This document shows, in pieces, positions 1 through 64,000 of a DNA stretch of 64,000 bases. Positions within the stretch are counted from its first letter, which is position 1. Every line of letters starts with the position of its first letter. The notes beneath the pieces were generated by a model. The model was not told where the DNA came from and did no database searches. It saw nothing but the letters and a program-made list of their open reading frames with translations. A program made the position numbers and the translations under genes. This DNA comes from Nitrosopumilus sp. (lineage in GTDB: Archaea; Thermoproteota; Nitrososphaeria; Nitrososphaerales; Nitrosopumilaceae), in NCBI GenBank assembly GCA_965238275.1, contig OZ250186.1, forward strand, positions 2,080,001 to 2,144,000, in the 5' to 3' direction.

Positions 1-1126
1 CAAGAAAGTCAAACGTGTCGCACCTGCACGGAGTCTCCAGTGTTTGGGAGACGCCCGGGGACACGTCGTCGCCCAGGACGAACCGCTTGACGGGCAGCCC
101 CCCCTCTGCCCGGACAGTCATGGTAAAGCCGGTCGCAGAGGTCTTCCGGTACCGCAGGGACGTAATTTTTTTCTCGGAGCGTTTTCCGGACTTGTCGTAG
201 ACTACCACGGGACGCCTTGGAATCTCCCGGAGTCTTCTGAGGAGTCTCGAGTCGACGTGGCCTGCCGTCACCCTTATCCTGATTACCGACTCGAATGAGA
301 CCGGTTTTGCCGGCGGCCTGCCGACCATTCTGAACCCGTCCACGGACACGGAATCGGACCGCACCAGGACAGACTCGGGGCTCCGCCGGAGGGGGTTCTT
401 TACCCGTATGAAGAACGGCCTCCCGCCCCCCAGCACCAGACTGGACTTGTCCTCCCCGCCTATCCACGTAAACTTGGCAGTGGCGCCCCCGATGCCCTCA
501 AAGACGCCTTTGGATATTATCCCCTCTACGCTGTCAAACTCGGATATTCCGTGGAGGCTGCAGGTCCGGCATCCCCGCCCGGAGCAGTTCTGGCACGGCT
601 TCTGTTTCTGGGGAATCCCCCTGACCCTCTTGACGTATCGCCCGTACAGCGTGACCGGCCTTGAGCGTATGTTGCACGACTCGTCCCTCAGGTTCAGCGT
701 GACGGTGACCTCCGGATTCAGACACTCGGATCCCTTCTGCGTCATTCTGGAGAAGGCCTTTGAGAGGTTCCGGGTGATGCCCGTCTTTATGCCGTCTGCC
801 CCCTTTAGCCGGTACCGGGACCGGATGTGGTCATCCCTGTCCATCATGGACGGCCTGAGAATCGCGCCCAGGCAGAACGTTGAAAACGAGTAACGCGACG
901 AGGCATCTGCCATCATGCCCAAAAGGCCGTCCACGTGATCAAACAGGCCCCGGCAGATGTGGCACCGGGAGCCCGAGTCCCGGTTTAGCCTCCTTCCAAG
1001 AAGCCGGTCAGAGGATAAGCGCATCTGTTTTGCAAAGAGCCTTCCCAGGCAGTAGTCGCACAGGTCGTACTCCTCCAGTATCATGCCGGCAGTGGCGGCT
1101 GCCTGCTGATAGTCAGGTGTCATCAT
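1..1126 (-). CDS. pus10: tRNA pseudouridine(54/55) synthase Pus10, 3' end runs off the window (absent from the ORF track)
   Basis: Manual translation from ATG at 1126: MMTPDY...LCDYCLGRLFAKQ...CHICRG...DRDDHIRSRYRLKG...AKFTWIGGEDKSSLVLGGGRPFFIRVKNP; follows srp54. Confidence 0.8.
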   Translation of the reverse strand, partial: MMTPDYQQAAATAGMILEEYDLCDYCLGRLFAKQMRLSSDRLLGRRLNRDSGSRCHICRGLFDHVDGLLGMMADASSRYSFSTFCLGAILRPSMMDRDDHIRSRYRLKGADGIKTGITRNLSKAFSRMTQKGSECLNPEVTVTLNLRDESCNIRSRPVTLYGRYVKRVRGIPQKQKPCQNCSGRGCRTCSLHGISEFDSVEGIISKGVFEGIGGATAKFTWIGGEDKSSLVLGGGRPFFIRVKNPLRRSPESVLVRSDSVSVDGFRMVGRPPAKPVSFESVIRIRVTAGHVDSRLLRRLREIPRRPVVVYDKSGKRSEKKITSLRYRKTSATGFTMTVRAEGGLPVKRFVLGDDVSPGVSQTLETPCRCDTFDFL

Positions 1127-1139
1127 GGTGCCGCGGGGG

Positions 1140-2468
1140 TTATCCCAGCCCCATCCGCCTGAGCGTGCCCTGCATCTGGCGCCCCTTGGAGGCCTTCATC
1201 AGGTTCTTGGAGAGTCTGTAGTTTTTGAGGAGGCTGTTGACGTCCCCTTCGGGCCATCCGGAGCCGCGGGAGATCCTCTTGAGCCGGGATCGCTTGATGA
1301 TGTCCGGGTTGGCCTTTTCCGGTTCAGTCATGCTCTGAATGATATAGCGCCATTTTACAACGTTGGTCTCCATCTGGCTCACGCGGTCGCCCTTTGCCAT
1401 CTCTGCAAATCCCGGCATGTTCTCAACGATCCCCTTCAGGGAGCCGGCCTTGGTAACCTCCTCCAGCTGGTAAAAAAAGTCGTCCATGTTCATCTTTCCG
1501 CTGGTGATCCTCTTCATCCTCACGTCATCCCCTTCAGACTCCAGCCGCTTTGCCAGGTCCAGGATTGCCTTGATGTCCCCCATTCCAAGAAGGCGCCCGA
1601 TGAATCTGGTGGGGGAGAACTTTTGGAGATCGTCTATCTTTTCTCCGGTACCTATGTACATCACGCGCGCGCCGGTCGCAGCAGAGGCTGCAAGCGCCCC
1701 TCCGCCCTTTGCAGAGCTGTCCAGTTTTGTGACGATCACGCCGCCCACGGGAATCGTCTTGTGGAACGCCTCTGCCTGGCTGTAGCACCGCCGTCCGATG
1801 GTGCCGTCTATTACAAGCAGCGCCAGATCCGGATCGGCTGCATTCTTGATTCGGACCATCTCGTCAAGCAGATCCTGCTCCTCCTTGTGGCGGCCTGCAG
1901 TGTCGATAAGAATGATCTCCAGCGGCTGTCCGGCAAAATGCTTCAGCCCCTTCCGGACGATATCCGGGGAGTCCTTGTTTTTTTCATCCCCGTACACCTC
2001 CACGTTGGATTTTTCGCACATCGCCCGAAGCTGGGCCAGCGCGCCCGGCCTGTAGGTGTCGGCCCCGATCACCCCGACCTTGTATCCCTGCCGGGTCAGG
2101 AACCGGGCAAGTTTTGAGGCGGTGGTGGTCTTGCCGCTGCCTTGGATTCCAAGCAGGATTATCTTGTTCTGCCTTCCCGGCTTGAAATCAAACTCAGAGT
2201 CGTTTCCCAGCAGGCTTGATAGCTCGTCATAGAGAATCTTGACTATGTGATCCTTTCGCGACAGGCCCGGGGGCGGGGTCTCATGCAGCGCGCGATCCTC
2301 AAGGCGCGCCGTAACATCCAGGACCAGCTTGTAGTCCACATCCGAGAGTATCAGCGCCCTTTGCACGTCCATTGCAAGATCCTTTATGAGGGCATCGTCT
2401 ATGCCGGATGAGCGCACGACCTTCCGGATTGCAGCACCCAGGCTGTCCCTTAGTCCGTCAAGCATCAT
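1140..2468 (-). CDS. srp54: Signal recognition particle GTPase SRP54
   Basis: GIQGSGKTT, DTYRPGA, DTAGRH, TKLDSSAKGGGAL motifs; Met-rich M domain. Confidence 0.97.
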   Translation of the reverse strand: MMLDGLRDSLGAAIRKVVRSSGIDDALIKDLAMDVQRALILSDVDYKLVLDVTARLEDRALHETPPPGLSRKDHIVKILYDELSSLLGNDSEFDFKPGRQNKIILLGIQGSGKTTTASKLARFLTRQGYKVGVIGADTYRPGALAQLRAMCEKSNVEVYGDEKNKDSPDIVRKGLKHFAGQPLEIILIDTAGRHKEEQDLLDEMVRIKNAADPDLALLVIDGTIGRRCYSQAEAFHKTIPVGGVIVTKLDSSAKGGGALAASAATGARVMYIGTGEKIDDLQKFSPTRFIGRLLGMGDIKAILDLAKRLESEGDDVRMKRITSGKMNMDDFFYQLEEVTKAGSLKGIVENMPGFAEMAKGDRVSQMETNVVKWRYIIQSMTEPEKANPDIIKRSRLKRISRGSGWPEGDVNSLLKNYRLSKNLMKASKGRQMQGTLRRMGLG

Positions 2469-3147
2469 AGTTCAATTCCGCATCAGCTATTTCAAACCTT
2501 CCTCGGTACCCGTCCCATACCTTTCGTGCACGGTTGATTCGGACGGGGTGTGAAAACAGCGGGCAGTCCGTCACAAACGTCTCTGCCTCCCCCCCCTCAA
2601 AGTTCATGTTGAAGCCAAACCGCCGGGAGAGATCCTCCAGTAGTGTGATGTCGGGGCCTGATATGGTCCTGCCCAGCCAGCCGTCATCCAGCCCGTCAGA
2701 TGATACTGCAGTTATGATAAAGACGAGGTTTGAGTCCAGCAGGCTGCGCATGTATCTCCCCGGGGGAATCCCCCACACCGGCGAGACAAGGCTCAGGTTG
2801 TGGCTCCCGCAGAGCGACTCAAACTTCTCCCTTTGAAACCTGCTCATTATTCCCCCATGGACCACACCCTGTATGCCAAACCTCGCCTTGGCATTCTCCA
2901 GCAGGTCCCCCAGCACCTCCAGCTCCGCATCCGTCCGGACAGACGCGGAGCGGGCACGCATCTGCGGCGTGTCCATGGACTCTGCCTGCAGCCGCGTCCA
3001 CGACAGGTTGGGATGGTGCAGCAGGTGGCTGTCTTCGGATTCTGGAAGGACAGTCAGCAGGCATGCCACGTCGTGCCCCTGCTCTTGTGCCAGGCATATG
3101 GCGTAGACGCTGTCCTTTCCTCCGGTAAACAGGGACGCCAGTTTCAT
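2458..3147 (-). CDS. dph6: Diphthine--ammonia ligase family ATP pyrophosphatase
   Basis: PP-loop FTGGKDS and EGGEAETFV motif. Confidence 0.85.
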   Translation of the reverse strand: MKLASLFTGGKDSVYAICLAQEQGHDVACLLTVLPESEDSHLLHHPNLSWTRLQAESMDTPQMRARSASVRTDAELEVLGDLLENAKARFGIQGVVHGGIMSRFQREKFESLCGSHNLSLVSPVWGIPPGRYMRSLLDSNLVFIITAVSSDGLDDGWLGRTISGPDITLLEDLSRRFGFNMNFEGGEAETFVTDCPLFSHPVRINRARKVWDGYRGRFEIADAELNYDA

Positions 3148-3241
3148 GATCCCAGGATCATTCCGTATTGAATGGGTGCCTCATCACTCATAATCCTCAT
3201 CAACACTCAGATGGCTTTTCCGCTCATCATCAGCACCCGTT

Positions 3242-3652
3242 CTAGTTTTTAATGCGCATGATTTTAGTCTTGTCCATTACAACCCAGTACTCTACATTCT
3301 GGCCGTTCTCCAGGTTCCCCCGCACGTCTACATCCACCAGGGTCACGTCGATGGTCTCAAAGGTCTCAGAGTCCATCACCTGCACGGTATCGCCGTTAAT
3401 CGAGATTATCTGGCCCAGCCTCTTGTTGATCATCGGGACGTGTATCTGCATGCTGACCGGGCCCACATGGGGTCGCTTCTGGCCGTCAAATATGCCCTCC
3501 CCCACAATCCTGGCCTTGGCCGCACCGTGCTTGCCGGGTTTTGAGGTGTCATACTCTACTATTCTGCATGGTTCTCCGCTTGGCTGATCAGAGTGCGGCA
3601 GCAGTATGTAGGATCCAATCTTCAGGGAGCCCAGGTCAGAAGGCTTACTCAT
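3242..3652 (-). CDS. eif5a: Translation factor aIF-5A
   Basis: Hypusine motif SKPGKHGAAK. Confidence 0.97.
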   Translation of the reverse strand: MSKPSDLGSLKIGSYILLPHSDQPSGEPCRIVEYDTSKPGKHGAAKARIVGEGIFDGQKRPHVGPVSMQIHVPMINKRLGQIISINGDTVQVMDSETFETIDVTLVDVDVRGNLENGQNVEYWVVMDKTKIMRIKN

Positions 3653-3687
3653 AAAGAGAACAGTTTTGAGCCGAATATTTAACCTTT

Positions 3688-4302
3688 CTACTTTAGCTGT
3701 TCAAGGATCGAGAGGCTCAGCATGTTGGTCATCAGCACCCCCTTCCTGTTGGCATCCCTTCTCGTATGCTCGCAGTACTTTTTGAGGCTCTGATGGCTCT
3801 TCTCGCTTGCAACCTCTACTACCACTATATTTTCAGAGTATGGAAACGTAAACTTTGAGGGGACCAAACAAAACGTCTCCATGCTTCCAAGTGCGGCCGC
3901 CGTGATCTTCTCCCTCTTGAGCAGAATGTTTGCAACGTCCTGAATGCCGTCATAATCATTGCCGTACTCTAGGTAGTAGACGGAGATAAAACCGGTGTCG
4001 CCTTCGGCATCCCTCTGGAAGAGATCCTCGTTGACGTTGAATACGAATGATGTCTTGCTCTGGTTGTGCCTTGCCATGTCGATTGAGATCTGCTGGCTGT
4101 CCTTGAATTTGGCCAAAAGGTAGTGGTTGGTCGAATCAGAAAAGTAGGGCTTGCTTTCGCTGGAGAATGTGGATGTGACAAAGAACAGTTTCTCGATGTT
4201 TGGCGAGTTGATCCAGGATTCGCTGAGTTCAGTTGATCGGCGGGTGTGAAGGTACGGGGCGCAGACGTATCCAAAATGGGCCAGCTTTAGTTCAGACGCC
4301 AT
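3688..4302 (-). CDS. Hypothetical protein
   Basis: 204-aa ORF with protein-like composition, same strand as neighbours; start uncertain. Confidence 0.65.
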   Translation of the reverse strand: MASELKLAHFGYVCAPYLHTRRSTELSESWINSPNIEKLFFVTSTFSSESKPYFSDSTNHYLLAKFKDSQQISIDMARHNQSKTSFVFNVNEDLFQRDAEGDTGFISVYYLEYGNDYDGIQDVANILLKREKITAAALGSMETFCLVPSKFTFPYSENIVVVEVASEKSHQSLKKYCEHTRRDANRKGVLMTNMLSLSILEQLK

Positions 4303-4354
4303 GTAGTTTGGGAATTTTGAAGCTATTTATGCTTATTTGTAGAGTGAGAAATAC

Positions 4355-5419
4355 TGTATTATACGGAAATTATGTCCGCTAGTCATTGGTATCCTCCTCC
4401 ATCCAATTTGAGTTCTCATTCCTGATCTCCTCGGTCGCTTTCTTGGCATGGAATGCCATGAGTGGGGTCTCGCGGTTGGCAATGTCCAGCGAAAAGTGCA
4501 GGCGTCTCTCGTTATAGTATTCGACGTACTCTGCCAGGCTCCTGCGGTGACATATTTCATCTTCAAGCGTCCTGTGAAACCGCTCAAGCTTGCCGTTGGT
4601 CTGGGGGTGGTACGGCCTGGAGTTTATCAGCCCTATGCTCAGGTCCAGCAGCTCTGCCTCAAAGGTGGTGGGCTGCCATGATCCGGAAGGCGCCTTCATT
4701 CTCTTGCCGTCCTTCCCCTTCACGTACCTGCCTGTAGCGCCCACAAAGCATGAGCCGTTGTCTGACAGGATGGTGGCAGGAACGCCGAACTGCCTGACTG
4801 CATCCCGGAGAACCTTCACAACGTTCTCGGACGTGGCCTCAGTAAACAGACCCACCCCGGTCACGCATCTTGACGCGTCGTCCAGAAAGGTCACCAGATT
4901 GAGCCCTTTCATGCGCGGATCCTTCATGACATGCCAGTCTGTGTGCCACATGGAGTTGGAATGCCTTCGTTCGTAGCGAACCCACTTTCGTTTTTTGGAC
5001 TTTGCCGCAGACGAAACCACCAGGCCGTTCTCCTTCATTATCCGGTATACCCTCTGGTAACCTATATCATGATTTACCTGCAGGTTCATGGCAGTGCGCA
5101 GCACGCCTTGCGGTTCCCGTCTGCATTCATCCAGCACAAGTCGTACTTCCTCTGGGGATGGTGGCCGTGCAGGCCGGCCGGGACGCTGCGGAGTGCCGGC
5201 AGTACGGAACACGGCCCGCAGCCTGCGGACATGTCTTGGCGTCACGCCGATCTCTGTTGCCACTTCCGTCGTGCCCCTGCCCTTGCCGAGCTGTGCCATC
5301 GCGTATCTGATGGACTTTGCCGTCAGTCGTTTTGCCATCGTTTTTCTTGATCGGTAAAGGACAAAGTAATCCTTTACGTAACGCTTGATCTTAGGCGGAC
5401 CTAATTTTCGTACAACAGA
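4355..5419 (-). mobile_element. IS481-family insertion sequence
   Basis: 25-bp imperfect TIRs (TGTATTATACGGAAATTATGTCCGC vs rc TCTGTTGTACGAAAATTAGGTCCGC, 20/25) flanked by identical GTAGAGTGAGAAATAC at 4339-4354 and 5420-5435. Confidence 0.85.
4379..5338 (-). CDS. IS481-family (rve) DDE transposase
   Basis: N-terminal HTH, WHTDW, LSDNG, PQTNGKLERFHRTL, YYNERRLHFSL; likely start MAKRL at 5338, since the longer ORF runs outside the element into a tRNA. Confidence 0.9.
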   Translation of the reverse strand: MAKRLTAKSIRYAMAQLGKGRGTTEVATEIGVTPRHVRRLRAVFRTAGTPQRPGRPARPPSPEEVRLVLDECRREPQGVLRTAMNLQVNHDIGYQRVYRIMKENGLVVSSAAKSKKRKWVRYERRHSNSMWHTDWHVMKDPRMKGLNLVTFLDDASRCVTGVGLFTEATSENVVKVLRDAVRQFGVPATILSDNGSCFVGATGRYVKGKDGKRMKAPSGSWQPTTFEAELLDLSIGLINSRPYHPQTNGKLERFHRTLEDEICHRRSLAEYVEYYNERRLHFSLDIANRETPLMAFHAKKATEEIRNENSNWMEEDTND

Positions 5420-5802
5420 GTAGAGTGAGAAATACGTACAAAAGCACGCACGGCCCGAATCGGCCGCATCTGACTGCCTTTTTTGGAGGCTCCGGCAGCA
5501 GTAACAACCCTCATGGGCGTGGTTCCCGTCGGATCCCCCTTCATGGCAGGGTGGTGCCGCCCGGCGGCCCGAATCCCCGCGCCCTTTGACGGGGTTTCCC
5601 GGAGCCATGCATTCCGGAGGATGTTGCGCAAGCCGGAGCGTGTCTGGGGATGCCAGTCTGCATTCTCTCCGAATCCGCATGGAGCCATGCCTGCGCGTGC
5701 CAGATGAGGACATACGCGGCGGCGGCGGCGGATTCTGCCAGTCCGGGACTTTGCAGACAAAAGTAGATAGTTTTTTAATAGCATTGATTCTTGTAAATTT
5801 GT

Positions 5803-5926
5803 CCCAAGCTAGCTCAGCCTGGTAGAGCTTCCGGCTGTAGTTGTCGGCTTCAGATGGCTGACCAGATAACAGCATGTCAGGCATACAGAAACCGGGTTGT
5901 CGAAGGTTCAATTCCTTCGCTTGGGA
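5803..5926 (+). tRNA. tRNA-Tyr(GTA) with about 50-nt intron at 37/38 (5841-5890)
   Basis: Acceptor CCCAAGC/GCTTGGG+A, D arm GCTC..GAGC, anticodon CT-GTA-G, T arm GAAGG-TTCAATT-CCTTC; CTGT/ACAG central helix of a BHB-like motif. Confidence 0.92.
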
Positions 5927-6062
5927 CTCACATATTTGGATTAACGGGTAGTACGGCCATCCCACGGAATGCCGTCTCCCGGCACAACATGTGTGCGTGC
6001 TGGAATATACATGAAAATAATAAAAAGATAGACTGAATTAAGAGATTCTAAAAATTTGTCGC

Positions 6063-6254
6063 CTATTCTGATTTTTTGACTTGTTGTGCTGCAGGTCCTT
6101 TTCTGCCTTCGCCTACTTCAAACTCGACTTTATCGCCTTCGTTGATAAATCCGTCAACGTCTGATTTGTGAACAAACAAATCGTCGCCGGATTCTCTCTC
6201 GATAAAACCAAAGCCCTTAGTACGGTTAAACCACTTTACGGTGCCTTGTTCCAT
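6063..6254 (-). CDS. csp: Cold-shock domain protein
   Basis: GTVKWFN, KGFGFI (RNP1), DLFVH (RNP2), KGPAA. Confidence 0.95.
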
Positions 6255-6551
6255 TTGATTTAGGAGAAAATCATGCTACATATTAAGTAGCTCATCAGGA
6301 TCGGATTCAAGTCCGATATGGGCACAAACATGGGATTGGCAGCGTTTACACCTATCCCTGACTGGACCAGAGGCATTTACAGGCCAGACGGTGACTTGCA
6401 TGACCGGTTCGGAGAGCGGCAGGCAGATACCCGGGCCAAAACCCGAAAGGGCGTCCATGCCTGCAGCCTGCCTTGGTGGTTTTGAGACGACATGCCCTGA
6501 TTTACCTACTTTCCCAATGGGATATCTTCAAGCATCCTGTTTTGGGATGCA

Positions 6552-6863
6552 TCAAAAGTCCTTGGGGATGTGGTTGTTTGCCTTCAGCCACTCCACCTGC
6601 GGGAGCGTGAACCGCCAGACGATGTCGCCCTTCTCGGCCTCGTTAAAGTCCCAAGGCGCGATAATCACAATGTCGTTGTCCCTTATCCAGACCCGCCTCT
6701 TGAGCTTGCCCCTTATCCTGCCGCGGCGGGTGATATTGTCAGTACACTTGATTAGAACATTCTCTCCTCCAAGCATCTTCAAAACCCTTCCAAACATCTC
6801 GCCCTCCTCGGGAAGACGAATCTCCTTTAAGGCACTCTCGCTTTTTACCTGTCTCTTACCCAT
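6552..6863 (-). CDS. eif1a: Translation initiation factor aIF-1A
   Basis: GRIRGKLKRRVWIRDNDIVIIAPWD, KGDIVWRF. Confidence 0.95.
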   Translation of the reverse strand: MGKRQVKSESALKEIRLPEEGEMFGRVLKMLGGENVLIKCTDNITRRGRIRGKLKRRVWIRDNDIVIIAPWDFNEAEKGDIVWRFTLPQVEWLKANNHIPKDF

Positions 6864-6955
6864 AACATTCAACATGGCAGTAAGCATATAACTTGTGGTA
6901 TTCCGGCGCGGCCTGCATGCAAGGGGTTTTATCCCATTATCAGGATGACTGACTT

Positions 6956-7516
6956 GTGGAATTCAGATGCGTGCAGGAATGCTCGCAGTGCTGTATCGAA
7001 AGGGAGTACTATCCAAGCAGAAGGTTTGGAAAGATAGGCGTCCTGATACTCCCAGAGGAGAAGGAGAGAATCCATAGCCTGGCAGCCGAGATGGGGACTG
7101 AGATCAGCATCCTGCCAAGGATCGGAATCTCACATACAGATGATCCGGCAACGATAGAGGTTCTGGCATACCAGCTGATGGGAAGGCACGATGACGGCAA
7201 CATGTGTCCGTTTCTGGATACGGAGAGCGGGGCAAAGTCGCCCCACATGGGGTATCCGTGCAGGATCTACGCCCGCAGGCCGCTTGCATGCATGGCCTAC
7301 CCGCTAAACGAACCGGAACCCATAGCGCTTGACGAAAAGTGCAAGTTCTGCAAGGAGCACGGGGCCGCGGATCGGAACCTGGAATCCGAGATGGAGGCGC
7401 TCCTGAAGATAAGGAGCGGCATGGAGACGCGTGCGCCGTTTGTCTGGCGGTTTGCCACAGGAGTCGGGGAGCCGGGTGTAGGGCTACTGAAGCCGGGCTG
7501 GGTCATGGAGAGATGA
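6956..7516 (+). CDS. YkgJ/CxxCxxCC cysteine-cluster protein
   Basis: CVQECSQCC, CPFL, CRIYARRPLACMAYP. Confidence 0.85.
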   Translation: MEFRCVQECSQCCIEREYYPSRRFGKIGVLILPEEKERIHSLAAEMGTEISILPRIGISHTDDPATIEVLAYQLMGRHDDGNMCPFLDTESGAKSPHMGYPCRIYARRPLACMAYPLNEPEPIALDEKCKFCKEHGAADRNLESEMEALLKIRSGMETRAPFVWRFATGVGEPGVGLLKPGWVMER

Positions 7517-7673
7517 TGATGATGACTGCAGGCTGTGCGGTTGGGCAGCAGCAGACGCCTCCGTACCGGCAGACAGATGTCCATGCCATCATGCAGATAT
7601 GTCACAGGTTGGACTTTTTCACGGCCTAAAGCCTCCGGCTATGAGTGCCTCCTTGCACCACACGCCCGTGCAG

Positions 7674-8732
7674 TCAGGATGCAGGATTGATTACGGCACG
7701 GCCGATGATGTTTCGGGCCTTGAGGTCATTCATGGCATCGTTGACATCATCAAGGGAGTACCGCCTAGAGATGACAGGATTGATCACCCCCTTTCTTGCA
7801 AGATCAAGAAGTTCCACCATGTCGTTGTAGTTTCCAGTGTATGCCCCCTGGATGGTGATTGATTTTAGCGGAATCGTCACAAGGGACAGCTCGATGGAGC
7901 CACCAAACAGCCCAACCAGGACAAGGTTGCCCCTCTTGCGCAACACAGACAGGGACATCTTTACGGTGGAAGGGGCATTGACAAAGTCAACGACGCCGTC
8001 TGCGCCCTTTTCATTGCATATTGAGATGATCTCCTTGGAGACGTCCGTATTCTTGGAGTTCAGGGTGTAGTCTGCACCCAGTTTCCTGGCCAGTTCCAGT
8101 TTCTTATCGCCATAATCGACACATATGATCTTGGCATCGGTGATGGCCTTTGCAATCTGTACCCCCATCAGCCCGAGTCCGCCTATTCCAACAAGCACCA
8201 GAAACTCAAGGGGTTTCTGGTTCACCTTCTTTATGGCAGTGTATGCCGTAAGCGCAGAACATGCAAGGGAGGTTGCAGAGTCAGGATCAACGCCGTCAAG
8301 CCTTGCAAGATACTTGTAGTCTGGAACCAGAACATGATCAGAGTATCCCCCGTCCTGAAACACCCCCATTGATCTTGGCGTATCGCACAGGTTTTCATTG
8401 CCGGCAAGGCACGCAGGACACTGCAGGCATCCCATCCACGGAAATACCAGAACCAGATCCCCGTTTGATATGCCAGAGACGTCACTGCCCACGGCATCAA
8501 CTGTTCCGACTACCTCATGGCCCGGCGTTACAGGATACTTTACGCCCCTGTCAGTAACCTTCATAAACTGACCGTCCCCGAGATCGTATCCCCCCTCCCA
8601 CAGATGCAGGTCGCTGTGGCAGACGCCTACCGACTTGACTTTGAGCAGAACCTGACGGCCCTTGGGCTGCGGGGTCTCGGATTCAGAAAGCGTGAGAGGC
8701 TCCTGGGGAGCCATGATCCGGGCGGATTTCAT
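7674..8732 (-). CDS. Zn-dependent alcohol dehydrogenase (MDR family)
   Basis: GVCHSDLH, PGHE, structural Zn CxxCxxC...C, GIGGLG; start MKSARI. Confidence 0.93.
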   Translation of the reverse strand: MKSARIMAPQEPLTLSESETPQPKGRQVLLKVKSVGVCHSDLHLWEGGYDLGDGQFMKVTDRGVKYPVTPGHEVVGTVDAVGSDVSGISNGDLVLVFPWMGCLQCPACLAGNENLCDTPRSMGVFQDGGYSDHVLVPDYKYLARLDGVDPDSATSLACSALTAYTAIKKVNQKPLEFLVLVGIGGLGLMGVQIAKAITDAKIICVDYGDKKLELARKLGADYTLNSKNTDVSKEIISICNEKGADGVVDFVNAPSTVKMSLSVLRKRGNLVLVGLFGGSIELSLVTIPLKSITIQGAYTGNYNDMVELLDLARKGVINPVISRRYSLDDVNDAMNDLKARNIIGRAVINPAS

Positions 8733-8826
8733 AGGATTACCTTTTGCAGCAACAATATAAGAGTTGACTGAAGATTGGAAAAAAATAGAGCAGCTACATA
8801 TTATTGAGTATCTGCCAGCGTATGGT

Positions 8827-9498
8827 GTGAGCAAACCCGGGATCCCCAGCAACATATCGCAGGATCCAGTCAACGTACTGTTCAGCCCGTCATCAGTTGC
8901 CAGAAAGGACGTCTGGGAGATTGACCTGATTCAGATACTGAACATGCTGGTAAAGATCCTTGAAAGGACGGGAAGGAAGGACCTGAAGGTTGCAGGAATG
9001 GCCGCCCTGTCCTCGTCACTCATCTACAGGATGAAGGTTGAGAGCATCTTTGCGCTGCAAAAGGCGGCGATGGAAAAAAAGCCCATGCGCCAGAGGACGG
9101 ATGTGGACATAGAACTCATAGACATGCCATACAGGCACGAGTCGACCTACCCGGTCTCGCTTGATGATCTGCTGGGCCTTCTCCAGAACCTCATCGGCAC
9201 GATTGCAAATCCGCAGTCAAGGAGGAGGCTGAACGTGGAGCCGGCAGAGCCGCCTGACTTTCAGGAATACTTTATTCCGCTTGAGAACATCATTGAAAAG
9301 TACGAGGACATGGTGATGAGGAAGATCGGGTCTGTCGGATCTGCAATGCTGCAGGATATCATTGCAGACCTTGACGGGATCGATTCCATCAGATGCTTCT
9401 TTGCCATACTGTTTCTGGCAAGGGACAAAAAGGCGGATCTGGAGCAGGTGGGCGACGACATCAAGATTACGGCGGCAATGGAGGAGGCTGCCGGATGA
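8827..9498 (+). CDS. scpA: Segregation/condensation protein ScpA (kleisin)
   Basis: DVWEIDL, FFAILFLA winged helix, upstream of scpB; start uncertain. Confidence 0.8.
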   Translation: MSKPGIPSNISQDPVNVLFSPSSVARKDVWEIDLIQILNMLVKILERTGRKDLKVAGMAALSSSLIYRMKVESIFALQKAAMEKKPMRQRTDVDIELIDMPYRHESTYPVSLDDLLGLLQNLIGTIANPQSRRRLNVEPAEPPDFQEYFIPLENIIEKYEDMVMRKIGSVGSAMLQDIIADLDGIDSIRCFFAILFLARDKKADLEQVGDDIKITAAMEEAAG

Positions 9499-9529
9499 CG
9501 GCATGCAGGTTCGAGGGGCAGGATAGAAA

Positions 9530-10102
9530 TTGGTAAGGGTTGAGGATGCAGTCACGGCCACGGCAAGGATAGAGGCGGCCCTGTACTCTGCAGGAAGGCC
9601 CCTGAAGGTGGAGGAGATTGTCAGGGCGTCAGGCACGGAGTCCAAGACAAGAACGCTGGATCTGCTAAACAAGATCATAAAAAAGACAAGAACCGCATTC
9701 AAGGCGCTTGAGATAGTCATGCTTCCTGACGGATCATACGTGTTTCAGCTAAAGCCCGAGTACAGTTCCACCGTAAAGAGATATGCATCAAAGCCCATCC
9801 TTCCAAATGCCACGCTAAAGACGCTGTCATACATTGCCTACAGCCAGCCGATCTCCTCCAAGCAGCTGACAGAGACGAGGGGGACCGGGGTGTATGCGCA
9901 CCTCAAGGAGCTGCGGCAGCTGAATTTTGTCGACAGCCAGAAGGTCGGCAGGCTGAGAATCTATACGACGACGACAAAGTTCCAAAAATACTTTGGGATT
10001 CAGGGCGATGTCGAGAGCCTAAAGCAGCGGCTTTTCTCCAAGGTAAAAGATACGGCAAGCATGATGCAGCAGACAAAACCCGCCGAGATCTCCCGGAACT
10101 AG
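9530..10102 (+). CDS. scpB: Segregation/condensation protein ScpB
   Basis: IEAALY, TLSYIAYSQPIS, YTTTTKFQKYFG. Confidence 0.92.
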   Translation: MVRVEDAVTATARIEAALYSAGRPLKVEEIVRASGTESKTRTLDLLNKIIKKTRTAFKALEIVMLPDGSYVFQLKPEYSSTVKRYASKPILPNATLKTLSYIAYSQPISSKQLTETRGTGVYAHLKELRQLNFVDSQKVGRLRIYTTTTKFQKYFGIQGDVESLKQRLFSKVKDTASMMQQTKPAEISRN

Positions 10103-10279
10103 GCCGCCGCCTCCTCCTCATCCTCCTCCTTCGTCTGCCCAAGACATGCCACGTCCCCGAATCCTACCGGGAGTCTGGATGCGGAATGGCCGCTGCCTGA
10201 CATGTTCATACTGGGGCATGCGCCAGTCAGATTCGTCGTCTACGTTTTGTATAAATTAGAGTGACTGGGATGTGCAATC

Positions 10280-10663
10280 GTGAGAAAGTCAGTAGAGAAC
10301 CTAGCAACCAGCAAGACCACGGGTGGCAGAAGGCATCCGCTCCGAATCAGGAGAAAGTACGAGATAGACAGGTATCCAAACGAGGCAGTCAACGGGGCCC
10401 AGACGACAATAACGCGAAGGGTTCGCGGAAACAACAGAAAGACGGCCCTGAAGTCAATCGACTTTGTCAATCTGGCAACAGGCGATGCCAAGGTAATAAA
10501 GACAAAAATTCTCAAGGTCTTGGACAATTCCACTAACAACGATTACAAGAGAAGGGGCATCATTACAAAGGGCGCCGTATTAGAGACGCGGGAAGGCAGA
10601 TGCAGGGTGGTCTCCAAGCCGGGCCAGAACGGCATAGTCAATGCGGTTCTGATGAAGGAATAA
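10280..10663 (+). CDS. rps8e: 30S ribosomal protein S8e
   Basis: KTTGGR, RVRGNNRK, IITKGAV, SKPGQNG. Confidence 0.96.
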   Translation: MRKSVENLATSKTTGGRRHPLRIRRKYEIDRYPNEAVNGAQTTITRRVRGNNRKTALKSIDFVNLATGDAKVIKTKILKVLDNSTNNDYKRRGIITKGAVLETREGRCRVVSKPGQNGIVNAVLMKE

Positions 10664-10664
10664 G

Positions 10665-10967
10665 ATGAAGAGCTACGAGCACGTCGTAGTGTGGTTGGAT
10701 TATTTTAACAAGAACTTCAAGAGATCAAGGGGAAGAAAGATGGGACTGGGCAAATGCGTGTTTGATCCCTCGCTGAAGGAGCTTATGGACGCGGCAGCGT
10801 CTGCAGGGTTTGAGATAACAGAGCAAAACGAGAAGGCAAGGTTTCCCAGAAGGCCGTTTGTCAGATCGGGGTACGTGGTGGTGCCAAAGCAGCAGTCCGC
10901 CAAGACAGTAATTCTTGACAAGATTGCAAAAAAAATGGTTGCCAAGAGGGCCAAACGTTCAAAATAA
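10665..10967 (+). CDS. srp19: Signal recognition particle protein SRP19
   Basis: VVWLDYF..RSRGRK, FPRRP..GYVVV. Confidence 0.9.
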   Translation: MKSYEHVVVWLDYFNKNFKRSRGRKMGLGKCVFDPSLKELMDAAASAGFEITEQNEKARFPRRPFVRSGYVVVPKQQSAKTVILDKIAKKMVAKRAKRSK

Positions 10968-11040
10968 TTCAGATCTAGCTTTTTGCTAAAGAAAAGCTGA
11001 TCGAGCCATATGATAAGACAGTAGCGGTTAATATCTTAAA

Positions 11041-11301
11041 TTGCAGGAGATAGGTGAGGTATTGCACTTGGCCGGGAGCGGCAGGGTGATAATCCAGCTC
11101 ACAGGGAAGGTTTCTGAAGGACAGATACTCTGTGACAGGAGCGGAACCAAGGTTGCAAAGGTGATGGAGATGATTGGTCCGGTGGACAAGCCACTTGCAT
11201 CGGCAACCCCGCTTACAAACAACATCAAAAAGTACAACGGCAAGAGCGTCTATGCATCCGCCATATCCCCTGACAATACTCAAAACAGGAGAAGAAGATG
11301 A
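11041..11301 (+). CDS. gar1: H/ACA RNP protein Gar1/Naf1
   Basis: IGEVLH..SG, VAKVMEMIGPVDKP; usual rps8e-srp19-gar1-tfb order. Confidence 0.82.
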   Translation: MQEIGEVLHLAGSGRVIIQLTGKVSEGQILCDRSGTKVAKVMEMIGPVDKPLASATPLTNNIKKYNGKSVYASAISPDNTQNRRRR

Positions 11302-12254
11302 ACATACTGGAAAAACAAAATTGTCCCGAATGCCAGTCGACATTAATTGACGACATGCAAAACGGCGAGATAATCTGTTCAGGTTGCGGCGTGGTAGTCG
11401 ACGACCAGATGGCAGATTACGGACCAGAGACAGTCAGTGCAAATCTGGAAGACAAGATGAGGCTTGCAAGGGCCACAGGCCAGACAACGTACTCCCAGCA
11501 CGATCTCGGAATATCAACTGCCATCTCGATCAGTCCAAAGGACTTTAGCGGCAAGTCAATCGACTACAAGGTCGCATCCCAGATGCACACCCTTAGAAAA
11601 TGGCAGCAGAGGGTAAGGGTATCATCACCCAGGGAGAGAAGGCTTGCAAACGTCCTGGCCAAGATGAGCGAGATCTGCGACAGCATCAACCTTTCAAAGA
11701 ATGTGCTGGAGACGGCCTCGATGATCTACAGGAACATGGACGGGCGCATAGAGGTAAAGGGCAAGTCGATAATCAGCATCTCGGCTGCCACCATCTACAT
11801 GGCATGCAAGCAGTGCGACGTGGTACGATCGCTTGGGGAGATCTGCAGAGGGATATGCACCCCAAAGGATGTCAAATCAAAGACAAAGCTTGCAGCAAGG
11901 TACTACAGGACCATGGTGATGGAGATGGGACAGGTAACGGCCCCGGTCGTATCCATGGACAAGTACATCTCAAAGATAGCCAACATGACGCGAACCGAGG
12001 TAAGGGTCGTGAGGCTTGCACTGGAGATCTCAGAAAAGACCAGGAACAGCAGCATCACAGACGGAAAGGACCCAAACGGAATTGCCGCAGCATACCTGTA
12101 CGTGTCCTCGGTACTGCTTGGGCAGAACATACTTCAAAAGGATGTCTCGACCATTGCAGGGGTTACAGAAGTCACCATCAGGAACAGATGCAAGGAGATT
12201 CTTACAAACCACAAACTCAAGATTTCCCTGAGGCCATCGCTGACAAAATACTGA
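11298..12254 (+). CDS. tfb: Transcription initiation factor IIB
   Basis: Zn ribbon CPEC..CSGCG, LRKWQ, two cyclin repeats, GKDPNG, TEVTIRNR. Confidence 0.96.
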   Translation: MNILEKQNCPECQSTLIDDMQNGEIICSGCGVVVDDQMADYGPETVSANLEDKMRLARATGQTTYSQHDLGISTAISISPKDFSGKSIDYKVASQMHTLRKWQQRVRVSSPRERRLANVLAKMSEICDSINLSKNVLETASMIYRNMDGRIEVKGKSIISISAATIYMACKQCDVVRSLGEICRGICTPKDVKSKTKLAARYYRTMVMEMGQVTAPVVSMDKYISKIANMTRTEVRVVRLALEISEKTRNSSITDGKDPNGIAAAYLYVSSVLLGQNILQKDVSTIAGVTEVTIRNRCKEILTNHKLKISLRPSLTKY

Positions 12255-12282
12255 CACTCACCCACACCCCTTTTTTTTCTCG

Positions 12283-12296
12283 TTAGGATCAGCTAA
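12283..12296. promoter_or_regulatory. Palindromic TTAG-N6-CTAA site upstream of the sufC TATA box
   Basis: TTAGGATCAGCTAA about 12 nt before TTATATA; similar sites upstream of sufB. Confidence 0.45.
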
Positions 12297-12328
12297 ATTT
12301 CGTCTGTATTATATATAGACGCAAAACA

Positions 12329-13111
12329 ATGCCGGATATGGCGGTTTTAGAGATAAGGGATCTTCACGTAAAGAGGGACGGAAAGGAGATTCTGAAGGGA
12401 GTCAACCTGAAGACAGGTCCCGGAGAAGTACACGCCATAATGGGGCCAAACGGCTCAGGAAAGAGCACGCTGGCATACACGCTGCTTGCGCACCCAAAAT
12501 ACGAAGTCACCAGGGGCGACATTCTGCTGGACGGGCAGAGCATTCTGGGCATGACAGCAGACAAGAGGGCCAAAAAGGGTCTCTTTTTAGGATTCCAGTA
12601 TCCGACAGAGGTCTCGGGGGTAGGGTTCTCGCACTTTTTGAGAACCGCATACAACTCACTGAGCAAGGCGCTGGAGGGGGACGACAGGGAGGTCTTCATA
12701 ACAGTCAGGGAGTTTCAAAAATACCTCAAGGAAAACCTGGAGAAGGTGGGACTAAAGGAGGAGTTTCTCTCAAGGTATCTCAACGAAGGATTTTCAGGCG
12801 GCGAGAAGAAGCGTGCAGAGGTTCTGCAGATGGCAGTCCTAAAGCCAAAGATATCCCTGCTTGACGAGCCTGACTCGGGTCTTGACATTGACGCAGTCCA
12901 GGCAGTGGCAAAGGCAATCAGCCAGGTATCCGGAAAGGATGCAACGATCATAGTCATCACGCACTATGCCAGGATTCTAAGGTTCCTTGACAAGCTGGAT
13001 TATGTACACGTGTTTGCAAACGGACAGGTGCTCAAGACAGGCGATGCCTCCCTTGCCGACAAGCTCGAGATTGACGGCTACGACTGGGTCATAGAACAGG
13101 CAGCAGCATAA
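12329..13111 (+). CDS. sufC: Fe-S assembly ATPase SufC
   Basis: GPNGSGKST, LGFQYP, FSGGEKKRAE, LDEPDSGLD. Confidence 0.96.
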   Translation: MPDMAVLEIRDLHVKRDGKEILKGVNLKTGPGEVHAIMGPNGSGKSTLAYTLLAHPKYEVTRGDILLDGQSILGMTADKRAKKGLFLGFQYPTEVSGVGFSHFLRTAYNSLSKALEGDDREVFITVREFQKYLKENLEKVGLKEEFLSRYLNEGFSGGEKKRAEVLQMAVLKPKISLLDEPDSGLDIDAVQAVAKAISQVSGKDATIIVITHYARILRFLDKLDYVHVFANGQVLKTGDASLADKLEIDGYDWVIEQAAA

Positions 13112-13168
13112 TCAAACATCCACAGGGCCGGTTTTTGTTTAAATAGGGTCATTTAATCTGATGAATAC

Positions 13169-13840
13169 ATGTCAGGCCAAAGACAGTACTATTTCAGCTT
13201 TTCATTCTTCAAGATCGACCCCAAGTGGAGGTGGATGGCGGACCTTGCCAAGGAGGAGTCTGCAAAGGAGGTCCAAAACACACTGAGGAACTCCGGCATA
13301 AGGTACAGGACGTACTCGAATCTTGGGATGAGGGACGACGCGGACATCCTGTTCTGGTTCATGGCAGAGTCAGTCGCAGAGATCCAGTCTGCCGTGGAGA
13401 GGCTGTACAAGACGGTGTTTGGAAAGTACATCATCCCGTCAAGGACGTACCTGTCATGTACCAGGCCTTCAATCTACGCAAGCGGCGAGGCTGCGCACGG
13501 CTTTGTTGCAGGGGACGAGGCAAGGAGCCATGTCATAGTGTACCCGTTTACCAAGACCAGGGAGTGGTACCTGCTGCCACAGCAGAAGAGGCAGGAGATC
13601 ATGGACGAGCACATTGCAGTAAGCAGAAAGTATCCGCAGGTGGTGCTGAACACGACGTACTCTTTTGGAATCCACGACGAGGACTTTATGCTGGCATTTG
13701 AGATGGACAACATCAGGGACTTTCAGGACCTGATCATGGAGCTGAGGGAGACGCAGGTCTCAAGGTACGTCCAAAACGACATCCCCATGATCGTGTGCGT
13801 CAAAAAGGAGATAGTGCCGCTGATCTCCAGTCTCGGGTAG
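13169..13840 (+). CDS. Chlorite dismutase/coproheme decarboxylase family heme protein
   Basis: VYPFTKTREWYLL, MDEH, TTYSFGIHDEDF. Confidence 0.88.
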   Translation: MSGQRQYYFSFSFFKIDPKWRWMADLAKEESAKEVQNTLRNSGIRYRTYSNLGMRDDADILFWFMAESVAEIQSAVERLYKTVFGKYIIPSRTYLSCTRPSIYASGEAAHGFVAGDEARSHVIVYPFTKTREWYLLPQQKRQEIMDEHIAVSRKYPQVVLNTTYSFGIHDEDFMLAFEMDNIRDFQDLIMELRETQVSRYVQNDIPMIVCVKKEIVPLISSLG

Positions 13841-13972
13841 GGCCGGAACATATTCGGAAGCCGGAAGGTCATGGCTTTGCAGTCCGTCCTGCGGATCAGG
13901 CACGCCGATTTGTAACAACGGTTCAAATGCAGTTTTGGCAGACATGATGATGATGATGGTTCTATCAGGTGA

Positions 13973-14977
13973 ATGCGCGGCATGAGATACAACAGGCTGG
14001 GCAGGACCGACATCAGGGTATCGGAGATTGGATTTGGCGCATGGGCCATCGCCCTTGACTGGTGGGGCAAAAAGATAGAGGAGGACGAGGCAGAAAGAAT
14101 GCTCAAAAAGGCGTACGACGTCGGAATCAACCTCTTTGAGACAGGGGACATGTACGGGAGCGGAAAGAGCGAGAGGATAATCGGCCGGGTCTTTAAGGGC
14201 ATGAGGGACGAGGTCGTAATATCTACAAAGTATGGCTATGACTTCGAGGGCGTAAAGCAGATAGGGCACAGCGAGCTTCCCCAAAAGTTTGACGAGGGCT
14301 TTACCAGGAAGGCGCTGAGGGGCAGCCTTGAGAGGCTGCAGACGGATCACCTTGACATGTACGGGCTGCACAATCCAAAGATGAACCACATAAGGGACGA
14401 CTCCATATTCAACGTGCTTGACGGCCTTGTTGCAGACGGGACCATCAGGACGTATCAGGCGGCCCTTGGCCCTGCAATCGGCTGGACGCAGGAGGGCATG
14501 GAGGCAATGGACAGGCCAAACCTCGGCGCGGTCCAGACAGTCTACAACATTCTCGAGCAGATGCCGGGAAACGAGCTGATGAAAAAGGCCGCAGAAAAGG
14601 ACATCGGAATCCTGGTCAGGGTTCCGGAGGCGTCAGGGATACTTACCGGCAAGGTGAATGCAGATACTAAGATTGACGAGAAGGACCACAGGTCAGTCAG
14701 GAAGGGGGAGTGGATCAAGGCATCGCTGGAGAAGGTGGAACAGATCAGGCTGATTGCCAGAAGAAACGGACTGGGCATAATGGAGCTTGCAATCAAGTTC
14801 ATCATGACAAAGAAGGGATTCACGTCGGTGTTTCCAACCATGGTGAGCGAGGAGGAGGTCATCGCGTATGCGGCTATGGCAGACGGCCGGTACATACCGG
14901 AGCAGGACATGGCAGAGATTGACAGGATTTACAATACGTGGCCCCCGTACGAGCTAAAGGCTACGCAGGCAGTCTGA
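13973..14977 (+). CDS. Aldo/keto reductase
   Basis: VSEIGFGAW, ETGDMYG, STKYG, SLERLQTDHLD. Confidence 0.93.
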   Translation: MRGMRYNRLGRTDIRVSEIGFGAWAIALDWWGKKIEEDEAERMLKKAYDVGINLFETGDMYGSGKSERIIGRVFKGMRDEVVISTKYGYDFEGVKQIGHSELPQKFDEGFTRKALRGSLERLQTDHLDMYGLHNPKMNHIRDDSIFNVLDGLVADGTIRTYQAALGPAIGWTQEGMEAMDRPNLGAVQTVYNILEQMPGNELMKKAAEKDIGILVRVPEASGILTGKVNADTKIDEKDHRSVRKGEWIKASLEKVEQIRLIARRNGLGIMELAIKFIMTKKGFTSVFPTMVSEEEVIAYAAMADGRYIPEQDMAEIDRIYNTWPPYELKATQAV

Positions 14978-15047
14978 CTGGCAGGCTGCAAAAAGGGCGT
15001 GCGAATTCTGCAGGGGGATGGCGTTTGGGCGGTGCCTGCATCCGGAT

Positions 15048-16112
15048 TCAGACAGACGACAGCGGCCGGGGGATGATGCCTTCAGGTTGCTGCTGCTGCT
15101 GCTGCTGTTCCAGACAGAAGGACTCCTCAACAAAGTATTCAACGCGCGTCTTTTTGAATTCGCGCGAGCTGAACAGGATTCGGTAGTCATCCACATGAAT
15201 CTGCTTCTGGATTGTCCTTGCCATCTCGTTTGCCTCTTCATGGGTCTTGCAGTGGATCATTGAAAATACGTTGTATGGCCAGTCGGGATACGTGGGCCTC
15301 TGGTAGCAGTGGCTGACCTGCGGAAACGCGCCAAGGTTCTCGCCCACATCAGATATGCGGGATTCTGGAACCTTCCAGACTATCATCCCGTTTGCGGTAA
15401 ATCCGATCTGCCTGTGCCTGAGGATTGCTGCAAACCTGCGCATTACGCCTATGCCCTCATAGTATCGCATCTGCTCGAACAGTTCATCCTCGGTAATCCC
15501 AAGGACTGCTGCAGACTTTACAAACGGCTCGTCAACTATATCCATGTCCTTTTGCATCTCGCGCACGAAATTCTTGTCCTCCTCGGTGGGCTCAAACGGC
15601 ATGTCATTTACCTCCTTTTTGTTTTCGCTGGGGGCCACCTCGTGCTTCTTTTCATCAACCATGTCCAGCTTGACTCCGATCTTGAACAGCTTCAGCGTCG
15701 GGAGCATTCTTATCTTTTTTATCCCCTCCAGGACGCTGAATTGTTCGACCTCGGATTTCAGATCAGAGCCCGGAGGAACCGCAAGCGTAAACCACAGGTT
15801 GAACTGATGGTCCCGCTCATAGTTGTGGCTCACGCCAGGATGCGTGTTGATCATGGATGCGACATGCTCCAGCCTGTCAGGGGCGATCTCCATTGCGACT
15901 AGCGAACTGGTGTATCCCAGCTTCCTTGTGTCAAATATGGCGCTCAGCTGGCGCAGTACGCCGACCTGCTTGAGGCGTATGAGCCGCTCCTTGACATTTT
16001 TGGGGGTCGTGTCAAACTTGCGGGCGATTGCATCAAACGGCCTGGTAACAAGGGGAAATGTCCATTGAATCTCGTTGAGCAGTTCCCGGTCAAGGTCGTC
16101 CATGGATGTCAT
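15048..16112 (-). CDS. ahbAB: Siroheme decarboxylase AhbA-AhbB fusion (Lrp/AsnC-like)
   Basis: VSHNYER and VSHCYQR halves, YNVFSMIH; divergent from sirC-hemA-hemB. Confidence 0.85.
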   Translation of the reverse strand: MTSMDDLDRELLNEIQWTFPLVTRPFDAIARKFDTTPKNVKERLIRLKQVGVLRQLSAIFDTRKLGYTSSLVAMEIAPDRLEHVASMINTHPGVSHNYERDHQFNLWFTLAVPPGSDLKSEVEQFSVLEGIKKIRMLPTLKLFKIGVKLDMVDEKKHEVAPSENKKEVNDMPFEPTEEDKNFVREMQKDMDIVDEPFVKSAAVLGITEDELFEQMRYYEGIGVMRRFAAILRHRQIGFTANGMIVWKVPESRISDVGENLGAFPQVSHCYQRPTYPDWPYNVFSMIHCKTHEEANEMARTIQKQIHVDDYRILFSSREFKKTRVEYFVEESFCLEQQQQQQQPEGIIPRPLSSV

Positions 16113-16233
16113 CAAATCAGTGACATGGATGTTCAATTAAAAATGTAGTGGGGCCGGGAAATTGTTTTTTGTACGCAGCGCCGGAGCGCGCACCAGTTCA
16201 ATACATAAATAGAAATCCAAGCCCTGTTGATCG

Positions 16234-16905
16234 ATGATAGTGGATCTTGATCTGCGCGACAGGACGATCCTTGTAGTCGGCGGCGGAAGGCAGGCGCAGA
16301 AGAGGCTGAGGCATCTTCTAGGCGAGGAATGCAACATCATACTGGTCAGCGCCGATGTCACCCCCCAGATAGGCAGGTGGGGGGAGTCAAAAAAGATCAC
16401 GATCAAAAAACAGCAAGTCACGGACACAAAATTCATCTCGGATATAAGACCGGACATCATAATCACCACCACGGACAGCACGGAGACAAACCAGATGATC
16501 ATCAGATATGCCAAAAGGAACGGGATCACCGCATACAGTTCTGACAATCCGGAGGAGAGCGACTTTGCAAATCCGGCCATAATCGACTTTGAGGGGGCAG
16601 TCCAGGTTGCCATATTCACTGGAGGCCAGAGTCCGGCAATGTCAAAGAGGATCAGGGCAAGGCTTGAGGAGGCACTACTACTCGGGGGAATGATCAAAAA
16701 GGAGGACGTCGCGCAGATAAGGCTCCAAAAGACCATGCGGGCAATGGCCAGGGATGCAATACCGGACCAGGCCCGGAGGAGGGAGTGCCTGAAGGAGATC
16801 ATGGACGATGATGCCATCGGGCAGCTGATAAAAGACGGCCAAACCAAAAGGGCCGAAGAGAGGGCGGCGGCGATGATGCTGGGGAGCGGCGGCGGCCTGA
16901 AATGA
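16234..16905 (+). CDS. sirC: Precorrin-2 dehydrogenase/sirohydrochlorin ferrochelatase (CysG-B/SirC)
   Basis: VVGGG, DNPEESDFANPA, TGGQSPA. Confidence 0.88.
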   Translation: MIVDLDLRDRTILVVGGGRQAQKRLRHLLGEECNIILVSADVTPQIGRWGESKKITIKKQQVTDTKFISDIRPDIIITTTDSTETNQMIIRYAKRNGITAYSSDNPEESDFANPAIIDFEGAVQVAIFTGGQSPAMSKRIRARLEEALLLGGMIKKEDVAQIRLQKTMRAMARDAIPDQARRRECLKEIMDDDAIGQLIKDGQTKRAEERAAAMMLGSGGGLK

Positions 16906-18170
16906 GCCAAAACATAATCAATGCGCGGGTAACCTTTCGCAACTCCCCAATACACGTTCTTGAGCAGTTTACAATCACGGACATTGAAGATGCGTACAAG
17001 CAGTTCAGGGCACACTCTGGACTGGAGGAATGCGTGATCATTCAGACGTGCAACAGGATAGAGCTGTTTGCAAAGTCAGGATCATACGATCCCGAGGCCA
17101 TCAAGAGCACATGGGCCACGATTGCAGGACTGGAAAGGGAGATCTTCGAGGAGAACATGGAGTGTGTTGAGAATCAGGAGGCCATCCACCACCTGCTAAA
17201 GCTGACATCCGGACTTGACTCCATGGTGCTAGGCGAGGAGCAGATACTGGGCCAGGTAAAGAATGCAATCACCACCGCAAGGGAGATGAAGGCATCGGGC
17301 CAGCACCTCAACACCCTGTTTGACAAGGCAATCAGAGTCGGCACCAGGATCAGAAACTCCAGCGGAATCGGAAGGGGCGGCATCTCGGTGGGCTCCATGG
17401 CAGTAAGGCTTGCAGAGGAGAACATTGACGAGATGAAGACAAAGAGGATTCTGCTCATAGGTACAGGCGAGGTCTCAACCCTTGTCGCAAAGTCGCTGAA
17501 CAGGCGCGGGTATGCCTTTAATGTTACAAGCAGGACCGTCAAAAGATCCGAGACGTTCTGCAAGACGATGGGCGGGGTGCCTGCAAGGTTCGAGGACGTG
17601 CTTGCAGGATTTGACAGGTATGACGTGCTGTTTGTTGCAACGACTGCGCCGTACCTTCTTGTAACGCACCAGAGAATCGCGCAGGCGATGGCAGACTGCA
17701 ACGGGGGGATGATGATCCTGGACCTGTCAAACCCCAGGACAGTCGACGAGAAGGTGGCCACCATACGGGGAGTGAAACTGATGAACCTGGATCAGATTGC
17801 AGAGATGATTGAAAAGAACCTGAATGCAAGGACGAACAAGGCAAAGGCAGTAGAGGACATAATCAGCGGCGAGGTGCCCGTACTTGAGGCCAGCATGAAA
17901 CGGCTGGAGGCAGAACCGCTGGTAAAGGACGTCTTCAAAAGCATAGACGGGCTGAGGGAGAAGGAGCTGCAAAAGGCGCTTCAGATCCTCAATGAAAAGG
18001 ACGAGGAGCGGATAAGGGTCATAGACGAGCTTACAAGGTCCATAGTAGAAAGCATCGTCTCAGCCCCGATGAACAACATCAGAAGGGCCTCAGAGCAGGG
18101 CCGGTCAGAGATGGTAAGGGTGGCAGGCAGGCTGTTTGACTACAAGGCCGGAGAACAGCAGTCCGATTAG
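16902..18170 (+). CDS. hemA: Glutamyl-tRNA reductase
   Basis: TCNRIE, GLDSMVLGEEQILGQV, DLSNPR. Confidence 0.97.
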   Translation: MSQNIINARVTFRNSPIHVLEQFTITDIEDAYKQFRAHSGLEECVIIQTCNRIELFAKSGSYDPEAIKSTWATIAGLEREIFEENMECVENQEAIHHLLKLTSGLDSMVLGEEQILGQVKNAITTAREMKASGQHLNTLFDKAIRVGTRIRNSSGIGRGGISVGSMAVRLAEENIDEMKTKRILLIGTGEVSTLVAKSLNRRGYAFNVTSRTVKRSETFCKTMGGVPARFEDVLAGFDRYDVLFVATTAPYLLVTHQRIAQAMADCNGGMMILDLSNPRTVDEKVATIRGVKLMNLDQIAEMIEKNLNARTNKAKAVEDIISGEVPVLEASMKRLEAEPLVKDVFKSIDGLREKELQKALQILNEKDEERIRVIDELTRSIVESIVSAPMNNIRRASEQGRSEMVRVAGRLFDYKAGEQQSD

Positions 18171-18201
18171 GATTTATATCTTGGCGAAGGGTTGTTTCGG
18201 C

Positions 18202-19182
18202 ATGTCATTTCCCGTCAGACGCCTCCACCGGCTGCGTACATCCGAAAGGATGAGGGAGCTGGTTCGGCAGACGACGCTCTCCCCGAGGAACCTGATCTGT
18301 CCAGTGTTTGTCCAGGAGGATCTAAAGGCCAGAGCCAGCATAAAGTCCATGCCGGACATACAGAGGCTTCCCCTAGATGAGGTAAGCGACGAGGTTGGCA
18401 TCATCAGGGATCTGGGAATTCCCGCAATCATGCTCTTCGGGGTGCCAAAACAAAAAGACGATGCAGGTTCATCTGCCTTTGACGACGACGGAATTGTCCA
18501 AAAGGCGATATCCCGGATCAGGGAGAACTTTGGGGATAAAATGGTCATAATGACAGATGTATGCCTCTGCCAGTTTACATCCACAGGACACTGCGGGATA
18601 ATACGGGAAAACCGGATAGACAACGATTCAAGCATCGATACCCTTGCAAGAATAGCCGTCAGCCAGGGCATGGCGGGGGCAGATACGGTCTCGCCTTCTG
18701 CCATGATGGACGGGCAGGTTGCCGCAATAAGGACGGCCCTCGAGGACGAGGGACTCAAGGATGTCTCAATAATGTCGCATGCAGCCAAGCACCGTTCAAA
18801 CTTTTATTCGCCGTTCAGGGAGGCTGCAGAGTGTGCGCCAAAGTTCGGGGACAGAAGAACGTACCAGGTGCCATACACCAACGCCAGGGAGGCAATGATG
18901 GAGATTGAGTCAGACATAGACGAGGGGGCAGACATTGTAATGATAAAACCGGCAATGGTCTATCTGGATCTGATTGCAGAGACCAGAAGAAGGTTTGATG
19001 TTCCGGTATCGGCATACAGCGTATCAGGCGAGTATGCGATGGTCAAGGCCGCATCACACATGGGGTACATGGATGAGAAAAGCATTACAGAGGAGATTCT
19101 GTACTCGATAAGAAGGGCCGGCGCGGACATGATAGTAACATACTTTGCAAAGTCGGCTGCATCATTCCTTCAGGAACCATGA
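18202..19182 (+). CDS. hemB: Porphobilinogen synthase
   Basis: DVCLCQFTSTGHCG, PSAMMDG, MIKP, YSVSGEY. Confidence 0.97.
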   Translation: MSFPVRRLHRLRTSERMRELVRQTTLSPRNLICPVFVQEDLKARASIKSMPDIQRLPLDEVSDEVGIIRDLGIPAIMLFGVPKQKDDAGSSAFDDDGIVQKAISRIRENFGDKMVIMTDVCLCQFTSTGHCGIIRENRIDNDSSIDTLARIAVSQGMAGADTVSPSAMMDGQVAAIRTALEDEGLKDVSIMSHAAKHRSNFYSPFREAAECAPKFGDRRTYQVPYTNAREAMMEIESDIDEGADIVMIKPAMVYLDLIAETRRRFDVPVSAYSVSGEYAMVKAASHMGYMDEKSITEEILYSIRRAGADMIVTYFAKSAASFLQEP

Positions 19183-19490
19183 GAAACGACGAGCGCTTTG
19201 AGATAGAGCGGGCCCTTGACATCCTGCCGCATGCAGTAGGCTCAAGCTGGGCCGTAATATGGTTTAGAATGAAGGGGATCAAAAAGCCCACAAGGGAAGA
19301 GTACAGGGAGAGAACCGTCGGTTATTTAAAAAAAATGGAGCCCGTCTTTGAGGCCTACCCCGATGATGAGGAGTTTGTCGACATACTCGGGTACATCAGG
19401 TTCAGAAAGAAGGCAGAATACGACAAAATACTGGGGGGCAAAAACAAAGAGGTTGAAAAGAGGTACGACAGGTATGTCGACTATGGGTGA
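19179..19490 (+). CDS. Hypothetical protein
   Basis: 103-aa ORF coupled to hemB by an ATGA overlap. Confidence 0.7.
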   Translation: MRNDERFEIERALDILPHAVGSSWAVIWFRMKGIKKPTREEYRERTVGYLKKMEPVFEAYPDDEEFVDILGYIRFRKKAEYDKILGGKNKEVEKRYDRYVDYG

Positions 19491-20116
19491 ATCTCCCCGT
19501 CCAGATGTCCAAGGTACTCCCGGAGCAGTCCGGTTCTCTTTTGGGCCTCTGTCTGGCCGGATTCGGTGTTCATCAGGGACTCCAGTTTGAGCAGTTTTTG
19601 AAAAAAGTGATCAACTGTCCATGCCGCATCATCTGGGGTGCGCTCCCTGCAGAAGGGATCGTCGGCATTGTACAACATCCTTCCAAGCGCGCCCCCTGTG
19701 GAAAAGACCCTGGCAATTCCGATGGCCCCGAGCGCGTCCAACCGGTCTGCATCCTGGAGTATCATCGCCTCACGGGTCCGGGGGGGGGGGGGTGCGCCCC
19801 GCGAAAAGCTGTGATCACGGACTGCCTCCGAGACTGTTCGGGCATCCTCAGCAGAAAAGCCGTGTCGCAGCAGCAGTGCCTCAGATACCCGGGCACTCTC
19901 CAGGGAAGATGACTCTGAACGCCTGTCAGACTTGGGATGCGAGACCACGTCGTGCAGCAGCGCAGCACACAGCGCCAGCCGGTCATCGGCACCCTCCATC
20001 CTGCAGATCATGCTGGCATTCCTGCAGACCCTCATGACATGCTCAAAATCGTGTGCCGGATCATGCCCGGCCATCATCCCCCTTACCTCGTCGATCATCT
20101 TCCCGGGAATACTCAT
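19481..20116 (-). CDS. HD-domain phosphohydrolase (YedJ-like)
   Basis: HDFEHV, LLHD, QDADRLDALGAIGIAR, HFFQKLL. Confidence 0.9.
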   Translation of the reverse strand: MSIPGKMIDEVRGMMAGHDPAHDFEHVMRVCRNASMICRMEGADDRLALCAALLHDVVSHPKSDRRSESSSLESARVSEALLLRHGFSAEDARTVSEAVRDHSFSRGAPPPPRTREAMILQDADRLDALGAIGIARVFSTGGALGRMLYNADDPFCRERTPDDAAWTVDHFFQKLLKLESLMNTESGQTEAQKRTGLLREYLGHLDGEIHP

Positions 20117-20743
20117 TTAGAACCTCCAGATTCGGGGTTTGACAAACTTTAGCTGCCTCTGGGTCAGCAGGACGGTCCAGTTTATCGAGGCAAACAGTAC
20201 AATCATGCAGATTCCGACCCCGTCGATCAGCAGTATTCCGACAAGCCTGTCCTCAAATATCTCCAGAAACGGTTTCAGGACGGCATTTCCAAAGTATATC
20301 ATTATGATATAGGACAGCGTGCGCCCAAACCAGAACCCTATGTATATCCCCATGTTCCGTGCGCGCATCAGGCCGTACGTAATGAACAGCATGTTGCTTG
20401 GGAGCGGGGTTGCGCCAAACAGAAAGGATGCAGTCAGGTAGCCGAACCTTTTCGAGTTGAGAACCCCTCCGATGACATCAAGGTTGGTCTTTTGTTCCTG
20501 GCCTACGAACCTCCTAAAGAGGCCGCTGAGCCTCATCAGGGCCAGTCGCCCTATTGTGGCACCTGTCGCACCCACCATGGCAAGAACCACAATGTCCAGA
20601 CCCGGGTCAAGAAGGTAAAAGGACGTCAGCACTATCCAGCTTGGAGGCATCAGGATCGGCGAGACGTTGACTCCGATCAGAACCAGGAATATGCCAAGAT
20701 ATGAAAATTCTCCAAAGATCTCAAAGATGTCAGTCATCTGCAT
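20117..20743 (-). CDS. DedA/VTT-like membrane protein
   Basis: Multiple TM segments, GATGATIGR, TPLPSN, FWFGR. Confidence 0.7.
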   Translation of the reverse strand: MQMTDIFEIFGEFSYLGIFLVLIGVNVSPILMPPSWIVLTSFYLLDPGLDIVVLAMVGATGATIGRLALMRLSGLFRRFVGQEQKTNLDVIGGVLNSKRFGYLTASFLFGATPLPSNMLFITYGLMRARNMGIYIGFWFGRTLSYIIMIYFGNAVLKPFLEIFEDRLVGILLIDGVGICMIVLFASINWTVLLTQRQLKFVKPRIWRF

Positions 20744-20916
20744 TCATGTGTGGCTTTTTGTTTCTAAACCCTTGGTTTGCATCCAATATGAAAAAATCAC
20801 CATGCCGTCTAAAAAATTAAAAAAATTGCATTTTCCAACCGATGGCGGATCGCATATTGTGGTAAATGGATCAGTTGTACATCATACTTATAAGAAGTCA
20901 GGCAGAATCCCAAAAC

Positions 20917-21039
20917 ATGTCTGAGATTGTCTGGAAATGTTTTAGGTGCGGCTTAGCGTTCAAGGCCGTGGATCTTGCCGAGGTGCACGAAAGAATCGCC
21001 AGACACCACATAACCAGAGTAAAGAGGATTGCTGCCTGA
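20917..21039 (+). CDS. Small C2H2-type zinc-finger protein (40 aa; below the ORF-track cutoff)
   Basis: MSEIVWKCFRCGLAFKAVDLAEVHERIARHHITRVKRIAA; TTATAA about 25 nt upstream. Confidence 0.75.
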   Translation: MSEIVWKCFRCGLAFKAVDLAEVHERIARHHITRVKRIAA

Positions 21040-21058
21040 ATAGTTCCGGCGTAAAAGG

Positions 21059-21157
21059 TGCAGAGAGTGGGATTTGAACCCACGAACTCCTGAGAGAAGG
21101 GATTTCCTATTGAAGATCTTGAGTCCCTCTCGGTTGACCGGGCTTCGATATCTCTGC
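21059..21157 (-). tRNA. tRNA-Leu(CAA) with about 14-nt intron in the anticodon loop
   Basis: Acceptor GCAGAGA/TCTCTGC+A, AGGGA-CTCAAG..A-TCCCT, long variable arm, GTGGG-TTCAAAT-CCCAC. Confidence 0.88.
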
Positions 21158-21362
21158 AAGGGGGATGAGATGCAGCCGGTATTTTTTAATTGCTATTCAG
21201 GACTGGAGCCAAACGGCCAGGATGGGGATTCATGTCCGGGCCGGAAGCGGTATGCCGTGTCTCCCATGTTGCAGGCATCCAAACTTGCTGATGCTCTGTG
21301 CCGGCGATGCGTCTAGCTGATGCCTCACAAAAGCTTATAATCGCATGAATAACACCCGAAAC

Positions 21363-21677
21363 ATGACAGAATTCACACCAATTTCACAAGCAAAAAAGAT
21401 GCGAAATGGAATCAATACCAAAGCCACGGTGAAAAGCAAGGGAGACTCAAGGACGGTAAACCTTAGAGCCGGAGGAACAATTGATGTCTGCGATGCAATA
21501 ATATCTGACGGCGAGGGTGAAGACAACCAGATGAAACTCACGTTGTGGGGCGACGACATCAAGGCTGTAAATGCCGGCGATACCGTTGTCATTACAAACG
21601 GGTATATCAACGAGTTCAGAGGAGACGTTTCCCTGACAAAAGGAAAGTTCGGTCAGATGGATATTAATCCTCAATAG
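21363..21677 (+). CDS. ssb: Single OB-fold ssDNA-binding protein (crenarchaeal-type SSB)
   Basis: KLTLWG, GDTVVITNGYINEFRG..LTKGKFG. Confidence 0.85.
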   Translation: MTEFTPISQAKKMRNGINTKATVKSKGDSRTVNLRAGGTIDVCDAIISDGEGEDNQMKLTLWGDDIKAVNAGDTVVITNGYINEFRGDVSLTKGKFGQMDINPQ

Positions 21678-22300
21678 CTTTTATTAGCACCTTGATTATT
21701 TTTCCAATCAACCAGTGTTATGGCTACCCCGGCCACCGAGACAATCAGGCCCAGTATTAGCATGATTCCGGCATAGGCAATGGGAAACAGAACTGTTGTT
21801 AGGGGGGAGTCAGGGTCGGAGAATGCGGAATTTTCAGGATCCTCAGAAAACATTGCCATGACATGCACGCTCCTATCCCCAAGATTTTGAATCTCAAAGT
21901 CGAGAGTGTCAGACTGGTCGATTTCCAGCGCCTCAAACAGGACAAACTCGTTTTGGGCAAATGTGCCATAGTCATCATCAAAGATGTTAGAGACTTCGAT
22001 TGACAGCCTGTCACCAGGCTGGTAATCGGTTATCTGTATGCCCCACAGCAAAATCACATCAGAGGAACGCATGCTGTATGACGTACGAGCCGAATCACCC
22101 GGATTGATCTGAATCTCGTCAGAAACCTTGTCAAATATGTCCTCATACATCAGTGAAATTGACTGGACACCGGGTCCGGTCATGACTGAAGACGCAATGG
22201 ACATGAGAACAAGAAGGGTGATTCCGATCACGGTCAGACCGGCTGCAAGTATTATCGGACCTCGTCTTCGCATTACAAAGCCGACATGGTTGACCCACAT
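21671..22300 (-). CDS. Membrane protein with N- and C-terminal TM helices
   Basis: Hydrophobic termini flanking an acidic domain. Confidence 0.7.
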   Translation of the reverse strand: MWVNHVGFVMRRRGPIILAAGLTVIGITLLVLMSIASSVMTGPGVQSISLMYEDIFDKVSDEIQINPGDSARTSYSMRSSDVILLWGIQITDYQPGDRLSIEVSNIFDDDYGTFAQNEFVLFEALEIDQSDTLDFEIQNLGDRSVHVMAMFSEDPENSAFSDPDSPLTTVLFPIAYAGIMLILGLIVSVAGVAITLVDWKNNQGANKSY

Positions 22301-22337
22301 TAATGTTATAGATACTCAACGGGCACAAAGACGTAGG

Positions 22338-23692
22338 TCATTTTTTCTTGCCAGATGTGGTTTTGGCCGCCTTAGACGCAGAAGCTGGTTTGGTGGTTTT
22401 TTTGGATTTTACTTTTGTGGTTTTTTTGGCCGGTTTAGACGCAGAAGCTGGTTTGGTGGTTTTTTTGGCCGGTTTAGACTCTGGTTTGCCAGGAGTTTTT
22501 GCAGTTATCTTGGGCTTAGGAACCGGCTTAGTGGGATTTTTAATTTTTTTGGATTTTGCCAGCTTTTTTACAGGTTTTTTGGCGGGCTTGGATGCCGATG
22601 GCTTTTTGGCGGGTTTTTTGGCGGGCTTGGATGCCGATGGCTTTTTGGCGGGTTTTTTGGCGGGCTTGGATGCCGATGGCTTTTTGGCGGGTTTTTTGGC
22701 GGGCTTGGATGCCGATGGCTTTTTGGCGGGTTTTTTGGCGGGCTTGGATGCCGATGGCTTTTTGGCGGGTTTTTTGGCGGGCTTGGATGCCGATGGCTTT
22801 TTGGCGGGTTTTTTGGCGGGCTTGGATGCCGATGGCTTTTTGGCGGGTTTTTTGGCGGGCTTGGATGCCGATGGCTTTTTGGCGGGCTTGGATGCCGATG
22901 GTTTTTTTTTGGCGGGCTTGGATGCCGATGGCTTTTTGGCGGGCTTGGATGCCGATGGCTTTTTTTGGCGGGCTTGGCGGGTTTTTTGGCGGGCTTGGAT
23001 GCCGATGGCTTTTTGGCTGGCTTGGCCGGTTTTTTCTTGGATGATGCCATCTTGGCTCTTTTGGCAAGAGCATTCTGAAGTCTCAGCGTTTCCTGTTTCG
23101 ATGCCTGTTCTGCAGATGCCACTGCCTGGACCTGCTTTTTCAGTTCTCCTGCAAGATTTTTTGCCATGCTGCGGGAATTGGCCATGGTCTTTTTCAGGGA
23201 ATTCTTCAGCTGTGCATGTTTTTGAATTTTAGAGAAGGATTCGGATTTCATTTTGGAATATTGCGCTATTTCCCGTACCACTTTTCCTGCAGTCTTTTCC
23301 CGGCTATTAATCTCAGAGACAAGATCCTGAACATGCCTGGTAAGCTGCTGCAGTCTGTAGTCGGCATCCTGCCTTCCGTCAGAATCATCAGCAGGTGCCG
23401 CCTTTTGTTCAACCGTAATGATCTCGTTTTTTTCCATGGACAATCGCTGCTTGGCACCGTCTATCAGCCGTCCAATGCTGTCCATCTGGGAGTTTCTTTG
23501 AACAAGAGTAGCGGAGATGTCAGACGTGTGTTCGCCTTCTGCATCCATCTTCCTCTCAAGCAGTGCAATACGGGCAGACAGTCTTTTTTCAACAGAACGA
23601 ATCTTCTTTAGATCATTGCGGGCTTTCATCTCCAAAGCTACCGATTCCTTTGTTCTTTGATACAATTTTGCTAGTTTATCCAGGGATGCCAT
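22338..23692 (-). CDS. Coiled-coil protein with long Lys/Pro/Ala (histone H1-like) tail; apparent 1-nt frameshift at about 22960-22966
   Basis: Helical N-terminus then KPAKKPSAS repeats; span to TGA at 22338 is 1355 nt, one short of a multiple of 3; T7 run where the repeat frame needs T5 or T8. Confidence 0.75.
22575..23020. repeat. Coding tandem repeat: 8 x 39 bp (22575-22886) plus shorter degenerate copies
   Basis: Unit TTTTTTGGCGGGCTTGGATGCCGATGGCTTTTTGGCGGG encodes PAKKPSASKPAKK on the minus strand. Confidence 0.95.
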
Positions 23693-24439
23693 TCACCATA
23701 CCAACGATGCAGAGTATAAGGCGGTTTATATAGTTATAAATTAATTTTTTATATAGACCCCGTTTGGTTTTAGGCACGGATTTGCAAACAGTTCTGTATT
23801 TTCACGCCTACGCCGGTGGTAGACTAGCATGTACGACTTTTTAGTTAGGAAAAATAGCAGGACACGATCCACCGATATGCCTTTTGAGGCTAAAATCCGC
23901 GCATCAGTGTTTAATTATGAAAAATTATAAAAATCACAACGGCGGGTTTGAGACAGCCTGCATGACATTATGCTGCAAATTACCTATGGATACCTGTTTT
24001 CTGCTAAATTTCAGACATCCTGCACGCCTTGGACTGCAACGGGAGTTGGGTTATTTTCGGAGGGGTCGTTGTCATTCCAGGCATGTATTTTCTGACTAAC
24101 CGGTAAAACCCACGCCGCGCATTTCACGCATCATGCCCGTCACCAAAACCCCTTCCCCCAGCGTCCCCCTCAGTCAGGCTCCCCTACTGGATCCTGCGTG
24201 TCTCTGCAGGCACCCCAGATGCCATCCTGCAGGCATTATCATGACAGTCAACATCACGCATGATGGTGGCAGGCAGAACCCCCGTTGCCCATTCCCAGCG
24301 GTTTTACAAGCAGGATACGGTTTTTCCCATCCGGATGTCTCCTGTCCACCAGACTGCAATCTGCCTCGCATGCCATCGTCCCCGTTACGAGACCCGGCTG
24401 TTTTTGAAAGAATATTAGTCAATGTATTCCAGCAGGATC

Positions 24440-24751
24440 ATGGATTTTCATCCAAGGGATCTCCCCATATCAAAGGCATACGACATAACAGACGAAAGGG
24501 GCGTTCCCGACGCGGTAGATGACATGGTAAGATTGGGATTCAGCGGCAGGAAGGACGGATTCAGGGTTTTGATGCCAAAGGAATCAAAGACTGCAAAAAG
24601 AATCGGATACATGGTAACGACCGGGGTGACACACGGACTAAGAAAGAAAAACGAGATCAGGGATGTCAGGTACTGGACATACCACCACGACGAGGATCAT
24701 TACGCAATAGTCCTGATAAGCGGTTCTGTCCTGGAATCATTGGGTTTTTGA
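24440..24751 (+). CDS. Hypothetical protein
   Basis: MDFHPRDLP...YWTYHHDEDHYAIVLI; protein-like codon usage. Confidence 0.7.
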   Translation: MDFHPRDLPISKAYDITDERGVPDAVDDMVRLGFSGRKDGFRVLMPKESKTAKRIGYMVTTGVTHGLRKKNEIRDVRYWTYHHDEDHYAIVLISGSVLESLGF

Positions 24752-25408
24752 TCTCTCGAAGATTTTGTACAGCTTTGTCCTGTGGGCCAGTACGCCTGCC
24801 AGCATGATGCCAATGACGGTTCCGCCAATAACGTCCATCGGGTAGTGCTGCAGGACGTAAATTCTGCTGACAGATACCATTGCAGGGTACAGGAACATCA
24901 GGTATGCCCCGCGCGGAAACCGCTCAGACAAGGCATATCCGAGAATTATCGCAAATATCATGGATCTTGCCGCATGTCCGGACGGGTACGAGGCGTCATA
25001 CCCGCCCTCGCAAAACAGGGAAAACGTATCACGGCTGATATCCACAGGGAACGGCACGCCCTCAAAGTCATAGTCTGGTCGGTCCCGGTCAATGCCGCAC
25101 TTGATGTATCCGGTAAGCAGCGTGGATATCACTATCAGAATCATCAGGGTGATGCCTATCCTGCGGGTCTTTGGAATTATCAGCACCAGAATTCCAAACA
25201 TCAGCATGTTAAAGACGTCCCCGCTCTCGGTAATGGACTGCATGACGATGTCAGCTGTGGGATCTCCGACATTCTGAGAGAAGAACAAGGCCACGCTGTG
25301 ATCAAAGCCGTCAGTTGCTCCCGAATATACCGTGACGGCAAGAATCAGGGACAGTACTGCCAATAGTACGAAGGAGCGCGACCTGACTTCAAAGATCCAA
25401 TCTTGCAA
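24737..25408 (-). CDS. PAP2-family membrane phosphatase
   Basis: KxxxxxxRP, YPSGH, SRIYVLQHYPMDV. Confidence 0.93.
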   Translation of the reverse strand: MQDWIFEVRSRSFVLLAVLSLILAVTVYSGATDGFDHSVALFFSQNVGDPTADIVMQSITESGDVFNMLMFGILVLIIPKTRRIGITLMILIVISTLLTGYIKCGIDRDRPDYDFEGVPFPVDISRDTFSLFCEGGYDASYPSGHAARSMIFAIILGYALSERFPRGAYLMFLYPAMVSVSRIYVLQHYPMDVIGGTVIGIMLAGVLAHRTKLYKIFERSKTQ

Positions 25409-25768
25409 TCAGTTACTCATCAGGCGGGTGCTGTTTTTAGTTTTTCCAATCATTTCCTGAACTGTTTTGGCAGTCCCGTCACAGGCTCCAACGCAAGCAT
25501 GTCAGGAATTTTGCCTGCGGTAAAATTTTGTGAGCACCGATGATGGAACACGCCATGCGTGTGATCTTTTGGGCTGTCACATCCTCATAATGCCGTCCCC
25601 GGAATTTGGGTGACATTGCACATCCGGGATGTGCATGTCCAGAGATCCCAAAGGCAGGCACTGCCATTTGCAGAATTAATCACGCCCATGCATGGGCAAG
25701 TCTGGTATCAGGGCACATGCCTTTGGGGACGGCTCAACGAATTTATCCGAGTGAATGGTACGATCGCT

Positions 25769-26977
25769 GTGAAGATTCTCACGCTGGACGACTTTGACCT
25801 AAAATCCAAGACCGTCTTTCTGAGAGTGGATATGAACTGCCCAATTGATCCCATAACGATGGAGATTCTGGGCACCAAAAGAATCGAGGAGACCACAGAG
25901 ACGATCAAGGCGCTCAAGGACTCCAAGGTGGTTGTCGCATCACACCAGGGCAGGGTTGGAAACAAGGACTACTGCGGAATGGCCATGCATGCAAAGGTTC
26001 TAGAAGGGATGATGGGCAGGAAGATAAAATATGTAGAGGACGTGATTGGCCAGGCTGCGCAAGATGCCATAAAGAACATGCAGGACGGCGACATCATGTT
26101 TTTGGACAACCTCAGGCTGTGCGCCGAGGAAAATTACGAGTTTTTGCCAAAGAACGCGGCCAAGACGATCATGGTCTCCAGGCTCTCCAAGCTCTTTGAT
26201 CTCTGCATACTGGATTCATTTCCCAGCGCGCACCGCTCCCATCCGTCGATCGTGGGATTTCCGCAGGTTCTGCCTGCATGCGCAGGACGGATAGTCGAAA
26301 AAGAGGTCAGAAACCTCGACGAGATAATGACTGTGGCCAAGGCGCCGCACGTGATTGTTCTTGGCGGATCCAAGGTGATGGACAGGCTTGAGGCGATCAA
26401 GCTGCTGATTCAGAACGGCCGGGCAGACTACATCCTGCTGACAGGACTCATAGGAAACGTCTTCATGCGCGCGCAGGCAAGAATCAAGTCGCCGCTTGGA
26501 ATCGGAAAGGAAGACGAGGTTGTCGCAAAGGCGCATGTCCTGATTGGCGAGTATCCGGACGTGTTTGTGACCCCGGTGGATGTCGCAGTGGACAAGGACG
26601 GCGACAGGATGGAGATGGATGTCAGGGAGATGGGCAAGGATGACAAGATATATGATCTTGGTCCAAAGACTGTGGAGTATTATTCAAAGTTGATTGCAGG
26701 CGCAGGAACCGTGTTTATCAGCGGACCGGCAGGATTCTTTGAAAGGGAGAACTTTAGTTACGGCACGAGGGCGCTGCTCAGCGCGGTTGCAAACTCGATG
26801 GCCACGACCATTGTCAGCGGGGGACACCTGACCACCGCGCTAAAGCGGTACGGACTGGCCGACAGGATCAACCACACAAGTACTGCAGGCGGGGCGCTGG
26901 TGCTCTACCTTACGGGAAGAAAGCTGCCAATGATCAGGGCGCTTGAGGATGCGGCCGCAAGATACAGGTCTAAATAG
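25769..26977 (+). CDS. pgk: Phosphoglycerate kinase
   Basis: LRVDMNCP, SHQGR, AHRSH, LGGSK, STAGGA; GTG start at 25769. Confidence 0.96.
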   Translation: MKILTLDDFDLKSKTVFLRVDMNCPIDPITMEILGTKRIEETTETIKALKDSKVVVASHQGRVGNKDYCGMAMHAKVLEGMMGRKIKYVEDVIGQAAQDAIKNMQDGDIMFLDNLRLCAEENYEFLPKNAAKTIMVSRLSKLFDLCILDSFPSAHRSHPSIVGFPQVLPACAGRIVEKEVRNLDEIMTVAKAPHVIVLGGSKVMDRLEAIKLLIQNGRADYILLTGLIGNVFMRAQARIKSPLGIGKEDEVVAKAHVLIGEYPDVFVTPVDVAVDKDGDRMEMDVREMGKDDKIYDLGPKTVEYYSKLIAGAGTVFISGPAGFFERENFSYGTRALLSAVANSMATTIVSGGHLTTALKRYGLADRINHTSTAGGALVLYLTGRKLPMIRALEDAAARYRSK

Positions 26978-27317
26978 GTGCCCCGCAGGCCGGATTCGGG
27001 CATGTACTGTCCTCGGAGCCGCCCATATGGACATCAAGGTTGCAGGAATTGCAGTGGACGCTCTCAACGGGATCAAAGAGTTTCATCCAGATCGTCGTAA
27101 AGTTCTGCGCAATGTTTCTGGCAAGCCCGGAGTCGCACATGTCATTAAACATGTACTCCACATCATCAATCATCCATGACGGATCCATGTCGCCATTCTT
27201 TACAAGTATCTCAAAGATTTCGTCGTTGGTAAACCTGGCCTCAACGTCGTTGAACCGCTCAAAGATTATCTTCCTTATCTGCAGCGGGATGGGGGTTGAG
27301 GGGGTAAATCCGCTCAT
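26970..27317 (-). CDS. Winged-helix/Zn-ribbon hypothetical protein
   Basis: C-terminal CNSC...CPNPAC; last gene of the suf operon. Confidence 0.7.
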   Translation of the reverse strand: MSGFTPSTPIPLQIRKIIFERFNDVEARFTNDEIFEILVKNGDMDPSWMIDDVEYMFNDMCDSGLARNIAQNFTTIWMKLFDPVESVHCNSCNLDVHMGGSEDSTCPNPACGAPI

Positions 27318-27318
27318 A

Positions 27319-27753
27319 TCAGTACAGGTTGGCGGCCTCTTCCTTGAGCCTGTCTGCATCATCGACATGCTCCCCAAGATACGTGTAGAGGGCAGATTTT
27401 AGCACCTTGAGTGAGAGCAGGGCGCATTTTATCCGCACGGCCTGCAGGTGTTCAAGTCCAAGCTCGCCTAGCACGTCGCTCTTGTCGATCTTTCGCACAT
27501 CCTCGATGCTCTTGCCTTTTGTTATCTCAGTGAGTACCGATGAGCAGGCCATGCATATTGCGCAGCCCTTTCCGTGGAATTTGATATCAGATACGGTCTG
27601 GCCGTCAATCTTCATATCAATGTCAATGCTGTCGCCGCACAGCGGGTTTGAGTCATGGAAGGTGACGTCATGATCCTCTATCTTGCCATAGTTTACAGGG
27701 TTCCTAGAGTAGTCAATTATCATCTCATGGTATATGTCGGCGTTGCTGCTCAT
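27319..27753 (-). CDS. sufU: SufU/IscU scaffold protein
   Basis: NPLCGD, GCAIC, RIKCALL. Confidence 0.92.
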   Translation of the reverse strand: MSSNADIYHEMIIDYSRNPVNYGKIEDHDVTFHDSNPLCGDSIDIDMKIDGQTVSDIKFHGKGCAICMACSSVLTEITKGKSIEDVRKIDKSDVLGELGLEHLQAVRIKCALLSLKVLKSALYTYLGEHVDDADRLKEEAANLY

Positions 27754-28991
27754 AGCTTGAAGAGCCTCGCTACAGTGTTTAACGACCTTATCAGGGCATC
27801 GACGTCCTCCCTGGTATTGTATATGTAAAAGCTGGCACGGGATGTAGCTGCAACATTCATCCTCTCCATGAGGACCTGGGCGCAGTGGTGCCCGGAACGG
27901 ATTGCGATTCCCTCTGCGTCCATTATCTGGGCCACATCATGCGGATGCACGTCGGCAAAGTTAAACGAGATGACGCCTCCGCGCTTTGATATGTCCGTGG
28001 TGCCGTAGATGTGGAGCCCCTTTACCTCGGAGAGCTTCTCCAGGGCGTATCCGGTCAGTTCGACTTCGTGTCTTCTCACGTTTGCCATTCCCACTCCGGC
28101 AAGATAGTCGACTGCGGCCCCAAGCCCTACGACGTCGGCAATGTTTGGCGTGCCTGCCTCGAACTTGTATGGGAGATCGTTCCAGGTGGTCTCGTACTTG
28201 TGTACCTCGCGTATCATGTCCCCCCCTCCATGGAACGGACTCATGGTCTCGAGTACGGATCTTCTGACCCACAGCACCCCGATTCCCGTGGGCCCGAGCA
28301 TCTTGTGGCCTGAGAAGGCGAAAAAATCGCACCCTATCTTCTGCAAGTCGACTGGCATGTGCGGTACTGCCTGCGCTCCGTCTACCAGCGTCAGGACGTT
28401 GGAGTCTTGGCACCTCTTGATTATTCCCTGTGCGTCAGTTATTGTTCCAAGTACGTTGGACATCAGGCTAAACGCTACAATCTTGACCTTTCCGGTGGCA
28501 AGATACCGGTCAAGATCATCAAGGATTAGTTCCCCGTCATCATCCGTCCGGATATACTCTAGCTTTGCGCCCTTCTCCTGTGCAAGAAGCTGCCAGGGGA
28601 CGATGTTGCTGTGATGCTCGTATTCGGTGGTGACAATTACATCCCCCTTGCCCACATGGCTTCTGCCCCATGCGTATGCAACCAGGTTGATGGCCTCGGT
28701 GGTCCCACGTACAAAGATGATCTCCTCCCGGTTTTTGACGTTGACAAAGTCTGCCACCTTGTCCCGGGCCGCCTCGTATGCCTGGGTCGCCTCCTCGGCC
28801 AGGGCGTATACGGCACGGTGAATGTTTGCGTTGTAGTTTTGGTAGTAGTCGGTTATGGCATCAATGACCTGCCTGGGCTTTTGCGTGGTGGATGCATTGT
28901 CCAGATAGACAAGGGGCTTGCCTTCCCTGACGGTGCGCTGCAGTATTGGAAAGTCCTTTCTCAAATTCTCAAACAACTGTGCCCTCTGCAT
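27750..28991 (-). CDS. sufS: Cysteine desulfurase SufS
   Basis: YLDNASTTQKP, EHHSN, SGHKM, RSGHHCAQ. Confidence 0.96.
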   Translation of the reverse strand: MQRAQLFENLRKDFPILQRTVREGKPLVYLDNASTTQKPRQVIDAITDYYQNYNANIHRAVYALAEEATQAYEAARDKVADFVNVKNREEIIFVRGTTEAINLVAYAWGRSHVGKGDVIVTTEYEHHSNIVPWQLLAQEKGAKLEYIRTDDDGELILDDLDRYLATGKVKIVAFSLMSNVLGTITDAQGIIKRCQDSNVLTLVDGAQAVPHMPVDLQKIGCDFFAFSGHKMLGPTGIGVLWVRRSVLETMSPFHGGGDMIREVHKYETTWNDLPYKFEAGTPNIADVVGLGAAVDYLAGVGMANVRRHEVELTGYALEKLSEVKGLHIYGTTDISKRGGVISFNFADVHPHDVAQIMDAEGIAIRSGHHCAQVLMERMNVAATSRASFYIYNTREDVDALIRSLNTVARLFKL

Positions 28992-28992
28992 T

Positions 28993-29310
28993 TCAAACCT
29001 CCACGTAAATCGAGTCGCCGTCTATTTTAACATTGTATACCCTGAGGGAGTCCTCTGCAGGCGGGTTCTGCGGCTCCCCGGTATCCAGATTAAACACGGA
29101 AAGGTGCAGCGGGCACCGCACTCCCTCATCGCTGAGAAAGCCCGTCGAGAGATCCGCGTCTGCATGCGTGCATATAAGGTTAGTTGCATGCATGTTCCCG
29201 CGTACATTGGCAAGCAGTATTCTCTTCTCATCGTGCACAAACCCGAAGAGCTGGCCCTCAGGAACATCCTTGATGCCGCAGGCTCTAATCCATTCGGCCA
29301 CATGAATCAC
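28993..29310 (-). CDS. Rieske [2Fe-2S] ferredoxin
   Basis: CTH...CPLH. Confidence 0.92.
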   Translation of the reverse strand: MIHVAEWIRACGIKDVPEGQLFGFVHDEKRILLANVRGNMHATNLICTHADADLSTGFLSDEGVRCPLHLSVFNLDTGEPQNPPAEDSLRVYNVKIDGDSIYVEV

Positions 29311-30707
29311 CGGTACTTGTAGTGCTGCTCAACTTCTGCATCCTCGTTGTAGCGCGTCTCCTCGACTTCTACGAATTTTGCAAGCTCCTCGTCTGTATTG
29401 ATGCCAAGCTCCCGGCTCTCCCATTTGGACTCTATAAGGTAGGCAATCCATGCCCTTACCTGAAAGGACATCTTTCTTGAGAGGGGCTCTAAGAATCCCT
29501 CCACGATGGTTCTTTCTGCCTCCTCGTGGCTAAGGCACCTGGTCTTGAGATAGAAGATCTGCTCCTCGTCAATCTGCGCAACGGATGCAGAGTGTGTCGC
29601 CTTTACGTCGTTTGTGAATATCTCAAGTCCTGGAATCGCGTCTGACTTTGCATCCTTGTCCAGAAGGATGGATCGTCCGGACAGGAACGAGTTTGACTTT
29701 GCGGCATTCTCCATTATTCTTATCATTCCCTTGAAGAGCGACTTTGAGCTGTCCCTTAGGATTGACTTTTCGACCACCCTTGCCTCGGTTGCCTGACTCC
29801 GATGGTTCACGCTGGTCTGAATGTCAAAGGACTGCTCCTGGTTGCCAAATACTACCTCAGAGTCGTTGGCAGAAGAGCCGGCCCCGTTGAGATAGTAGTC
29901 GATCTTGTATCTGGACAGCATTGAGCCAAAGAGGCCCGAATACCAGTTTACAGTGGAATCCCTTGCAAGGTCTGTCCGCCGTGTTGAAAAGTTTACAGAG
30001 TGCTGGTCCATCATCTGCAGGGTGGTAAAGTCCAGGTGTGAGTTTTCTCCGGCAGTGATGCTTAGCATCTCAAGGTATGCCTGCTGGGTGTCTGATTTTG
30101 GGGAGTAGATCTCCTGGACTATTGTGGCCTTGCTGCTCTGGCCTGCAAGGATGACGTTTCTGGAGATTGTCGAGCGGCCGTCTTCTGACAGGCATACCAA
30201 AAGATGGATGGGTTCTGCCAGGACAAGGTTGCGCGGAATGTGTATGAACATTCCAGAGTTGAATGCGGCGTTGTTGAGTGCCGTAAACTTGTCCTCCCCG
30301 GAATTTAGAGAGTCCAAGGCGGTCCTCACAAGATCAGGGTGGTTCTGGATGGCATCGGATATGGAGGAGATTATCAGCCCCTTGGATTTTAGATCCTCGG
30401 GAATGTTTATCCGGTGGATGTTTGTCCCGATCTGAATTATGCACATCTTGTCTTCGAGTTCTCCCAGCCGCCTGTCAAGGAATCCCGGAACCGTTCTGGC
30501 AGTGGACGTCGAGAGGAACACCTGGTCGGGATCCATCTTTTTTGCATCGGTGTACTTGTTGTAGAGGGGGGACATCTCAAGTGGCAGGCTGTTGTAGAGG
30601 GACAGGGAGTTTCTCCTGTAGTCGTTGAGCCATTCGGGCTCATGGCCAGACGAGGAGATCTCATCAATATGGCTGGTATTGATTCTTGAAAGGGTTTCTT
30701 GGGACAT
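29307..30707 (-). CDS. sufD: Fe-S assembly protein SufD
   Basis: PGLEIFTNDVKATHSA, FYLKTR. Confidence 0.92.
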   Translation of the reverse strand: MSQETLSRINTSHIDEISSSGHEPEWLNDYRRNSLSLYNSLPLEMSPLYNKYTDAKKMDPDQVFLSTSTARTVPGFLDRRLGELEDKMCIIQIGTNIHRINIPEDLKSKGLIISSISDAIQNHPDLVRTALDSLNSGEDKFTALNNAAFNSGMFIHIPRNLVLAEPIHLLVCLSEDGRSTISRNVILAGQSSKATIVQEIYSPKSDTQQAYLEMLSITAGENSHLDFTTLQMMDQHSVNFSTRRTDLARDSTVNWYSGLFGSMLSRYKIDYYLNGAGSSANDSEVVFGNQEQSFDIQTSVNHRSQATEARVVEKSILRDSSKSLFKGMIRIMENAAKSNSFLSGRSILLDKDAKSDAIPGLEIFTNDVKATHSASVAQIDEEQIFYLKTRCLSHEEAERTIVEGFLEPLSRKMSFQVRAWIAYLIESKWESRELGINTDEELAKFVEVEETRYNEDAEVEQHYKYR

Positions 30708-30727
30708 TGCCGATCAAAATGCCACTA

Positions 30728-32128
30728 CTAACCGACGGAGTCATCCATCTCTAGTTTTATGAGTCTGTTCAGTTCCACTGCGTACTCCATGGGCAGTTCC
30801 TTTGTGAATGGCTCCATGAACCCGTTGACTATCAGTGACAGCGCCTCTTCCTCGTTGAACCCCCTGCTCATCAGATAGAATATCTGCTCATCGCCGATCT
30901 TTCCAACCGTTGCCTCGTGGGTGACTGTGGCATCCTCCTGGTTGATCTCCATGTATGGGTATGTGTCAGTCTTGGAGGTGTCATCCAGCAGCAACGCATC
31001 GCACCTTACAGTGGACTTTACGCCGGTTGCCCCCTTTGCGACACTGAGGAGTCCCCTGTATGTGGATCTTCCGTCCATTCTGCTTACAGACTTGGATGTG
31101 ATCTTGGAGGTCGTGTTTGGCGCAAGATGAACCATCTTGGCACCGGTATCCTGGTGCTGTCCCTTGCCGGCAAATGCAATTGAGAGTGTCTCGCCGTATG
31201 CCCTCTCGCCCATGAGATAGACTCCCGGATACTTCATTGTAAGCTTGCTTCCGATGTTTCCGTCAATCCACTCCACTGTGGCGCCCTCGTATGCATACGC
31301 ACGCTTTGTGACCAGGTTGTAGACGTCGTTACTCCAGTTCTGGATGGTGGTATACCTCAGACGCGCGTCCTTGTGTGCCACCAGTTCGACTACTGCAGAG
31401 TGCAGCGACTCTGAAGAGTATACCGGGGCCGTGCACCCTTCGATATAGTGGACTTCTGCGCCTTCGTCGACTATTATCAGGGTTCGCTCAAACTGGCCGA
31501 TGTTCTCGGCATTGATTCTAAAGTACGCCTGCAGGGGCATGTCGACTTTCACGCCGGGCGGAACGTAGATGAACGAGCCTCCGCTCCAGACTGCGCTGTT
31601 TAGTGCCGCAAACTTGTTGTCCTCCGGAGGAATGATCTTTGCAAAGTATTTTTTAAATATCTCAGGCTGCTCTTTCAGGGCAGAGTCAGTATCTAAAAAG
31701 AGAACTCCCTGCTTTTGGAGGTCTTCTCTCAGATTGTGGTATACCACCTCGGATTCGTACTGTGCGCCGACGCCTGCGAGAAACTTTTTTTCAGCCTCTG
31801 GAATTCCAAGCTTGTCAAACGTACTCTTGACATTATCCGGAACGTCGTCCCAGCTCTTTTCTGTCTTTTCAGAGGCCTTTGCATAATAGTAGATGTTTTG
31901 AAAGTCAATGACGCTCAGATTTCCGCCCCATGTAGGCATTGGCTTCTTCATGAAGATCTCATATGAGCGCAGCCTGAAATCAAGCATCCATTGTGGCTCA
32001 TCCTTCATCTTGCTGATGCCGATTACAGTCTCCTTGGTCAGGCCCTTCTTGCTGAGGTGGACGTACATCTCAGTCGAGTCCTTGAAATCATACTTTGAAT
32101 AATCCATGTCGAGATTTTCTGTAGCCAT
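30728..32128 (-). CDS. sufB: Fe-S assembly protein SufB
   Basis: [31 protein letters not shown]. Confidence 0.96.
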
Positions 32129-32169
32129 GTTCAGGATAACTCCGTTATATTATAAATAGATGAGGAAAA

Positions 32170-32197
32170 ATAGGCATAGCTAAATAGCTGAAGCTAA
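32170..32197. promoter_or_regulatory. Two tandem WTAG-N6-CTAA sites upstream of the sufB TATA box
   Basis: ATAGGCATAGCTAA followed by ATAGCTGAAGCTAA; about 13 nt from TTTATA (minus strand, 32156-32151). Confidence 0.45.
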
Positions 32198-32369
32198 AAC
32201 CCTCCAGTCACATATTCTGCGGATGCGGTACGGTTCGGATGCAAATTCGCACGCCCCCCTGCGTGCTGCTGCAGGAGACGATCGCAGGCGTCTGACAAAA
32301 CATGCCAAAATGGCCGGTTTTGCCGATGCCGTCCCCTCATGGCATGCAACAGCCGGTACACGCTGCTGC

Positions 32370-33104
32370 TCATGACGCCTTGGAGAGATAGAGGTTAATC
32401 TGTTCCTCCAATGCCATGTTGAGCTGCTCGATTGTGCGGTTTCCGTCGATCACGTTCAGGTCGTATCTTTGTTTGAGAATCCTAAACTCTCCTGCAAGCT
32501 TTTGCTGGTATTTGATAAACGACTCAAACATGTCATCAGATATTCCAAGATCCGCGCCGGATTCGTAGTGATCCAGATACTGCCTCTTTGCAAATACGCG
32601 GTGAACCAGAACGTACGGGTCCACGTCAACATAAAAGATCAGATCCGGCACAAGTGCAAAGCTGTACAGATCACTTGACCACTTTCGCGCAATTCCCCGG
32701 ACCGTGTTTCTGGCCATCAGGGTGTAGATGTACCTGTCTGCCATGACTACGTGCCCCGACTGGAGCGCGGGAATAATCTTGTGCTCCAGCTGATCTGCAA
32801 AGTCGGCTGCATAAAACAGGGCAAGTGTCCGTTTTCCCAGGGAGACGTTGCGCTTGGCCTCCAGGATTCCCTCGCTGATAATCTCGGAGCGGTTTAGCCC
32901 CGTGTTTAGCACCGCGTATCCTTCCGCCTCAAGCTTTGCAGTAAGCAGCTCAATCTGCGTGCTCCGGCCCGATGCATCCGGCCCCTCAATGACAATCAGC
33001 CGTCCGGAGATCTCCAGATCCTTCAGGTATGGAATGCCGCCGGATCTCTTTGTGCCGTACCATTCTGGCATCCTGTTTGTTACCACGCCTGTCGGATCTG
33101 CCAA
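32370..33104 (-). CDS. Thymidylate-kinase-like protein with altered P-loop (putative PPK3 non-catalytic subunit)
   Basis: EGPDASGRSTQ (Lys to Arg), ADRY, PDLIFY; coupled to the upstream paralog. Confidence 0.8.
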   Translation of the reverse strand: MADPTGVVTNRMPEWYGTKRSGGIPYLKDLEISGRLIVIEGPDASGRSTQIELLTAKLEAEGYAVLNTGLNRSEIISEGILEAKRNVSLGKRTLALFYAADFADQLEHKIIPALQSGHVVMADRYIYTLMARNTVRGIARKWSSDLYSFALVPDLIFYVDVDPYVLVHRVFAKRQYLDHYESGADLGISDDMFESFIKYQQKLAGEFRILKQRYDLNVIDGNRTIEQLNMALEEQINLYLSKAS

Positions 33105-33672
33105 TCAGGTAACCTCCTTGTGTGTCGGTCTCTCTGTCTTATCTGGCAGAAGCCGTCGCACCTCATTCCTCATTAGCTGCTGCTGTTTCGGGATAGGGGC
33201 GGTGGCATCCATGATGCAAAAGTTCTCCCGCTGGCTCATCGCCTCGTACTGGGCGATTATCCTGCTTTGGAACATCCGAAAGCTCTCGTAAGAGTCCTTG
33301 GCAAGATGCAGATCCATTCCTGCCTCGTAAAATTTTATCTTCGGCCTGCCGGAAAGAATTCTGTCCATCGCAACATCAAGGGGCACCCGAAAGTAGAATG
33401 TAATGTCCGGCTTTATTGCAAAATTGTAGACGTGCCTTACCCAGTTGGGGTCGCACCCGCGTGTGGCGTCCCTTGCATACGCGGTGTAGACGTATCGGTC
33501 TGCAAGGACAAAGTATCCTGCATGCAGCAACGGCAGGATGTTCCTCTCAAACCGGTCGGCAAAATCAGTCGCGTGAAGAAGGCTGAACGTGGTAGGGACA
33601 AGCAGTTCCTTCTTTTTTCCCTTGGAGGTAATGGAGCGGACCATGTCCGATGAGTTCCACTCGGTTCTAAAC
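33105..33672 (-). pseudogene. 3' part of an IS-interrupted thymidylate-kinase-like gene (putative PPK3 catalytic subunit)
   Basis: RTEWNSS..HATDFADR..LADRYVYTAYARD..YEAGMD; joins in frame to 35144-35285 after IS removal. Confidence 0.85.
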
Positions 33673-35143
33673 CAGTAGTTGGAAATGTGTCTAATTGCAC
33701 ATGCCCAACAGTCTTTACCAAACCCATGATTAGCAACTAACTGTCCACAAATCCCGAAGATCATCACAATTGACTGTCCTGCGCACATTCCGTTGGCACC
33801 CCGGCACCGGTTGCTGCATGTCCGCGCAGCCTTGCGGCCGGCACTTGCGTGTCAATGCGTCAAGAAACACAATTCACGTGGGTGGTTCGGCCAGGCCCAA
33901 CTCTTTCATGAACCTGAGAAACAGCCTGAGCATCTTTATGAGCGTCATGTGCCTGCCGTGGAATGAGATCCGGAGCAGGTGGCGGACCAGCGCCCAGGCG
34001 TTGTAAATGAATATCGGGAAGAACAGCAGCAGCATGCGCACCGACTCGTTCCTGCTCGTGGTGCGGGGCCTGAGGGACTCGTAGTTGCTGTACGCAGTCT
34101 CCACTCCCCAGCGGAGGCGGTACTGTTCTGCGAATCCGTGTGCGCCTGTCAGGCCGCCGCCAGACTCGAACCCCAGCACCTGCGGCACCGTGGCGTTGGT
34201 GGCAAGCGTAAAGTGGCCGTTCTTCCTCTTTTGGATTATCAGTGTAAACTCGGCAGTATCGCGTCCCGAATCTATGGAATGCCGCGACACCGCCTTCCTC
34301 CTGCCGTCTTTGAACTCCTCTACGGCTTTTTTGACGCCCTTGGTCTTGATTGCAGGCACCATGAACGGGATCCCTTCACGCTCCAGCATGTTAATGATGT
34401 CCACAGAAAAGAACTCCCGGTCTATCTTTAGTGACTTGATCATTATCCCCCGCCTTCTGCAGTCTGCTATCAGTCCTGAGACCACCTCGAGGTCTGTATC
34501 TCCCCTTCTGACCAGCCGGGCTGCCAGAAACGCCCTGGAGTCTGCCACGATGCAGTTTGCAGTCGCCAGGCAGTTAAAGTTGTACGTTCCCTTTTTTGGT
34601 TTTGACTTTATGGTGTTGACGATCCTCCGGAACCTGTCGTACCTGCAGACCAGGTGTTTGTCGATTGCAATGTCCACCGGCTCCCTGAACATGCCGTGCC
34701 GCCTCATCCTGCGCACGGTGCGGTCTGTCACCGCCTGGCACCGCTTTAACATGTAGTCGTACCGGATATGGCGTATCCTGTCAAGCAGCCACCTGCCCGT
34801 GGGAATGCCCGTCCCGCCGTCCGGGTCGCTGGACCATGCAGTCTCTGCGTATTCGGTGTGCCTGCACATGCCAAACAAGCGTTCAAAAAAGTGGACCGGT
34901 CCGTACAGGGCGTTGTACCTGTCTGAGAACTTGATCTGCAACAGGGAAAACAGTACGGGACCGATGATCTTATATGCAGATTCGGCGGACTGTATTTGGA
35001 GTGATTGCTTGTTTTTCATTTGAACGTGTAAGACTCGCGCGCTCCATTTTTAACACCCAGAGTCTAATAATGGCGAACGCCTAGTGATCATAAGGAACGC
35101 GGCAAGATTAGGTGATCCTAAAAAAACACATTTCCATCTACTG
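33673..35143 (-). mobile_element. ISH3-family insertion sequence (1471 bp)
   Basis: 18-bp TIR CAGTAGTTGGAAATGTGT vs rc CAGTAGATGGAAATGTGT; 5-bp TSD TAAAC at 33668-33672 and 35144-35148. Confidence 0.9.
33874..35019 (-). CDS. ISH3/IS4-like DDE transposase
   Basis: IAIDKH, KIDREFFS, YRLRWGVETAY. Confidence 0.9.
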   Translation of the reverse strand: MKNKQSLQIQSAESAYKIIGPVLFSLLQIKFSDRYNALYGPVHFFERLFGMCRHTEYAETAWSSDPDGGTGIPTGRWLLDRIRHIRYDYMLKRCQAVTDRTVRRMRRHGMFREPVDIAIDKHLVCRYDRFRRIVNTIKSKPKKGTYNFNCLATANCIVADSRAFLAARLVRRGDTDLEVVSGLIADCRRRGIMIKSLKIDREFFSVDIINMLEREGIPFMVPAIKTKGVKKAVEEFKDGRRKAVSRHSIDSGRDTAEFTLIIQKRKNGHFTLATNATVPQVLGFESGGGLTGAHGFAEQYRLRWGVETAYSNYESLRPRTTSRNESVRMLLLFFPIFIYNAWALVRHLLRISFHGRHMTLIKMLRLFLRFMKELGLAEPPT

Positions 35144-35285
35144 TAAACACCTCAAACTTGTTATACCGCAGCCACTGCTCAAGCAGGCGAAGCTGGGTGG
35201 ACTTGCCGGAGCCGTCAATGCCCTCAACCACTATGAGTTTTCCGGGGGCGGCACTGTTTTTGGATGATCTTGTAACAGCAGACAA
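35144..35285 (-). pseudogene. 5' part of the interrupted thymidylate-kinase-like gene
   Basis: TTG start; SAVTRSSKNSAAPGKLIVVEGIDGSGKSTQLRLLEQWLRYNKFEVF with intact P-loop. Confidence 0.85.
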
Positions 35286-35537
35286 TTTCAGATTTTAAGA
35301 GAGGGCAGGGCATCTATAAGTTTTTGAACCATTCCATTTCCGAGTAACATGGACAGGGCGTATCTCACGTTTCCACGGCATCAGAATAATGGGCGGATTC
35401 GGGGGTTCTGCAAAGTTACGGTGGCCCGCGACTTGACTGATCCGCATCGACTGAAGTATTCGAATCCGGCGCGACAGAACTCACGATATCCGCATGTATC
35501 CGTGATTGTGCGCTGGTATTGGATTGGGTCACTAACT

Positions 35538-37091
35538 TTACAGTCCCGATTCAGGATAATGCACGTCTGATTCAAGTGATATCCCAAGCGTGCCTTCCAG
35601 CCTCCGGCACATCTGGTGTAGCAGCATCTCCGGAAAGATGCGCGTCTTTGGACGGATTGAGAGCGTGATGGAGTCAGGTGCATCGGATGCAGCATCCACC
35701 CTTGCAGACGTCTTGTGGAATATGTCGCATATGGAGACGACAGATGATATCTTTTTGATCAGTTTCTTGTCGCTTGATTCCAGTATATTCTCAAACCTGA
35801 GTATGAGCGGATCTATCTTGTTCTTCTTTTTGGAATAGATGAGTGCCAGGGCCACTGTGAGCTGGTCCTTGTGGCTCAGGTGGCTGTCATTATCCATGAC
35901 CGAGTACAGGACATTTTCAACATCCCTAAAGGCCCCGAGGTTGTCTATCTCGGTTAATGCATAGGAGAGCAGATCCCTTTCATGACCCGACATGAGGTTC
36001 ATGGAGAACATCAGGTGTACAAGATTGCCTGCCGATTCTGCCGGATCGCTGGGACGGGCGCAGACCACGTCCCGGATATCCGAAGGGGTCAGGGATTCGT
36101 CGCCAAACTTCTTTGGGTACTGGAGCGACAGGGCAAGTGTCCCCTCCCGAAGCCCGTGGGCGCTCACCGTAAGGCTGTCAAATCCCAGCGTCTTCATAAG
36201 CTGCAGAATCACAAGATTGCCTGCCTTGACAATGTCTGCCCGCCCCTTTCCGATTGCATGTATGCTGGCAATCTTGTCTACGGGCAGGGAGTGAATGCGT
36301 TTGTAGATCTCTGCCAGCGAATCATAACCGAGCCGGTAGTTGTGCACTTTTGAGAGGCTGTATCCCCGGCGATACTGGTCGTACCTTGCCAGTGCCCGCA
36401 GGATTCCGCCCACGCCGACTAGCACCGGTCTGTCCGAATTGGGCATGCCAAGATCGTCCCGGCTTGGAAGAATCTTGCGGACGTGGCTGGTCATTCTGTC
36501 AAGATCAGTCGTCTCGTATGTGGGCCCGTCAGAAAACATCTTAGTCAGCCTCAGCGCACCAAGCGGCAGTGACAGAACCTTCTTGATCTCATAGTTTTTG
36601 GCAAGCACCATCTCAAGGCTGCCCCCGCCAATATCAAAGAACAGTACGGATGGAATACGGAGGGCCCGGAGGGCTCCGGTGTATGAAAATACCGCCTCGT
36701 CATGATCTGAAAGTATCCTAAAGTCAAAGCCGGCTTCCCTGTGGATTCTTTGTACTATCTCGTCCCTGTTCTTGGCGTCCCTTATGGCGCTTGTGGCAAC
36801 GGATATCACATAGGATATGTTCTCAAAATCAACAATATTTCTAAAGAGCTTGAGGGACTCTACGGTTTTGTCTACATATTCCTCCCTGAGAATCTCGTCT
36901 TCCATGCCGTCAAAGAGCTTGAGGCGTACGGATTCCTGGTGGTATGGCTTGTAGGTACCGTAGCGGTTAATGGCATAGTTTGCAAGCTTGACAGAGTTTG
37001 AACCGAGATCCAGGACGGATGCGACCTTGATTTTCATGGGATTCCGGGCTTGTGCCGGTTTTGTTTCTGCACTGTCGCCCAATTGATTCAC
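35538..37091 (-). CDS. ppx: Exopolyphosphatase Ppx/GppA family
   Basis: DLGSNS, ATSAIRDA, DIGGGSLE, GLREG; start may be 37037. Confidence 0.92.
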   Translation of the reverse strand: MNQLGDSAETKPAQARNPMKIKVASVLDLGSNSVKLANYAINRYGTYKPYHQESVRLKLFDGMEDEILREEYVDKTVESLKLFRNIVDFENISYVISVATSAIRDAKNRDEIVQRIHREAGFDFRILSDHDEAVFSYTGALRALRIPSVLFFDIGGGSLEMVLAKNYEIKKVLSLPLGALRLTKMFSDGPTYETTDLDRMTSHVRKILPSRDDLGMPNSDRPVLVGVGGILRALARYDQYRRGYSLSKVHNYRLGYDSLAEIYKRIHSLPVDKIASIHAIGKGRADIVKAGNLVILQLMKTLGFDSLTVSAHGLREGTLALSLQYPKKFGDESLTPSDIRDVVCARPSDPAESAGNLVHLMFSMNLMSGHERDLLSYALTEIDNLGAFRDVENVLYSVMDNDSHLSHKDQLTVALALIYSKKKNKIDPLILRFENILESSDKKLIKKISSVVSICDIFHKTSARVDAASDAPDSITLSIRPKTRIFPEMLLHQMCRRLEGTLGISLESDVHYPESGL

Positions 37092-37095
37092 ACCC

Positions 37096-37599
37096 CTATC
37101 TGCATAGTTTTATTTGCCGAGGGGTAATGAGACTGCGCAGCGTCCCGGTAATTTTGGAGTTGTGTGTATTGCCATCCAGGATTGCAAGTCCCCCTTTTTT
37201 GAGATTTATCGCAGCAGTAGCACCAGCCTGCGATATTATTGATGAGACCAAACAGGAAAGATGGGGCTCATGGCCGACAAGAAGTATCCGGGTATCCGGG
37301 GGCAGTTTGGCAAGCAGCCTGTGCACGTCTGTCACGCTGGATTCGGGTTTCATCTCGTTCCACACGGTTACTGTCATGTCATCCCCATGGAGGGATCTTG
37401 CCACGATATCGGCAGTCTCCCTGGCCCGGGCAAGCGGACTTGACACCACATAATCAAAGGGGATGTTGATGTTCCTTATTCCGTCGGCTATCAGTTCCAT
37501 CTCATGACGGCCGGCAGGTGTCAGTCTTCTTTTGGCATCTCTCTGGACCCCGGCTGCAAAGCCCTCTGCCTTTCCGTGCCTCAGTATGTAGATCTTCAT
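37096..37599 (-). CDS. sixA: Phosphohistidine phosphatase SixA
   Basis: LRHGKA, SSPLARARETA, VGHEP. Confidence 0.92.
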   Translation of the reverse strand: MKIYILRHGKAEGFAAGVQRDAKRRLTPAGRHEMELIADGIRNINIPFDYVVSSPLARARETADIVARSLHGDDMTVTVWNEMKPESSVTDVHRLLAKLPPDTRILLVGHEPHLSCLVSSIISQAGATAAINLKKGGLAILDGNTHNSKITGTLRSLITPRQIKLCR

Positions 37600-37869
37600 T
37601 TGAGTTTAGGTTGAATATGGTTTCAAATAAGTTCATGCATTTGGCCGGATGGCCGATGCCGTCCAGAAAGCGGTTTGCGTCAGTTGACGCAGGAATAATG
37701 GCAATTTAATGCACGGCTGGACAATGCGTATTCAGGCATCTGCGTTGAAAGTACCAAACAAGACGACATCATGTGTTGTGGGATATGGTGTGCCGTATGG
37801 CAGAACGCAGCGGGGCTCCGGACATTCCGGTACGCCACTTGCCGTCCCTGCCAACTCCTGCAACAGGCG

Positions 37870-38667
37870 TCATGGAGCCGGGAGCAGGTCCTTGAGGGTG
37901 TCAAATGCGCCTGAAACCGTATGGACCTGGGATATTTTGTTTGGCACGCCAAACTTTTTCAGCTCGTCTGCAGTGAACGGCCCGATTGCAACCACGGCTG
38001 TCTTCTGCAGGTACGAGGACAGGGCTGCAGCATCGTGATCACGGGACATTATATCAAAGAACCCGCGCACAGACGACGCGCTGGTAAACACGACTCCGTC
38101 CACTGCACCCTCGGAGAACGCCTTGCGGAACCCGTTCCATTCCGTGGTGTCCTGGAAGGCGCACACGTCATAAAGATGAACCTCCAGCACGTCCAGGCCT
38201 ATCTTGTTTAGGAGTTCCTTGAGGAACGGGGTTGACGCCCCGCTTCTGGGAATGATGACTTTTTTGCCCACGGCGTTGAGTCCTGTAAACACCTCCCCCA
38301 CGCCCACAGACGAGTATGTCTTGGGAGGCATCTGGTTGACGCGTATTCCCTGCTCTTTGAGGGCCTCCCCCGTCTTTGGGCCCACTGCAACCACCGCGGT
38401 GTTGGCCACTGCAAGCCGCAGCTCATCAAGCTTGGAGTTTTGTCTGGCAGTCTCAAACAGCAGCCTTACTGCCTTGGAGCTCATAAAGACGGAATAGTCC
38501 GGAGAGTATTCTGCGGCATGCCCCAGAAACTCGTCTACTATCTGCAGGCCCCTGCTGACCAGCTGTATTGTGGGCAGCGCGTACGTCATTATGCCCTCCC
38601 CCTCGGCAAGACTGACAAACTCGGCTGCATCGTCAGGGGAGCGCGTTATCGCAATGGTCCGGTTCAT
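37870..38667 (-). CDS. hemD: Uroporphyrinogen-III synthase
   Basis: ITRS, AVGPKT, FTSASSV, AIGPFTA. Confidence 0.92.
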   Translation of the reverse strand: MNRTIAITRSPDDAAEFVSLAEGEGIMTYALPTIQLVSRGLQIVDEFLGHAAEYSPDYSVFMSSKAVRLLFETARQNSKLDELRLAVANTAVVAVGPKTGEALKEQGIRVNQMPPKTYSSVGVGEVFTGLNAVGKKVIIPRSGASTPFLKELLNKIGLDVLEVHLYDVCAFQDTTEWNGFRKAFSEGAVDGVVFTSASSVRGFFDIMSRDHDAAALSSYLQKTAVVAIGPFTADELKKFGVPNKISQVHTVSGAFDTLKDLLPAP

Positions 38668-39407
38668 GGCCTCCATCCGATCGTCTTGTGCAGGTCAACG
38701 ACCCTGCCAATTATGATGTTGGCAGGCGGTGCAATCCCATTTTCCTCTACCAGCCTTGCAATATCAGAGATTGTTCCGGTGATCATTTTTTGTCCCGGCG
38801 CGGTGCCGTCCTGAATCACTGCAACAGGCATGTCCTTGTTCATTCCCCCGGCTGCCAGCTGCCCGCAGATGGTACCAATTCGGGACAGTCCCATCATGAT
38901 TACAATCGTGTCAACAGAACCTGCAAGATTCATCCATTTGACGGATTCTGCCTCCTTTTGCGGATCCTCGTGGCCGGTTACAAACACCACAGACGAGGAG
39001 TGCCTCCGGTGCGTGAGCGGAATGCCGCAATATGCCGCAGAGCCCATCCCGGAGGTAATGCCGGGAACTATCTCATACCGGACTCCGTGTTTTTGGAGAA
39101 ACTCGGCCTCCTCGCCCCCCCTGCCAAAGATGAACGGATCCCCTCCCTTGAGCCTGACGACTGTTTTTTTGAGTCGGGCATGCCTCACCATCAGATCGTT
39201 TGTGGCATCCTGATGGGTCGTCTCATCGCCGACTGCGCGGCCGACGTACACCTTTTCTGCGGATGCAGGTATCATTGCAATTATCTTCTCGCCTACAAGC
39301 CGGTCATACAGCACCACGTCTGCGTCCCGTATAAGCTCGGCTGCGCGCAGCGTGATCAGCTTGTGATCACCGGGGCCTGCACCCACAAGGTAGACTGTAC
39401 CTGTCAT
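38664..39407 (-). CDS. cobA: Uroporphyrinogen-III C-methyltransferase
   Basis: VGAGPG, RLKGGDPFIFGRGGEE, VPGITS. Confidence 0.95.
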   Translation of the reverse strand: MTGTVYLVGAGPGDHKLITLRAAELIRDADVVLYDRLVGEKIIAMIPASAEKVYVGRAVGDETTHQDATNDLMVRHARLKKTVVRLKGGDPFIFGRGGEEAEFLQKHGVRYEIVPGITSGMGSAAYCGIPLTHRRHSSSVVFVTGHEDPQKEAESVKWMNLAGSVDTIVIMMGLSRIGTICGQLAAGGMNKDMPVAVIQDGTAPGQKMITGTISDIARLVEENGIAPPANIIIGRVVDLHKTIGWRP

Positions 39408-40336
39408 TTCGTGTTCCACTCCTCCACCTTTGCCCTCCAATTTAATGCAAGTCTGCCGATGCCCCTCCTTTGCATCTCCATTCCCGCGTCTGCTCCCAGT
39501 CTGCCCGGATCAGTCTTTCGGCCCCTCTCTTCAACCACAATGGAGTCGCTCCCGTCCACAGAGTATGCATGGGCCTTGATGCTCATCATGTCCCCGTCTG
39601 GTCTTGCATATGCGCCTATGGGAAACCTGCATCCGGATTCTATCATGCTGGACAGGGCGCGTTCTGCATCGGCTGCAAGCCTGGAATCGGGATCCTCAAT
39701 GCTCCCAAGCATCCGTATCGTGGCCTCGTCATCCTCCCGGGCAACCATGGCAAGGGCGCCCTGGCCTGGAGACGGGGAAAAGTCATCAGTATGAAGCGTC
39801 TCATACCGGACATCCAGGCCCAGCCTGCGGATTCCGGCCGCTGCAAGGACCACCCCGTCAAAGGAGCCGTCTGTCTTTCGTATCCTGGTCTCAATGTTTC
39901 CGCGGATTGGCCTTACCTGTACATCGGGCCTCATCCGGCGCACCTGGACTGCCCGTCGCAGGCTGCTGGTGCCGATAACCGAGTCTTTTGGTAGTGATTC
40001 CATGGAATGGCCGTCTGGCGTAACCAGCACGTCATTGACCTGCTCCCTTTTGGGAACAGACGCCAGAACCAGCCCCCCAGGCAGTCCTGACGGCACGTCC
40101 TTCATGCTGTGGACGGCAAAATGCACCCTGCCCTCGAACACGGCCCTGTCCACGTCCTTTTCAAATATCCCCCTTTGGTCTATTGCAAAGAGCGGCCTGG
40201 GATCGGTATCCCCCTTTGTGGCTATCGGGACCATCTCGTAATCGCAGTCAGGATTGGCATCCTTCAGCATGTCTATGACCCAGCGCGTCTGGGCCAGGGA
40301 CAGCCTGCTGCCGCGCGTTCCGATAAGATACTTCAA
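39404..40336 (-). CDS. hemC: Porphobilinogen deaminase
   Basis: GTRGSRLSL, VHSMKDVP, GTSSLRR, RGNIETR. Confidence 0.96.
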   Translation of the reverse strand: MKYLIGTRGSRLSLAQTRWVIDMLKDANPDCDYEMVPIATKGDTDPRPLFAIDQRGIFEKDVDRAVFEGRVHFAVHSMKDVPSGLPGGLVLASVPKREQVNDVLVTPDGHSMESLPKDSVIGTSSLRRAVQVRRMRPDVQVRPIRGNIETRIRKTDGSFDGVVLAAAGIRRLGLDVRYETLHTDDFSPSPGQGALAMVAREDDEATIRMLGSIEDPDSRLAADAERALSSMIESGCRFPIGAYARPDGDMMSIKAHAYSVDGSDSIVVEERGRKTDPGRLGADAGMEMQRRGIGRLALNWRAKVEEWNTK

Positions 40337-41610
40337 TTTATCACCGCTTTAAGGCCGGACCTGTACGCCTCAACGGCGCGATTCAGGTCAGAGATGGTAT
40401 GCGCGTTGGACAAAAAGACCACCTCAAACTGCGACGGTGCAACAAAGACGCCGCCCTTGAGTAGCTCATCAAAGAGCCGCTTGAACCTGCAGGCATCGGC
40501 ACCCATGGCAGTGGCATAGTCGGTTACGGGTTCCTCTGAAAAGAATATCTGCATCATGGATGATGCGGAGTTGATTTGATGGGGGATTCGGTAGTCGGTT
40601 GCAATGTCACCAATCTCCCTTGAGAACCGCTGGCAGTTTCTCTCCAGTTTGGAGTACAGCCGGCCCTTGAGCCGGTTGATCACCCGGAGGGACGCAATGG
40701 CTGCACTGACGGCTACGGGGTTTCCTGCAAACGTGCTTGCCTGGTACACCCTGCCGGAGGGGGCAAGCTGTTCCATTATGTCCCGTCTTCCCCCCACGGC
40801 GGCAATGGCAAATCCGTTGCCAAGCGCCTTGGCCATCGTGGTAATGTCGGGCCTGACGCCAAAGTACTCCTGCGCCCCGCCCGGCGAGACCCGGAACCCG
40901 GTAACCACCTCGTCAAATATCAGCACGATGCCGTTCTGCCGGGTTATTCTTCTTACCTTTTCTAGAAAGTTTTTCTCAGGCATGATCAGTCCCATGTTTG
41001 CGATAATCGGCTCAATTATTACGGCTGCAATGTCGTCATCCCCGTTTATGATACCCTCAAGATCGGCATAGTTGTTGTACTGTGCGACAAGGGTGTTCCT
41101 TGATACCTCCTCCAGCCCCCCCTCGGATACGGATATTCCGTTGTGTGCGGCCCCCGAGCCTGCCCTGACCAGAACCGAATCGTGCGCCCCGTGGTAGCAG
41201 CCTTCAAACTTTACTATCTTGTTCTTCTTGGTGTATCCCCTTGCAAGCCGGATTGCAGTCATTGTAGCCTCGCCGCCGGTGTTTACCAGCCGCACCATCT
41301 CGATTGACGGATAGTTTTCCATAATCATATCAGACAGGGTTATCTCCTGTTCTGTCGGGGCGCAGTACAGCGTTCCAAGATCCAGCTGCGCGGCAACGGC
41401 CCTGATGATCTCCGGCCTGCGGTGGCCCAGCAGCAGCGCCCCGTACCCGTTGCAGAAATCGGCAAGCCGCCTCCCGTCTGCGTCCCATATGTGGCATCTG
41501 TCAGACCGCCTTACAAAAAACGGGTACGGCTCAAAATACCTCACAGGGCTGTTGACGCCGGACGGAATAACCCCCCTTGCCTTCTCAAAGAGTCTCTCTG
41601 ACTTTGACAA
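40333..41610 (-). CDS. hemL: Glutamate-1-semialdehyde aminotransferase
   Basis: GVNSPVR, FEGCYHG, FDEVVTGFR, PSQFE. Confidence 0.96.
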   Translation of the reverse strand: MSKSERLFEKARGVIPSGVNSPVRYFEPYPFFVRRSDRCHIWDADGRRLADFCNGYGALLLGHRRPEIIRAVAAQLDLGTLYCAPTEQEITLSDMIMENYPSIEMVRLVNTGGEATMTAIRLARGYTKKNKIVKFEGCYHGAHDSVLVRAGSGAAHNGISVSEGGLEEVSRNTLVAQYNNYADLEGIINGDDDIAAVIIEPIIANMGLIMPEKNFLEKVRRITRQNGIVLIFDEVVTGFRVSPGGAQEYFGVRPDITTMAKALGNGFAIAAVGGRRDIMEQLAPSGRVYQASTFAGNPVAVSAAIASLRVINRLKGRLYSKLERNCQRFSREIGDIATDYRIPHQINSASSMMQIFFSEEPVTDYATAMGADACRFKRLFDELLKGGVFVAPSQFEVVFLSNAHTISDLNRAVEAYRSGLKAVIN

Positions 41611-41756
41611 CGCCGGATGTAGTGTTCGGGCATTATTAATTCATAAGACAGCATGTTGTGCCTTCCCCGCACGGGCATCCACGGATACGGCCGGCTGGTA
41701 TGCAGCCACGCCATCACCATCATTCACATGCAGGTACGAACGCCAATCCTGCACAT

Positions 41757-42434
41757 CTATGACTCCCGCCTCTGCCGTTCAAACCGTCCCCGAAACAGGA
41801 CAGCGACGATCACGGTTCCCACAAAGGGCGCGCTCCAGTACAGCCAGAGATAATCAAGCACTCCTGAGAACAGCGCAGGCGCCAGCGCCCTTGCAGGATT
41901 CATCGATGCCCCGGATATGAAAGACAGGAAGAGTATGTCCAGCCCCACTATCCCGCCGATTGCAATCCCGCTGAATCCCCTCAGCCCCTTCGTATACACC
42001 ACTGCAAATATCACCGCCATGAGCAGTGCAGATGCCAGTACCTCCACTGGAAATATCAAGGACAGTGGATAGTCCGGACTTGGCGCGTTTGCCCCAAGGT
42101 CAGCCTCTCTGCCAATCACGCCCATCACGAACAATGATCCCAGCAGGGCCCCGATCATCTCTGCTGCAAAATACCACGCTATCTGTATCCTCGTGATGTG
42201 CCCTGTGATGTAGTACCCGATAGTCACTGCGGGGTTGAAGTGGGCCATTGAGATCCGTCCAAACGAGTACACCCCGATTATCAGTGCCACAAACGGTGCA
42301 GCAGCCGCAATCCAGACCCCGTACAGTCCCCCGACCTGGACATCATGCACTATCGAGCCGGTTGCAAATACCACAAGGACAAACGTCCCCACCAGTTCCA
42401 CTGCAAACATTTGAAGGTTGGAGTACGCCATCAT
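41757..42434 (-). CDS. MIP/aquaporin channel in an ars operon
   Basis: HFNPAVT and SMNPAR; ATGA-coupled to arsC. Confidence 0.92.
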   Translation of the reverse strand: MMAYSNLQMFAVELVGTFVLVVFATGSIVHDVQVGGLYGVWIAAAAPFVALIIGVYSFGRISMAHFNPAVTIGYYITGHITRIQIAWYFAAEMIGALLGSLFVMGVIGREADLGANAPSPDYPLSLIFPVEVLASALLMAVIFAVVYTKGLRGFSGIAIGGIVGLDILFLSFISGASMNPARALAPALFSGVLDYLWLYWSAPFVGTVIVAVLFRGRFERQRRES

Positions 42435-42826
42435 GCATCGAGTTCTTCAATCAGGCGCAGAACCCGCCCCCTTATCTCATCACGAATCCTCCTGGCCTGC
42501 CCAATGTCTGCATCCCTGGGATCCGTTATCTTCCAGTCGGCCATGCCCTTGACAAGTGTTACAGGGCATGACTCCTCATCGATGCATCCCATGCTGATTG
42601 GGACTGATTCGCCGAGCATCCTGTCTGTCAGTACCTTGGGCTTCTGCTGCGTAATGTCTATTCCAACCTCCCCCATCACCTGCACCACAATAGGATTCAG
42701 CCCGGATCCGGGTTCTGTGCCTGCGCTCATTACATCAAGGTGCGGAGCAAGATTCCGGATGAACCCCTCTGCCATCTGGCTGCGTCCCGCATTCTCCCTG
42801 CAGATGAAAAGGATTTTTCTTGCCAT
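42431..42826 (-). CDS. arsC: Arsenate reductase (LMW-PTP fold)
   Basis: CRENAGRSQMAE, GC..CP, WKITDP. Confidence 0.88.
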   Translation of the reverse strand: MARKILFICRENAGRSQMAEGFIRNLAPHLDVMSAGTEPGSGLNPIVVQVMGEVGIDITQQKPKVLTDRMLGESVPISMGCIDEESCPVTLVKGMADWKITDPRDADIGQARRIRDEIRGRVLRLIEELDA

Positions 42827-42831
42827 GCCAT

Positions 42832-42869
42832 CATATAAATATTAGTTTATATAAATTTACATTTATATG
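42832..42869. promoter_or_regulatory. Divergent arsC/arsR promoter with inverted repeats (putative ArsR operator)
   Basis: CATATAAAT...ATTTATATG perfect 9-bp IR enclosing two overlapping ATATAAA-N6-TTTATAT palindromes. Confidence 0.55.
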
Positions 42870-43163
42870 AATGGAATCGGACTTTTAAGATGCATCTGCG
42901 ATGAGGCGCGTTTTGAGATTCTAACGATGCTTCAGGACGGGGAGTCGTCGGTGGGCGAGCTGGTCTACAAAACTGGAAAGGACCAGCCGCTGGTCTCGCA
43001 CCACCTGAGAACCCTGAAGAGGTGCGGGATTGTCAGGTCAAGGGACGAGGGAAAGAGGGCCATGTACAGCATATCAAGCCCGCAGCTCTCCGCGCTGATT
43101 GCAGATATCACGGCTGCCAGCAAAAAGATTCCGGTGCTGTGTGATGGGACGACGTGCTGCTAG
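42867..43163 (+). CDS. arsR: ArsR/SmtB repressor with C-terminal vicinal cysteines
   Basis: QPLVSHHLRTL HTH; ends LCDGTTCC. Confidence 0.9.
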   Translation: MNGIGLLRCICDEARFEILTMLQDGESSVGELVYKTGKDQPLVSHHLRTLKRCGIVRSRDEGKRAMYSISSPQLSALIADITAASKKIPVLCDGTTCC

Positions 43164-43810
43164 TCTGCAGGGGACGGCTGGACATTCTTCGGGTCGTACT
43201 CCCCGGTCACGATATAGTTGACTGCCTTGCTCATAAACAGGGCGTGGTCTGCAATCCTTTCAAGATATTTTAGCAAAAGCGCCTCGGCCAGCGCGCAGCG
43301 GGTATCATCGGAGTTAATCAGCATCGGGATCCTCTCCAGGTACAGCTTGTCGACGTACTCTTCGTTCATCTGGATCAGGTTTGCCTTTCCGGTATCAAGC
43401 AGTGCAAAGGACTGCATGGCATCCTTGGTCATCCGGAGCGTCTCGTTTGAGACCTGGTACAGCCATTCTGTCTTGCACGATGAGATGTCGCCAAACTTGT
43501 CGCGTACAAGCGTGATATCATAGGCATAGCGGCCAAACCGGTGGAATGTGTAGGAGATCTCGATTGCAGAACGGATGAATCTGAAATCAGATGCCACCGG
43601 CTGGAACTTTAGAATCGTGTCGAATATCAGGTTTCCCACATCATGATACCTGTCAGTTATGCGTGCCGAGAGATCCCGGACCTGATTGATGGTGTTGGTC
43701 CCCTTGATGTATGAGTCTATTGCAAGCTCAACGCACTGGATTGCAAGATCCCCCATCTCGGACAGCGAGGCGGAGAGCTGCCCAAGGTTTGGATCCATCA
43801 ACCTGGTCAT
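43160..43810 (-). CDS. phoU: Phosphate regulator PhoU
   Basis: FQPVASDFR, RFGRYA, LERIADHA. Confidence 0.92.
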   Translation of the reverse strand: MTRLMDPNLGQLSASLSEMGDLAIQCVELAIDSYIKGTNTINQVRDLSARITDRYHDVGNLIFDTILKFQPVASDFRFIRSAIEISYTFHRFGRYAYDITLVRDKFGDISSCKTEWLYQVSNETLRMTKDAMQSFALLDTGKANLIQMNEEYVDKLYLERIPMLINSDDTRCALAEALLLKYLERIADHALFMSKAVNYIVTGEYDPKNVQPSPAD

Positions 43811-43843
43811 ACAGGCTTAAGCGTGATTCTGATACTTTAATTA

Positions 43844-44943
43844 TACTGACGCGCAAAAGTTTTTGAGCAGATACCCTAGCCAACCGCAAAGTTTCTAGAT
43901 CAGGCTCCCTTCAGTGAGACATGAACGACACCAAACTGGAAGAACTCGAAAAGGTGTACAAAAAGGAAAAGGACCACAAGGTCCGAGCCAGAATGGTTGT
44001 GGTGCGCATGGTGCGCGTGCGCAACATGACCGTGGAGGAAACTGCTGACATTCAAGGACGTAGCCCAAACTGGGTCCGTAACTGGTTGCGCCGCTTCGAC
44101 GACGGGGGCCTGCAAGGCCTCCGTGATCTTCCACGATGCGGACGGCCCAGAAGGATTCCGCGAGATGTCATCGATGGAATAATTGCAAAGGCATCCTGCT
44201 GTAAAATCACACCCTCGGAGTTGCAGCAGAAGATACGCAAGGACACGGGCGTAAAACTTCACATCACGTACGTCAGGAAAATCATGCACCAGCACAACCT
44301 GTCTCCGAAGGCACCACGAAAGGTCCACGTCAATCGGGCCAACAAGAAGGCCGTGCAGAACTGGAAATATCGCTTCAACAAGCGGGTTTCACGCCTAGAA
44401 AAGGATGGTTTCACCGTATTAATGGAGGACGAGGCAATTTTCATACACGACGTGATAGTCGGCTGCAAATACTGGTCCCCGGTGGGCCGTTCCATAAGCG
44501 TGCCGTATACTGGCAGTCACAAGAGGATCGCAGCGTACGGTTCAATTGCCAAGGACGGCAGGCAGTTCTTCCGGACGTATGAGAAATTTGACGGGCCCAC
44601 GTTTGTCAGATACCTCAAGGATCTGCACAGGCACTTTGGCAAGGTGGTGGTGACCGCAGACAGGGCACCGCAGCACCGCTCAAAACTGGTAAAGGAATTT
44701 CTGCGAAATAACAAGGACGTCAAGATGATCTATTTGCCAAAGGGCTCGCCGTACCTCAACGCGATGGAAGAGTGCTGGCACCAGGGAAAGCGCGTCCTGC
44801 TAGTCTCCGAATATTACAGGACATTCCAAGACATGCACCGGGCAGTTTCGCTGTATTATCGAACCATCAGATTCAAGCTTGACCTTCTCAAATTTACCAG
44901 CCGAAAATATGAGATGCTGTGCAAGGACTTTTGATCGTCAGTA
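43844..44943 (+). mobile_element. IS630-family insertion sequence between pstB and phoU
   Basis: TIR TACTGACGCGCAAAAGTTTTTG vs rc TACTGACGATCAAAAGTCCTTG (18/22); TA at 43842-43843 and 44944-44945. Confidence 0.88.
43921..44934 (+). CDS. IS630-family transposase (uninterrupted)
   Basis: HTH, GRP, EDEA, ADRAPQH, LPKGSPYLNAMEECW. Confidence 0.93.
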   Translation: MNDTKLEELEKVYKKEKDHKVRARMVVVRMVRVRNMTVEETADIQGRSPNWVRNWLRRFDDGGLQGLRDLPRCGRPRRIPRDVIDGIIAKASCCKITPSELQQKIRKDTGVKLHITYVRKIMHQHNLSPKAPRKVHVNRANKKAVQNWKYRFNKRVSRLEKDGFTVLMEDEAIFIHDVIVGCKYWSPVGRSISVPYTGSHKRIAAYGSIAKDGRQFFRTYEKFDGPTFVRYLKDLHRHFGKVVVTADRAPQHRSKLVKEFLRNNKDVKMIYLPKGSPYLNAMEECWHQGKRVLLVSEYYRTFQDMHRAVSLYYRTIRFKLDLLKFTSRKYEMLCKDF

Positions 44944-44946
44944 TAG

Positions 44947-45771
44947 CTATCCGAACTGGCCTTCTACGTATCTTGTAGTGAGTTCGTTTTTGGGGTTTTG
45001 GAATATCTGTGCCGTGTCCCCATGCTCAACCAGATCACCCAGATACATGAATGCCGTATAGTCAGAACATCGGATTGCCTGCTGCATGTTGTGGGTTACA
45101 ATGATGATGCAGTACTCTTTTGCCAGCTCCCTTATCATCTCCTCAATCTTCTGTGTCGCGATTGGGTCAAGGGCCGATGCAGGCTCGTCCATCAACAGCA
45201 CCTCGGGCTGTATTGCCAGTGCACGTGCAATGCAGAGTCGCTGCTGCTGGCCGCCGGAGAGGTTCATTGCAGGCTTTTTTAGATCGTCTTTGACCTCGTC
45301 CCATAGATAGGACATCTTCAGGCAGTCCTCCACGATTTCATCAAGAATGGCACGATCCTTTACCCCGTTGAGTTTTACGCCGGAGACGACGTTGTCGTAT
45401 ATGGACATTGTCGGGAACGGGTTGGGTTTTTGAAATACCATGCCGACCTTTCGCCTGTGGTATATCGGATCTATGCTGCCATCATACAGATCAGCCGAGT
45501 CAATCATCACCTTCCCCTCCACCCGGGAACCCGGGGTCATGTCATGCATCCTGTTCAGGCATCTGAGAAACGTCGTCTTGCCGCATCCGGACGGGCCGAT
45601 CAGCGCGGTGACGGAGTTTTCAGGAAACTTCAGACTGATGTCCTTGACTGCAAGGTAGTCGCCATAGTACACATTTACGCCATCGGCAACCATCTTGTAA
45701 CGGATTTCAGGTTTTGCAGAGAGCGGTGCTTGGGGTTCGACATTGCCATCCCGTGATAGTATAGCAGTCAT
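44947..45771 (-). CDS. pstB: Phosphate ABC ATPase
   Basis: [38 protein letters not shown]. Confidence 0.97.
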
Positions 45772-46700
45772 CCCTTGTTTGCTCCTGCCACGCTCTTTGG
45801 CAATAAACCTTTACTCCCCCGCCGTCCCTGAAAGTAGTACCTGACGCCTACATGTATTGCAAGGATTATGATCACCAGTACGAGCGCGGCCCCCCAGCCT
45901 GCCAGACGTGCATCCTCGTACGGGAGCAGCGAGAACCGCCATATTCTCAGCGGCAGCGCGTCCATGGGCGCATCCAGGCTTGCGAAGAACTGGCTGCTGC
46001 CCAGAATGGTCATTATGAGGGGGGCAGTCTCGCCGCCAATGCGCGATACGGACAATAATATTCCAGTCAGCATGCCACGTTTTGCAGTCGCAAGCACTAT
46101 TCGAAATGCAATGGTGACCTTTTTCATTCCCAGTGCAACTCCTGCCTCCCTGTATGTCCATGGGACCATCTTGAGCTGCTCCTCGGTGGAGCGTGCAACG
46201 ATCGGGAACATGATCAGCGACAGCGCAAAGGCGCCGGCCCAGATTGAAAAGTGTCCCAAAAGCAGGACGACTGCCAGAAACGCAAACAGGCCAAGAACGA
46301 TGGAGGGAATCTGCATGAACACGTCCAGAAAGAGCCTGATCTGCTTGGTGATTCTGTTGTTTCCCACCTCGGAGAGATAGATTCCGGCACAAACCCCCAG
46401 CGGAATTCCTATGAGGGACGAGAGCCCGATTATTATCAGGGTTCCCTGGATGGCAGGCCCGATGTTGATGGCTCCGGCCCCGATCGCCCCCGGCGTCTGG
46501 GTAAAGAAGTCAAGCGTGAGTGCCGGCGCTCCCCCCACCACAAGCTGCCCCAGTATCCAGAACAGCGGAATAATTGCAATAAACGCACAGCAGGTGATGC
46601 CGCCGATCATGACCTTGTCGACTGTAAGCCTCCTGCCTACGTTTGACTTGAACATCGCACGAATCTCTGCGCGCCGCCGGCTCCTGGGAGTCACGCTCAA
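45768..46700 (-). CDS. pstA: Phosphate ABC permease
   Basis: [18 protein letters not shown]. Confidence 0.94.
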
Positions 46701-47680
46701 TGGACGCTCCCCTCCTGGACCTTTATCATCCTTGTAACGATATAGTGGGCAAACACGCTTACTGCCATTGCAACCAGCAGCAGCACGAGTCCCACCCCGA
46801 TCAGCGCAGGCAGGTGCAGGGACGCGGGGGATGCCTCGATGAACTCGTTGGCAATGATGCTGGACATGGTCTGGCTTGGATGAAAGAGCGACTGCGGTAT
46901 TGCCGAGAATCCGATGGTGTTTCCAATCAGCATGGTGACTGCCATGGTCTCCCCGATGGCACGTCCCAGTCCAAGGATTGAGGCGCCCATCAGCCCGGCC
47001 TTGGAGTACGGGAATACTGCCAGCCGGAACATCTCCCAGGTGGTGGAGCCGAGCATGTATGCTGCCTCCTTTTGCTGGTGCGGGACTGCCATCATCACCT
47101 CCCGGGACACGGCAGATATGGTCGGAATTATCATTATTGCAAGTATGATGCTTGCAGAGAGGACGTCTAGCCCGAACGGCGTTCCCGAGAACAGGAATAT
47201 CGAGTCGCCAAACATGTCATGGAGGGGCTTTTCAATTATGTCCCTAAAGTAGATTCTAAAGATGAACAGTCCCCACAGCCCGTAGACTACGCTTGGCACT
47301 GCCTCAAGCAGCTCGATGAGATACCCCATGGGCTGGCCGATCCGTTTTGGGACTATCATTACAAACATTGCTATGCCGATGCTGAGCGGCAGGGCAATCA
47401 CCATTGCAATCGCAGAGGTTACCAGCGTGCCCACTATGTATGGCAGGGCGCCAAACGACTCCCTCCCCTCCACGGGGTTCCAGTCGGTTCCCCCGATGAA
47501 GCCTGCGACGCCCTCCTCCTCCCAGATCGGTCCGGACTCCCAGCCAAGCTGCAGGACCATGATGGCAATTATGGCAAGCACGTAGATTCCTGCGATGGTC
47601 GTTCCCACCTTGAAGATCTTGTCGGCAAGCGGGGATCTGCCCTCCTTTCTTATCCGGCCTGCAAGATGATCCCTTGGCAT
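46697..47680 (-). CDS. pstC: Phosphate ABC permease
   Basis: VPSVVYGLWG, GRAIGETMAV, IANEF. Confidence 0.95.
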   Translation of the reverse strand: MPRDHLAGRIRKEGRSPLADKIFKVGTTIAGIYVLAIIAIMVLQLGWESGPIWEEEGVAGFIGGTDWNPVEGRESFGALPYIVGTLVTSAIAMVIALPLSIGIAMFVMIVPKRIGQPMGYLIELLEAVPSVVYGLWGLFIFRIYFRDIIEKPLHDMFGDSIFLFSGTPFGLDVLSASIILAIMIIPTISAVSREVMMAVPHQQKEAAYMLGSTTWEMFRLAVFPYSKAGLMGASILGLGRAIGETMAVTMLIGNTIGFSAIPQSLFHPSQTMSSIIANEFIEASPASLHLPALIGVGLVLLLVAMAVSVFAHYIVTRMIKVQEGSVH

Positions 47681-47984
47681 ACTGTATAGGCAGGATCATA
47701 CTAAATCTCAAATGCGAATATAGTTTATGTTGTCAATAGATCTACATTATGTCTATATAGAACATCAAACATATCAGTATATTCCATAAAATACAAGTCA
47801 TTCCATGGCACTGGTCAAACCCCACACGCAGACTTTGGATCAGCGGCGGCCCCACTCACACACGTCGTCTCGCCCCCAAAGACGCGGGTTGAAGACCAGA
47901 GACTGGGGGGGTCTGCCGGCCGTATTCAGCTGTATTCGGTCTGTACCTGCGATGAAAGAAGGATATAAAAAAAAGCAGTTGCTT

Positions 47985-49223
47985 TTATTCCAGTTTGATG
48001 ATGCCCTGATTTATCAGGTAGGTGATTGCACTGATCAGCTCGTCATCAGATATCAGTCCGTCTCCGTAGAATTTGAATACTTGTTGTACCCATGCAGGAA
48101 TCTTGTCCTCTTCTGGCTCCTGAACTTCAACGCTGACAGGGCCGGCGTATACTGGCTGGCCGTCATAGGTGATATTGGAGAGTCCCTCCAGTCCGATGTT
48201 GGCTACGGGTGCTGCGATTGGCACGTATAGCAGATCATCGTTGAACTCTTGGCCGTCAGTTATGATCCAGGCGACGAGGTTTACAACCTCCACTGCATGA
48301 TCAAGGTCCCTTACTGATCCCTTCAGATCAGGGTGCAGCAGTATGTATGAGAAGCTGGTGATTGGGTACGAGTTATCCCCGGGTGCTGCCAGCAGGTCAA
48401 CACTTCTCCAGCTCTCCTGCGCGGCAGGCAGAGTGGCTGCTGCCCCCTCGGATGCATCAGATGCGCTCTCCAAGGTTGGCAGTACAAAGTTTGTTTCGTC
48501 ACCATTCTCAATGGCTGCAGTTGTAAGATCATTCTGGAAGGCATAGGCAAGGGTGACATAGCCGATTGAGCCTTCTGTCGTGGTTACGATGCCTGCGACT
48601 CCCTCGTTTCCTGGAGAGCCGATGCCGATGGGCCATGGAACGCTCTTGCCTGCACCTACCCGCTCATCCCACTCAGGACAGACCTTGGTAAGATAACTGG
48701 TAAATGCAAACGTCGTGCCGGATCCGTCAGACCTGTGCACTATAATGACATCCTGATCAGGTATCTCCAGGTCGGGATTGGCCTCGGCAATCAGGGGATC
48801 ATTCCAAGATTTAATCTTGCCCAGATGCATGTCACACAGCGCCTCTGGCGTGATCCTGATTCCCGTATCCACTCCCGGAATGTTGTACACCAGGGATATG
48901 GCACCGATCATCACAGGGATCGTAAGTGTATCGGGCGCCCGCTCATATTCGGAATCCCGGAGCGGGACATCAGATGCTGCAAAGTTTACCGTCTTTTGGA
49001 TGTGCTGCGTGACGCCGCCGCCGCTGCCAATTGACTGGTAGTTCATCTGCACGTCGGGGCGTACCTCGGCATACTTTACCCTCCACAAGTCCATCAGGGG
49101 GAACGCAAACGATGCGCCGGCCCCGTCAATTCTTGTCTGGTCTCCCTGTGCATCTGCATGGTATGGCGGAACAGCAGAGATCAAGAGTACTGCGATCAAC
49201 ACCATAGAAGTCGCTTTCTTCAT
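47985..49223 (-). CDS. pstS: Phosphate-binding protein with thaumarchaeal C-terminal surface domain
   Basis: GAGASF, GSGGG, HRSDGSGTT; signal peptide; tail IPAWV..ISDDEL..YLINQGII. Confidence 0.95.
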   Translation of the reverse strand: MKKATSMVLIAVLLISAVPPYHADAQGDQTRIDGAGASFAFPLMDLWRVKYAEVRPDVQMNYQSIGSGGGVTQHIQKTVNFAASDVPLRDSEYERAPDTLTIPVMIGAISLVYNIPGVDTGIRITPEALCDMHLGKIKSWNDPLIAEANPDLEIPDQDVIIVHRSDGSGTTFAFTSYLTKVCPEWDERVGAGKSVPWPIGIGSPGNEGVAGIVTTTEGSIGYVTLAYAFQNDLTTAAIENGDETNFVLPTLESASDASEGAAATLPAAQESWRSVDLLAAPGDNSYPITSFSYILLHPDLKGSVRDLDHAVEVVNLVAWIITDGQEFNDDLLYVPIAAPVANIGLEGLSNITYDGQPVYAGPVSVEVQEPEEDKIPAWVQQVFKFYGDGLISDDELISAITYLINQGIIKLE

Positions 49224-49329
49224 TATTGGGATGGGTGTTATGTGGTATATAGAAATACCAGACATGGATTACGATACTGCCATACATGCTATATAGAGTG
49301 GATGCCGTCCCGGGCTACAGGCCGGTCCG

Positions 49330-50892
49330 TCACGACTCGCAGTTTGCCAGAAGATCATTGCTGCCTACATGTGCATGGCAGTCGTCTGAATCAGAACCGC
49401 CGTTAATTATATCGTCTCCTTCCCCGCCGTCAATCGCATCATCACCAGATTCCCCCTTGATGATATCGTCGCCTGCATTGCCATATATTGCATCATCGCC
49501 AGACCCGCCAAATATGATGTCGGCCCCGTCCCCGCCAAAGATGCAGTCGCTGCCTGATGCCCCGTTGATGTGATCATCGCCGCCCAGTCCGAATATCAGA
49601 TCCCTCTCTTCGGTGCCAATGAGGGCGTCGTCGATGGTGGTTCCGCGAATCATGCTAAATTCAGAGTGTGATTCCCCGCACGCCAGAACCGTGATGTACT
49701 GGTATCCCTCAGACGTGTTCCGGGCGTTGTCAGATGCTATCCACGTAATCTTTGTCACTCCCAGCGGAAACTTGTCTGGGGCGTTGTTCAGGATTGTGTG
49801 TATGCCGCCTTCATCTGTTGCGACTGCCTGGCCAACGGAGATATTGGTATAGAGATCATCTGCATTCACGACCATGTCCGAGGGAAGAGTCAGCACTGGA
49901 CGGATCACGTCTGTTGAGTCCACTTCAGGCTCGTCCGTATCAACTGGCAGCTCCGGAGTCACCGGGGGTGCCACATATGAGGGGGTCGTGTAGGCATGGA
50001 TTGCGTGGTTGAACGAGTCAACTGCATACAGCTCGCCGTTTATGCCTATTGCAACATCAGCATAGCGTGCAGACGATGACTCGGTTATACTGTAGTCTGA
50101 AGGCGATATGGCCGAATCGGAATCAGACTCAAAGTAGTACAGCATCCCCTGGCCGGCATCGGTCACATACAGTCCGCCTGCGCCATCTGCATGAATTCCG
50201 CCGGGCAGAAAGTTGCTGTATTCTGTAAATGACAAAAGGCGCAGATGGCTGCCATCCGAATCAAACACCTCTATCTTTTGGTTTCCCTTGTCAGTCACGT
50301 ATATGGTTCCGTTGCCACCGATATGGATTCCGTTGGGGGTAAGAAACTGGCCTGCACCTGTCCCGCTTGAACCAATGGACAGTACAAACTCGCCGTCTGC
50401 AGTAAACTTTTGCACCCGGTAGTTTCCAGTATCCACCACATATACAGATCCGTTATACGTGGCGATGTCGTCAGGCAGCAGCAGCATGCCGTCGGATCTG
50501 CCGCGCTCGCCCCACTCGGACACGTATGTTCCGTTGTGGGCAAATTTTTGTATACGGTTCAGGTTACGATCGGCGACATAGACAAACGAGTCATCGGATG
50601 CGATGCCTGTTGGATAATGAAACTGGCCGTCTCCGCGTCCGCTGGAGCCCCATTCAAGGACAAACTCCCCGCCTGCGTCAAACTTTTGAATCCGCTTGTT
50701 TCCATAATCACTCACATAGACGTTGCCGGATTCGTCAACGTCAACAAACTGCGGGTGTGAGAACAATCCGGGGTCTGATATTCCAAACGAGCCCCATTCA
50801 TACAGGCTTTCATGCTCAAATGCGTATGAATACTGGACTCCGACAAGTATGACAGCAGACAGTGCCAGTACGGCCAGATGTATCATTGCCAA
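49330..50892 (-). CDS. Secreted NHL-repeat beta-propeller + HYR-like domain + RTX-type Ca-binding repeats
   Basis: Repeated YVxDxxNxRIQKF units, DxIRPVL..FPLGVTKITWIASD, GGxGxD nonapeptides. Confidence 0.85.
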   Translation of the reverse strand: MAMIHLAVLALSAVILVGVQYSYAFEHESLYEWGSFGISDPGLFSHPQFVDVDESGNVYVSDYGNKRIQKFDAGGEFVLEWGSSGRGDGQFHYPTGIASDDSFVYVADRNLNRIQKFAHNGTYVSEWGERGRSDGMLLLPDDIATYNGSVYVVDTGNYRVQKFTADGEFVLSIGSSGTGAGQFLTPNGIHIGGNGTIYVTDKGNQKIEVFDSDGSHLRLLSFTEYSNFLPGGIHADGAGGLYVTDAGQGMLYYFESDSDSAISPSDYSITESSSARYADVAIGINGELYAVDSFNHAIHAYTTPSYVAPPVTPELPVDTDEPEVDSTDVIRPVLTLPSDMVVNADDLYTNISVGQAVATDEGGIHTILNNAPDKFPLGVTKITWIASDNARNTSEGYQYITVLACGESHSEFSMIRGTTIDDALIGTEERDLIFGLGGDDHINGASGSDCIFGGDGADIIFGGSGDDAIYGNAGDDIIKGESGDDAIDGGEGDDIINGGSDSDDCHAHVGSNDLLANCES

Positions 50893-50994
50893 TGCCAGAA
50901 TGTTGCCAAGTTTGGCAAATATTGCACATGTAAGAAAACATTGTTGTTTTGGTCAAAATAGATACTGTTGACCTATCGGGACCCCAAATTAAAG

Positions 50995-51780
50995 TCAGAA
51001 CGGCTTGTTTACCTCGCGCGTAAAGACGTAGCTTGTCAGGACGACCATCGCAAGCACGAATACAAGGATTATTCCAAGACTGAGCAGCACCGAAACCCCT
51101 TCCTCTGATACTCCAGTCATCATCTCCCTTACCAGCAGGACAGTATAGGTCACGGGGTTCAGTTTTGCAATTGCAGCCAGCCAGTCAGGGAGAAGCGACA
51201 GCGGGAAGAGGGCCGGACTGAGCATGAACAGGGGCATTCCAAGAAAGTTGATCATTCCCCAGAACGTCTCCTGGGATTTTGCAGTCGCGGCAATCGCCAC
51301 AGAGATTCCAGAGAATCCCAGCGAGAACAGAATCACGATTGCCATGATTGGTATGATCATTATCGGGTTGGGAAACTCTACCCCTATCGCCAGAACGATT
51401 CCCAGGATCAGGCTGGCCTGCAGGGCCGCAATCATGGCTATTGCAGACATCTTTCCGACGGCTATTGCAGAACGCGAGATTGGCGAGGTCAGCGCCTTGT
51501 TCATAAAGCCGTAGCGCCGATCCCACAGCGTGTTGACGCCTCCAAAGATGCTGGTAAAGATGGCAGTGAGGATGATGACGCCGGGGGCCATAAACTCGAT
51601 GTACTCTCCGTCAAACCCGGCTGACTGTAAAAGTGGCTGGGTCTCTGCAAAGGTGTTTCCAATTACCAGAATCCATACTGCGGGCTGGATCAGCCTGATC
51701 AGTACTCCGCTCCGGGACTTTTTGTACCTCTTCATCTCCCGCCAGAATATCGTGTATGTGTCACGAATTATGGTGCTCAT
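50995..51780 (-). CDS. ABC-2 exporter permease
   Basis: TM-rich, PGV, DRRYG, LNPVTY. Confidence 0.9.
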   Translation of the reverse strand: MSTIIRDTYTIFWREMKRYKKSRSGVLIRLIQPAVWILVIGNTFAETQPLLQSAGFDGEYIEFMAPGVIILTAIFTSIFGGVNTLWDRRYGFMNKALTSPISRSAIAVGKMSAIAMIAALQASLILGIVLAIGVEFPNPIMIIPIMAIVILFSLGFSGISVAIAATAKSQETFWGMINFLGMPLFMLSPALFPLSLLPDWLAAIAKLNPVTYTVLLVREMMTGVSEEGVSVLLSLGIILVFVLAMVVLTSYVFTREVNKPF

Positions 51781-52796
51781 GGCCGCAGCCTCGTCATCTT
51801 TGCGTGTTCGCGCTGCCGGTTGAACGTGGTATCGTCATCCCGAATCTTGTGGCCCGTGTATGATATGAAGACATCATCAAGGGTGGGCCGGGTAAGCGTA
51901 ATGGATGTAATTTTGATGCCGTGCTCAGAGGCGATTTGAAATATCCTTGGAATTATCTTGGAGCCGTCGGATGTAAAGAGCGTGATTCGTGAATCTTTCC
52001 GGGTAACCTTGGTCAGCAGATCCGTCTTTTCCAGACCGGATATGAGTTCCTGGTGCCCCCCTGAGACGACGATGGACACTATCTCGCTTCCCATTGCATT
52101 CTTCATGTTCTCAGGCTTGTCAATCACCTGGATCTTTCCGCCGTCGATTATCCCAATCCGGTCACACAGCTTATCTGCCTCCTCCATATAGTGGGTGGTG
52201 AGAAATATGGTCATATCGTACTCGTCATGAATCTTTTTTATGTACTCCCAGATCTTCCTGCGGGTCTGGATGTCCAGTCCCACGGTGGGCTCGTCAAGGA
52301 ACAGTACCTTTGGCATGTGCAGCAGGCCGCCGGCAATATCCAGCCGCTTTCGCATCCCGCCAGAGTACGTGGTTACGGCGTCATCCTGCCTGCCTGCAAG
52401 TTCTATGAGATCCAGGACCTGATCAATTCTTGCATTGACCTTGTCCTTGGGGATGTGGTTGAGTCTTGCATGGAGCAGCAGGTTCTCCCGCCCCGTCAGG
52501 TATTCGTCTGCAGTGGTCTCCTGCTGCACGTATCCTATGCTGTACCTGACCTGTTTTGGATTCTTTGTCACATCAAACCCGCAGATGAGGGCCTGTCCTG
52601 ACGTAGGTTTTAGCAGGGTGGTCAGAATCATCATGGTGGTGCTCTTTCCGGCACCGTTGGGGCCCAGAAATCCGAAGATCTCCCCGGTGTTCACTGAAAA
52701 GGAGATGTCATCGACTGCCACAACATCTCCAAACGATTTGGTAAGGGAGCGCGTCTCAATGGAGGGTACGCCTGGTGCATCCTTGGGTGTCGTCAT
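51777..52796 (-). CDS. ABC-2 (DrrA-like) exporter ATPase
   Basis: GPNGAGKST, YSGGMRKRL, LDEPTVGLD, TTHYMEEA, PTLDDVF. Confidence 0.93.
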   Translation of the reverse strand: MTTPKDAPGVPSIETRSLTKSFGDVVAVDDISFSVNTGEIFGFLGPNGAGKSTTMMILTTLLKPTSGQALICGFDVTKNPKQVRYSIGYVQQETTADEYLTGRENLLLHARLNHIPKDKVNARIDQVLDLIELAGRQDDAVTTYSGGMRKRLDIAGGLLHMPKVLFLDEPTVGLDIQTRRKIWEYIKKIHDEYDMTIFLTTHYMEEADKLCDRIGIIDGGKIQVIDKPENMKNAMGSEIVSIVVSGGHQELISGLEKTDLLTKVTRKDSRITLFTSDGSKIIPRIFQIASEHGIKITSITLTRPTLDDVFISYTGHKIRDDDTTFNRQREHAKMTRLRP

Positions 52797-52973
52797 TCAC
52801 ACCATATGGCATCCAGAGTATCTTATACTCTACGCAGGAATCGCTGCATGTTTCCGGATCCGGGATGTGTTTGGGTATGAGTGTGAACGGTTTGGCAAGT
52901 AATCGTGCCGGGTTTTGGGCGGAACCAGACGATGTCTTCAAAAAAATTTAAAGGGTGACTGACAGGGAATTTT

Positions 52974-53084
52974 GTGAAAGGACTTTGTCAGAAGTGTCAT
53001 AGGTCAAATCTGGAGACAACCATCAACGGGGGGGTTCCCACGTGTGCGGCATGCCTCAAAAGCGGTAAAGAGCCGGCAGGATGA
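52974..53084 (+). CDS. Small CxxC-CxxC zinc-finger protein (36 aa; below the ORF-track cutoff)
   Basis: GTG start, MKGLCQKCHRSNLETTINGGVPTCAACLKSGKEPAG; TTTAAA about 25 nt upstream. Confidence 0.6.
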   Translation: MKGLCQKCHRSNLETTINGGVPTCAACLKSGKEPAG

Positions 53085-53187
53085 TGGGCGCTGCCGTCAG
53101 CGCACAGCCGCCATCAGGTTTGGATCCAAATACGGCATGGGATAACCACACGTGCATGAATCATGATGAGAGGGCTGATGGATGCAG

Positions 53188-53640
53188 TCAGTTCGTCTTC
53201 CTAAAGTGATCCCGGGTCATATTCAGGATGACCTTCTCGCCTATGCCCCAGATCTCGGATTTGGAGAGGATTTTTGAGTGGGCCAGGCCGTATGAGACCT
53301 CGATGGATTCCAGTTCGTTGCTTTCAGGATTCCTGTGCAGGCTTTTTACCTTGCCAATCTTGCGGCGGTCTATGTCAATTACGGGAATTCCGATGCGGAC
53401 GGGGGGCCTGCTCAGAAACAGCGTCTTGTCAGAAAACTTGTCGATATAGTCGGCTGCAAGAAAATAGTCCTTGTGAAATCCCTGATGAATTGTCACGCCT
53501 GAAACTACTAGGGTGTCCGGATTGATGTGAATGTGTTTGACCTTTCCGTATTCTATTCCCTCCCGGTCCATGACCTTCCTGCCGGTAAAGGCGTCTGCGG
53601 TGACCAGATTCTCAGACATTCCGTACATTTTTGCAGCCAT
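53188..53640 (-). CDS. Tandem PRC-barrel protein
   Basis: GRKVMDREGIEYGKV and GIPVIDIDRRKIGKV. Confidence 0.85.
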   Translation of the reverse strand: MAAKMYGMSENLVTADAFTGRKVMDREGIEYGKVKHIHINPDTLVVSGVTIHQGFHKDYFLAADYIDKFSDKTLFLSRPPVRIGIPVIDIDRRKIGKVKSLHRNPESNELESIEVSYGLAHSKILSKSEIWGIGEKVILNMTRDHFRKTN

Positions 53641-53728
53641 GGTTCAATATCTGCAGGTTTCGCTTATCACTTCAGATATCAGAAATTCCTATCAATGAGG
53701 TTAAATTACTTGACACAAAAGGCCACTC

Positions 53729-54043
53729 ATGCAGGATGTGTTCGCGGCAGTACTGGCCACAACCGGAAGAAGGACCGGAAGAGAACACCGGGTGATGCTC
53801 CGCGCGGTGGGGTACAACGGAAAAATATACCTTTCCAGGCACAGGCCCGATGGTGATTGGTTCTTGAACGCGCTGGCAAATCCAGAGGTAAGGATACAGC
53901 ACGGGCAGCAGACGTTTTTGGGAAACGCAAGACGTGTCACGGACGAAGAATTGGCAAAAAAGATCTCCGAGTTAAAGTACCATGGTGAAGAGAGGGCAAA
54001 GGAGAAGAGGGCCGTAATCGAGATAACGCTTGCAAATAACTAG
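53729..54043 (+). CDS. Deazaflavin(F420)-dependent nitroreductase/DUF385-like protein
   Basis: LATTGRRTGREH, DWFLNALANPEV. Confidence 0.75.
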   Translation: MQDVFAAVLATTGRRTGREHRVMLRAVGYNGKIYLSRHRPDGDWFLNALANPEVRIQHGQQTFLGNARRVTDEELAKKISELKYHGEERAKEKRAVIEITLANN

Positions 54044-55089
54044 GATCTTTTCAGGTATTTGGCAAGATAAAATATGGTCAGTCCGCCCAGAACGGCAGTA
54101 ACGGCGACTAGCGGAAGGAACAGTTCGGGGAAAGGACTTGACGGGAACAACGCAGCAGACGACGACGCAGTATCGCTCAAGGTTTCGATGGCATCCAGGC
54201 CAGCAGAGAGACCATCCTGCGTTTCAAGAGAAGATGACAACTCCGCGTACTCTGGCGGCACGGGCTCTGACGGTGCAGCGGACTCGAGCGCATGGGATGG
54301 ATCACTGTCAAGGTCTGCCGACTCCATCTCAACGGCAGCAGGGTCGTCAGCAGCCATGGAGTCTGTTTCGGATGTCCCTGCTGTTATCGCCTGCTCTTGT
54401 GGTGCATCCTCCATTTTCGCCATGGATTGATCCTGTACTTGTGGCGCATCATCTTGCGGCATTGATTCTTCGGGAGGCATGTCCTGCTGCCGGGGTTCTT
54501 TCTGCGATGCATCCTGCTGTTGTGTGGCTGGTTGCGTTGCCTGCAGGGTGTCTTCCCCTCCTCCTCCTTCCCCAGCGATCCCCTCTTGTTCCACGTCGGG
54601 TACAGGAGAGACGGTAGAGGCAAAGTCCTGCGTGAGCCGACTGCCTTGTTGTAGCTGCAACGCAGAGAACATGCCGGATATTCCGGTCGCAACTCCCAAC
54701 CCTGCAACCTTGTAAATGTGCCGAAATGAGTGGATGAGCAGCCTGCTGCTCTTTGTCTTTTCAGAGAGTTTTGGCGGGACAACCACTACGCTGAAGCTCT
54801 TGGCAGTGTAATGCTTCATGTCATGTGATTTTGAGTTCTTGCTGGTTTTGGATATTTGAACTACTCCCAGTTCCTGCAGTTTTTGAAGGTGGTACTTGAC
54901 TAGTTGGAGGGAGATGTCTGTCCTCTGGGATATCCGGGCTGCAGTCATTTCCTCGTTGAACAGCAGTTGAAGAATCTTGCGGGCCGAGTCGTTGGCAAAC
55001 AGCTGTCCAAACGATTTTAACCGCTCATCATCTGTGGCAAGAATCTTTATGCTCTCAGCAAGATCATCTTGTTCTTCATCAATCGGCAT
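54040..55089 (-). CDS. Membrane-anchored ArsR-type winged-helix regulator with acidic linker
   Basis: SARKILQLL..LVKYHLQKL; hydrophobic segment after the HTH; C-terminal TM followed by KYLKRS. Confidence 0.75.
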   Translation of the reverse strand: MPIDEEQDDLAESIKILATDDERLKSFGQLFANDSARKILQLLFNEEMTAARISQRTDISLQLVKYHLQKLQELGVVQISKTSKNSKSHDMKHYTAKSFSVVVVPPKLSEKTKSSRLLIHSFRHIYKVAGLGVATGISGMFSALQLQQGSRLTQDFASTVSPVPDVEQEGIAGEGGGGEDTLQATQPATQQQDASQKEPRQQDMPPEESMPQDDAPQVQDQSMAKMEDAPQEQAITAGTSETDSMAADDPAAVEMESADLDSDPSHALESAAPSEPVPPEYAELSSSLETQDGLSAGLDAIETLSDTASSSAALFPSSPFPELFLPLVAVTAVLGGLTIFYLAKYLKRS

Positions 55090-55227
55090 TAAACATACTT
55101 GCCGAACCGAAATATCTAAGTTGTTTGGTAAAGGCTGAATTTCACTAATCCTTTTATCCAAAAGTGTCGGAGAAATACCATCACATCGAACCAAACCGGC
55201 TCGGATGTGGTAAAAGGAAAAGAGAAA

Positions 55228-57595
55228 ATGAACACAAAAAAAACAATTGCAATGGTCGCGCTAGTGATTGGCGCAGGAGGAATCATGTACTTGGTGGGGC
55301 TTGGGATGCAGATAGGGAACGACAGGGGGACAGACGTTATTCAGGTAACCGACATAGTCTACGTCGAGGATTCTGCCAGGCTGTTTAGCGGAGGAAACAG
55401 CGTCATAAAGATTACATCCCAAGAGGCACTAGTCGAGATTCTTCATGCATCGCAGATGCTCGAAGACCGCTTTTGCCAGGCTGTTTAGCGGAGGAAACAG
55501 CGTCATAAAGATTACATCCCAAGAGGCACAGGGCTTTTACAGGGATTTGGGGTCTCAGAGATTCGCAGAGTTTGAACCAGTGATTGTGATGGAATCCGCC
55601 GACATGATGGTGGCAGACCAAGACGCGTCATTCCAATCGACGTCCGCGCCGTCGTCTGCAGTAAAGGCGCAGGTCGCCCAGGATTACTCCACAACCAACG
55701 TGCAGGTAAAGGGAGTCGATGAGCCGGATTATCTTAAAACCGACGGAAAGTACGTCTACATCGTAGCAGACAACACGCTTTCGATAATTGACGCATACCC
55801 GGCACAGGACGCAAGGCTGGTCCTAAAGACTGCCATCGACGTGGACTCGAGTTACATTGAGGACATGTTCCTGAATGGGGACAGGCTGGTAATATTTTAC
55901 AACGGAGAGAGTTTTGAAGAGACAATTCCAGAGTTTGGCTTTGCCCCGCAGTCAACTTACGTCCCGGCTACCCACGCGCTGGTTGTTGATATTGCAGACA
56001 GGGGAAATCCAACCATCCTCAAGGACTACTCGATAGGAGGACATTTCACTGATGCCAGAATGATAGGCAACCACGCATACTTTGTGACAAACAGCCATGT
56101 GGACTACCAAAATCCCAGGCTACCAACAATCCACGAGGGTTCCAGGCATGTCATGACCCCTGACGCGTTCTATTTTGACAACCCCGAGAGGCTCTCAAAC
56201 TTTAACACGCTTACTGCGATCGATGTCTTTGGAGACGACATCAGCTCAAAGTCATACCTGATGGGATACTCTGGGACGCACTATGTGTCTGAGGACAACT
56301 TTTACCTGACATACCAGCAGAGCAACAACCTGCCCGAACTGTTTGAGGACGCCCAGGAAGACGGGTTCTATGATGTAGTCGTGCCGCTGCTCCCCGACAG
56401 TACACTCCAAGAAGAGATAATGGCCGTACGCGATGACGCCTCGCTGAGCCCGCCTGAACGGTGGGCCAAGATATCAGGCATGCTGCAGGAGTTCTATGAT
56501 GGCATCGACAAGAACAACAGACGGGAACTGTTCCAAAACATAGAGAGGGCGCTCATCGAATACGACCTGGCGGTGCTCGAAGACGGCGGATCGGCGACCC
56601 AGAAGGTGGTGATCCACAAGATTGCAATCAACGGGACAGACATAGAGCATACTGCAAGTGGCTCTGTGCCGGGCAGGCTCCTCAACCAGTTTTCAATGGA
56701 CGAGCACGGGGACAGGTTCAGGATAGCGACCACGACTGACCGTTACACCCAGCACTCCGGAACCCTCCGGGAAAACGCAGTCTATATCCTGGATGAGGAG
56801 CTGAGCATTGTGGGAGGGCTGGACAATATCGCCCCAGACGAGAGCATATTCTCTGCAAGATTCATCGATGACAGGCTGTACCTGGTCACCTTCCAGCAGA
56901 TCGATCCGTTCTTTGTGATCGACCTCTCAGAGGACACGCCAAAGATACTCGGAGAGTTGAAGATTCCGGGATTCTCAAACTATCTGCATCCGTATGACGA
57001 TGAGCACGTCATCGGGATAGGCAGGGATACGAAAACAAACCAGTGGGGAGGCGCCACCACACTTGGCGTAAAGATAGCGCTGTTCAACGTGGCAGACGTG
57101 AGCAACCCCAAGGTCGCAGACGAGGTGGTGATAGGGGACAGGGGGACCCAGTCAGAGGCACTGCACAACCACAAGGCATTCTTCCTTGGAAGGGGAGCAG
57201 CAGACGGGGAAGGCAGGATCCTGTCAGTTCCGATCACCGGCAACATAAAGAACCTAGACGGGCCGGCGGCTCAAAAGAAGATAAGCGGGATACAGGACAA
57301 CGACGAGATAAGCTGGAGTGGATTCTACGTGTTTGATCTGGACCCGGCTAACGGATTCGATCTAAAGGGGACCATAAAGCATTGGGAGGGCGTCAGGTAT
57401 AGTCCAGGATACCTCGGGCTAGACTACCATGCCAGAACGTTCTACATCGAAGACGTGTTGTATACGGCATCGGAGAGGTTCCTGAAGATGAACTCGCTTG
57501 ACACCCTTGGTGGGGAAAACTCCATCATGCTCAAGAACACTGGAGGATTCATAGGGTTCCTCGACGATCGTTCCAGAATCGTCCCAGAAGGCTAA
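55228..57595 (+). pseudogene. Secreted beta-propeller domain protein, frameshifted by an internal 56-bp duplication
   Basis: YSTTNVQVKGVDEPDYLKTDG, LLNQFSMDE, QIDPFFVIDL, GELKIPGFSNYLHPY; signal anchor lies in another frame (55228-55488). Confidence 0.8.
55374..55529 (+). repeat. 56-bp perfect direct repeat with 100-bp period
   Basis: TGCCAGGCTGTTTAGCGG...CCCAAGAGGCAC at 55374-55429 and 55474-55529. Confidence 0.95.
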
Positions 57596-58240
57596 ACTAT
57601 GTGGACGATAGTCGTCAATCCCCGCCTGTCAAACTCGTTTCCGGCTTTGTCAACCTCGCAGACGGTGACGGTAAACGAGATCACGTCGCGCCGTTTTGCG
57701 TCTTGGGCGTCAAGGTGCAGGGTTACGTCCATCAGATCAAACTCGCCTGCAGGCAGCGCTGCCTCGTCCAGGAACGCCCCGCACGTAGACTCTATTCTGA
57801 ACCGGTTGTTCTTGAAATGAAACCCCAGCTTTGTCTTTCTTTTGTTCCTTCCGCTTGCCTTTACGTTGAGATCGATTATCCCGGGCTTTGATTCGGTATA
57901 GCCTGATTGCTTGTTGACAAAGACGCCAAACTCAAAGGGTTTCCCGGCAGTCGACTCGGCCATCTTTTGGATACCGTCGTTCATTACAACGTCGACTGCC
58001 TTGATCGACTGCGCCACCTTGGCAATCCACTGGTTGGTCCGGGGGATTATTGTCTTGATTCCTGTTCGCCTGCGTTTGTCTTCGTCTGCGGGAAGTTTGT
58101 AATAGTCAACCCATGCCTCATAGTCGTGTGAGATGTCCTCGATAAAGTCGATGCACGTGCGCCGGTACTCGTCTACGTTGTCGGTTCTCTCGGATGCATC
58201 GTCTGTCCTCATTCCGTCGTAGCCCATCGGCATTGCCATG
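57592..58240 (-). CDS. Hypothetical protein
   Basis: Long ORF with protein-like composition; start uncertain. Confidence 0.65.
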
Positions 58241-58405
58241 CAGTGGATGCATTGTGGTTCTAAAAAAACCAATCTTAGTTATTTCCCGGATATGCCCCGC
58301 ATTCAGGGCAACAGGCATTTTTTGTACCGGGGGAGACTCGGACCGACATTAATGATTATATCTGGAATCCTGCCACCAGACGTTGTGATATTTTCAGAGA
58401 TAGTT

Positions 58406-58861
58406 TTGGCCCTGCAGGACGACCTGAAGAGGAATATGGCGCAGATACGGTTTCTCCTAAACAAGAATCCCGGGATGGGCTACACCAGAATAGTCGAGAT
58501 TGGCAGGGAGGTGGGCAAGAGATACGGCATAAAGCTGATCGTAAACTTTCCAAAGGAGGGAAGGATTGAGGAGTTTGAGATGTATGGAAGAAGGGATCTG
58601 AGCCTGATAGTGGACTATGAAAAGAAACGGTTCCCCGTGGACAGGGAGGTAATCAAGAAAAAGGCGACAGAGACGCTTGGCAACGTGAGGACGCAGGATG
58701 CATACATGTATGAGAACAAGGAGGGCGTCAGGGTATACACGGATGACTGGAAGATCGACATCCTGCCCCATTCGTTGCACATCTGGACCGAGTTTGACGA
58801 CGGTGTCACTGCGTTTTGTGACTGGTTGATGGAGGAGGTGTACCAGGTTAGGAGGAGATAG
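58406..58861 (+). CDS. Hypothetical protein
   Basis: LIVNFPKEG..DAYMYENKEGVRV..KIDILPHSLHIWTEF; start uncertain (58352 or 58406). Confidence 0.7.
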   Translation: MALQDDLKRNMAQIRFLLNKNPGMGYTRIVEIGREVGKRYGIKLIVNFPKEGRIEEFEMYGRRDLSLIVDYEKKRFPVDREVIKKKATETLGNVRTQDAYMYENKEGVRVYTDDWKIDILPHSLHIWTEFDDGVTAFCDWLMEEVYQVRRR

Positions 58862-58866
58862 TAGCC

Positions 58867-59226
58867 CTACAGGTCCTCAAGGGTCTCTAGCAGATCCCTG
58901 GCCTCGGAATTTTTTGGCTGCAGTTCCACTACGCGTCTGCAGCACCTGAGGGCCTCGTCCTTCTGATTCAGGGCCAGATGAACGTTGGTCTTGAGGCTAA
59001 GTGTCTCCACATCATCAGGGCTTATCCCTACGGCCTTTTCAAAGTAGGGCAACGCCCTGTCTGGATCATCGACTATAAAGTATATGCTTCCCATGATGAA
59101 CATGAAATCGTGATCGTCTGAGAATCCAGACTCGATGCTCCTTCCAAACTCAATTGCCTGGATGTACTCGCCGTCCTTGATCAGTTTTCGCAGCTTGCGT
59201 TTCGGATACCTAAAGAGGGTTACCAT
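58867..59226 (-). CDS. TPR-repeat protein
   Basis: ALPYFEKAVGISPDD, EALRCCRRVVELQPKN. Confidence 0.85.
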   Translation of the reverse strand: MVTLFRYPKRKLRKLIKDGEYIQAIEFGRSIESGFSDDHDFMFIMGSIYFIVDDPDRALPYFEKAVGISPDDVETLSLKTNVHLALNQKDEALRCCRRVVELQPKNSEARDLLETLEDL

Positions 59227-59389
59227 ACAGCATCATGGATCGGTCTGGGATTTTAACTAATGGTGTCATGACGGGACGGTTATGATTCCCTCTACAACCA
59301 GGTACTGGATTACCTCTATGAAGGTGGCGTCATCTATTACATCGTCTGCCCACAGTCCTGCATTGCGCTTTACCCAGGACGGAATCTCA

Positions 59390-60835
59390 CTATAGCGGCG
59401 AGCGAAAGTTCGTGCAAACAGATCTCTCTGTAGCATGTCCTGATGCTCTTTCCGGCGCTCTGTCAGACCTTCCAATATTGTCGTCGTTGCCGGATCCAAG
59501 CCGACCTGTCGAATTGTTCATTCCAGAACCATCCGATCCGTGATCCTCGCGCCTTGTGACGACCTCGACACCTGCAATGGTGCCTCCACGATTCCCGTGG
59601 GCTTGGCCGCCAGTCTCCTCCGTATGGAGACAGTCATTATCCAAAATGTTTTTTGCCGCGTTCTTGTCGGCATGGTGGCACCATCCGCATGAGACGCAGA
59701 CAAATGATTCGCCGTTCCTGGATTTCTTGTCCACTACCCCGCAGGCAGCGCACCTCTGGCTTGTATGTGCGGATTCCACGCGTCTTGAAATTCCGCCTTT
59801 CTTTTTCATCTGCCATTCAAGCTGGATCCTGAACTCGCCCATTCTGGAATAGGCCATCTCGCGGTTCAACCCCGTCTTTGAAGCCGCCCCGCAGGATCGC
59901 CTCATCTTGGTCAAATCCAGGTCTTCCAGGAACAATACGGACAGTCCTTTTGTTATCCGCCTGGCAATGTCGGCCTCGTTGTGTTTTTGCCTGTTTGATA
60001 TCTTTTTCAATTCATGCGTTACCTTGCGGCCGATCTCTTTCCATCTTCTGGAGCCTGCCTGGCATCTTGATCTAAGTGATTTCAGCTGATCAATCCTGTC
60101 GCCGTCATGCCTCTTGCAGCCTCCGGGGACATTGTGCAGTTTTTCGTTCCCATGCTCGTCTGCGACTGCCGCAAGGTGCCTGACTCCAAGATCCAGCCCT
60201 GCCTTGCATCCGCCGCCGCCACCGCCTGTCGCGGGTTCGGGGTCTGGGACTTCTATCTGCAAATGCAGTTTGAATTCGCGATCACCATCCTTGGTCTTAC
60301 GCGTGACCTTGCCCGTGGTGTCAATCATCTGGAATGACACGAGCCTGCCTTCTGGAACCTTCGTGCGTGGCCTTGCTTCCCCGAGTCCGGGCAGAAACAC
60401 GGCTCCACTGTCTCGCAGTTTTGGCTTTGCGCGTGAATTCAGCGAGCGCAGCCTGGTTGTTTTCCTGCCGCGCCTCATCAGGCTGGACGGCTCGGTCCAC
60501 CGATTGTGCCTGTACGTCTTCTTTTTCCCCAGCTTGATCTGCTTCTTGCGCCAGATGCGCTTGTTGTGCTTGAGCCGGTTTGCCTTGCGGAATTTGACTG
60601 CCGCCTGGAAAGCCTGTTTTGAGGCGGCCTCGTGCATGCGGACGCTGCTGGCCAGGTTGAATTCCCTGCGCCATCCTGTTATCAGGTTGTTGATGTCAAA
60701 CTGTGTGATCCCCGGGTGTGCAAGTTTCATCATGATTGTCATGTCGTAAACGATGTCTGTTTCCCGGGAGCATTTCACGATCTTGCGTGACAGTTCCCGG
60801 GATTGTGTTATCTTGATGATTTTGCTGACAATCAT
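59390..60835 (-). CDS. tnpB: TnpB RNA-guided endonuclease
   Basis: RuvC-I GLDLG, RuvC-II LEDL, Zn finger TSQRCAACG..CVSCG, RuvC-III ADKNAAKNI. Confidence 0.92.
   Translation of the reverse strand: MIVSKIIKITQSRELSRKIVKCSRETDIVYDMTIMMKLAHPGITQFDINNLITGWRREFNLASSVRMHEAASKQAFQAAVKFRKANRLKHNKRIWRKKQIKLGKKKTYRHNRWTEPSSLMRRGRKTTRLRSLNSRAKPKLRDSGAVFLPGLGEARPRTKVPEGRLVSFQMIDTTGKVTRKTKDGDREFKLHLQIEVPDPEPATGGGGGGCKAGLDLGVRHLAAVADEHGNEKLHNVPGGCKRHDGDRIDQLKSLRSRCQAGSRRWKEIGRKVTHELKKISNRQKHNEADIARRITKGLSVLFLEDLDLTKMRRSCGAASKTGLNREMAYSRMGEFRIQLEWQMKKKGGISRRVESAHTSQRCAACGVVDKKSRNGESFVCVSCGWCHHADKNAAKNILDNDCLHTEETGGQAHGNRGGTIAGVEVVTRREDHGSDGSGMNNSTGRLGSGNDDNIGRSDRAPERASGHATERSVCTNFRSPL
59393..59640 (-). ncRNA. 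Putative TnpB omega-RNA scaffold overlapping the tnpB 3' end
   Basis: Lies between RuvC-III and the element end; hairpins CCACG/CGTGG (59586-59600), AGCAT/ATGCT (59432-59447), ACAGA-GAGA-TCTGT (59418-59431); boundaries inferred. Confidence 0.5.
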
Positions 60836-60903
60836 ACCTGTAGTTGGGATTTATTTTCTTAAAAAGGATCTCAAAAAATTGCACGAACTTTCGCTTTTCA
60901 CTA
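59393..60903 (-). mobile_element. Non-autonomous TIR element (IS630/mariner-like ends, TA TSD) carrying tnpB
   Basis: TAG-N5-AGCGAAAGTTCGTGCAA at both ends in inverted orientation (17-bp core perfect); TA at 59391-59392 and 60904-60905; excision restores the host frame. Confidence 0.85.
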
Positions 60904-62213
60904 TAGAATCGGAAGCGTCATCGGACTCGGTGGGGGGAAGGTCTATGACGCCCTCTGTTATCAGGAACTGGATTGCCTCTATGAAGGTGGCGTCATCTAT
61001 TACATCGCCTGCCCACAGTCCTGCATTGCGCTTTACCCAGGACGGGATGCTTACGGGTTCGTCGCTCACGGGTTCGTCGCCTGGAAATATCGTTATTGGA
61101 ACGAGCAGATAATCAGCGGGTCCCTCTGGAACAATATTTTCCTTAGCTTGGCCGTATATCCACACTGCATAGTCGACAGTGCCAGCATCCTCATCTACAG
61201 TCATTTCAAGAGAGTATTGGCCCGAGGTCGTATAGAGAACTCGCACACCTTCATCCTGTGCAAGTGATCTTATTGGCACACCAGAGTCATCCAGCACCAG
61301 AACATCAAACTGAACCTGGTTCAGGAACTCCGTGTCGTCCTCCTTTTTGATAAACTTGATAAGCCACTCCATCTCGCAGCCCTCGGCGGGATCCTCTGGC
61401 CCGTAGGAGACGTGTACCTGGTAGTGGTGGTGTTCGGTTGCCTTTTTGACCACGACTGTTCTTTGAACATCATCATCGCACCACGGCGGCAACAGATCAC
61501 TCCCCGTGGGGACTATGCCCGCAAACGGATTCTCCTGTACATACTGTTCATAGTCACGAAGTTCAAATTCATACTCTGTCGGAGGAATGCCTTCAGACAC
61601 ATGGACAAGTGTTGCAGCCTTAATCGGGAATGGGAAATCATCCACCACCCACACGTTGCTGACATATCCGCCCGTCTTCCAGGATATCCGAACAGTCTTC
61701 CATGTTCCTGCCGGAACAGTGACATCCTCGATCTCTTTTGGACGTATCTGCTCGCCGCCGATGTTTGCAATCTTGCCCCAGGATATATCAGTGAATGCCT
61801 TTGGGCCCTTCTGGCTCTCATCGATATTTGCAGTTGCATATGCAGACAGCCATGACACAGATGAGCCGAATGCACGCCTGTATTTATCCAGTTCAGGACT
61901 GCTGCCTGTCGGCTCAGGGATGAGTTTTCCCAGAGTCATATTTCCCACAATCACCTTGTTGCCGTCACGCACCACAACCTCTGCAAGCAGCTGTGTCTCA
62001 CTGCCGACTGTAACATCCCCCTTTATCCACATCTCAAAACTAAAATCCCTGCACTCCCTGTAGTCAAAATGACACATGGTATAATGAAAATAGTCGCCCT
62101 GCGCTAGTCCCTAGCCGACATACCATTCCCCCTCCTTGTCTACGCCGCCTGACTCGTACTGGGCAAATGCATCAGAAGAGTACGTCGCCAATAAAAGTAC
62201 CGTAATAGACAAG

Positions 62214-63895
62214 AGATCCTATGCAGAATGTGCCTGACGTGGCAAATCATAAAATCATGTCAGAACTGCGCTAGCCGTGGCCATATTTGAAAATCTCGTC
62301 TGCCGTATATTTTACAAATTTGTCTTGCACGTCCATGTGAAAAATCCAGTTTCCAGTATTGGATAATAAGGCACGTCCTGTGGATGTGCGGCATCCGTCC
62401 CCGGGGCGGCAGGTTGTTTCATGGGGAATGGTGGGGGAATTTGCACAAATATTGGATGCCGTGCGCGACATTCCTGCACTGCCTGATGCCACCTGCCTTT
62501 CACTCCGTCAGGCGGCTCGTGCCGCCCTGTCTCAGAGGCGCGCCCTTTTTTCGGCCAGCCTTTTGAGAAGGTCCGCGTCCCTGAGTTTTATTTCGTCCCA
62601 CATCAGATCCTGGTTTACCATTCCCGCAATCGCGTTGAGCTCGTCGTTGTACTCCTCCTCGGTGCCGTCGTACGGGTCAGTCAGCCTCTTGTACTGTTTC
62701 AGGCTTCCGATAACGTGCTCTATGGCCACACGGGAGCTGTTTACCCTCTTGTTGTAGGCGCGCTGCTTCTTTGTCAGGCCGCCGGTCTTTTTGTCGGCTC
62801 CACGCTTTTTCTTGTGCGGGTGCCTGATGTGCCATCCGGGATATTCCTCTCTTGTCCCTTGGTAGCCCTTGTCCATCAGGACGTCAGGCTTTTCCTTTTC
62901 GGGCACGTCCTTCTGGCCCATCCTTGCCGTAATGATTCCAAGGTTTGGCGGATCCTCGTTGAGCAGGGTCTTGTCGTGGACGCTGCCCGGAACGGTCTTG
63001 CTTATCGCCACTATCACGCGGCGCTTGTTGATCACGATGTTGGTATTGTACGTGTGCGCCTTCTTCTTGCCAGAGTACGTCTTTTTGCGCCTCTCCTTGT
63101 CCGCGGACCTTCTGACCCGGTTGTGCGTGCCGTCCACCATCAGTTCTCCTCCCCTCCTGCCGGGTATTATCTTCTTGCTCTCCTCGAGTGTCTTGGCCTT
63201 TTGTACAGCCTCGCTGATTTTGCGCGGCGCCGTGCCTGTCTCGCCTAGCAGCCTGGTCATCAACGGGAGATACCTGGAGACGGTGGCCTGGTCGACGCCA
63301 AACATCGCGGCAAGGGCTTCCTGCGGTATGCTCAGCCTTGTCCGAAGCAGCCACGGCAGGTACGCGTGCCTCAGGGGCAGGATGCGCCTGCTCCCGGAGT
63401 TTTTCGATCTGTTCTCGATTTCCCGGAAGAGCGCAGTCTCCCCGTTCCGCTCCAAAAGCTCCTCGAGGCGGTTCAGCGTGTGGCCAAACTTTTCCGGGGT
63501 GCGCAGCGTCATGGCGTGCAGGAATTCCGGATATTTTATGATGTCGTCGAGAACCCTCGACGTGACGGTCCAGTGATCAGTCAGGCGTTCCTTGAGCGCC
63601 TCGCACTTCTGTCGGTCTGTCCTGCGTGCTTCCCTGAGGGCCCTGATCCTCTGCCGGCAGGATTCATCCGACTCCCTGAGCGCCTCGTTTTCCTGCCGTA
63701 ATCTCTGCACCGTTGGATCGACTAGCATTGCCATCACGGTGTGGCGTAAAAATCACCGATCTTAACGTTTCGGTTATCCTTCTTGGATTGGCATGCTTTA
63801 CGATTCTGTGGATATTCGGCCGCATGTGGTGCCGCACGTGGGAATAACCCAATTTAATTCAGTTTTTTAAATCAGGCACATTCTGCATGAGATCT
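62214..63895 (-). mobile_element. IS5-family (ISL2-like) insertion sequence
   Basis: 24-bp TIR AGATCCTATGCAGAATGTGCCTGA vs rc AGATCTCATGCAGAATGTGCCTGA; 3-bp TSD AAG at 62211-62213 and 63896-63898. Confidence 0.88.
62532..63737 (-). CDS. IS5-family DDE_Tnp_4-type transposase
   Basis: LAAMFGVDQATVSR HTH, VDGT, YSGKKKAH, GSVHD, DKGYQG, RVAIEHVIG. Confidence 0.92.
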   Translation of the reverse strand: MMAMLVDPTVQRLRQENEALRESDESCRQRIRALREARRTDRQKCEALKERLTDHWTVTSRVLDDIIKYPEFLHAMTLRTPEKFGHTLNRLEELLERNGETALFREIENRSKNSGSRRILPLRHAYLPWLLRTRLSIPQEALAAMFGVDQATVSRYLPLMTRLLGETGTAPRKISEAVQKAKTLEESKKIIPGRRGGELMVDGTHNRVRRSADKERRKKTYSGKKKAHTYNTNIVINKRRVIVAISKTVPGSVHDKTLLNEDPPNLGIITARMGQKDVPEKEKPDVLMDKGYQGTREEYPGWHIRHPHKKKRGADKKTGGLTKKQRAYNKRVNSSRVAIEHVIGSLKQYKRLTDPYDGTEEEYNDELNAIAGMVNQDLMWDEIKLRDADLLKRLAEKRARL

Positions 63896-64000
63896 AAGGC
63901 TACAATTAGCACATTCAATATGTAAAATAGTAAACACGGATAATTAAAAGTTAGTTTAAAGGGTTGGGTGCCTGCAGAAGTAAGCGTTCACGTCCCCCCT

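Follow-up and report, generated by a model that had tools for sequence, protein, structure and literature searches.

The pairing of TnpB with DDE transposons is documented: an IS630-linked TnpB branch (DDE-6) whose ends are symmetrical, six DDE-linked TnpB groups with inverted repeats, and solo TnpBs that have matching ends and are moved in trans have all been described (PMC10691335), and a review names ISL2, IS630 and IS1031, and not IS1595, where it treats DDE-linked TnpBs (PMC13565253). The same review (section 6.2) regards the benefit of an RNA-guided nuclease to a cut-and-paste transposon as an open question. For IS605, a retention model has been put forward (preprint 10.1101/2023.03.14.532601), and the restoration model of IS605 is not transferable unchanged, because cut-and-paste excision leaves a break and not a clean donor joint (PMC2170065). 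For the Fanzors, sequence signatures have been defined, and the TIR and the target duplication have been placed in the RNA scaffold (PMC10711439). The target of IS630 is given in one table as CTAG (PMC2577343).

Here, we compare with these systems a tnpB locus of Nitrosopumilus sp., an archaeon with a genome of a single contig of 2.2 Mb. The window, that is, the whole stretch of DNA that was analysed, has 64,000 nucleotides; its features are given by plain coordinates and genome positions as C1:start-end, and G100, G110 and G367 are further genomes.

59393..60903, minus strand: non-autonomous, tnpB-only element of 1511 bp, delimited by sequence, inverted arms and genome copies
60904..60905, no strand: left copy of the TA target duplication, from end pairs, reconstructed empty sites and the G110 ortholog
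59391..59392, no strand: right copy of the TA target duplication, from the same evidence
60878..60903, minus strand: left TIR, its first 21 nt the same as those of an IS630 left-end relic at C1:1082172
59393..59418, plus strand: right TIR, identical at 22/26 nt to the right end of an intact IS630 at C1:1873255-1874346
59390..60835, minus strand: tnpB ORF of 481 aa, with D215/E304/D390 and a C4 Zn finger, its stop made of the duplicated TA and a host G
60859..60865, minus strand: TTTTTAA, a TATA-like sequence 24-30 nt ahead of the tnpB start codon and, by the archaeal consensus, a possible promoter
59266..62077, minus strand: host gene that the element interrupts, with its C-terminal domain in duplicate; the G110 ortholog is uninterrupted

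The element has the terminal inverted repeats and the TA duplication of the IS630 family, and an ORF and Pfam search found tnpB as its sole gene and no IS630 DDE transposase. The 1511-bp extent with inverted-repeat ends and a TA on each side, as given in the preliminary description of this DNA, was confirmed (inverted ends of 26 bp; arms of 28 nt, 86% complementary). It had further been noted that deleting the element and one TA restores the host frame, which is correct but leaves the boundary undecided, as the frame also survives if another CTA is taken out. The boundary is instead given by reconstructed empty sites (one TA, C retained), which aligned without gaps to in-genome paralogs at 3/18 sites, the remaining 15 giving no hit that spans the junction, and to the G110 ortholog of the interrupted gene. 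At a fourth site, the reconstruction restores TLTTIGYGD, presumably a potassium-channel motif. The gap-free empty sites of the three paralog sets and the ortholog rule out C as the left-end base of an element without duplication; the left-end C thus comes from the host, and the duplicated sequence is TA. The interrupted host gene itself matched no family in a Pfam profile search, and a sigma-70 promoter scan was set aside since the host is an archaeon.

BLAST and end scans of the genome recovered 24 right ends in total and 18 left/right pairs, no two of which have the same flanks. TA stands on both sides of 17 pairs and TG on both sides of one (C1:2157231-2158720), which still has the left-end C. 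Because the pairs share their ends but differ in their flanks, the ends are not due to chance. Copies with the same ends, TA junctions and different flanks, which the preliminary description had proposed to look for, thus exist; differing internal boundaries or an empty site away from this TA, both named there beforehand as counting against it, were not seen, the copies having the same boundaries and the empty site mapping to this TA. In public DNA runs, depth over the element is far above that of its flanks in two (roughly 20-50 fold in one), and the loose ends listed lie at 60906, just beyond the left-end C, in three runs, and at 59389-59391 on the right. Holders of the element among public runs include a sponge metagenome, and the public RNA runs, which are contigs, indicate presence only. 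The family occurs in 3/151 genomes of the genus (a further, fourth match belongs to the sister family described below), and the wider TnpB clade in 5/56 sampled genomes of the family and 0/344 sampled from the phylum's other families; a plasmid tblastn gave, among the matches listed, only generic TnpBs of about 27% identity.

Several other observations were made on these copies and their neighbourhood. One copy (C1:950965-952543) is chimeric, with a diverged 5' part, a 3' part that hardly differs from the window copy and then an older right end; the right flank at C1:951043 is not host DNA. Insertions of other mobile elements recur near AAAGTT within the left end of TnpB elements (C1:827297-828605, 2148252-2149881, 644168-645958 and upstream of 502710), and an ORF common to three of these insertions resembles, as we read its motif, IS110. 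The window also holds a DDE_Tnp_4 transposase element (62532-63737) with about a dozen near-identical genome copies and ends unrelated to those of the TnpB element. In G110, gene-less elements of ~150 bp with the same IS630-type ends were found at C1:820979-821128 and 1710259-1710406.

The encoded protein has the profile, RuvC D-E-D, Zn finger and fold of a TnpB (OMEGA) nuclease. It matches PF07282 and PF01385, and NF040570 above cut-off, and falls below the cut-offs of both the IS200 and the IS607 TnpB NCBIfam models. Its AlphaFold model (mean pLDDT 75) is closest to ISDra2 TnpB (PDB 8h1j, Foldseek E 2.5e-16), with residues 404-481, at pLDDT below 50, predicted to be disordered. The three RuvC acidic residues, the four Cys of the Zn finger and the stop codon formed by the duplicated TA and one flanking base (TAG, with host G) are as previously reported. 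In common with the TnpBs of IS200/IS605 and IS607 elements (ISDra2), the locus has the fold, the D-E-D, the Zn finger, a 3' RNA overlapping the ORF and a conserved motif beside the left end. Unlike in those elements, which are marked by an HUH or serine TnpA and by a lack of TIRs and duplication, TIRs and a duplication are found here, TnpA is not, and the ORF extends to the very end of the element. Among the 24 copies, 16 have a frame unbroken over residues 1-400 and all seven catalytic and Zn residues (D215, E304, D390 and the four Cys), and eight are broken or partial. The core is under purifying selection (five diverged pairs of copies give dN/dS of 0.16-0.19), and in four pairs dS of the tail (0.31-0.46) is about half that of the core (0.68-0.98).

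The shell of the element is like that of IS630/Tc1/mariner elements (ISY100, PMC2170065; PMC2577343), with TIRs of ~24-26 bp, a TA duplication and a preference for C beside TA, and unlike it in that tnpB replaces the transposase and the flank preference is one-sided rather than palindromic. The genome has 34 DDE_3 matches, among them intact IS630 ORFs with related ends at C1:1873255 and 2123844, the latter lying in the window itself as a possible source of transposase.

43844..44943, plus strand: candidate helper, an IS630 element whose ends are related to those of the TnpB element (15-18 of 26 nt) and whose ORF has 338 aa

In G367, an archaeal genome of 2.6 Mb with 111 IS630 matches, the left end of the TnpB element sits on full IS630 copies (NF033545), and in G110 the ends of the TnpB element are nearly equal to those of that genome's own IS630s. 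The element thus shares its ends with autonomous IS630, as a non-autonomous derivative does, and these end sequences make its mobilisation in trans, by the transposase of a resident IS630, likely. An autonomous element with both IS630 transposase and TnpB, for which the preliminary description had suggested a search, was found neither among the 34 DDE_3 matches of the genome (one of which lies in a 6-kb nested insertion with ends that differ from those of the tnpB element), nor in 17 related loci with 3 kb on either side or in L012, nor in JGI metagenomes (protein scan and DNA pattern) or IMG/VR. Three copies that have additional DNA within the left end were considered as such elements and contain nested elements, not IS630. 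The proposed capture of TnpB by a DDE cut-and-paste system therefore stands as far as the IS630-type TIR/TA shell with its matching IS630 ends is concerned, and not as an autonomous IS630-TnpB copy. With the DDE-6 and solo TnpBs (PMC10691335) the element shares its symmetrical ends of IS630 type, its occurrence as solo copies, here likely moved in trans, and a TnpB 3' end near the element end. DDE-6 elements differ in that the transposase and a distinct HTH gene lie in cis, and they include copies from Klosneuvirinae (PMC10691335), whereas here the host is an archaeon and neither gene was found in the element or related loci. In a viral fold search, the TnpB-like proteins of Klosneuvirus, Edafosvirus and Hokovirus were 12-18% identical, no closer than other TnpBs.

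A structured RNA is predicted at the 3' end of the gene.

59391..59650, minus strand: predicted omegaRNA scaffold, entirely within the ORF tail and including the right TIR, from consensus structure and covariation
59371..59390, minus strand: predicted guide, the host flank past the duplicated TA, by analogy with TnpB/Fanzor architecture (PMC10711439)

In an alignment of 12 elements, a consensus structure appears only in the last ~260 nt: three terminal windows reach consensus energies between -42 and -62 kcal/mol and have two-sided changes at 12-23 pairs, against -8.6 kcal/mol or weaker and 0-3 such pairs in 11 upstream windows of the same identity. With nine sequences, 17/40 pairs have two-sided changes, which is matched by 1/500 shuffles and compares with 3-6 pairs in slid controls; these covariation counts are overstated, as the 9-12 related sequences counted had also supplied the structure. 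The fold of the single sequence is unexceptional (z -0.37), and a search of Rfam gave no match beyond a SECIS hit below threshold. The structure is conserved across proteins that are 44-56% identical, the right TIR pairs inside the predicted fold, and a genome search with an RNA model built on the 3' end gave 25 loci, one of which is an older subfamily (44% identical). We consider it likely, on the strength of this modelling, that the RNA is an omegaRNA overlapping the disordered protein tail. A self-target scan of 24 predicted guides gave a CTA-preceded match at 2-3 mismatches for three and none closer.

This layout resembles that of Fanzor1 and Fanzor2* in TIR transposons (PMC10711439, PMC10530073), namely a non-autonomous TIR element with the TIR in the predicted scaffold and the duplication adjoining the guide; it differs in that the locus is prokaryotic and its TnpB lacks the DPG motif and has the canonical RuvC-II Glu. 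Residues 215-217 are DLG, E304 aligns with the canonical RuvC-II Glu, and the Fanzor and pro-Fanzor signatures (DPG at RuvC-I, a shifted RuvC-II Glu, or Ealt) are absent. The Fanzor-like architecture previously suggested is thus retained as a layout and given up as kinship; judged by these motifs, the layout is convergent with that of Fanzors.

One host base next to the left end is constant.

60904..60908, minus strand: host-derived motif T-N-C-T-A adjoining the left end, the predicted TAM

In the genome, C precedes TA at 22/22 left ends and 10/24 right ends (Fisher p 1e-5), counts that omit two orphan left ends (C1:1082172, an IS630 end, and the unassigned C1:1974595) and include the one non-host right flank (C1:951043), the dropping of which lowers the right-end count. 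The base two positions further out is T at 18/22 left and 13/24 right ends. In G110, one duplicated end being omitted, C precedes TA at 17/17 left and 7/18 right ends (p 1e-4), and further out A rather than T is found. The ends of the G367 helper IS630s are by comparison symmetric (C at 26/37 left and 38/48 right ends, in a hand count of 84/97 rows and one further end that leaves out 13 rows of other or unassigned types). Since TA precedes the guide in filled and empty alleles alike, TA alone cannot discriminate between them; what differs is the base before TA, which is C in the empty allele and, in the filled one, the A that terminates the element, and on this reasoning the TAM would have to extend beyond TA. 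From the flanks we predict a TAM of the CTA type, perhaps TNCTA, which refines the earlier prediction of a TA-containing TAM.

Our preferred reading, to which we assign a probability of roughly 70%, is that of a multi-copy, TA-duplicating, IS630-ended tnpB element that is moved in trans, and of a TnpB which, with an RNA from the tail of its own mRNA, cleaves empty alleles with CTA and so favours such sites. It builds on observed boundaries, TA duplication, copy number, IS630 end identity, purifying selection, a covarying RNA and the one-sided C. In the proposed model, the IS630 transposase would excise the element and insert it at TA, preferably with C beside it, and the tnpB transcript would pass the right TIR into the flank to give a scaffold, TA and a guide of 16-20 nt. 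The TAM would reach past TA, where C in the empty site would be told from A in the filled one, and an empty sister or incoming allele would be cut and repaired from the filled allele, so that only insertions with a left-end TAM would be copied. That TnpB causes the one-sidedness of the target is a tentative proposal, which we rate at rather less than an even chance. The same element and helper could produce it otherwise, if the transposase and the end sequences set the C, the left end demanding it and an altered right end relaxing the demand, in which case a CTA-type TAM would merely be adapted and would filter nothing; this we regard as a serious contender that still falls short of an even chance. 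As to the cause of the one-sided C, cutting of empty alleles and a C set by the transposase stand at about even odds. In the G367 subfamily closest to the shell, 13/13 left ends and 25/29 right ends have C, four of the 26 nt of the TnpB right end deviate from those of the helper, and the C preference of helper subfamilies ranges from 3/10 to 13/13. Because the closest helper is C-rich at both ends and the IS630 target is given as CTAG (PMC2577343), the left-end C may stem from the transposase, and a relaxed right end may be the odd feature. Against a C set in this way, the G110 copies in which both ends start with TAGTGAC or close to it remain one-sided, and helper ends in that genome have C at 4/7 and 2/5; TACTGAC-type left ends have C in 10/14 cases on G367 helpers but in all cases on TnpB elements; and a one-sided base recurs in another shell (IS1595).

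Two further explanations were weighed against the preferred reading. TnpB could be an inert or non-cutting passenger of an element that spreads solely as a large MITE: its cleavage is a prediction, a third of the copies (8/24) are broken or partial, and the gene-less elements of G110 have the same ends. The low dN/dS with retention of the catalytic residues, and the conservation of the RNA structure across divergent proteins, make this unlikely. Another TA-targeting DDE enzyme (e.g. of IS5 type) or an IS200/IS605/IS607 TnpA could also be the mover, the IS630-like ends being ancestral relics. Many DDE_Tnp_4 copies and IS605-type TnpBs are indeed present in the genome, and no intact IS630 in it has both ends identical to those of the element; yet the DDE_Tnp_4 copy of the window has unrelated ends, related ends around transposase genes flank IS630 ORFs, and TIRs with a 2-bp duplication are not the behaviour of IS605 or IS607 (PMC13565253), so that we consider such a mover very improbable.

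With regard to novelty, mariner-type association had been taken as characteristic of eukaryotic Fanzors, a statement not supported in view of the IS630-linked DDE-6 TnpBs (PMC10691335); the pairing of TnpB with IS630 is thus already published and its novelty had been overstated. The present family is a variant of DDE-linked TnpB and probably arose from an independent capture, and the figures or additional data of PMC10691335 may already include its clade. Copy number, the constant left-end C, the helper and the RNA structure go beyond the preliminary description, and what appears to be new is the one-sided C and a sister family in an IS1595 shell. In the literature searched, with thin coverage of subscription journals, no description was found of TnpB in IS1595 shells, of the archaeal family or of a one-sided target in a DDE shell. 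The family makes the benefit of the nuclease to a cut-and-paste transposon testable: its natural insertions in the two complete genomes number in the dozens, candidate helpers have been identified, elements that have the same ends but no TnpB can serve as controls, the TAM is predicted, and a sister family occupies another shell. The family is also a source of compact nucleases whose predicted TAM is short and contains C.

The sister TnpBs, of about 30% identity, lie between GGGAATTA ends of IS1595 type at the following loci.

C1:1130185-1131612, 1180809-1184571 and 1086456: sister TnpB loci of the same genome, in IS1595-type shells
L017-L021, L024, L026-L028, L031, L035, L037, L136-L146 and L171: sister TnpB loci of relatives, in IS1595-type shells

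Their stop codon lies inside the right TIR, an 8-bp duplication with at most one mismatch was found in 25/32 end pairs examined, and the same ends and duplications occur on autonomous IS1595 elements in G100. G precedes the left 8-bp duplication in 18/25 cases against 6/25 at the mirror position (p 0.002), counts in which the loci are kin and not independent and for which the IS1595 control is too small; here, too, the host base (G) differs from the element's last base (C). DDE-5 TnpBs are similar in having a motif upstream of an 8-bp stretch, the counterpart of the G before the duplication, and different in that their motif is TA, 8 bp upstream of the end (PMC10691335 and its supplement). In a quick IQ-TREE analysis of 40 proteins, the IS630-ended TnpBs form one clade (SH-aLRT 100) and the IS1595-ended ones two weakly supported groups within a shared larger clade (99), and the RNA model gives weak matches at 3/11 sister 3' ends (E 2e-5, 1e-3 and 0.14). 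It is conceivable, and we put it forward with clearly less than even confidence, that a TnpB-omegaRNA cassette hops between unrelated shells (IS630 with TA, IS1595 with 8 bp, perhaps a third) and re-tunes its TAM to the base outside the duplication, acting as a gene drive that chooses which insertions persist. If so, a transposase that by itself prefers symmetric targets would bear a one-sided signature, and the cassette would provide a living prokaryotic model for how Fanzors came to serve many DDE transposons.

A distantly related TnpB at C1:786921-789723 lies between near-identical inverted ends of ~50 bp (GGTTCTGTTAAC...) with an 8-bp duplication, and is apparently an independent capture; the locus also holds a nested, multi-copy transposase gene. 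IS6 (PF13610) was considered as its helper and rejected, those ends being absent around six matches. TnpBs of the same larger clade at C1:1933138-1934502 and L034 have a right end resembling the one at 786921, and the same site is found in G367; a left end was not found at these two loci. The 873-aa protein P0080 has a wider-clade TnpB at residues 398-839, preceded by an N-terminal half that has no Pfam match. In G100, two autonomous IS1595 elements (L130 and L131) carry a passenger gene, which from its motifs we take to resemble a DNA methyltransferase.
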